From an uncultured Nitrososphaerota archaeon (lineage in GTDB: Archaea > Asgardarchaeota > Njordarchaeia > Njordarchaeales > Panguiarchaeaceae), in contig CAZWPQ010000023.1 of the NCBI GenBank assembly GCA_964636085.1, forward strand, positions 1 to 34,140: a stretch of 34,140 nt of DNA, given 5' to 3'. Made by a program: the position numbers and the translations under genes. The notes beneath the pieces are model-generated. The model saw only the letters and a list, made by a program, of their open reading frames with translations. It searched no databases and was not told where the DNA came from. Numbering within the stretch: position 1 is the first letter of the stretch; every line of letters begins with the position of its first letter. Of the stretch, positions 1-34,140 are shown in pieces.

Positions 1-326
1 GCATTGGGTCTAAGCGGAATAAGTCTTGTCGCCTCGATCGTCGCTTCTACTAATATATCCCTCACCCTCGACATTTTTATTGGAAATTCATCACCTATCT
101 CGACAATATAACTTAAGAGCCCGGTATCTTGACATATCGGCAATTTGTGTTCCCGCGCAGCTTTTATATTCTCTAAAATAGCTCCAAGTTGAGCTCTACC
201 AACCTCGCTCTCCTCGGTCTCGTAAGCTCTTCTGATCACTTCCTCAACGTCGGGAGGTATCGATGTCTCGGCCAAGGTTATAGCCTCTATTACTTTCTTC
301 CTTAGGAGATTTTCTAGGTCCCCCAC
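1..326 (-). CDS. Fe-S fumarate hydratase / tartrate dehydratase alpha subunit, N-terminal part (runs off the window edge)
   Basis: Not in the ORF track; translated by hand from GTG at 326 (alternative GTG at 335): MGDLENLLRKKVIEAITLAETSIPPDVEE...LENIKAAREHKLPICQDTG...PLRPN. The PICQDTG and LRPN motifs are characteristic of the family. Confidence 0.9.
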   Translation of the reverse strand, partial: MGDLENLLRKKVIEAITLAETSIPPDVEEVIRRAYETEESEVGRAQLGAILENIKAAREHKLPICQDTGLLSYIVEIGDEFPIKMSRVRDILVEATIEATRLIPLRPN

Positions 327-454
327 TAGAAACACCCATCTCGCACTATAGGGGTAAACTAAAATGGAATTATAGAGTTAGGATATATATAACCTCTCAA
401 GAAATCAGGAGGTATGGTGGGCTATGTTACGTTTTTCACCTATGAAGAAGAACA

Positions 455-1984
455 TCACTTCACACCATGTACGATTGGTACTTCTTTTTCATCCATCGCT
501 TGAGAGAGTACAGCTATCTTCTTCAGTACCCTATCCCAGCTCTCCTTAGCATATATGCAACCCGGATCGGATGCTAGATAATCTCCAAAATAATTGTATG
601 CTCGTGCCCTACAACCACCACAAATGTACTTATATTTACATGTTGAGCATTCTCCCCTTAGTAAATCTCTATTGCGAAGTTCCTCCAACAGCTTATTTTC
701 TTTCCATAATCTCTCAAAGTCGTCTTGCAGGATATTACCAATTTTCTTTCTAAAGAATACACATGGGTATATGTCACCATTAGGTTCAAGCGCAAGATAA
801 ACCCGCCCAGCGCCACAGCCCCCAAGAAACTCTAACATACTCCCAAATCTACTCGATCTTATATCTATTGTGTAGAAGTGCCCAGCCAATTTAGGTCGCT
901 CCCCAATACTCATGGCATATTCGAATGCAACAACGGCATATTGTGGTGCTGTAGATGCCGAGGCAAAACCGTTATATAATTCCCTAGATAGATATGTTAG
1001 TGCCTCCCATCTCTCCTCAGGGGTTAGATCCCAATCAAGTATACCTCTGCCCCTACCTGTTGGTATAAAGTTGAAAGCCATAAACAAATCCGCCCCTAGT
1101 TTTTCCTTAACGAACTTTATCATGTCTGGTATTGTACGATAATTCTTTTTCGTAATAGTCATGGATACCTCTACCTTTATTCCATATTTCTTTAGATTTT
1201 TTATCCCCCTTACAGTCCTTTCCCATGCCCCCTTAACCCCTCTAAACTCATCATGAAATTCAGGGCTCGGAGAGTCCAGACTAACCTGTGCAAAGATCAG
1301 ACCATATTTCGAAAGCTTTTCTGCAACATCCTCGGTAATTAGAGTACCATTAGTGGCCATGGCCGTATAAAGCCCATAATCACTACTCATTCTTAGCACC
1401 TCCCAGAATCCGGGGCCTAGTAATGGTTCCCCACCAGACAATGCTAACATAGCAACACCAGCATCTACCATTGTTTCCAAGGCACGTATTCTCTCTTCTA
1501 CGCTCATCTCGGGCAGGCTTACTCCAGCTGATGCATAGCAATGCTTGCACCTAAGATTACAGCGATAGGTAAAGTCCCATACCACAAGAATTGGGGCGCC
1601 TGAAGTAAAGGGTACTCTCAAGCCAAAATTCTTAAATCCTTTCAATAAACTCGCTATTATCTTCTTTGCGTAGGGGGTTTCTAGAATGTCCAAAAATTCC
1701 CTTTTCTCCACACCAAAAGATCGGAGCAGATTATCCATATACCACCTGAACGGGGGATATATTAGCCTGACAAGCATCGGATAATTATTCTTCTCGCCTC
1801 TGTATCTCGCAAGTAGATGTTCTATATATGTATGTTTCCTTTTATCCTTCCTTAGAAGAAAAGACAATACAGCCCTAGCCAGTGGGCTATCGGCAAATTT
1901 TTTAAGGCCTTTAGAGACCTCCCCCGCGGTCGCTACCCTCCCAATTGTGGGTATTTTCTCATGTATGTTTGCCAAAACAATCAC
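455..1984 (-). CDS. Radical SAM protein with SPASM domain and an N-terminal extension of about 130 aa
   Basis: CNLRCKHC (CxxxCxxC), SGGEPL, TNG, and SPASM cysteines CGAG..YPC..CSTC..CGGC..DPGC. Confidence 0.93.
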   Translation of the reverse strand: MIVLANIHEKIPTIGRVATAGEVSKGLKKFADSPLARAVLSFLLRKDKRKHTYIEHLLARYRGEKNNYPMLVRLIYPPFRWYMDNLLRSFGVEKREFLDILETPYAKKIIASLLKGFKNFGLRVPFTSGAPILVVWDFTYRCNLRCKHCYASAGVSLPEMSVEERIRALETMVDAGVAMLALSGGEPLLGPGFWEVLRMSSDYGLYTAMATNGTLITEDVAEKLSKYGLIFAQVSLDSPSPEFHDEFRGVKGAWERTVRGIKNLKKYGIKVEVSMTITKKNYRTIPDMIKFVKEKLGADLFMAFNFIPTGRGRGILDWDLTPEERWEALTYLSRELYNGFASASTAPQYAVVAFEYAMSIGERPKLAGHFYTIDIRSSRFGSMLEFLGGCGAGRVYLALEPNGDIYPCVFFRKKIGNILQDDFERLWKENKLLEELRNRDLLRGECSTCKYKYICGGCRARAYNYFGDYLASDPGCIYAKESWDRVLKKIAVLSQAMDEKEVPIVHGVK

Positions 1985-2316
1985 CAGTGATACTAAAGAG
2001 CCGACATCATTACAATCACTTTTATTGTGTATTTAAATCAATAACCAAAGTTAATGACCGATGATACCTTCGTTAATGGTGTATTCTTGCTACAGAACTT
2101 TCGTTGTTGACGAATACCCACATTTTTTATATTCCAAAATAATCAGAACGGAAAGTGCTGAAAGAAAAATATTATGCCCTAGGAATAATTTCCATGCGTC
2201 TTTGTGATATCTTCTTTAAGGTTGTATGATTTTTCTCAAATGTTTATTATATTTTTTTATCTATACTGATAATGACTAACTATAACTATCATATGGGCAG
2301 TGGCTAGGAGTCCCAA

Positions 2317-2913
2317 ATGGCTTTCCAACAAGGGCACCTTGTACGTGTCAAAGTCGTGTTTATCGGTAATGATGCCGTTGGTAAGACCTCTATAGCTAAG
2401 AGGTATCTTGGTCATGGTTTCGATGTTAAATATAAGAGTACCATCGGTGCTGACTTCTACATAAAAAAAGATAGCTATAGTTTTTCCAAGTTTGGGACAT
2501 ATCAGATTGAGTGGATGATATGGGATCTGGCTGGGCAGGAGTATTTCAATGTTATCCGCCCGATATACTACCATAAGGCCCGAGCCGCTATTCTTGTTTT
2601 TGATGTCTCTAGACCAGATACCTTCAGATCTTTACCCAAATGGATTAAGGAGTTCTGGAAGTACTCTGGGGGGATCTACCCCTTCATAATAGTGGGGAAT
2701 AAGATAGATCTTCGCAATGAGGTTCCCTGCTTGACACCTGAGTATGGTAAAAAGTACTCGGAGACATTATCCAGGCAGTTAGGTTTTCCGATCCCATATG
2801 TTGAGACCTCAGCCAAGACGGGACACAATATAGATAAAGCTTTCTATACGCTTGCACATACCATAATCCAATACGCTATTTCTAAGACCCGTCAGGCTGG
2901 TTCTTCCTTATAG
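2317..2913 (+). CDS. Ras-superfamily (Rab-like) small GTPase
   Basis: G1 GNDAVGKTS, G2 STIGADF, G3 WDLAGQE, G4 NKID, G5 ETSAK; no C-terminal prenylation cysteine. Confidence 0.95.
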   Translation: MAFQQGHLVRVKVVFIGNDAVGKTSIAKRYLGHGFDVKYKSTIGADFYIKKDSYSFSKFGTYQIEWMIWDLAGQEYFNVIRPIYYHKARAAILVFDVSRPDTFRSLPKWIKEFWKYSGGIYPFIIVGNKIDLRNEVPCLTPEYGKKYSETLSRQLGFPIPYVETSAKTGHNIDKAFYTLAHTIIQYAISKTRQAGSSL

Positions 2914-2939
2914 CTTTTTTGGCTTTTCTTGTGGTATTA

Positions 2940-4085
2940 ATGGATAAAGCCATTCTCGTACGATTGGCGGGAGAGATAACATTAAAGGCACCAAGTGTTG
3001 TGGGACATTGGATTTCTATCCTTATAAACAACATTAAGAAATATGCTAGAAGAAAAAATATCGGTATTGACTCTATAGCATATAGGGAAGGGAGAATTAT
3101 AATAGAATCCAGCAACCCAAACAAACTATGTGCTGAGCTAAAAAAAGTATTTGGGATACAGGAGGCGGTCGTATGTTGTCGCGTGGATAATGATATTGAA
3201 ACTATATCCGCAATAGCGATTAAGCTAAGTAAGAACTGGAGCGGTACATTTGCTGTAAGAACAAATAGGGTGTACAAAGATTTTCCATATACTAGTCTCC
3301 AAGTCAATTCAATAGTGGGGGAGAGAATTCTCAGAGCAAATAAGGATCTAAAAGTTGACCTATCCAATCCACAAAACCTACTATTCATCGAAATAAGACG
3401 AGAGGGAACCTATATTTACTTAGACAGAATCCATGGATGGGGCGGACTTCCTTATGGAGTTTCTGGTCGTGGAGTAGCACTTGTATCAGGCGGCATAGAT
3501 AGCACATTGGCGGCGTGGATGATGATGAAAAGAGGTGCCAAAATAATAGCACTTCACATTGATATGTCTCCCTTTTATAGCCGAGAGGCTAAGAGTAGAT
3601 TTATGGAAGTCATAAACTGGCTAGCCGATTGGGCCCCAGAGGGCCATATAAGGGCATATATTGTCCCCCTCGGCAAGATCCACTCAAAGTTAAGACTTCC
3701 TGACGAGAAATATAGATGCATATTTTGCAAAATGCTGATGCTTAAAACCGCAGAGTTTATAGCAAATAGGGAGAGAGCAACCTTCATAATAACTGGCGAA
3801 GTATTATCACAAGTAGCATCTCAGACCCCCGAAAATTTAGTGGTTATAGATTCTATTGCTAGTATACCTATACTAAGGCCACTTATCAGTATGGATAAGG
3901 CCGAGATAGATGACATGGCGAGAAGAATTAACGTATATAATATCGTTGCAAAGAACGTTGGAAAATGCAAACTTGTACCGAAAAAACCAGCGGTCAGAAC
4001 CCCCGCCAGTATTGAGGAAAAACTGAAAAAGATTATTGAAGAAATAGACCTATCAAAAGTCATTGAGGATTCCACAGTATTATAG
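2940..4085 (+). CDS. thiI: tRNA 4-thiouridine(8) synthase ThiI (THUMP + PP-loop, no rhodanese domain)
   Basis: GEITLK, VDLSNP, GGLPYG, SGGIDS PP-loop, QVASQT, and CIFC plus a distal Cys as in Fe-S-type archaeal ThiI. ATG at 2940 preferred over TTG at 2919. Confidence 0.93.
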   Translation: MDKAILVRLAGEITLKAPSVVGHWISILINNIKKYARRKNIGIDSIAYREGRIIIESSNPNKLCAELKKVFGIQEAVVCCRVDNDIETISAIAIKLSKNWSGTFAVRTNRVYKDFPYTSLQVNSIVGERILRANKDLKVDLSNPQNLLFIEIRREGTYIYLDRIHGWGGLPYGVSGRGVALVSGGIDSTLAAWMMMKRGAKIIALHIDMSPFYSREAKSRFMEVINWLADWAPEGHIRAYIVPLGKIHSKLRLPDEKYRCIFCKMLMLKTAEFIANRERATFIITGEVLSQVASQTPENLVVIDSIASIPILRPLISMDKAEIDDMARRINVYNIVAKNVGKCKLVPKKPAVRTPASIEEKLKKIIEEIDLSKVIEDSTVL

Positions 4086-4136
4086 TACTAAGACAAAGTC
4101 CATACGATTTATACATAAACGTGAATATGAGACATG

Positions 4137-4161
4137 TTCCCATTTTACTATAAAATGGGAA
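4137..4161. promoter_or_regulatory. Perfect 11-bp inverted repeat (operator or terminator candidate)
   Basis: TTCCCATTTTA-cta-TAAAATGGGAA lies downstream of thiI and upstream of the TA locus. The palindrome is seen directly; its function is inferred. Confidence 0.4.
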
Positions 4162-4217
4162 GATGGACACGCAACCGACCCTCAAAATATGATGAATCAA
4201 AAGTGCTTTACTCCGGA

Positions 4218-4323
4218 ATATTAGAGAAGCTAAAGGGGGTTTTGTCTTCGTGGATTGGGGAAGATTTCTACTTATGTTGTTGAGGAGTATGAGAAATTCT
4301 CAAGAGAAAGAGCATTTAAGTAG
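4218..4323 (+). pseudogene. Possible frameshifted antitoxin remnant
   Basis: Three frames join to ILEKLKG / VDWGRFLLML / EEYEKFSRERAFK*, which resembles archaeal VapB-type antitoxins. Confidence 0.35.
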
Positions 4324-4389
4324 CTTATGGATGTTGGAATTCAGGAAAAATTATAAAATTTTATATTTTTATAATTTTATGGATTTATA

Positions 4390-4605
4390 ATGGTGATATG
4401 GGTGAGTGTGACTACCGTGGCTGTGTCTCGGGATTTGAAGGCTAAGCTTATGGAGCTAAAGATCTCAGAGAATGCCAAATCACTTGACGAGCTATTGAGG
4501 AGAATGCTCATCATATATAAAAAGTATAGGTTCCTAGAAGCAAGCATGAAAGTTAGAAAAAGAATGCATGAGCTAGGGATAAGTCTAGAGGAACTCATAG
4601 AATGA
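4390..4605 (+). CDS. VapB-type antitoxin
   Basis: 71 aa, with an RHH-like N-terminus (TTVAVSRDLKAKLMELK..SLDELLRRML); 4-nt overlap with the downstream PIN gene. Confidence 0.75.
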   Translation: MVIWVSVTTVAVSRDLKAKLMELKISENAKSLDELLRRMLIIYKKYRFLEASMKVRKRMHELGISLEELIE

Positions 4606-5090
4606 CTAGGATATTTGTGATAATCGATACAAACGTCATATTTTCTGCCCTATATAAGCCAGAATCAAATCCTGGGCTAATACTACTTTTGGGGATACTT
4701 GACAAACTCGAATTAGTTGCACCAATGACCGTCCGCAGAGAAATATATGAGAAGCTTGTCGAGAAATTAGGATTCAGCAACCAAGAAGCACTAGACATAA
4801 TCTCAGCACTACCAATCCGATGGATTGAAGACGAAGTAATTCAGGATATCCTTCCCAACGCATTAGAAATCGTAAGAGATAAAGATGACGCCCCAATGGT
4901 GGCCCTCCAAATCCTTGCTGGATACCCCATAATAACAGGGGATAGTGAGCTATTAGGGAATAAAAATATCCACACGTACTCACCACGTCATTTCCTAGAA
5001 ACACTTATTAAAAGCGGCATAATAAGTAGTAGGGATCTTGATAAACTAAAGAAAGATATCAAACTAATAGAAGCACTAATAAAAACCTAG
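4602..5090 (+). CDS. PIN-domain (VapC-type) ribonuclease toxin
   Basis: IIDTNVIFSAL, E (RREI), RDKDDAP, ITGDSEL acidic PIN motifs. Confidence 0.9.
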   Translation: MTRIFVIIDTNVIFSALYKPESNPGLILLLGILDKLELVAPMTVRREIYEKLVEKLGFSNQEALDIISALPIRWIEDEVIQDILPNALEIVRDKDDAPMVALQILAGYPIITGDSELLGNKNIHTYSPRHFLETLIKSGIISSRDLDKLKKDIKLIEALIKT

Positions 5091-5415
5091 AATAGCGAGG
5101 TACCGTTGGACATCTCTTAAATCTCTAGATATATTAGAGGTAGCTTAAAAGTGGCAAGAAATAATATTAACTCTACCTCCAAAAAACGACACATTAACCA
5201 ATAAACAATATACATGAGACAAAATATTAAACAAACGAATTTCCATCTCAAGCTATGAGCGGAGAAAGCACACATATAGGCTGAAAACCCAAACACCCAA
5301 TGTTGGTGTCCCAACAAGATGAAATATGAAAAGTCGTGGGAAGCGTGCCAGATAAAAATGTATTTTTCATCACTGTTGTTTATAAACACATAAGATACAT
5401 ACAATATAACAAGTA

Positions 5416-5657
5416 ATGCTGACGGTTTCAGGTCTGTCCTGTGTAGGACACTACACGAACCCTCATGTAAAAAGCGTTTCAAATATCTGACACAAATTTT
5501 ATTGCTGAGGGTTAGGTGGGATAGAGACACTATCTTCGGTACACCTACTTTTAGTCATATGCTATGTTTAGTATGCGTTATTATCGCTCGCTCATTGTTG
5601 AGCGTTTTGTTGAATAGGACAGATGGATAAGCATGAGACAGACAGAACAAACAGCAT
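5416..5657. other. Multi-stem intergenic element (candidate structured ncRNA or degenerate MITE)
   Basis: At least six mutually compatible helices found by eye in a 680-bp gene-free gap (see findings). Confidence 0.35.
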
Positions 5658-5768
5658 CTAGATTTAGATTGAACAGAGATAACCTCCATGAAGGACTAAA
5701 TTTTCTATCTGACGTAAGTAAAAAATGGTACTTAAAAACTGACGTGTAGAAAAAATGAAGGTGCTAGG

Positions 5769-7439
5769 CTAGAAAAAGTATCCGTGTTCTTCTCTTGGTC
5801 TTCTTAAATAATAAATTATTAATACAGCCACAACGGCGCAGACGACAACAATAACTACTGTTATATTTATTTTTCCCTCTCCAGGAGCCGCGGTATCAAC
5901 TATGACTGTGGTTGTAGTTGGATAATCCTGAGGATCGCTTGGATCTGTGCCATACTCTACCTCTTCATAATCACTCCATCCATCGTCATCGGTGTCATTG
6001 TCCGTTGGATCTATACCATGATTTACCTCCCATCCATCCGCTAATCCATCATTGTCTGTGTCATAGTCCATTGGATTCGTGCTCTGTTGATATTCCTCAA
6101 GGTTAGTTAGCCCATCGCCATCGTTGTCGTCTGAGGAATCGTCCATAGAGGGATTCAAACCATGTTCCACCTCCCAACCGTCGGGAATTCCATCGTGATC
6201 CGTATCGCTACTCGTGGCATCTGTTCCTAGCGCCTCCTCAAAGAGGTCATGTAGCCCATCTGCATCGCTATCTTCTATGTCATACAACGAGATGCGATCT
6301 ATTAATGGTCTAGTATCATTAACGCATGTGTCGGTGTATGGTGTTTCTCCTACGCCATCATGATCGCTATCACTACCAGTATAGTCGTCCCAGTAGTTGC
6401 CTAGTTTGTTTATATGAATGTATCCTCCGTATGTATATCTTATGTCGTTGATCGAGATCCATCGGTTAACCTCGCTACGATAACAATAGTATTGTTGGGA
6501 GTTGTCAATAAAGTTGTTGAAGGATATTCTATTATCTTCAGAGTATTCACTCAATTGTATACCCTCATCACCATTATTTCGTATAGTGTTACCATATATC
6601 CTGTTATACTTAGCAAAGACGTCACAACATATGCCGTCTCCATCATTGCTATAGATATTATTCCCGTAAATAATGTTGTAGTCTCCAGCGTATATGTATA
6701 TACCATCATCACCATTATATCGTATAGTATTGTTGAGTATGTAGTTGTAGGATCCTCTTATATCCATGCCGCGTCCATAGTTTTCTTGGATGGTGTTGTC
6801 GCAGATATAGTTGTACATCCCACCTAGTATGAGTAATCCATCGATGTTATTATACTCGAATGTATTTCCGCAAATAAAATCATAATTACTATAGGTGCCA
6901 ATATATATTCCGTAGTAGTTATGGTGAATCTTCGCGTTTATTATGACTGCATAGCTCGTGTTTATCCATAGGCCTGTTTTATCGCCAAAGTCACCCTCTG
7001 TGTATCCAGCATAGCTTATTTCGCTATTCTCAATGTGTAGTTTTGCACCATAAAACACCCTGATATAATAGTTGTATTCCGTATTGTATGCCGTTATCTT
7101 AGATTCTACTATTGTTATATTTCCATATACATCGATCCTATATTGTCCATCGCTATCTAGATTCATGTATATCTCGCTATTCAACAGGATTAGTTCCCCC
7201 GTGCTCGTGACTATTATGCTTCCATTCACGATTAACGTATCATCTTTAATTATTGTCTTTTCATCTATTATCCAGTCCCCAGAAACTGGTGGTGCACTAG
7301 AGATATGAGAATTCTCGTATATACTTGGAATCCCAGAGACGGAAATTTCCACCCCTATGTGTTTATAATGAGTACCATCATTGGGATAAGTTGACAAGAA
7401 AAGGATCATGGCCATAAGAATAGTAATACATCGACCCAT
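5769..7439 (-). CDS. Membrane-anchored surface protein: NosD/CASH parallel beta-helix, Ca-binding DxDxDG repeats, C-terminal TM helix
   Basis: N-terminal signal-like segment; N-x-I-x-G-N-x-I-x-x-N repeats; GNYWDDY; repeats DSDADGL, DTDHDGIPDGWE, DNDGDGLTNLEE; Thr-rich linker; TM helix followed by RRPR. Confidence 0.88.
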   Translation of the reverse strand: MGRCITILMAMILFLSTYPNDGTHYKHIGVEISVSGIPSIYENSHISSAPPVSGDWIIDEKTIIKDDTLIVNGSIIVTSTGELILLNSEIYMNLDSDGQYRIDVYGNITIVESKITAYNTEYNYYIRVFYGAKLHIENSEISYAGYTEGDFGDKTGLWINTSYAVIINAKIHHNYYGIYIGTYSNYDFICGNTFEYNNIDGLLILGGMYNYICDNTIQENYGRGMDIRGSYNYILNNTIRYNGDDGIYIYAGDYNIIYGNNIYSNDGDGICCDVFAKYNRIYGNTIRNNGDEGIQLSEYSEDNRISFNNFIDNSQQYYCYRSEVNRWISINDIRYTYGGYIHINKLGNYWDDYTGSDSDHDGVGETPYTDTCVNDTRPLIDRISLYDIEDSDADGLHDLFEEALGTDATSSDTDHDGIPDGWEVEHGLNPSMDDSSDDNDGDGLTNLEEYQQSTNPMDYDTDNDGLADGWEVNHGIDPTDNDTDDDGWSDYEEVEYGTDPSDPQDYPTTTTVIVDTAAPGEGKINITVVIVVVCAVVAVLIIYYLRRPREEHGYFF

Positions 7440-7820
7440 ATATAAGCACCATGCTCTATCTACTGAGAGTCCAGGAAGGAATCATCAGACTTGGAGGATA
7501 CAACGATGTACCCTCCACAAATTTCGATTATATTGAAATAAATATATATAATATATATATCAGAATACCAAAGCCTATGGGAACAATGAGTGATAATTCG
7601 TGCATCGACCGGGCTTCTACGGAATCTAATGCACATAAAACTTAAGACGGAGAACCAATTTATAGCACTTAGATAAAATAAGACTTTTGGTATAAAACCT
7701 ACAAAGTCGCCGAATGGCGGTGGAAGGTTGCATTAGAAATCCCACCGATATCACGCATGACAAAGTTTTTTGATGTATAGAAAAGTTCTTCTAGTAGTAC
7801 CAAAAAATGCTTAGGAGGCA

Positions 7821-8372
7821 TCATTCTCTATTTCCAAATACCTTAGCAATACTTAGAGATAGCTTGTCTAGGTATTGTGTTTTTGCATCTATTAGTTCTG
7901 CGTGATGAATCATTATTTTTCGTTTTAGCTTCTGTATCCTGAGAAAACTTTCGAGTGCTTCTCTAAGGTCTACTTTTTCTGCCATTTTGACTATTTGTTC
8001 TAGCTCTCTAAGCAATATTTTCACATCACTAATGATGAGCTCTCTTATTTCCTCGAACGATGTGATCCCCTCATAGAAGTCTAGTATATGGATCCTATAC
8101 GCAAGCTTATCATATAGATCAAGCACCCTCTTTTTATTTATGTTTCTTAGAAAATCAAAAAACAGGGGTAGGCCTATATTTACTGTTTTCGCATATTGAT
8201 ATGGTATTTTTGCGGCTACTAAGACTGCTTTTCGCATGGTCTCTACCGCACGCCAAGCTTTTTCAGCGGTGTCATAATAATCTTCATGCTCGAGGAGCTC
8301 CAGAGCTTTCTCAAAACTCGCTTTAGCATCAGCGATAAGGTCGCTAACATTAGGATAATCATTATTAATCAT
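7821..8372 (-). CDS. PaREP1 / HEPN-superfamily protein with C-terminal helical extension
   Basis: YYDTAEKAWRAVE and RIHILDFYEG match PaREP1-type motifs. Confidence 0.75.
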   Translation of the reverse strand: MINNDYPNVSDLIADAKASFEKALELLEHEDYYDTAEKAWRAVETMRKAVLVAAKIPYQYAKTVNIGLPLFFDFLRNINKKRVLDLYDKLAYRIHILDFYEGITSFEEIRELIISDVKILLRELEQIVKMAEKVDLREALESFLRIQKLKRKIMIHHAELIDAKTQYLDKLSLSIAKVFGNRE

Positions 8373-8530
8373 GGATTACACCTACAAATATAACATCGCA
8401 TAGGTATTTTATAACTGTTTGAATTGTCTTTATGTTTAAAGAAGTGTTGAGTTTTTATTTCTCAGTGTTGTTTTGTGTCATCATTTGGTTCAGATGACCC
8501 TCTTCTCATCCTCGATAATTATATGAAAAT

Positions 8531-9625
8531 TCATAGTATTAAATCTAGTTGGAAGTCGAAGTCTGAGTTCATGTCTATGGATTTCATTGGGAGTAGCGTG
8601 AGGAGGAATTTCAATATCTGGCTTGGGTCAAAACTGTATAATAGTCTTCTTAGTAGCATCATGAAGCCAATGTTGGTTCCGAAAGTTCTCCTCCAGATAG
8701 CATCATAGTTTTTCAGTGGAAACCCACATTCTAGGTGTTTCTTTATGACATTTGCAAGAATTGCGGCTGATAATCCCCCTATAATGACCCCTCCACCTGT
8801 GGTTGGCTTTGTTTGTCCAACGGCATCTCCAACACCAACTATATTTCCAAATGTAAACTTCTTGTAGGGACCATTAACGTGGACGAGTCCACCAAATTTT
8901 TTGACTTCCCTGATTCTATGGAAGTACCTTCGCGCGAGAGATCTAAGAAAACGATATTTGTTTCTTATGAGTTTGCTGGCAACTCCAATTCTTGCAGTTG
9001 AATGATTCAGCGGGATTATCCAGGAGAAAAAATCGGGAACATTAAAAAATATGTCGACGGTATCGATATCCCCAATTTCTCCCACATTAATGTCCATCTG
9101 CATTGCTGGTATAGATTCCAAAATTTTGTCCCCGACAAAGTTTCTCAAGAGTACTCTCTTGGCCCCTTCAGCATCTATAATAACCTTTGCGTCTTCATAC
9201 TCGGTATTTATCTTGACCCCATTTATCAGTAATTTTTGGACTTTCTTTCCTAGGACAAAGGATGCACCTTTATCCATAGCCTTGCCAGCAATTAAATTGT
9301 CTAACCCTGGCCGGTCGATTACCCCGACTATTGTGCTCCTAATGTTGAATATCCTTGATTTTCCCCCAGCATGTACTCTGGCTCGTCTTATCTTATTTAC
9401 GACAAGCCCTTCTCTTCTTACATAGTCGAGTATTCCTAATCTTCTCAGACCAGAAAAACTTATAAGTCCAGCACAGTGTTCTGGATAACCAATATTTTTG
9501 TCCTCCTCAATAACTCTTGCTGATACCCCGTATCTAGATAAGAGATATGCTACGAAGGAGCCGACAAAACCAGCCCCAACAATGATTACTTCATACAAAA
9601 AAACCACAAAATCATACTTAACCAT
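8531..9625 (-). CDS. Geranylgeranyl reductase family FAD oxidoreductase
   Basis: VGAGFVG, EHCAG, IDRPGLD, IDAEG, WIIP, GDAVGQTKPTTGGG. The true start may be TTG at 9598. Confidence 0.88.
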   Translation of the reverse strand: MVKYDFVVFLYEVIIVGAGFVGSFVAYLLSRYGVSARVIEEDKNIGYPEHCAGLISFSGLRRLGILDYVRREGLVVNKIRRARVHAGGKSRIFNIRSTIVGVIDRPGLDNLIAGKAMDKGASFVLGKKVQKLLINGVKINTEYEDAKVIIDAEGAKRVLLRNFVGDKILESIPAMQMDINVGEIGDIDTVDIFFNVPDFFSWIIPLNHSTARIGVASKLIRNKYRFLRSLARRYFHRIREVKKFGGLVHVNGPYKKFTFGNIVGVGDAVGQTKPTTGGGVIIGGLSAAILANVIKKHLECGFPLKNYDAIWRRTFGTNIGFMMLLRRLLYSFDPSQILKFLLTLLPMKSIDMNSDFDFQLDLIL

Positions 9626-10130
9626 ACATCATTTTGATGCGTTCTTTTATTTCATCCTCGGACATGTGTTCGGGGACATACTTGCCGAGTTCCCTTATTT
9701 TTTTAAGCAGATCACTAAAGAGGTCTCTCAGTTTTCCCTTGAGATCCGTCACCGTTATTCTCTCGTCCTCGTGGAGTATCTCTGGAACCCTAAACGTGGC
9801 GTCAAGCTTGGCATATGTCTTGCCAATATCCTCTATGAGTTCTCTCATTCCATCGATTACCTTCTCCTTCACATCCCTCCACAACTTAGTGTCTATAGTA
9901 ACCACCTCAATAAAGTCTGTATTTGAATATATGGCACTAAACTTAAAGTCAACAAGCCTGACAATAGTCTCGATAACAGAGAGATCTATAGACTTGAACT
10001 CCTTCTTGGAAAGTATTAGAGTGGCATTCTCAGCCAACGCAGCTATCTCGCTCAACCTGTTCTGTATATCCGCAATAACCTTATCTCTCTGAGCAAAGAA
10101 CTCCTTTACCTTGTCCTCCAACATCATCAA
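9618..10130 (-). CDS. Hypothetical helical protein with C-terminal HbYX-like motif (MYG)
   Basis: 170-aa ORF with a charged amphipathic pattern, coupled to the downstream gene; ends KERIKMMYG*. Confidence 0.75.
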   Translation of the reverse strand: MMMLEDKVKEFFAQRDKVIADIQNRLSEIAALAENATLILSKKEFKSIDLSVIETIVRLVDFKFSAIYSNTDFIEVVTIDTKLWRDVKEKVIDGMRELIEDIGKTYAKLDATFRVPEILHEDERITVTDLKGKLRDLFSDLLKKIRELGKYVPEHMSEDEIKERIKMMYG

Positions 10131-10291
10131 AACCCCATGTTAATCATGATACACAATAAAAAATTTTTATATTATGAAGCAAATACGCACATAACTATGA
10201 GGAGGATTTGTCCTAGGTATATGTCGCTATTATCTCGATATTTCATTTCTTTATAAAATGTCCTCATCGAATTCTTCTTGAGGAGATATAT

Positions 10292-10579
10292 ATGGAGCGC
10301 TTCATGAAGATCATCTTCATGGGGCTTCCAGCCAAATATAGGGATCTTCACGATCTTGACCCTGATGAGTTTGTTGAATTGATGCGTAGTCTTATGTCAC
10401 GAAAATTCAGAATGATGAAAACTCCAAAGAGATTAAGGTTACAGGTTAACGGAAACCAACGTTTTGTGGGATATAAGACTATTATGAAAGCAAGCATGTT
10501 GCTCGATAGGATCTTGGACTATATCAGGAAGTATGGGTATAGACCCGACAAGATTTTGAGACTTCTTAGTGGTTGTTAG
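10292..10579 (+). CDS. Small basic hypothetical protein
   Basis: 95 aa, GAGGAG RBS upstream of the ATG, fills the gap between flanking genes. Confidence 0.65.
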   Translation: MERFMKIIFMGLPAKYRDLHDLDPDEFVELMRSLMSRKFRMMKTPKRLRLQVNGNQRFVGYKTIMKASMLLDRILDYIRKYGYRPDKILRLLSGC

Positions 10580-11181
10580 TGGTGTTGTTGATCGATTTTT
10601 TTAAAGATAGACAATACAGTATTTATGTCCCTCGTTTCTTTATAGCGAATTGAGGCATGCTTTATTTTCTCTGTCTCCATTATTGCCTCCAACTTCTTTT
10701 TTATTGAATCGTTGTGGCATAATTTTGCTAGTAGTCCTAGAAATTGTGTTATTGTTGATTTGGGGCTATATCTGGCTCTTTCTAGATCTATTATGTAAGG
10801 CTTCCTGTTTCTTATGACTACGTTTCTATAGAGTGAAGAGAACTCTTCTATATATATTCCCAAATCCTCAACTTTCTTAAGTATTGTTAGTATATTCAAT
10901 AGTGCCGCTCTGAGCTCATCTTCGTTGCACCTATCTATAAACTCATCAAAGAATTCTCCCTCTATATATTCCCTCACTAAAATCACTGAGTTTTCGGTGA
11001 CTATTAGCTCTATTGGTCGTGGCACATATATGCCGTTTGAGTATAATATTTTCAGTATATCGTATTCCCTTCTAGCGTTGGCCTCAAATGCTTTCGGGAA
11101 AATCTTGAAGTTGATATTTTCCCTCGGAAACATTATATTTATTGACCGCCTTCCAAATTCAATCTTCACTTGGTTTCCCAT
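10576..11181 (-). CDS. Atypical (RIO/Bud32-like) protein kinase-fold protein
   Basis: FKIF, ARREYDIL, VPRP, REYIEG, RNVV, YIIDLE; the catalytic loop is divergent. Confidence 0.75.
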   Translation of the reverse strand: MGNQVKIEFGRRSINIMFPRENINFKIFPKAFEANARREYDILKILYSNGIYVPRPIELIVTENSVILVREYIEGEFFDEFIDRCNEDELRAALLNILTILKKVEDLGIYIEEFSSLYRNVVIRNRKPYIIDLERARYSPKSTITQFLGLLAKLCHNDSIKKKLEAIMETEKIKHASIRYKETRDINTVLSIFKKIDQQHH

Positions 11182-12008
11182 AGCTCCTTACGGCGAGCCT
11201 CGAGCATGTTTATTGGAACACCCAAGTACTCAGCGGCCGTCAGAAATCTGTTAATTTTGCTTAGGGCCCCCCTATAATTTAAGTCGCGGAGAAGGTGGTG
11301 ATCTATTATAAATTTCTCCACATCAGTCTCCTTGAGCACCCTCATCATGTTATTTATGCTGACCTCCATTAGTTCCTTAGGCATTTTTCTTTCCCCGAGA
11401 TAGATAGGGGGCCCGTCTAAGTAGACAATTTTTGGGTTCATATTGAGTATAAAATGAACTTGACTCTCATCTAATAGACCTTCTACATCCGATGAAAACA
11501 GAAAATTCTGTGTATTGTGACCTATAAAGACTTCTAGGACATACCCCAATTTCGTATCAGGTTCCCCATGGGGAACAGGCTTTGAGAAACAAATTCTTGT
11601 ATCCCCCACGAAGAATTCTTTTCCATCGGCAATCACTATTTTGCTCGGCAGGCCCTTGATCTTATTTAGGAAGGCTCTCGCCCTCCAACGTTGACTATCA
11701 TTAATACTATTTTCTGGATCCTTAATTAACAGAATTTTTCCCTTGTATATCTCTACGTTTCTCTTTCTACTATGATGATCATAGTGATAGTGAGTTATAA
11801 TTATTATTTCTGCATCATCTGCAGCCTCGACTATATTTTTCCATGAATCCTCCAACGCCTCAAGCTCCAATCTATGTGGCCTCAATCCAAATCTCCTTGG
11901 GCCTAGTGCGGCGGCGGGATCTATAAGAATCGACGTATCTTTTGTTACCACTAGTGTAGCCATTGAGCGCACTCCCAACGAGTCGGCTGCTAATGGTTTT
12001 ATCTTCAT
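11166..12008 (-). CDS. UPF0282 metallo-beta-lactamase-fold hydrolase
   Basis: [48 protein letters not shown]. Confidence 0.9.
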
Positions 12009-12517
12009 CTTCTCTCCCCCATTTGCCGTATTATGTCTTCATATGTTAGGTATGTCCAGCAATATGAGCACCTAAGCTTTATTGGATTTCGTGATACTAC
12101 CTCGAATACGCTTTCTACTACCTCTCCTGAATTTGTTATGCACGTTGGATTCACACACTTTAGTAGGCCCACGATTTTATCGGGTAGCTCAACCTTATAT
12201 TTTTTGACAACCATGAAGTCCCTAACGATATTTATCGTAGCGGTCGGGGCTATCAATGCGATCAGATTTACCTCGCTTTCTGTAAGTTCCCTATTTTCTA
12301 TTTTTACAATATCCTTCCTACCCAATTTTTTTGAGTCTACATTCATAATGAGCGCTATTATATTGTCCTCCTCGCCAGTAATACCAAGAATCCTAAGAAC
12401 AATTAGACTTCTACCGTGTGGGATATGGTCTATGACTGTCCCATTTTTTATCTTACGAACCCTTAGCTCACTATTCAACTTTTTTCTCCCATATAAGGAC
12501 ATGACAAATAGACACAT
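12005..12517 (-). CDS. pyrI: Aspartate carbamoyltransferase regulatory subunit
   Basis: [29 protein letters not shown], Zn site CVNPTC...CSYC. The start is probably somewhat downstream of 12517. Confidence 0.96.
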
Positions 12518-12569
12518 AAAAAGTGTGTAACACGTGAAAAAAGAGTAATTTCTCTACTCTGAAGCATCC

Positions 12570-13169
12570 TTATGTCTTGGATTCTTCGGTTGCTATTTTA
12601 AGTATTGTTTCCTTTTTCGATCCCCCCTTCGTTTCTTTCGTAACCTTGCCCTCCTCACGCATTTCTATTTCCTCTTCTAATAACTTCGAGATAGCTGGCG
12701 GAACCTCTGTTAATATATATACCTCCTCTCTGACGCCCTCTTTTTCCTCTACTTCAGGTTTCATTTTTTCCACGGGAAACTCAAATTGAGGGAAATCTGA
12801 GAATCTAGTTCTTATGATAGCCACGTTTTCCCCAGCCGCCGTAGTATATACGCGTTCTACATAGCCTACATACTTTCCACTAGTAGTCACTACACGCTTC
12901 CCCTCAGCTTTTTTACGCTCCATAACCATCTGGAGTTTTATGGGAATATTCTTAAGGATATAAACTTCTTCTTGGGATCCACCAACTTGTCTAATCTCAG
13001 GCTTGAGCTGTGTTATTAGAACCTCAAATCTAGGGAATTCTGAGTATCTTGTCTTGATCACCGCGGTGTGTGTCCCAAACTCCGATACATACACCCTCTC
13101 AATCTCACCAATACAAAGACCATCCCTAGTTAGAACTTTTTTGCCTTCGGGAAAGCGTATTATCGACAA
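12570..13169 (-). CDS. Protein with two tandem PRC-barrel-like domains and a charged tail
   Basis: Repeats GKKVLTRDGLCIGEIERV and GKRVVTTSGKYVGYVERV fit the PRC-barrel GxxVxxxxGxxxGxV signature. Confidence 0.72.
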   Translation of the reverse strand: MSIIRFPEGKKVLTRDGLCIGEIERVYVSEFGTHTAVIKTRYSEFPRFEVLITQLKPEIRQVGGSQEEVYILKNIPIKLQMVMERKKAEGKRVVTTSGKYVGYVERVYTTAAGENVAIIRTRFSDFPQFEFPVEKMKPEVEEKEGVREEVYILTEVPPAISKLLEEEIEMREEGKVTKETKGGSKKETILKIATEESKT

Positions 13170-13295
13170 AATCTCACACCGGAAAAGCTACTAATCAATA
13201 TAATAAAAGATATAGATTATTTAACTTAAACTAATACTACATAGTATACTATCATTGGACTTACTAAACAATTGATTTAAACTAGCGGGTCAACA

Positions 13296-14438
13296 TTGAG
13301 AAAGTATGGTGTAGTAGAACTCAAATTACATGGTGGCAAGGCACCACCATGGCTTGTTTCAAGAATGCGAAAACTGGCAAAACCTATACTCCAGATAATA
13401 ATTTCTGAATATGGAACATTAGAACTATTGAAAAGACTTGCAGACCCACTATGGTTTCAGGCACTCAGTTATGTTTTGGGTTATGATTGGGACTCATCTG
13501 GGGTAACCACGGTCACCGCGGGGGTACTCAGAGAAGTCCTGTCTCCAGACATGGGTATACTTATGGCGGGGGGAAAAGGCAAGAGAAGTCTTAAAGCTCC
13601 AGAAGACATTGTTAAAATTGGCAATAAGTTTGATTTTTCTGAGAAAAAAGTTGCAGAACTTGTTAGGGCTAGTAGACTTGTCGCTAAGGTAGATAATGCC
13701 GTTCTTCAGGATGATCATCAAATATATCACCATGCCTTCTTTATTGATAAGTGGGGAAATTGGGTAGCTATACAGCAAGGAATGTGTGTAAAATTAAAGA
13801 CGGCTAGAAGATATCATTGGATCTCTAAGGGGCTTGAAAGTTTTGTTGTAGATCCCCACGAAATTATGGGAGAAATACGGATGCCTTTTGTCATCAATAT
13901 GGCCACGAAGGAATCCCTAGAAGCGCAAAAAATATCTGTTGACTTGGTTAAGGAAGGATCTCTTTCTTTCAAAAAAGATTATAATAACTTGCTAAGAATT
14001 GTTAGGAGGAATTTATCGCTTGACTATTTTATTTCGAATACTCTCACACCTAAAAATATTAATATCAAGCCTATCCACATCAAAATCCTTCCATCCAAAA
14101 TAAACTGGGATGCTCTAAACACAGCTTACGAACTTCAACCAAAGAATTATGAAGAACTTATAGAGATAAGGGGTTTAGGACCTAGCACTATTCGCGCCCT
14201 TGCACTAGTAGCCGAACTAATTTATAATGCAGAACTATCCTGGCGCGACCCCATCAGATATACATATGCACATGGCGGGAAAGATGGTGTGCCTTATCCA
14301 GTCAACGTTAAACGCATGGAGAAAGTAGCGGAATTCCTCATGGATATTGTTGAGGACCTTCGCCTAGGGAGGAAAGAGAAAACAGAGATCCTTAAAAGGC
14401 TATCTAGACTTGTCCCCCGCATCTCCAGTACTGAATAA
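13296..14438 (+). CDS. DUF763 family protein
   Basis: LHGGKAPPWL, DWDSSGVTT, AKVDNAVLQD, QQGM, ARRYHW, AHGGKDGVPYPV. Confidence 0.92.
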   Translation: MRKYGVVELKLHGGKAPPWLVSRMRKLAKPILQIIISEYGTLELLKRLADPLWFQALSYVLGYDWDSSGVTTVTAGVLREVLSPDMGILMAGGKGKRSLKAPEDIVKIGNKFDFSEKKVAELVRASRLVAKVDNAVLQDDHQIYHHAFFIDKWGNWVAIQQGMCVKLKTARRYHWISKGLESFVVDPHEIMGEIRMPFVINMATKESLEAQKISVDLVKEGSLSFKKDYNNLLRIVRRNLSLDYFISNTLTPKNINIKPIHIKILPSKINWDALNTAYELQPKNYEELIEIRGLGPSTIRALALVAELIYNAELSWRDPIRYTYAHGGKDGVPYPVNVKRMEKVAEFLMDIVEDLRLGRKEKTEILKRLSRLVPRISSTE

Positions 14439-14439
14439 T

Positions 14440-15180
14440 CTATTTTTGCAGGGCTCCTATAATATTGTCCACAATCCCTTCTATGGCCTTGGCCGCCCTT
14501 GTCTGGGTTATTAGGTCAGCTTTGCCATAGGACGATTCTAACTGTTGATCCACTGGTATATTTCCTAGATGTTTAATATCATATTCCCTCGCTAGTCTCT
14601 CCACATGGTTTAAACCCTCAATCTTCATGTTTTCAATGATGCCAATGATGTCATATCCATGATCGATGAGAAACCTTAGGAGCCTCGAGACTGTTGAGAT
14701 AGATAATATGGAACTCGTTGTAATTATCAAATGCCTTGCTTGGGGGAAATATCTAACAACATCCAGGAAAACGTCGCCCATTCCAGGTGGCATATCTATC
14801 ACGAGAACGTGTAGATCCCCCCAATTTATGATAGCTAAAAATTCTATCAATGCATTAGATAGAGCCTTCCCTCTCATGGCTATATATTTATCCCCCACAA
14901 AGGGATATACTGAAGCAAATAGTATGTTGTCGTGGCGGTAGGGCCTTATCCCATCCTCCTCCTCATATTGAAACCTTGGAATGCCCAATATTAGATGACA
15001 TGTCGGGCCATGGAAATCAAGATCTAACAGGCCTACCCCATCAAATCTCTTGCTCAATATCAGGCTTAGAATCGAGGCTATTGTTGATTTTCCGACGCCT
15101 CCCTTGCCAGAATCAACACATATTATGTTCCTTATACTACTCAGTTTTCTCTTTATTCCATATTCCCTATAATCCCTCAT
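14440..15180 (-). CDS. Mrp/MinD-family ATPase, probably ATPase-type HypB
   Basis: SGKGGVGKS, DLDFHGP, DMPPG, ENMK without the Nbp35/ApbC CxxC; overlaps hypA by 4 nt. Confidence 0.88.
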   Translation of the reverse strand: MRDYREYGIKRKLSSIRNIICVDSGKGGVGKSTIASILSLILSKRFDGVGLLDLDFHGPTCHLILGIPRFQYEEEDGIRPYRHDNILFASVYPFVGDKYIAMRGKALSNALIEFLAIINWGDLHVLVIDMPPGMGDVFLDVVRYFPQARHLIITTSSILSISTVSRLLRFLIDHGYDIIGIIENMKIEGLNHVERLAREYDIKHLGNIPVDQQLESSYGKADLITQTRAAKAIEGIVDNIIGALQK

Positions 15181-15584
15181 TTCTCAACCCTTATTGACTT
15201 TATATAGACTCCCCTTCCCGCCACAATTTCGTAATCACTCCCACCACAATTTGGGCATCTTACAAAAGCATGCACAAGCTCTGGGATAAAATGTATGGAC
15301 TCTATCTCATTTTCATTAAGGATATCATCGAGTTTATCCAGACCCCATTCATGCCCACATAGGTTACACCTAAATCTCATTTTCTCACTCTCAAAATTTA
15401 TGGCTGCATCTCTAGCTATCGTATCCTTCTTTATATTCTCCAGAGCAACTCTTAGTATTTCCTTATCTATTGTTTGAAGCTCACCCAAAACTATGTTTAT
15501 CTCTACAATCCTCCTAGCATCCTCCCTTGTCGCAACATCTACTGCGGCATCAATTATTGCCTGCGCAAGGGCCCATTCATGCAT
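15177..15584 (-). CDS. hypA: Hydrogenase nickel metallochaperone HypA
   Basis: MHEWALA N-terminus (ATG at 15584), LGELQ, CNLC and CPNC Zn site, GRGVYI. Confidence 0.96.
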   Translation of the reverse strand: MHEWALAQAIIDAAVDVATREDARRIVEINIVLGELQTIDKEILRVALENIKKDTIARDAAINFESEKMRFRCNLCGHEWGLDKLDDILNENEIESIHFIPELVHAFVRCPNCGGSDYEIVAGRGVYIKSIRVEK

Positions 15585-15912
15585 TTTGTTTCCCCACATG
15601 GAAAGATTAAAACTAAAATATAGCAACAGCGATAAATGATGATTTATTCATTCTTTTTTGTCCACATATATATAAAGCACACATCAATTATTTTAAATAC
15701 ATAGGAAACCGTAAAGGGGGGCGAATTAAATACCATGGTCTAGATGAGTTAGAAGTTTACGAGGTTCAAATGATATATTATCAACTATCAACGAATTTAG
15801 ATATGTTGCAACATCTGTAAATGGCGAGATAGACGAGGGCTACAAAAAACCACCTGAATCCCATCGAAATTTCGGTTTTTCTCATTTCTTAGAATATAAT
15901 ACCCGCGAACTG

Positions 15913-16521
15913 TTAAGTTAACAGGTACTTGTAATATCTTTTCTCACTTCCTATCGTGGTCTCCTCCCCATGTCCAGGAAGAACTCTAAAGTTGTCCGAA
16001 AACATTGTAAATATTTTCCTGAGCGAGTCAAATATTTTTTGGGGGTCACCACCAGGGAGGTCTGTACGTCCATATGCCCCCCTAAATAATGTGTCTCCTG
16101 TTAATAGTATCTGGTCTTCATAAATATACATGCATATGCTTCCCGGCGTATGCCCGGGGGTATGAATAATCTCTATTCTCTTCGATCCTAAATATATTGT
16201 GTCCCCTTCTTCTAGAAAACTGTCTGGCTTTGGTGTCTCATTGAGCATGTAGCTACCGAATAATTCTAATGTCTCTAAATCTGACTTATGAAGCATGAAT
16301 GGTGCGCCAAGTTTCCTTTTGAGGTATGGTACCCCCAAGACATGGTCAAAGTGGCCATGTGTAGCTACTATCGCCCTTATCTTCAGGTTTTTTATCGCAT
16401 CTAGTATCTTGTCGTGGTTCCCGCCGGGGTCTACTATTATTGCCTCGTCTTCATGGATTAGAATATAACAATTTGTGCGTAGTGGACCAACAACTAGTTT
16501 CTTTACTGTAATCATAGACAA
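15913..16521 (-). CDS. MBL-fold metallohydrolase (glyoxalase II-like)
   Basis: TNCY, DPG, THGHFDH, HTPGHTPGS, TGDTLF, PGHG. Confidence 0.93.
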   Translation of the reverse strand: MSMITVKKLVVGPLRTNCYILIHEDEAIIVDPGGNHDKILDAIKNLKIRAIVATHGHFDHVLGVPYLKRKLGAPFMLHKSDLETLELFGSYMLNETPKPDSFLEEGDTIYLGSKRIEIIHTPGHTPGSICMYIYEDQILLTGDTLFRGAYGRTDLPGGDPQKIFDSLRKIFTMFSDNFRVLPGHGEETTIGSEKRYYKYLLT

Positions 16522-16525
16522 TTCC

Positions 16526-17362
16526 CTATGATGTCTTCTTAATTAGTTTCTGGACCTCAGGATATGAGCTTGTTCTTTTATGCATACTCATCTGCATTAG
16601 TTCTATTATCCTATCCACCTCACTAGGCGATACACCACCAATCTTTTTTAGATCATCCGGCAGGATATTAAGCTCAACTAAGGCGTATAAAATTGAATCA
16701 ATCCTATCGTAGCTCATACCTATCTCCTCCTCTGCCTTATGACCACGCCAAAGGCCAGGGCTTGATGGCTTAGCAATTATCTTATCAGGGACGCCTAGTT
16801 CTTTAGCTATTATCCTAACCTGTGTTTTATAGAGATCAACTATTGGGAAAATATCGGCGGCAGCATCGCCCCACTTTGTGAAATATCCAATCAGTTTTTC
16901 GCTCTTATCACTTGTGCCCAATACAATCCCATTCATACTATTAGAGAACGCATATAGTGTTATCATTCTGGTTCTCGCGATAATATTTCCATATGGTTTC
17001 GTACCAACATCTACATAGGGTACTAGCTTTTGCTTTATTAGACCACATACATCGGCTAGTTCTATAGTGATGCACTCTACACCAAATTTATCCGCAACCA
17101 TATATGCGTCCTCGATGTCGGCTTTTTCAGTTATACCATAGTGTGGCATAACCAGCGCCAAGACATTATCTGGACCAACCGCGTCTACAGCAAGCTTTAG
17201 TGTCGTTGAGGAGTCGATGCCCCCAGAGAGCCCTATGATAAGTTTCTTTGTTTTTGTTTCCTCGAAATATTTCTTGATGAATTGCTCTATCTCCATTATC
17301 ACCAATTTCGTGTCGAAGTTTAACATTTGCTTTTTTATATCCTCTATTCTTCCTAGAATCAT
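16526..17362 (-). CDS. nadE: NH3-dependent NAD+ synthetase
   Basis: GLSGGIDSS, GNIIARTRM, GYFTKWGD, LYKTQV, KPSSPGLW; no glutaminase domain. Confidence 0.96.
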   Translation of the reverse strand: MILGRIEDIKKQMLNFDTKLVIMEIEQFIKKYFEETKTKKLIIGLSGGIDSSTTLKLAVDAVGPDNVLALVMPHYGITEKADIEDAYMVADKFGVECITIELADVCGLIKQKLVPYVDVGTKPYGNIIARTRMITLYAFSNSMNGIVLGTSDKSEKLIGYFTKWGDAAADIFPIVDLYKTQVRIIAKELGVPDKIIAKPSSPGLWRGHKAEEEIGMSYDRIDSILYALVELNILPDDLKKIGGVSPSEVDRIIELMQMSMHKRTSSYPEVQKLIKKTS

Positions 17363-17814
17363 TCTACAGACTCCCCAATTAGTTTCTCTATGGCGCGTTT
17401 GACACTCGTATATACCTCGTCCAACACATCAATATTTTCCATCATTGTCTTTATCTCCGTTATTGTCATCGACGCGCTCTTATGCATAATTATGTTTCTG
17501 AGGTCTACGAGTATTTTTAGTTTTTCCATGAACTTCTTTGGTATTATTTTTGCCATAACAAGCATCTGTACGGATTCCATATAGTCCTTGGGCACGCCAA
17601 GTTTCTTCTTTACAACAATATAATTTGAAAGTGTAAGTATGGACTGCACCACTACCAGAAAGCCGTAGTTCATAGCCATTAACTTTTTGGGGTCGGAGAG
17701 TATCATCTCCGGCGATAGATGCTTCGTCTTCTTTATATAGTTTATCATCTCGTCGCTTCTTTCAAATATCTTGCCTAATACCTCATGGGTCAATATGAAT
17801 GACATTTTGGTCAA
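17359..17814 (-). CDS. DUF86/HepT-like HEPN ribonuclease-domain protein
   Basis: LGVPKDY and LRNIIMH (R-X4-H). Confidence 0.8.
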   Translation of the reverse strand: MTKMSFILTHEVLGKIFERSDEMINYIKKTKHLSPEMILSDPKKLMAMNYGFLVVVQSILTLSNYIVVKKKLGVPKDYMESVQMLVMAKIIPKKFMEKLKILVDLRNIIMHKSASMTITEIKTMMENIDVLDEVYTSVKRAIEKLIGESVE

Positions 17815-18209
17815 CCCAATTTCTTTCTAATTTTCTCCAAGAATTTTTCTCTATTAACAATATATCTCTCATGCTTTCCCTGCCCTATTAATTCATCCTT
17901 CCAGAACGCCATTACTTCAAAGAGTAATTTTCTGCCCTCTTGCTCTATCAATCTTGCCTTTACCCTTATCTTCGCACCTTTCGGCGCGGGTTTAAGATGC
18001 CTCACATCTACATGCGTGCCTACAGTAGTCAGCCCCTTTGGGAGTATTTCTTCTACAGACAACCTAGCAGTATTTTCCATAAACAATATCATGGAGGGCG
18101 TGGATAATACCTCCACATCCCCAGAACCCAAAAATTTTGCTGTATGTTTATCAGTCACAATATATTCTCTTTCAAATTCTAGGCCCTCCGATATCCTAGG
18201 AACATCCAT
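17811..18209 (-). CDS. Hot-dog-fold thioesterase (FlK family)
   Basis: GSGDVEVLSTPSMILFME, TTVGTHVDVRHLKPAP, GKHER. Confidence 0.92.
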   Translation of the reverse strand: MDVPRISEGLEFEREYIVTDKHTAKFLGSGDVEVLSTPSMILFMENTARLSVEEILPKGLTTVGTHVDVRHLKPAPKGAKIRVKARLIEQEGRKLLFEVMAFWKDELIGQGKHERYIVNREKFLEKIRKKLG

Positions 18210-18271
18210 ACGAAACCCCTCTCTATAATGTGTTTAAGATAAACATAGATAAAAGTAACATATAGAGATTA

Positions 18272-20818
18272 TTACCCAAGTGGTTTTCCCCTAATGCTCC
18301 AGTAGTCCATCCATATGGCTCCACTTATTATTGGATACATTGAAAGAAAATACATGGCCGCCATTATTAATAATAGCATGCTTAGGGGGGCGGCCAGCTT
18401 TTTATCAGCCTTATCTAGCGCTATAGCCAGCATTATATACATCGATGGCAATAAATGATATACGTAAAAAATGTAGTGAAGCCTACCTTCCTTGAATAGC
18501 CTATATACAATATGACTGACCATATCCATAACCACGTTGCTTCCTTCGTTATAGTAATAATAGAACCAATGTGCAAGAGCGGAAGGAATTAATGCAAGCC
18601 ATGTCAGAAAGCCCCAGAGGAAAATGAGGGAATATGGGTCAAGACTTTTCTTTATAGCCTTTAGGTCATCAAGGATCCTGGATTTCTTGTGGAGAATCTT
18701 CTCTACAGAAATTCCATAGGAATATAAGACAATGATCACAGATGCATATACTACACCTAGAGTAAGAATAAGTAGTAGCCCTAGGAACCATGTGACCGGC
18801 TCTGCTAGGAGTATAACCATCGTAGCGATGTATGTTCCAAGCTGAAACACATATATAACTTTTGTATAACATCTAATAGGCTTCCACCCATATATCCAGT
18901 CCCAGGGGTGGGATTCTATTGTTGGTTGTGTATCGGGCAATCTTGAATACACCCCAAACATTATACCAACAATCTCCATGACCCAGAGGGGGAATAGGAT
19001 AGCCAACAGGAACTTTGTGTAGGCATCAAGTATTAAGCCTTGTTGTTCTAACTTCCAAATGGCCATAATGTAGAGAGGTACGTATGTTATACATAGCACT
19101 ATCGTGGGGATTATCAAGAGAGCGAAAATCATTTTTAGTATGTCATGTTTACCCTTGGGAAATGGAACAAATGTCAAAACGACTAGAATCGCCATGAGTG
19201 CAACCATCTTGGATGATATGGCCAGCCCCAAGAACAGACCAGTTATATATAGCCATCTTGTCTTTTCCCCCTTCGTTGAGGAGTACTTTGTTGCGGAGGC
19301 CATACCCAAGGAAGCAAAACCAAGAGAAGGCCCATCAAGCATAGCTAGTCTTGAAAGACTGAAATAAAGGGGATCTGTAAGTAATAATAGGGTGGCTATC
19401 ATGGATACTTTTTCCGAACCCGTTATCTGTTGTGCCATATAGTAGACTGCAGGAACGACAAGTGCGGAGAAAGGTACAATCAATATTCTCCAACCCAACG
19501 AGTTATCCCCCAATAGCATTATGCCTATGGCTATTAGATACTTAACTAGAGGTGGATGCTCGAATCGGGGGTCTGTACCTTCCTTCAGTATCTCCTCAGC
19601 GGCAGTTACGTAATGCCACTCGTCAAAAACTTTTTCGGGGGGCTCACCGATCTTGTAAAAGAGCAATAATAAAGTGGCTAAGTATAGCAGAATTAGCTTG
19701 ACTATTCTCCTCGAAAATAGTCTAGCTAATAGATTCCTTATTGATCCAATAAACCCAAGTATTTCACGGTAGTTTAGGTCTGGAGTTATTTTTTCGAGAA
19801 ACATCTTTTCTTGACTCACTAACATCAGCACTATCCAGGCAACTATAAGGACTATCATAGCTTTGTACATCAATATACCCTCTATGTCTCCTATATAGAG
19901 ACTAACCGAATAGATGCCATCTACAACAAGTATTGCTGAGGTGTTCAGCCTTGTGTTAAATAGCACGAGTAAAAACGCTATATGTATTGGTAGTGATAAC
20001 ATAAGAACCAACGTGTGGGGCATTATCGCCTCCAGCTCCAATAGTTGTATCAACAGTAGTATCATTACTCTCTCCTCTGGATCCCCGATAAAGTTTGCGA
20101 TATACCATCCCAACAATGCACCAATGGCCCCAGCAACCACAATGAAGAACAGTAGAATGGGGCTCCCAAATATACTATTGAATGTTGAAGCTAACGCTTC
20201 CTTCAATACTGGCAGACTATAATTTCCTATCCCACTAATAATAAAAGTAATCCCAATGCTATAAGTGTAGTAGTATATGTACCATAACGCCAAAATATTT
20301 GGTACAGATATTAACACGATTGCTCTTATCTTGCTCTTTGATGCTATTAGATATGGAGGAATCAACAAAAAAAATGCCCAGTTCATCATGATTGCAATTC
20401 CTAATAGAAATGTCGCGGAGTCTATTTTATTGTCCATTAGGGCAACAATGGATAGGAGCATTATTACTGTAGGCACGATATATGGATCCATTATAAACAT
20501 GATTATAGAGGGCAAGAATACAAATGCTATAGCATAAATACCCACCTTAGGGTATGTCTTTGTTATAATATATAAGAAACTCACTATGACTAGTGCAAAA
20601 CATAGATATACAAAGGGCTGGAGCCCAATAAGCCCACATATTGCGTAGATGTGCATAAAATATCCAGGGGACAACCCCTTGATATAGCAGTAGTATAGAG
20701 TATAGTGAAGACTTATCGACTCTAACAAACCCCACCACTTATGGATATTTATGATCATCGAAACAGTAAGAACAGCCGCCACGAGACAGTATATATATAG
20801 CGTTTCCCATGACTTCAT
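18272..20818 (-). CDS. GT-C glycosyltransferase (GT39/PMT-like) with an extra N-terminal polytopic membrane module
   Basis: VFDEWHY, EHPPLVKYLIA, GWRI, SRLAMLD, GLAISSK, SHPWDW; many TM helices. Confidence 0.85.
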   Translation of the reverse strand: MKSWETLYIYCLVAAVLTVSMIINIHKWWGLLESISLHYTLYYCYIKGLSPGYFMHIYAICGLIGLQPFVYLCFALVIVSFLYIITKTYPKVGIYAIAFVFLPSIIMFIMDPYIVPTVIMLLSIVALMDNKIDSATFLLGIAIMMNWAFFLLIPPYLIASKSKIRAIVLISVPNILALWYIYYYTYSIGITFIISGIGNYSLPVLKEALASTFNSIFGSPILLFFIVVAGAIGALLGWYIANFIGDPEERVMILLLIQLLELEAIMPHTLVLMLSLPIHIAFLLVLFNTRLNTSAILVVDGIYSVSLYIGDIEGILMYKAMIVLIVAWIVLMLVSQEKMFLEKITPDLNYREILGFIGSIRNLLARLFSRRIVKLILLYLATLLLLFYKIGEPPEKVFDEWHYVTAAEEILKEGTDPRFEHPPLVKYLIAIGIMLLGDNSLGWRILIVPFSALVVPAVYYMAQQITGSEKVSMIATLLLLTDPLYFSLSRLAMLDGPSLGFASLGMASATKYSSTKGEKTRWLYITGLFLGLAISSKMVALMAILVVLTFVPFPKGKHDILKMIFALLIIPTIVLCITYVPLYIMAIWKLEQQGLILDAYTKFLLAILFPLWVMEIVGIMFGVYSRLPDTQPTIESHPWDWIYGWKPIRCYTKVIYVFQLGTYIATMVILLAEPVTWFLGLLLILTLGVVYASVIIVLYSYGISVEKILHKKSRILDDLKAIKKSLDPYSLIFLWGFLTWLALIPSALAHWFYYYYNEGSNVVMDMVSHIVYRLFKEGRLHYIFYVYHLLPSMYIMLAIALDKADKKLAAPLSMLLLIMAAMYFLSMYPIISGAIWMDYWSIRGKPLG

Positions 20819-21041
20819 TTAAGGACCCTCAACACATGTGCAAGGACTACTATGATACTAATCCAAGACCCCACAGTATCAGAATTCAAAACCCATAAAT
20901 AAAGGAAAAAAGATTTTACATTCGTTGTCTATGAGTATTTTTAGGTACCGTATTGTCTGACAGAATACGATTACATTTTATAGTGGAGAGTAAACAAGGG
21001 AGGGAGTAGAACTAGAAAGATTCTTATTTGTTGCACAGAGG

Positions 21042-22073
21042 CTAGTTACTTCTAAGGGATCTTCTTCCCCTTCTCATACAGGACTTTATTAGTGCCTTTT
21101 CTACATCTGTCAAGTACTTCATTATGACTGGTAGTATCTCTCTTATAGTTATTGGCGTTGTCTGGAATATGTCCGATATATCAAACTGCCTTAATTTGAT
21201 TCTGCGGTTATCTGGCAGTACAAGAATAGTTGCCACATATGTCAGAGCTGTCGCTATAGATTTTGCAGTTTTTCCTAGTTTTAATAAATCATTCTTCGCT
21301 TTCTTCCACAACTCATTAACTTTCTGTATTATGGCTCCTTCATATCCCTGTATAATTTTCACCTTTCTAAGTTTGCCTCTATAGATCTCAAGTAGTTTTA
21401 TTGGCTGATCCTCTTCCCTTATTAAATAAGCCGTTGTCCTGATCTTAAGCAGATCAGCTATAATCCTTCTCTTAGACCTAATTTGCTTCGCCAACCTCCT
21501 GATTTTTGTCTCACTATAGCTATTCATTGAATGCAACAATGTTTCTTCAGTTATGGCATAGCCATGCATCCTTGCTGCCAGCAAGAATGCCGCGTATGCC
21601 GAAACCTCCAGGTTATCACTCCTAGTCTTTTGGTGCTTTAGATATCTCGCAAATATATCAATTGCGCTCTTCACAATAGGACTATTCTCGGAGAACCCTA
21701 TAGCGATTGCCGCCCTCTTTATATATGAGGTGGCATCACTGAGATGCCTTCTCCTTATGGTACTCTCAATCGAATAAATATCATGCGGCATCAATTTCCT
21801 ATGAATCTGTATATCCTCCTCCTCGGGCTCCGGCCGAGCATACTTAACCTCTGCGTGGGGCTTCACGAAGGTATCGTATACTCTTCCACATACGGGACAG
21901 AAGACTTCATCGGTATCTTCGTTATAATCCAACGCAACCCTACATATAGGACAATATCCATAAGGGGTCTCAACGACCATTTTTTCTTCTATTTGTAAGG
22001 GTATAAATTGACCTGGAATATCCACTATTTCACCTTTTTCGTGCCTTTTAACTAGTGTCTCCATCGCATACAC
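21042..22073 (-). CDS. Divergent transcription initiation factor IIB (TFB) paralog
   Basis: Zn ribbon CPIC-x15-CPVCG, two cyclin-fold repeats (AAFLLAARMHG; GKTAKSIATALTYVA), C-terminal HTH (QFDISDIFQTTPITIR). Confidence 0.8.
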   Translation of the reverse strand: MYAMETLVKRHEKGEIVDIPGQFIPLQIEEKMVVETPYGYCPICRVALDYNEDTDEVFCPVCGRVYDTFVKPHAEVKYARPEPEEEDIQIHRKLMPHDIYSIESTIRRRHLSDATSYIKRAAIAIGFSENSPIVKSAIDIFARYLKHQKTRSDNLEVSAYAAFLLAARMHGYAITEETLLHSMNSYSETKIRRLAKQIRSKRRIIADLLKIRTTAYLIREEDQPIKLLEIYRGKLRKVKIIQGYEGAIIQKVNELWKKAKNDLLKLGKTAKSIATALTYVATILVLPDNRRIKLRQFDISDIFQTTPITIREILPVIMKYLTDVEKALIKSCMRRGRRSLRSN

Positions 22074-22389
22074 CCGATAAAACTCTCATGTTAAGATTTT
22101 GCAACAAATATATATATTTTTTATTACACTTAAAAAATTTTGCTTTTCATCGAGATAATCTAGATTCAATGAGTACAATTTTACTTGTGTTTTTATGGAC
22201 CAACCAGAATTATTATAGAGTAAAATATGACTAAAATCTAAAAAAACTTACAAAAAGTCTTTCTCTCCAAGTATCACAAAATATCCATTAGCATAAGAAC
22301 ATCCTTGGACCCGAATTTCTTAATTTAAAATCTACGAAAACAGAAAAAACAAACACCAAAAAAAGATATATTAGAGGAGGCCCGGAAGT

Positions 22390-22704
22390 CTATTTGGTGA
22401 TCTGGATTTCTCCAGTACGCTTTAGGATGATCTCTATAGTACTGACGCGATTTACGCGTCCAGGCTGGTTTGGATTCTCAAGTTCCTCAGTACCTGTCCT
22501 TATGTCCTCGATCTCAATGATTCCTGGCAGATAACGTGTTTTGAGCATCTCTGCAACATCTACAGCCTTGCTTATCATCCTTCCACGCGCACTAATGCGT
22601 AGCTTTTCGGGCCTTTCGTTTAGGAGTATGGAGATGGCGGCCATCATGTATCTGATGAGGGGTTTCTTACCGATGTAGATTGTTGGGATTTCGCTTTCGG
22701 ACAT
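22390..22704 (-). CDS. albA: DNA/RNA-binding protein Alba
   Basis: IYIGKKP, ARGRMISKAVDVAE, GTEE, VSTIEI. Confidence 0.95.
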   Translation of the reverse strand: MSESEIPTIYIGKKPLIRYMMAAISILLNERPEKLRISARGRMISKAVDVAEMLKTRYLPGIIEIEDIRTGTEELENPNQPGRVNRVSTIEIILKRTGEIQITK

Positions 22705-22907
22705 TTTTTCTCACCTAGGTATTTTGGTGTGTTTGCTATGTGTGAAATAGTAAATGTGGTATTTAAAGGTTTACCTATATCGCAGGGTCTATGGATGCTG
22801 TTTTTGTGGTATTATTTTCCTGTATTACGCTGTTTCTGTAGTATTACTATACTAACTATATTACTCCTTCCTAATCGATACATTTCATCATGGCTGTATT
22901 CAGTCGC

Positions 22908-23008
22908 GAAACTAGTTTCGTTGGCTAATTTTTATGGCTTATAGCACACAACAATTAGCACTGGAGAGATCAGATTAGCGATCAGCGTCGAGGAAAAAGA
23001 GAAACAGA
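22908..23008 (+). repeat. Left 101-bp inverted repeat
   Basis: Exact reverse complement of 24421..24521; the outer end carries the palindrome CGAAACTAGTTTCG (22907..22920). Confidence 0.95.
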
Positions 23009-23053
23009 GACAACCAACAGATGAGAAGCTTCCCATTCCAGTTCTCAGACACA

Positions 23054-23100
23054 TGAAACCAATGTTTCAGTTTTGTTTCAGTTGTTTCACCTTGTTTCAG
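23054..23100 (+). repeat. Phased TGTTTCA heptamer array
   Basis: TGTTTCA at 23063, 23074, 23083 and 23093, plus an inverted TGAAAC at 23054. Confidence 0.75.
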
Positions 23101-23287
23101 TTTCTCGCAGGATACATCCGATACTTCTTGCCCTGCACTGCGTCCTGTACATTCGAGAAATCACATATATTTTGTGTCGCTTTGCGTTCTATGCATTCAA
23201 GTTGTTCTATGTTTTTGTTTCGGGGTTTAGACTGGTAACTCTTCCCTCTAGGATGCTTCTCCTTCTTCTTCTGTCAGCCCCATTATT

Positions 23288-23342
23288 GCCTCTATTATTC
23301 CTCCTATTTCTCCCCTGTTCTGAATACTTGTCAGCAAGTTTT
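23288..23342 (+). repeat. 55-bp direct repeat, copy 1
   Basis: First 30 bp (GCCTCTATTATTCCTCCTATTTCTCCCCTG) identical to 24352..24381; 49/55 identical overall. Confidence 0.9.
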
Positions 23343-23467
23343 ATATCCCCACCAACAATGCTTGTTTGATACATTCTATCCACGTTCATTCTTGTTGAGA
23401 GTTTTAATTAATTATAATTTATTATAATGAAATTTAATTAAATATAATTAAAAGTGGTGATCTAGAA

Positions 23468-24310
23468 ATGCTATTCGAATTTGCATTTAGCATCGGGATA
23501 GCCATCATAATAATGGCATTTCTAGCAGAATATGTTGATTCGACACTAGGCATGGGCTATGGAACGGCTTTGACTCCACTCTTAATAATCCTCGGCTTCG
23601 AACCACTGCAAGTTATCCCAGCAGTTTTACTGTCCCAGCTTATTGCTGGCATACTAGCGGGTCTATTCCATCATTTTGCAGGCAATGTCAATTTTAAGCC
23701 GAAAACCATTGATGTGAAGGTAATCATGAGGAAGGTAAAGGAGCTCGGCATTGTTGAAAGCTTTAGGCGAGGCGTTCCTCTGCCCCTCAAGGTCGCCATT
23801 ATATTGGCCCTATGTGGAATAATTGGTTCTCTAATTGCTGTGTTTGTGGCGATAAGTCTGCCAAAGCTCTACCTTAGAATATATATAGGGATATTGATTT
23901 TTATAACAGGAATAATAATATTGGCCACAAGAAATAGGCAATATAGTTTTTCTTGGAAAAAATTAACGCTCCTAGGAATGGTAGCCTCATTTAATAAAGG
24001 TATGAGTGGCGGTGGGTATGGGGCCGTCGTTACATGTGGCCAGATGCTCTCAGGTCTCAACGAAAAGACCGCCATAGCTATTACATCGTTGGCTGAGGGG
24101 CTAACATGCTTCGTTGGGGTAACAGCCTATGTACTCATTGGGGGGATAGTTGACTGGACACTAGCACTATACTTGATAGTTGGTGTTGTTCCTTCGGTAC
24201 CGCTATCAGCCTATACCGTAAAGAAAACAGGAACTAGGAAACTTAGGATGGCTGTTGGCATATTCACGGTGCTTTTAGGAGCAATCACAATTGTTAAAAT
24301 TTTTCTGTAA
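23468..24310 (+). CDS. Sulfite exporter TauE/SafE (TSUP) family membrane protein
   Basis: AEYVDSTLGMGYGTALTPLL, FNKGMSGGGYG, about 8 TM helices; GGTGA RBS and a very AT-rich upstream region. Confidence 0.9.
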   Translation: MLFEFAFSIGIAIIIMAFLAEYVDSTLGMGYGTALTPLLIILGFEPLQVIPAVLLSQLIAGILAGLFHHFAGNVNFKPKTIDVKVIMRKVKELGIVESFRRGVPLPLKVAIILALCGIIGSLIAVFVAISLPKLYLRIYIGILIFITGIIILATRNRQYSFSWKKLTLLGMVASFNKGMSGGGYGAVVTCGQMLSGLNEKTAIAITSLAEGLTCFVGVTAYVLIGGIVDWTLALYLIVGVVPSVPLSAYTVKKTGTRKLRMAVGIFTVLLGAITIVKIFL

Positions 24311-24351
24311 ACATTGAATCCATTATTACTCGTAACGACAAAACCATCCAC

Positions 24352-24406
24352 GCCTCTATTATTCCTCCTATTTCTCCCCTGCTCTGAGTATTGGTCAGTG
24401 AGTTTT
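24352..24406 (+). repeat. 55-bp direct repeat, copy 2
   Basis: Matches 23288..23342. Confidence 0.9.
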
Positions 24407-24420
24407 TAGTTGTTTTTGTT

Positions 24421-24521
24421 TCTGTTTCTCTTTTTCCTCGACGCTGATCGCTAATCTGATCTCTCCAGTGCTAATTGTTGTGTGCTATAAGCCATAAAAA
24501 TTAGCCAACGAAACTAGTTTC
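24421..24521 (-). repeat. Right 101-bp inverted repeat
   Basis: Exact reverse complement of 22908..23008. Confidence 0.95.
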
Positions 24522-24525
24522 ACGA

Positions 24526-24661
24526 TATTACAGATCTCTGTCAGTCTGGTCATGTAATTTGCTATTGCTTCTAGTATCGCAATATAGTTTGTCGGATCCC
24601 TTAACTCCTCTCTAAGCAGTTCTTTTGCATCCCTAAATAGAAAGGAAGAGCTATCAAAAAT
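24526..24661 (-). pseudogene. Internal fragment of an archaeal ATPase (ATPase_2/DUF234 type)
   Basis: IFDSSSFLFRDAKELLREELRDPTNYIAILEAIANYMTRLTEICN resembles the LLREELREP..Y..ILEAIA.G.T.LSEIAN segment of that family; no P-loop; cut at the IR. Confidence 0.7.
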
Positions 24662-24783
24662 ATAAAGAATTTCTGCGTAATCATGTACATAATTGCTTAC
24701 AAGCCAAAAGGTGTTTAGAAAAAATCTGCAACACTTAATTGAGGTAGTTTGACACAAAAAGTTTTCGGCTTAAATATAGCTGG

Positions 24784-26139
24784 TTAGATCCATGTAAATG
24801 TTTCTAGTATCTCCTTGAACTCGGTTTGTAATTGGCTAAAGTTGGAGACCTCCCCGTAGCATATAATTACTCCAGTTCTTGAGAGTTCTCTTATGTATGT
24901 AACGAAGCAATCTAGTTGGAGTGTTATTTTTTCGGTTGGAGACATATCAGTGTAACTATCCATTCGCATTGTTACTTTTATGTATTGTGTATTGTTTAGC
25001 TTTATTGGTCCTGTTGTATTTATTGTTGCTATTATTTCTATGTCCTCTCCCCTTACTTTTTGTGGTCTAAGCCATGCGACGAACTGCAATATGATTAATC
25101 TTCTCAGTGTTATGTTATCTATATACCCCTTGTCCACATCCACTATATCCTTCCCTTGTATGAGATAGAAGTTTATTCCCGCTTGATACCATATACTCCC
25201 TTTCTCATAGTGGCCCGTACTTGGGTATGTAACGAATACAACTCCAGATGCCCCTATCGGGGACCATATATATGACATCCTCATTCCGTTTATTGACCAT
25301 TCCTCAGGTAGTGCAGCCTCAATTCTTTCCCGTACACGTCTCTCTATCCCCATTGTTCTAGTAGCAATATACGTAGGAACTGGTAGGAGAATAACTAGTA
25401 GCAGTGCTAGACCTATAAATCTTCTTTTATCACTTATCTTTCCCTTGGTTTCTCTTAGGATTGTCTGAAGGTCCAACGCCAACCATATTATTCCAAATAA
25501 TAGTAGTGGGCCAGCGCTATCTATTATCAACAGTGCTAGTGTTCTTCTAAAGGCCTCAAACCACTGCTGAGAGAGTATGTTTGTTATCATTATTGAATAA
25601 AGCGTAATGTCCATCATTACCAATAGAAATGGTGCGAGTATTATGGCTACAAATCCTACAAACCTCATCGATAGTCTATATTTAAAGATAAATGGAGCAA
25701 AGTACATCAAGCACAACAAAACACCAAAGCTCATTACTGATAGGCCCATCATTATGAAAATAATATAGCCAGATATGATCAGTATTATGCCAGTAACTAT
25801 GAATAGCGATGCTATGAAGAGCTGATATAGCGCTGGCCTTTTTAACTCCCCCATTAGACTACTAAACGCTATATGCAGAAAAAGAGCGTAGATTACGTAG
25901 GAAGGTATTTTCCATGCTATTAACGGATCACGAAATACCAGTGATAACGATGCTGGTGTCAATATGGCCACTATAAAAGTAGTATAAATATCGCAGAGGC
26001 CTGCCATAAATACTATCCCAACCTTATCCAATACAGTGTATCCAAAATATTCACCAATAATCCCTAATAGCGTGTTAATTAGGGTGGCTACTACGCTTAC
26101 CATTACCTTATTTATCCTATTTAGCATGAATATCCACAT
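24784..26139 (-). CDS. Polytopic membrane protein (ECF S-component-like N-terminus) with a soluble C-terminal domain
   Basis: About 8 hydrophobic helices in aa 10-260 including LDKVGIVFMAGL, followed by a polar domain of about 190 aa. Confidence 0.7.
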   Translation of the reverse strand: MWIFMLNRINKVMVSVVATLINTLLGIIGEYFGYTVLDKVGIVFMAGLCDIYTTFIVAILTPASLSLVFRDPLIAWKIPSYVIYALFLHIAFSSLMGELKRPALYQLFIASLFIVTGIILIISGYIIFIMMGLSVMSFGVLLCLMYFAPFIFKYRLSMRFVGFVAIILAPFLLVMMDITLYSIMITNILSQQWFEAFRRTLALLIIDSAGPLLLFGIIWLALDLQTILRETKGKISDKRRFIGLALLLVILLPVPTYIATRTMGIERRVRERIEAALPEEWSINGMRMSYIWSPIGASGVVFVTYPSTGHYEKGSIWYQAGINFYLIQGKDIVDVDKGYIDNITLRRLIILQFVAWLRPQKVRGEDIEIIATINTTGPIKLNNTQYIKVTMRMDSYTDMSPTEKITLQLDCFVTYIRELSRTGVIICYGEVSNFSQLQTEFKEILETFTWI

Positions 26140-26189
26140 ACGCTTGGCTTGTCAAAAAATGCGGAAAGCATCCAATGTTCGATAAAGAT

Positions 26190-26711
26190 TCAATCCTTTA
26201 GAACCCCCAAAATTCGTAATTTATTTTTACAGTTATCACAAAAATCTGGGGGTTTCCTATCTAGCTCCCACAGTGAGTTAGCAAACCTCATTACACACGC
26301 TTCTCTACAATGTGATAAACCAAAAACATGACCCAACTCATGCTTGACTGTTTTAGATAGACGATTCCGAAAATCTCTGGGATCCCCTCCATATCTAAAT
26401 CTTTCTAGACCAATAACCGCTCCTCCTCCACATTGCGCTACTCCAAAAACAAAGTTAAGTCCCTCCACATATATGTCATCATTAACGATAACTAATATTG
26501 GTCTCTCCTTGTTTTCCATCAAGCAACGATTTAATATTTCCTCTGCATCATACTGGCGACGCAATCCATTCCATGCATACCCCACCTCGATCGGTTCATC
26601 GGCTATGTAGGGATACAGATTAAATGTTTTTTGAATAGTATCCATAACGATGTCTAGGGATTCTCTATCCACTCTCCTTGTCCAGATAATTTTAATCTTC
26701 TTCACTCGCAA
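26190..26711 (-). CDS. Archaemetzincin (peptidase M54) Zn metalloprotease
   Basis: RRQYDAE, DIYVEGLNFVFG, HELGHVFGLSHC..CVM, FCDNC. Confidence 0.95.
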   Translation of the reverse strand: MRVKKIKIIWTRRVDRESLDIVMDTIQKTFNLYPYIADEPIEVGYAWNGLRRQYDAEEILNRCLMENKERPILVIVNDDIYVEGLNFVFGVAQCGGGAVIGLERFRYGGDPRDFRNRLSKTVKHELGHVFGLSHCREACVMRFANSLWELDRKPPDFCDNCKNKLRILGVLKD

Positions 26712-27033
26712 ACAACTTTAGTAATATCATATTAAGATCAGTTCCAGGATAGAATTCGATAACTCTTGATTTAAGGCCTATAGATATTTTTGTGATTTTA
26801 TCTGCAATTTTAGGAGCCATGACATTTATCGTTTGGAAAACTTGATGAAGGAGCTCTGCAAAAACCGCTCCAATGTTTTCTAGGAGTTCTGTCTTCTCCT
26901 TTATATACGGATATGCCCCCACCACAAGTCCTTTATCGTCCGTTAGCACTACGAGTCTCACATCCTTTCTACTTTCTACTAGCTGCTTAAGAATTCCACT
27001 AATTTTTTCCTGTACCGACATTACTACCCCCAC
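26692..27033 (-). CDS. Roadblock/LC7 (MglB/LAMTOR-like) domain protein
   Basis: 113 aa with helix, VRLVVLTDDKGLVVGA hairpin, long helix (ENIGAVFAELL), three strands. Confidence 0.75.
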   Translation of the reverse strand: MGVVMSVQEKISGILKQLVESRKDVRLVVLTDDKGLVVGAYPYIKEKTELLENIGAVFAELLHQVFQTINVMAPKIADKITKISIGLKSRVIEFYPGTDLNMILLKLFASEED

Positions 27034-27058
27034 CTAGAAAAAGGACTAAAACCATATT

Positions 27059-27985
27059 TTAACTAAACTTTACTTTAATGGCGCCTCTTGGACAGGCCTC
27101 TAGACACCTTAGGCACAATATGCATAGTGGGCTACGTATGTGGCCATCATTTATATAATCTAATATTGGCACCTCCATTGGACATACTTTTTCACAGATC
27201 TTACATTCATTACATAGCGCCTTATCAATATATAAATGCAAGAAAGAATATTGTGCACCCATCCCCATGATTGCCCCAAGTGGACATAAAGCCCTACAAT
27301 ATAGTCGCGGGATGTAGTAGATCCCAATTAGGATTATCACCAGAAAGAAGATACGCCAATATAGGTATTTTGGAAGGTAGAATATATCTACGAATTCTTT
27401 TGGCCACAAGTCATGATATGTATACCAGAATAACAGACCGAAGAGCGTGGTTACGGGGTCTATAAATGTTGAGGGAGCGTAGCCAAATTCGCCAAATGAG
27501 GAACGTATGCTGGAGTCTCTCAACTCGTTATAGAATATTGAGACATCAATTATCAAAAAGAGCGCAACTATAAACAAGGCAAATTTCCACATAGTGATGC
27601 TGTTCCTTGGAGATATTCTTTTTTTCTTGCCAAATTTTCCCACGACATCATTTATGAATCCAAATGGACATACCCACCCGCATAATGCCCTGCCAGTGAA
27701 TAATGAGAATAGGCTTATAGCCGCGATCGCAGCGAGGGGTACGATCGCCAATGTGAGCATTACCTCCAATAGTACCCATGCATCCGCCACTATTAAGTAT
27801 GGATTGCTTAGGCCGGTACGTATTGGTAACACGATTGCTGTTGCGGCATAGCCAATTATCCCACCGAATATCACTATAAATGAGAGTATTTGTATAGTTG
27901 TGCGGATAACATCAACTTTATATGGCTTACCAAAAAGCTTTCTCTTAGAATGTTTTGACTTCTTATTTTGTGTGGACATCGCCAT
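27059..27985 (-). CDS. Membrane polyferredoxin (NapH/MauN/YccM-like 4Fe-4S binding protein)
   Basis: GRALCGWVCPFG, RLYCRALCPLG, two CxxCxxCxxxCP motifs, 4-5 TM helices. Confidence 0.92.
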   Translation of the reverse strand: MAMSTQNKKSKHSKRKLFGKPYKVDVIRTTIQILSFIVIFGGIIGYAATAIVLPIRTGLSNPYLIVADAWVLLEVMLTLAIVPLAAIAAISLFSLFTGRALCGWVCPFGFINDVVGKFGKKKRISPRNSITMWKFALFIVALFLIIDVSIFYNELRDSSIRSSFGEFGYAPSTFIDPVTTLFGLLFWYTYHDLWPKEFVDIFYLPKYLYWRIFFLVIILIGIYYIPRLYCRALCPLGAIMGMGAQYSFLHLYIDKALCNECKICEKVCPMEVPILDYINDGHIRSPLCILCLRCLEACPRGAIKVKFS

Positions 27986-28131
27986 TACCTATATCCCGCT
28001 AGTTCATATTTATTAAACTTTGAAAGCATTTCTATGATCATATCCCACTGGCTCAATTTTATTGCAAATATTAGAGCTATTATACCCACTATCAACATTA
28101 ACACTCTCGCACTTCCAGACCTATGCCCCAT
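27985..28131 (-). CDS. Small single-TM protein (48 aa)
   Basis: ATG at 28131 after a GGGGGA RBS; VLMLIVGIIALIFAI helix; stop codon overlaps the next ATG (TAATG). Confidence 0.6.
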   Translation of the reverse strand: MGHRSGSARVLMLIVGIIALIFAIKLSQWDMIIEMLSKFNKYELAGYR

Positions 28132-28142
28132 TTCGTATCCCC

Positions 28143-29162
28143 CTACCCGCCTAGGAATTGCTCTAATATATCGAATCCACCTATAGCAAACCTCATCCAC
28201 AATATTGTTACTTTGCGCACGAATACTTCGGACTCATGAACAGGGGGGAGTTCCTCCAATTTGTTGAGAATCCCTTCATAGCCAACAACTCCTGGGACAC
28301 CCTTGAGCATGGCTACGGATAATTTATTCACATGCTCCTCGCTTACAAGAAACTTGTTATATGCCCCCCTCCATGCGCTTAGTAGTATCAGATTATTTAT
28401 GCCCGCATTAGTAATCACACTGCTCTTTATGGCTTCTAGAAAATGAGATATTATCTTATTACATTTTCTTATTGCTGGCCCAAAGAACCTCGGGGCAAAT
28501 TTACTACTAGCTAATTCATATAACGGAATTCTTATAAGATGCTCCCGTACATAATCCGCGAATTTTGGCACTACAAGCTCCTTTCTGCTCGAAATCGCAT
28601 TATTATATATTGGCATCTCCATTAATACACCATGTATTGGCAACGAATATATGGTGGATTCCTGCGCTCTCTCGGGTATAAATTCACAAACATATGCACC
28701 AATCCCGAATAACCCAACACACTCTTCTCCACTAAGTAGCTTATATATGAATAAATCTTTTACTGATGGTATTAAAAGTGCAACAGAAGACCATAATATG
28801 TTTTTAACAACCCTACCCTCGAACATTCCTAGATATACTGCACCAATGAGCTCTCTCCATTTTGGAAATATCCACAGCTCCATGTCTTTAAGTATGTCCG
28901 CAGATTTTTGTCGGTATAATCCCTCCTGCTCCCTCAGAAAGCTAGTTATTGACGACTTTGAAGGCTTTTTGCCTACTTTTAGCTCAGGGAAGTTATCCCA
29001 TAAGAATTTTATATCATCCATAGACAAACCATATTTCTCGTGGAGCGACCTAGCATCGAACTCATTATTATCAATGGCCACCATAAGAGCACTTATTATG
29101 TTCATCCTTCTCCATATCCCGAGGATCTCATCATATCCAAAAGCCCTCAGATATTCCTTCAA
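28143..29162 (-). CDS. Hypothetical protein
   Basis: 339-aa ORF, TTG start with GGTGG RBS, within the operon; no motif recognised. Confidence 0.75.
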   Translation of the reverse strand: MKEYLRAFGYDEILGIWRRMNIISALMVAIDNNEFDARSLHEKYGLSMDDIKFLWDNFPELKVGKKPSKSSITSFLREQEGLYRQKSADILKDMELWIFPKWRELIGAVYLGMFEGRVVKNILWSSVALLIPSVKDLFIYKLLSGEECVGLFGIGAYVCEFIPERAQESTIYSLPIHGVLMEMPIYNNAISSRKELVVPKFADYVREHLIRIPLYELASSKFAPRFFGPAIRKCNKIISHFLEAIKSSVITNAGINNLILLSAWRGAYNKFLVSEEHVNKLSVAMLKGVPGVVGYEGILNKLEELPPVHESEVFVRKVTILWMRFAIGGFDILEQFLGG

Positions 29163-29201
29163 TCCACCGCCACCATCGAATGTATGCGTTATCTACAGTG
29201 A

Positions 29202-29546
29202 CTATACCTCAAACGCCAACTCGCCCCCCATTTTTTTATGAAGACGAGCCCATCTGAGATGGTTTATTGCTTGCTGATATATCTTCGGAAACCTAGTTAA
29301 CTTTAACATTTCCGTATAGGCATAATAATGATTCCTATTGATCCTATCTAGGGTCTTTGCTATAATAATAATACTCTGCTCACCAGTCCCATTCTTTCTT
29401 ATCCAGTTATCTATAACTATAACAATCTGTCTAAGAATAGCAGCCCTAGCCGAGTGGTGGCTGGGATGCAAATTACTCAGTTTTTGTATAAGCATTTCTA
29501 CCCCAGGTACCGTCATGTCCATCTGCAACACCGTAGTAATCACCAT
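29202..29546 (-). CDS. Hypothetical helical protein
   Basis: 114-aa ORF filling the gap in a co-directional run; TTTATAAA about 10 nt upstream of the first ATG, so the start may be internal. Confidence 0.65.
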   Translation of the reverse strand: MVITTVLQMDMTVPGVEMLIQKLSNLHPSHHSARAAILRQIVIVIDNWIRKNGTGEQSIIIIAKTLDRINRNHYYAYTEMLKLTRFPKIYQQAINHLRWARLHKKMGGELAFEV

Positions 29547-29586
29547 TAAAAAACATATTTATAAAAAACCACAAGAAAAATGATCC

Positions 29587-29991
29587 CTAGGTCTTTTTGA
29601 GTTCTAGGACATAGAAGCCTAGTCCTAGCTCCTCGAGTACATCGAGAAGCCTTTCCTTATTCTCTATTCTAAATAAATGACTGGGGCATCTACAATCGGA
29701 ACATCCAAAATTCTCAATCATTTCCAAACCATTTTCCGCCAACTTTCCCGCAATAAAGCACTCAAGTTTTTTATTACTCTCAATAATTATCACTTCATCG
29801 ACAGTAGATTTCTCTAGGAGATAATCTACATGCCAAAATTTTTTCTTCTCTTTTCTCAAATGCCTTAGTATCCTTGCCCTCAAACCACCAGGCCCAAGGG
29901 CAGAACCAACATATGCATATAGACCTTTCTTGAACGACTTTCTCCCCTTTTTCCCTATTTGTATACTCATGTTACGGGGTACGCTTACCAC
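29587..29991 (-). CDS. DUF123 / GIY-YIG (Uri) endonuclease family protein
   Basis: GLYAYVGSALGPGGL..RI.RH, WHVDYL, EC, FGCSDCRCPSHL; the frame stays open upstream to 30039. Confidence 0.9.
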   Translation of the reverse strand: MVSVPRNMSIQIGKKGRKSFKKGLYAYVGSALGPGGLRARILRHLRKEKKKFWHVDYLLEKSTVDEVIIIESNKKLECFIAGKLAENGLEMIENFGCSDCRCPSHLFRIENKERLLDVLEELGLGFYVLELKKT

Positions 29992-30047
29992 AAGGATGTA
30001 TGTTCCTTTTTTATTCTTAAGTGTCCCGACTATTTTATCTCATCCAT

Positions 30048-30989
30048 TTAGATTCTCTCTTTTGATAGTATAGAGGCCAATACCGCTTTAGCGGAGTGCA
30101 GCCTATTCTCGGCCTGATCGAACACTACACTATGATCTGACTCAAAGACGTCATCCGTTACCTCCTCGCCCCTATGTCGAGGGAGACAATGCATAAATAT
30201 ATAATTACTGTCCGCATGTTTAACGATATCATCGTTGACTTGATATGGCTTAAAAACCCTTATTCTTTCTTCTCTTTCTTTTTCTTGACCCATCGACACC
30301 CACACATCCGTGTATATGACATTTACCCCTCTAATCCCCTCCACAGGCTTATCAGTTATATGCACAGACCCTCCCGATTCGCTTGCTATGGATTTAATTC
30401 TGGATATGAACTCGCTATCTGGCCAATATTCCTTTGGCCCAGCCAATCTTATCTCTAGACCCAGCTTGACTGCACCTACTGCTAGTGATCTTGCAACGTT
30501 ATTGCCAACGTCCCCTATAAAACATATCGCTAGGTTTCTTAGTCTCCCGAATTTTTCATATATCGTCATGAAATCGGCCAATGCTTGTAATGGATGATAC
30601 AGATCACTCAATGCATTAATCACAGGAGCTTTTGAATACTCTGACATTAACTCTAACGTTTTGTGAGAATATACTCTAGCCGCTATTAGATCCACATATC
30701 TATCTACTACCCTCGCGAAGTCTTCTATTGGTTCTCCCCGAGCTATTTGGGTAGTCGTTGCGACTATATATATCGGGCTCAGGCCCAACTGATGACAAGC
30801 GACCTCTAATGAGAGCCGGGTGCGAGTGGATGGTTTCTCAAAGAATAGTGCTGCAGTTTTGCCTCTAATATCACTAAGTTTTGAGTATTCTATGTCTTTA
30901 TTCTTAAACTTTACCGAAAGTTCTATCAGATATGTTATTTCTTCTTTCGTAAAATCCAACAGTGTCAAGAAATCCCTACCATATATCAT
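30048..30989 (-). CDS. argF: Ornithine carbamoyltransferase
   Basis: FEKPSTRTR, HPLQALAD, YTDVWVSMG, HCLP, DQAENRLH. Confidence 0.96.
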   Translation of the reverse strand: MIYGRDFLTLLDFTKEEITYLIELSVKFKNKDIEYSKLSDIRGKTAALFFEKPSTRTRLSLEVACHQLGLSPIYIVATTTQIARGEPIEDFARVVDRYVDLIAARVYSHKTLELMSEYSKAPVINALSDLYHPLQALADFMTIYEKFGRLRNLAICFIGDVGNNVARSLAVGAVKLGLEIRLAGPKEYWPDSEFISRIKSIASESGGSVHITDKPVEGIRGVNVIYTDVWVSMGQEKEREERIRVFKPYQVNDDIVKHADSNYIFMHCLPRHRGEEVTDDVFESDHSVVFDQAENRLHSAKAVLASILSKERI

Positions 30990-31111
30990 TGTTACTCCCC
31001 CATTTCTATTTTTTTCGCTAATTATAAAGGTTCTATATTGGTACTGAAAACTTTAGATATTATACTAGTCGTCGTTTAGGGATATATTATACATCCAGCG
31101 AGGGAAGCATC

Positions 31112-31879
31112 ATGAAAGTATTTGCCCATATATTCCCCCTCCCAGTTAAAAAACAACTCAAGATATGCTTGGAGTTCTCGATTGGTTGTATGGTAACAAT
31201 TTCAACGCCAGTCCTACTATCGCTCAATCAGGATATTATACAGTTAATAAAAATGGCAAGTAGAGAAATCCCAATTGCCATTCATGGCCCATATCATGAT
31301 TTATACCCTGGCTCAATAGACCCCTTCATACGCTCCGTGGCCCTGAGAAGGTATAACCAAGTTTTGGAATTAACCAAGAGTATGGAAATTAAATTCATAA
31401 CCCTCCACCTAAATTATCTCGAGAATATCCATGGACACCATAGAGTAGAATGGTTATCTAATGCTTCCCAGACATTCAGCAAACTCCAATACATCGACAC
31501 GCCTATCCACATTGAAAATACAAAAGAGAGCGACCCTGACATTTTTCTATCTGTCCTCTCTAACATTACTAGACCAAATGTTGGTATGTGTCTTGATATT
31601 GGACATGTTGTTGCATACTCCACAAGGAGCCTAAGAGTGTGGATAAAAAAGCTTTCGAGGTATATCAATGAGCTACATATTCATGAATGCTCTCCTGGTA
31701 GAGACATACATGAGCCGCTTGGAAGCGGTTTAATGGATTGGAACGAAATATTTTGCAGCCTTAATAGTGCGGGTATTAACATATCAAAAGTTTTTCTGAC
31801 CTTGGAGCCAAGGACAGCTGATGAGCTTCGTCAGGATCTACATTATTTGTCCCATGAGCTTGGTTATGATATTCATTAA
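31112..31879 (+). CDS. Sugar phosphate isomerase/epimerase (AP endonuclease 2 TIM barrel) family
   Basis: IHGPYHDLYPGSIDP, IEN, CLDIGH, LHIHE, DIHEPLGSG, TLE. Confidence 0.88.
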   Translation: MKVFAHIFPLPVKKQLKICLEFSIGCMVTISTPVLLSLNQDIIQLIKMASREIPIAIHGPYHDLYPGSIDPFIRSVALRRYNQVLELTKSMEIKFITLHLNYLENIHGHHRVEWLSNASQTFSKLQYIDTPIHIENTKESDPDIFLSVLSNITRPNVGMCLDIGHVVAYSTRSLRVWIKKLSRYINELHIHECSPGRDIHEPLGSGLMDWNEIFCSLNSAGINISKVFLTLEPRTADELRQDLHYLSHELGYDIH

Positions 31880-32829
31880 TAGAAACTCTCCAGTATTTCC
31901 ACAGTAGCCTTTTTTATTACTTCTTTACAACACAATTTTGGCTTCCAACCCAGTCCTTTTAATTTGGATATATCTAATAACATGAGTTTAACATCGCCGA
32001 CCCAACCTCTACCTCCCTCAACACCACCCGTAAACACTAGCTTGGGGCTTAATCCCATCACGTTGCATACGATTTCAGCTATTTCTTTTACTGTTATCCA
32101 ATCCTCATTCCCCACATTGTATATGCCTACTAGATTATCCGAACCCAAAAATGCCTCGAATGCATGTGCTGTCGCATTTATTGCGTCAGATATATGCAGA
32201 TAACTTTTTCTCTGTGTTCCATCGCCCAATATCTCTAGGATCTCTGGATTTCTTTTTAGTTTTGCTATGAAGTCATATATCACGCCATGTTTAAGCCTAG
32301 AACCTACAATATTTGCATATCTAAGTATCAATGCTCTAATTTTAAATGTATGGGCATAACCAGATATTAATGCCTCCCCTGCGAGCTTTGAGGCCCCATA
32401 TATTGATATTGGCTCAAGCTTCGAGTTTTCTGGCGTTGGGATATTCACCTGATCCCCATATACTGTTGATGATGACGCAAAAACAATCAGTTTTACGTTG
32501 TTTCTTCGCATGGCTTCTAGAACATTATATGTAGCGACGATATTGTTGTCCCATATATCCTCAGGTCTCTGGCTTCCTACCCTAACCTCGGAATTTGCGG
32601 CATAGTGAAAAACAGCGTCGATATTTCTGAATAGACCTATATACGTATCGAGGTTTACTAAATCAGCCTGATGAAACTTAAATCGTGGATTGTCAATCCA
32701 TCTTTTTATATTCTCCATAGAGCCTGTTGATAGATTATCTATAACAACAACCTCATGGCCCTTCTCCATAAAATAATCGACTAGATGAGAGCCAATAAAG
32801 CCAGCCCCACCAGTAACGATTATACGCAT
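31876..32829 (-). CDS. NAD-dependent epimerase/dehydratase (UDP-glucose 4-epimerase-like)
   Basis: TGGAGFIGSH, ASSSTVYG, YGASK, RYANIVG, GDGTQRKSY. Confidence 0.93.
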   Translation of the reverse strand: MRIIVTGGAGFIGSHLVDYFMEKGHEVVVIDNLSTGSMENIKRWIDNPRFKFHQADLVNLDTYIGLFRNIDAVFHYAANSEVRVGSQRPEDIWDNNIVATYNVLEAMRRNNVKLIVFASSSTVYGDQVNIPTPENSKLEPISIYGASKLAGEALISGYAHTFKIRALILRYANIVGSRLKHGVIYDFIAKLKRNPEILEILGDGTQRKSYLHISDAINATAHAFEAFLGSDNLVGIYNVGNEDWITVKEIAEIVCNVMGLSPKLVFTGGVEGGRGWVGDVKLMLLDISKLKGLGWKPKLCCKEVIKKATVEILESFY

Positions 32830-32830
32830 G

Positions 32831-33496
32831 TTATTCCCACCTACTCTTTCTAATAAATCTCCCGAGTAAAAATATGCATACCAAAGGTAATAAAATCGTT
32901 ATTCCTATGGCTATGGGATAGCCACAGATTGCGCCCTCAGGGGGGTAGGGCCTCGGTTTTTTTCTAACCTCTATCCTTGCACCATTTACCTCAATTTTGG
33001 TCTCTGCAATAATTTCGCCCTTTACCTGCGTAAAAGTGATAATGCTGGATTCTATCTTATATGTGCCATTTTTATTGAACCTAAGTGTAATCCAGTGTAT
33101 AAATTTTGATGACATATTTATACGTTTAATGGATATAGAGAAATTACAGTATTCCTCGCCTCTCGTTTCGTATTCAGTTGTCACTCCCGACTCATTTAAG
33201 TAATCAACAACATCTACCCCCACAAAGGGTCTCAAAACTAGAAAGCAGGATATATTATACAGCACCCATGTTCCGGGGTTATCTATGATTGTATATATTT
33301 TAACGGCCTCGCCTTCATATATCTCGGTAGTATTTAATACCCTAATAACAGTAACATTTTCTGTTGTCTCCGCGATTATGTGTCTAACACCACGGTTATA
33401 GTTATATGTCTGTATGCCTCTCGATGAGGCACATGTGGACGCAATTAAAAACAACACAAGTATTGTTAGGCTCCCCTTCACCATACTTAACCACAT
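32831..33496 (-). CDS. Type I membrane protein with an Ig-like domain, TRAP-beta (SSR2)/DUF11-like
   Basis: Signal peptide, beta-rich domain with EG..N.G and RI...S...H...LR..K.G.Y...S..ITF, single C-terminal TM helix and basic tail. Confidence 0.65.
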   Translation of the reverse strand: MWLSMVKGSLTILVLFLIASTCASSRGIQTYNYNRGVRHIIAETTENVTVIRVLNTTEIYEGEAVKIYTIIDNPGTWVLYNISCFLVLRPFVGVDVVDYLNESGVTTEYETRGEEYCNFSISIKRINMSSKFIHWITLRFNKNGTYKIESSIITFTQVKGEIIAETKIEVNGARIEVRKKPRPYPPEGAICGYPIAIGITILLPLVCIFLLGRFIRKSRWE

Positions 33497-33520
33497 CCAA
33501 ATCCCATTTTTGGGTTCATA

Positions 33521-34069
33521 TTAGGGCGATATTAATTTATCCGAATTTGTTGTAAAAAAGCCATCACCCATATATAGTACGTGCTTGGCCTTCGAAGGGT
33601 CAAATATTCTGTCTTTTAGATATCCCCTATCCACCCATACTACTAGTACTTTCCCAACAAAAAATTCATGATCACCAACAGTAAAACTGTCTACAACTTT
33701 GCATTCCAAAGCAGCTAATGATTCTTCTATCAATGGCGCATTGATCTTCCCTGGCTTTTTTATGGTTAGCCCATACTTCTCGAATTTGTTTATAGTCCTT
33801 CCAGAAACGCTTCCAACACCAAGAACGCTAGAGACTTTAGAGATAGGCAAGAAACAGACTCCAAAGTCACCATACTTTCTTATAAGTTCATATGTATAGC
33901 GCTTAGGAGATATAGCCACGCCAAAGAGCGGGGGCCTAACACTAAGAGGTGTTACCCAGGATGCTGCCATCGCGTTTGGTTTATCCGTAGTACCGCTCGT
34001 AATAACTGGTGTTATTGCTGGATATGTAAGATAGTGAAATTTTGATATATCGTCGGATTCGACAAGCAT
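33521..34069 (-). CDS. Flavin reductase family protein
   Basis: NAMAASWVTPLSVRPP, RYTYELI, GSVSGR..KF, LECKV, GDHEFFVGKV. Confidence 0.93.
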   Translation of the reverse strand: MLVESDDISKFHYLTYPAITPVITSGTTDKPNAMAASWVTPLSVRPPLFGVAISPKRYTYELIRKYGDFGVCFLPISKVSSVLGVGSVSGRTINKFEKYGLTIKKPGKINAPLIEESLAALECKVVDSFTVGDHEFFVGKVLVVWVDRGYLKDRIFDPSKAKHVLYMGDGFFTTNSDKLISP

Positions 34070-34140
34070 TCATAACCCCTCGAAACCCAATACAAAAAAT
34101 TTGTTTATTATTCATCGAACTTTAGGGCCTGCTCATACAT

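Follow-up and report, generated by a model that had tools for sequence, protein, structure and literature searches.

The window, the whole stretch of 34,140 nucleotides that was analysed, is contig C23 of a 2.41-Mb MAG, which is assembled in 102 contigs and is 83% complete. A repeat search of the window revealed two inverted arms of 110 nt, at 22904–23013 and 24416–24525, 98% complementary to each other and separated by 1402 nt; together they delimit a cassette of 1622 bp, measured from arm end to arm end. The features of the cassette, and of the sequence adjoining it on the right, are listed below.

22904–23013, plus strand: left arm (TIR); the family-level unit reaches about 23028 and matches 16–18 copies in the same genome
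22907–22920, no strand: terminal 14-bp palindrome CGAAACTAGTTTCG, with the family-conserved core AAACTAGTTT
23014–23232, no strand: region X, a GTTTCA-type short-repeat array (about 23053–23113) followed by a conserved stretch
23142–24325, plus strand: horizontally shared block, including part of X, the tail relic, the spacer, TauE and 15 more nt; armless in other Njordarchaeota contigs
23233–23342, minus strand: gene-tail relic, the last 25–30 codons or so (…GEIGGIIEAIMGLTEEEGEAS and stop) of a parent gene for a membrane/HTH-like protein of 320–345 aa
23288–23342, minus strand: DR1, inside the gene-tail relic, direct-repeat partner of DR2
23343–23467, plus strand: AT-rich spacer upstream of TauE, 86% identical in contigs L113/L114 and unrelated to the repeat family
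23468–24310, plus strand: intact gene for a TauE/SafE (TSUP) membrane transporter of 280 aa (PF01925, E 8.9e-29)
24352–24406, minus strand: DR2, a second 55-nt gene-tail piece, 89% identical to DR1 and joined to the right arm
24416–24525, minus strand: right arm (TIR), its outer 105 nt matching the left arm at every position but number 4
24527–24658, minus strand: relic of an archaeal ATPase gene (PF01637-like), aa 232–275 of about 477, stopping exactly at the right arm

The arms differ from each other at two sites only, arm positions 4 and 106. An earlier note on this DNA, made from the sequence alone, had described 22908–23008 as the exact reverse complement of 24421–24521; this proved correct, and the complementarity extends outward and inward with the two mismatches just mentioned. 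Inward of position 105, the right arm follows the sequence of a subfamily other than that followed by the left one. The palindromic ends described in the same note were also found, exact on the left (22907–22920) and with one change relative to CGAAACTAGTTTCG on the right (24509–24522). Its identification of a TSUP transporter as the sole intact gene between the arms agrees with the match of 23468–24310 to PF01925, which scores 101.3 bits versus a cut-off of 32.6; at 280 aa, the protein has a length similar to that of its homologues. Finally, Pfam scans of the 38 ORFs of the window detected no transposase or recombinase, as had been stated.

The cassette structure is real and not an assembly artefact, since its junctions are bridged by independent sequences. 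Exact unitigs from the public run X1 (22431–22937, 23168–23565, 23619–24444 and 24492–25100) span all four of them, namely left flank/arm, the DR1/TauE side, TauE–DR2–right arm and right arm/right flank, thereby ruling out the artefact that the earlier note had wished to see checked. In addition, TauE, DR2 and the inner part of the arm are connected, with 2 differences, in a contig of a second study (X2).

A repeat family with miniature and gene-bearing forms

By BLAST, profile search and motif search, 16–18 copies of the arm were found in the same genome, with identities of 71–87%; they are mostly solo and intergenic, and several are found at the ends of contigs. Overall, the family was represented by 49 non-redundant copies, and about 70 copies were examined for cargo or transposase; up to 65 matches are found in genome G004. 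The outer end is sharp in all copies, reading TCGC(R)AAACTAGTTTCG (that is, TCGC(R)AAACTAG), with unrelated flanks outside it, while the inner end is located at about …GAGAAACAGAAACAAAAACAACTA. Solo arms with a defined inner end make up about half of the family copies. Both orientations are found among the arm copies, which lie in unrelated intergenic contexts or within gene relics.

Of 60 relatives, three of the four same-genus genomes contain the family, and one further genus shows weak traces of it. When GTDB species genomes were scanned for the exact motif, matches were confined to Njordarchaeota records, and 28 contigs containing the family were found by scanning JGI metagenomes. Further copies are present in congeneric MAGs and in Guaymas-type metagenomes, all of them Njordarchaeota. 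Judging from sequence comparison, the arms are the ends of a putative miniature mobile-element family, restricted to the Njordarchaeota, a group of Asgard archaea. Archaeal ATPase genes (PF01637, AAA_14/DUF4143) adjoin the copies in C28, C80, C67, C27, C91, C18 and L113, as well as at the right end of the window, which points to variable regions or to a target preference. This recurrent neighbour was considered as a possible transposase, and discarded, as it belongs to the archaeal ATPase family and is placed outside the outer ends.

Complete two-arm elements are found besides solo copies. They measure 561–663 bp, apart from one of 358 bp and one of 844 bp. The canonical miniature element, of 560–660 bp, is composed of a TIR of 110–125 nt, a gene tail of about 25 codons, region X and the inverted TIR. 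Within complete elements, X contains arrays of 9–11-nt tandem motifs. The X of the cassette is homologous to that of C69, C36, L097, L106 and L107, the short tandem motifs varying from copy to copy, and is the non-coding 3' flank of the original gene of the element.

The gene tail is coding: in the C99, C32 and C85 copies it extends to …ILPTLRRDL..NPTLLIDTLRRFADQYPERQEEVRRIIEAIMRPPEEEREET..EEEPPA and the stop. For the 55-nt repeat, the coding frame KLADKYSEQG was dropped in favour of …GEIGGIIEAIM… after the parent protein family had been found. This family, identified by a protein database search, includes 18 clusters (P0001–P0018), all metagenomic, of proteins of 320–345 aa ending in the exact tail. 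They feature two N-terminal membrane helices, a conserved block PWLETYLREV…GFPYVPDIIVKDPATAKIEIRRPP, a Pro/Gln linker and an acidic tail; for the helical C-domain a confident model is obtained, with pLDDT about 95. No significant Pfam match was found for the parent protein, the only matches being weak ones to HTH domains (E about 0.1); Foldseek gave no match at E ≤ 0.001, no PDB fold matched clearly, and the atlas search gave only weak HTH-like leads. A death-fold bundle was also considered for it, and abandoned, since the best VIA Z, 7.6, is below the level that is meaningful for helical bundles.

The gene is followed by X and an inverted arm in L107, L111 and L112. In L106 and L109 an arm also precedes the gene, generating gene-bearing elements of 1.6–1.9 kb. 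The miniature elements look like internal-deletion derivatives, where one arm has been fused to the last 25 codons or so of the gene. The gene of the full-length element is no recognisable transposase.

The TauE block and the likeness of the arms

When the cassette is read on the minus strand, in the frame of the element, arm 24525–24416 is followed by a junction of the miniature type, DR2 (24406–24352), 41 nt and the antisense TauE gene; the second part includes the 125-nt AT-rich spacer, the tail relic with DR1 (23342–23233), X (23232–23014) and the inverted arm (23013–22904). A TauE segment of about 1 kb, placed on the opposite strand together with its own upstream region, is therefore enclosed between the two 55-nt tail copies, DR1 and DR2. 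The spacer probably holds the TauE promoter. The arm-to-tail junction of DR2 is the same as that found in C80, C27, C36, L047, L038 and L113, and DR1 keeps the AAAAC of the miniature arm/tail junction, indicating that both halves of the cassette come from the miniature form.

The TauE protein is 88–89% identical to three metagenome proteins, and at most 66% to all others. At the nucleotide level, window positions 23142–24325 show 88–89% identity to the ENA contigs L113 and L114, themselves a pair sharing 97.5% identity, and positions 23868–24323 are 88% identical to G002:C243. In none of these three is the passenger accompanied by the inverted repeats: left arm, DR2 and right arm are all missing, and from about 24324 on the right flanks are unlike the window and unlike one another. 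L113 also contains a complete miniature element in opposite orientation, 320 nt downstream of TauE. With two lineages compared, either this lineage gained the right arm or the others lost it.

The left half of the cassette (X, tail, spacer and TauE) shares 83–90% identity with distant relatives, and is old; the tail/spacer junction at 23342/23343 is common to strains of runs X2–X4, which are 92–94% identical. Third-codon identity is 0.80–0.84 for TauE; Alba, the 451-aa gene and the TFB-like gene, compared with same-genus genomes, reach 0.40–0.52. Such an identity, far above that of the neighbour genes, indicates that the block moved horizontally. The other genes of L113 show 39–55% aa identity to this genome. 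The passage of the block between lineages is much younger than the divergence of the genes around it. The earlier note had suggested looking for other arm pairs enclosing different cargo; no second cargo-bearing pair is present among the roughly 70 copies.

The outer 105 nt of the two arms feature a single mismatch, versus 6 out of 55 in the internal repeat (Fisher p 0.007), and the nearest other copy of the family is 92% identical to them. Within the eight other complete elements, arm identity ranges from 0.59 to 0.96, and is 0.86 or above in five of the eight; the mean between elements is 0.74. The arms being more alike (99%) than the internal repeat (89%), gene conversion is suggested. The simplest reading of the arm likeness is conversion between nearby inverted copies, and the likeness is no proof of recent transposition. 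Homogenisation, which the earlier note had given, next to recent activity, as one of two readings of the perfect identity of the repeats, is thus supported by the comparison with the internal 55-nt repeat and by the lower identity, 92% at most, of the other copies.

Insertion sites and candidate enzymes

The sequences TATTCAG and TATTACAG, present at the two ends of the cassette, had been proposed in the earlier note as a degenerate target-site duplication. None of the eight other complete elements (0/8) features a match within ±2 nt of its ends. The match at the cassette, 7 nt out of 8, would arise by chance in 0.34% of random flank pairs. The supposed right copy, TATTACAG, corresponds to the last codons of the ATPase relic, coding sequence that stops at the arm and is absent left of the cassette. 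The match is treated as probably due to chance, and the proposed duplication is not supported.

In the sole strain comparison, L090 versus G000:C64, homology starts exactly at the outer end of the element, and the other flank differs. In same-genus genomes, homology around Alba ends at 22780, with different contexts, and no empty site is seen there. No contig from four public runs joins 22903 to 24526 or otherwise shows an empty site of the cassette; contig joints that skip about 1064–1185 nt are due to other miniature copies, with 85% likeness. Insertion at the TA of a pre-existing palindrome of 18–20 bp was also considered, and rejected, since all genomic matches to it are arm ends; an unoccupied copy of the terminal palindrome was not found elsewhere in the genome.

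An autonomous element, combining a transposase with the family ends, was not found among the roughly 70 copies, which come from incomplete assemblies; the search for a transposase- or recombinase-bearing copy with the same ends, recommended in the earlier note, was therefore negative for these copies. Two insertion sequences were considered as partners and discarded. The first, the IS110-family element at L083:612–2093, is 1482 bp long, identical to G000:C7:2459–3940 and multi-copy in this genome; it is nested, interrupts an arm copy and is bounded by ends of another kind, AACAAATAATCATCC… and …CAACATACCAAA. No DEDD transposase gene having the family repeat as its ends was found. The second contains a DDE-like gene of 702–716 aa, found in L097 and, degraded, in G004:C5: this 2.26-kb element is nested inside X, has its own 23-bp TIRs and a 4-bp GTTT duplication, and further independent copies of it are found elsewhere. 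Y1_Tnp and DDE_Tnp_1 gave no match in this 83%-complete assembly, where a single TnpB-like gene is present, in C40, 2.3 kb from an arm copy and without adjacency to it.

Interpretation and comparison with known systems

The cassette is best described, with a probability of about 60%, as a member of a Njordarchaeota-specific family of non-autonomous TIR elements, with a foreign gene inside. TauE may have reached the inside of the element when recombination or repair took place at the tail sequence, through single-crossover integration of a circular, tail-bearing fragment, for example, or through template switching; integration or switching based on the tail would account for the flanking 55-nt direct repeat. 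Later, gene conversion between the two neighbouring inverted repeats would have made the arms alike. The spread of the family may be due to an enzyme provided in trans and making no staggered cut, since no duplication is seen; this enzyme would probably recognise the conserved terminal AAACTAGTTT palindrome.

It is rather unlikely that the cassette was never a unit, and that two unrelated, partly deleted miniature copies flank the gene by chance, the left one having lost its right TIR and the right one its left two-thirds, with an arm likeness generated by later gene conversion. Two separate deletions would be needed, and the halves they left would have to complement each other exactly and be correctly oriented; the left breakpoint lies 5 nt or less from the miniature-type arm/tail junction, and the 1622 bp of the cassette resemble the 1.6–1.9 kb of gene-bearing forms. 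An independent origin of the two sides would fit, nonetheless, with an internal repeat diverged by 11% between arms 99% alike, with arm inner ends that follow different subfamilies, and with relatives featuring the left relic and TauE and no right arm. The miniature element near TauE in L113 indicates that such elements do land beside this gene, and the copies of the family cluster in variable regions by archaeal ATPase genes. A flip of the inner segment between the 105-nt arms, brought about either through homologous recombination or through a site-specific enzyme with the TA-centred palindrome as its target, would make arm identity a by-product; we consider it very unlikely. Inversion can take place between perfect inverted repeats 1.4 kb apart, and the terminal palindrome is conserved across the family; the higher identity of the arms, compared to the internal repeat, would also indicate that they exchange sequence. 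Against this, no invertase or recombinase is encoded by the 38 ORFs of the 34-kb window, and flipping would switch no expression, because the AT-rich region upstream of TauE lies inside the segment. Elsewhere the repeat is mostly found as solo copies and 560-bp elements, unlike dedicated switches. A single orientation is seen in the assembly and in the unitigs, where the other one could hide, the identical arm interior being collapsed in contigs.

A role of the repeat as a regulatory or RNA module (3'-UTR, terminator or small-RNA gene), duplicated along with a paralogous gene family and involving no mobile DNA, is hardly credible. A Rfam scan of positions 22000–25000 gave no match, and the consensus fold of the 49 non-redundant arm copies revealed no conserved structure (-0.45 kcal/mol). 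The constant location of the unit, in gene-bearing copies, 3' of the membrane/HTH-like gene would be expected of such a module, as would the lack of target-site duplications; solo copies in both orientations, in unrelated contexts and in gene relics, would not.

An extension of the preferred reading, a TIR element with a foreign gene inside, would describe an archaeal element of a new kind, with very long TIRs, a palindromic tip, no target-site duplication, a full-length form encoding a membrane-anchored HTH-like protein in place of a known transposase, and copy-specific arrays as a possible self-recognition module, which takes up whole host genes and carries them between Asgard lineages, as might have happened to TauE. 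We regard this extension as unlikely.

Mobile DNA in Asgard archaea has been little described, and a literature search found no paper on repeats in Njordarchaeota. With about 60 or more copies per genus-level sample, the family breaks assemblies and marks ATPase-adjacent variable regions; it is also linked to a transporter gene that, from the identities reported above, has evidently passed between lineages. Should the element move genes, it would be a concrete vehicle of gene flow in a lineage studied for the origin of eukaryotes; should it move none, the annotated family would still be of use, and its inverted repeats would exemplify concerted evolution. Its unusual points are the 110–125-nt TIRs, the lack of duplication and a gene-bearing form without known transposase.

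Several known systems share some of these properties. Mobile insertion cassettes (MICs), such as MIC231 of Bacillus cereus, are composed of a passenger gene enclosed by inverted repeats, with no transposase inside; their ends are those of a known IS, they are mobilised in trans by its transposase, and duplications are made. The cassette is similar to them, as to passenger-carrying IS derivatives, in having transposon-type inverted repeats around a passenger gene unrelated to transposition. It differs from them in having neither a known partner IS nor a duplication, and its passenger is found armless elsewhere. Pack-MULE and Pack-TIR elements of eukaryotes capture gene fragments and feature 9-bp duplications. 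As in their case, a host gene lies between the long TIRs of a non-autonomous element, where it probably arrived via repair or recombination; here, in contrast, a whole, functional-looking gene is enclosed along with its upstream region, and the host is an archaeon.

In the outline given by Bertels & Rainey (2011, PMC3116915), REPINs are REP doublets of about 100 nt in total, which pair into hairpins and are tied to RAYT (Y1) transposases. Compared to that outline, the present family is likewise a lineage-specific repeat, found as singlets and inverted pairs, with no target duplication and no enzyme inside. Its units, in contrast, measure 110–125 nt each and enclose about 330 nt, and no Y1 transposase was found in the present genome, 83% complete.

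A further parallel is to MITE-type elements, from which the family differs by its TIRs of 110–125 nt, far longer than usual, by the lack of target-site duplications in eight complete copies, by a longer form without recognisable transposase and by the solo arms that constitute about half of its copies. Of the reading given in the earlier note, a cargo-carrying non-autonomous transposon, the proposed duplication is not supported; supported are the arms as TIRs of a dispersed, transposase-less family with sharp outer ends, and a gene between them. MITE-like features are a short length (560–660 bp), a non-coding content or a gene relic, TIRs, many dispersed copies with sharp ends, and a resemblance to internal-deletion derivatives of a longer, gene-bearing form.

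Breakpoint at an element end and duplicated sequence

Metagenome locus L090 (2734-2983) and contig C64 (103-353) of G000, the genome to which the window belongs, share a 92% homology whose first base coincides with the outer boundary of a miniature element; on the other side of that boundary the sequences are unrelated, placing a rearrangement breakpoint at the element end. G000 contigs C38 (3950-8405) and C55 (4581-9036) have a stretch of about 4.5 kb in common at 100% identity, which includes a partial match (C38:7690-7743, C55:8321-8374) to the arm, the terminal inverted repeat of the family; the identity reflects either a recent duplication or assembly redundancy.

Insertion sequences

G000:C7:2459-3940 and L083:612-2093, IS110-family element, 1482 bp (DEDD_Tnp_IS110 and Transposase_20, 375 aa)
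L097:417-2673 and G004:C5:3022-4780 (L123), also in G004:C112 and G003:C16 (related genomes), insertion sequence of 2.26 kb

The IS110-family element occurs in G000 in several 100% identical copies, which interrupt the assembly; its ends are also found at the ends of contigs C44, C39, C63, C47 and C86. The copy in metagenome contig L083 has inserted into an arm at its inner end, and this junction is also seen as a loose end in the public sequencing run X1. The 2.26-kb sequence is nested in region X of the repeat family, the part containing short tandem motif arrays. It is bounded by perfect 23-bp terminal inverted repeats (GAATATGTCCAAAAATTGTTTGG) and flanked by a 4-bp duplication, GTTT. Its protein (702-716 aa) has no Pfam match, and resembles DDE transposases (IS4/ISNCY-like) by language-model features only.

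Proteins associated with the repeats

Loci L106, L107, L108, L109, L111 and L112, genes of clusters P0001-P0018 (membrane/HTH-like protein)
G000:C40:9580-10215, C99:14-334 and C81, fragments of the same
G000 C28, C80, C67, C27, C91 and C18, and L113:5476-6855, ATPase genes beside an arm
Window 24527-24658, minus strand, ATPase-gene relic (44 aa) abutting the right arm

Clusters P0001-P0018 form a small family confined to Njordarchaeota. Its members have a pair of membrane helices, share a conserved block (GFPYVPDIIVKDPATAKIEIRRPP) and contain a Pro/Gln linker, a confidently predicted helical C-domain and an acidic tail; no match to a known family or fold was found. Arrays of 9-11-nt tandem motifs, varying by copy (CTGAAACAA, CTGAGCAAA, GGACGCACAGC, TTCTGCACAG), always lie 3' of the gene. 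Directly upstream of it, a large surface-protein gene is present in L107 and L112, and an FtsK/HerA/TrwB-type ATPase is located nearby in L111. Archaeal ATPase genes (PF01637 or AAA_14-DUF4143) adjoin arm copies with seemingly unusual frequency, at either end of the gene.

Window genes and their relatives

2317-2913, plus strand, Ras/Roc-family small GTPase (PF00071, E 8e-41)
4602-5090, PIN-domain gene
7821-8372, PaREP1/HEPN gene
17359-17814, HepT-like gene

The GTPase is as expected for an Asgard archaeon. For TauE, the TauE/SafE transporter enclosed by the window's arms, the closest relatives are three Njordarchaeota proteins (88-89% identity). The next-nearest (58-66%) are metagenome-derived, their named sources being Nanoarchaeota/Woesearchaeota and assorted bacteria.
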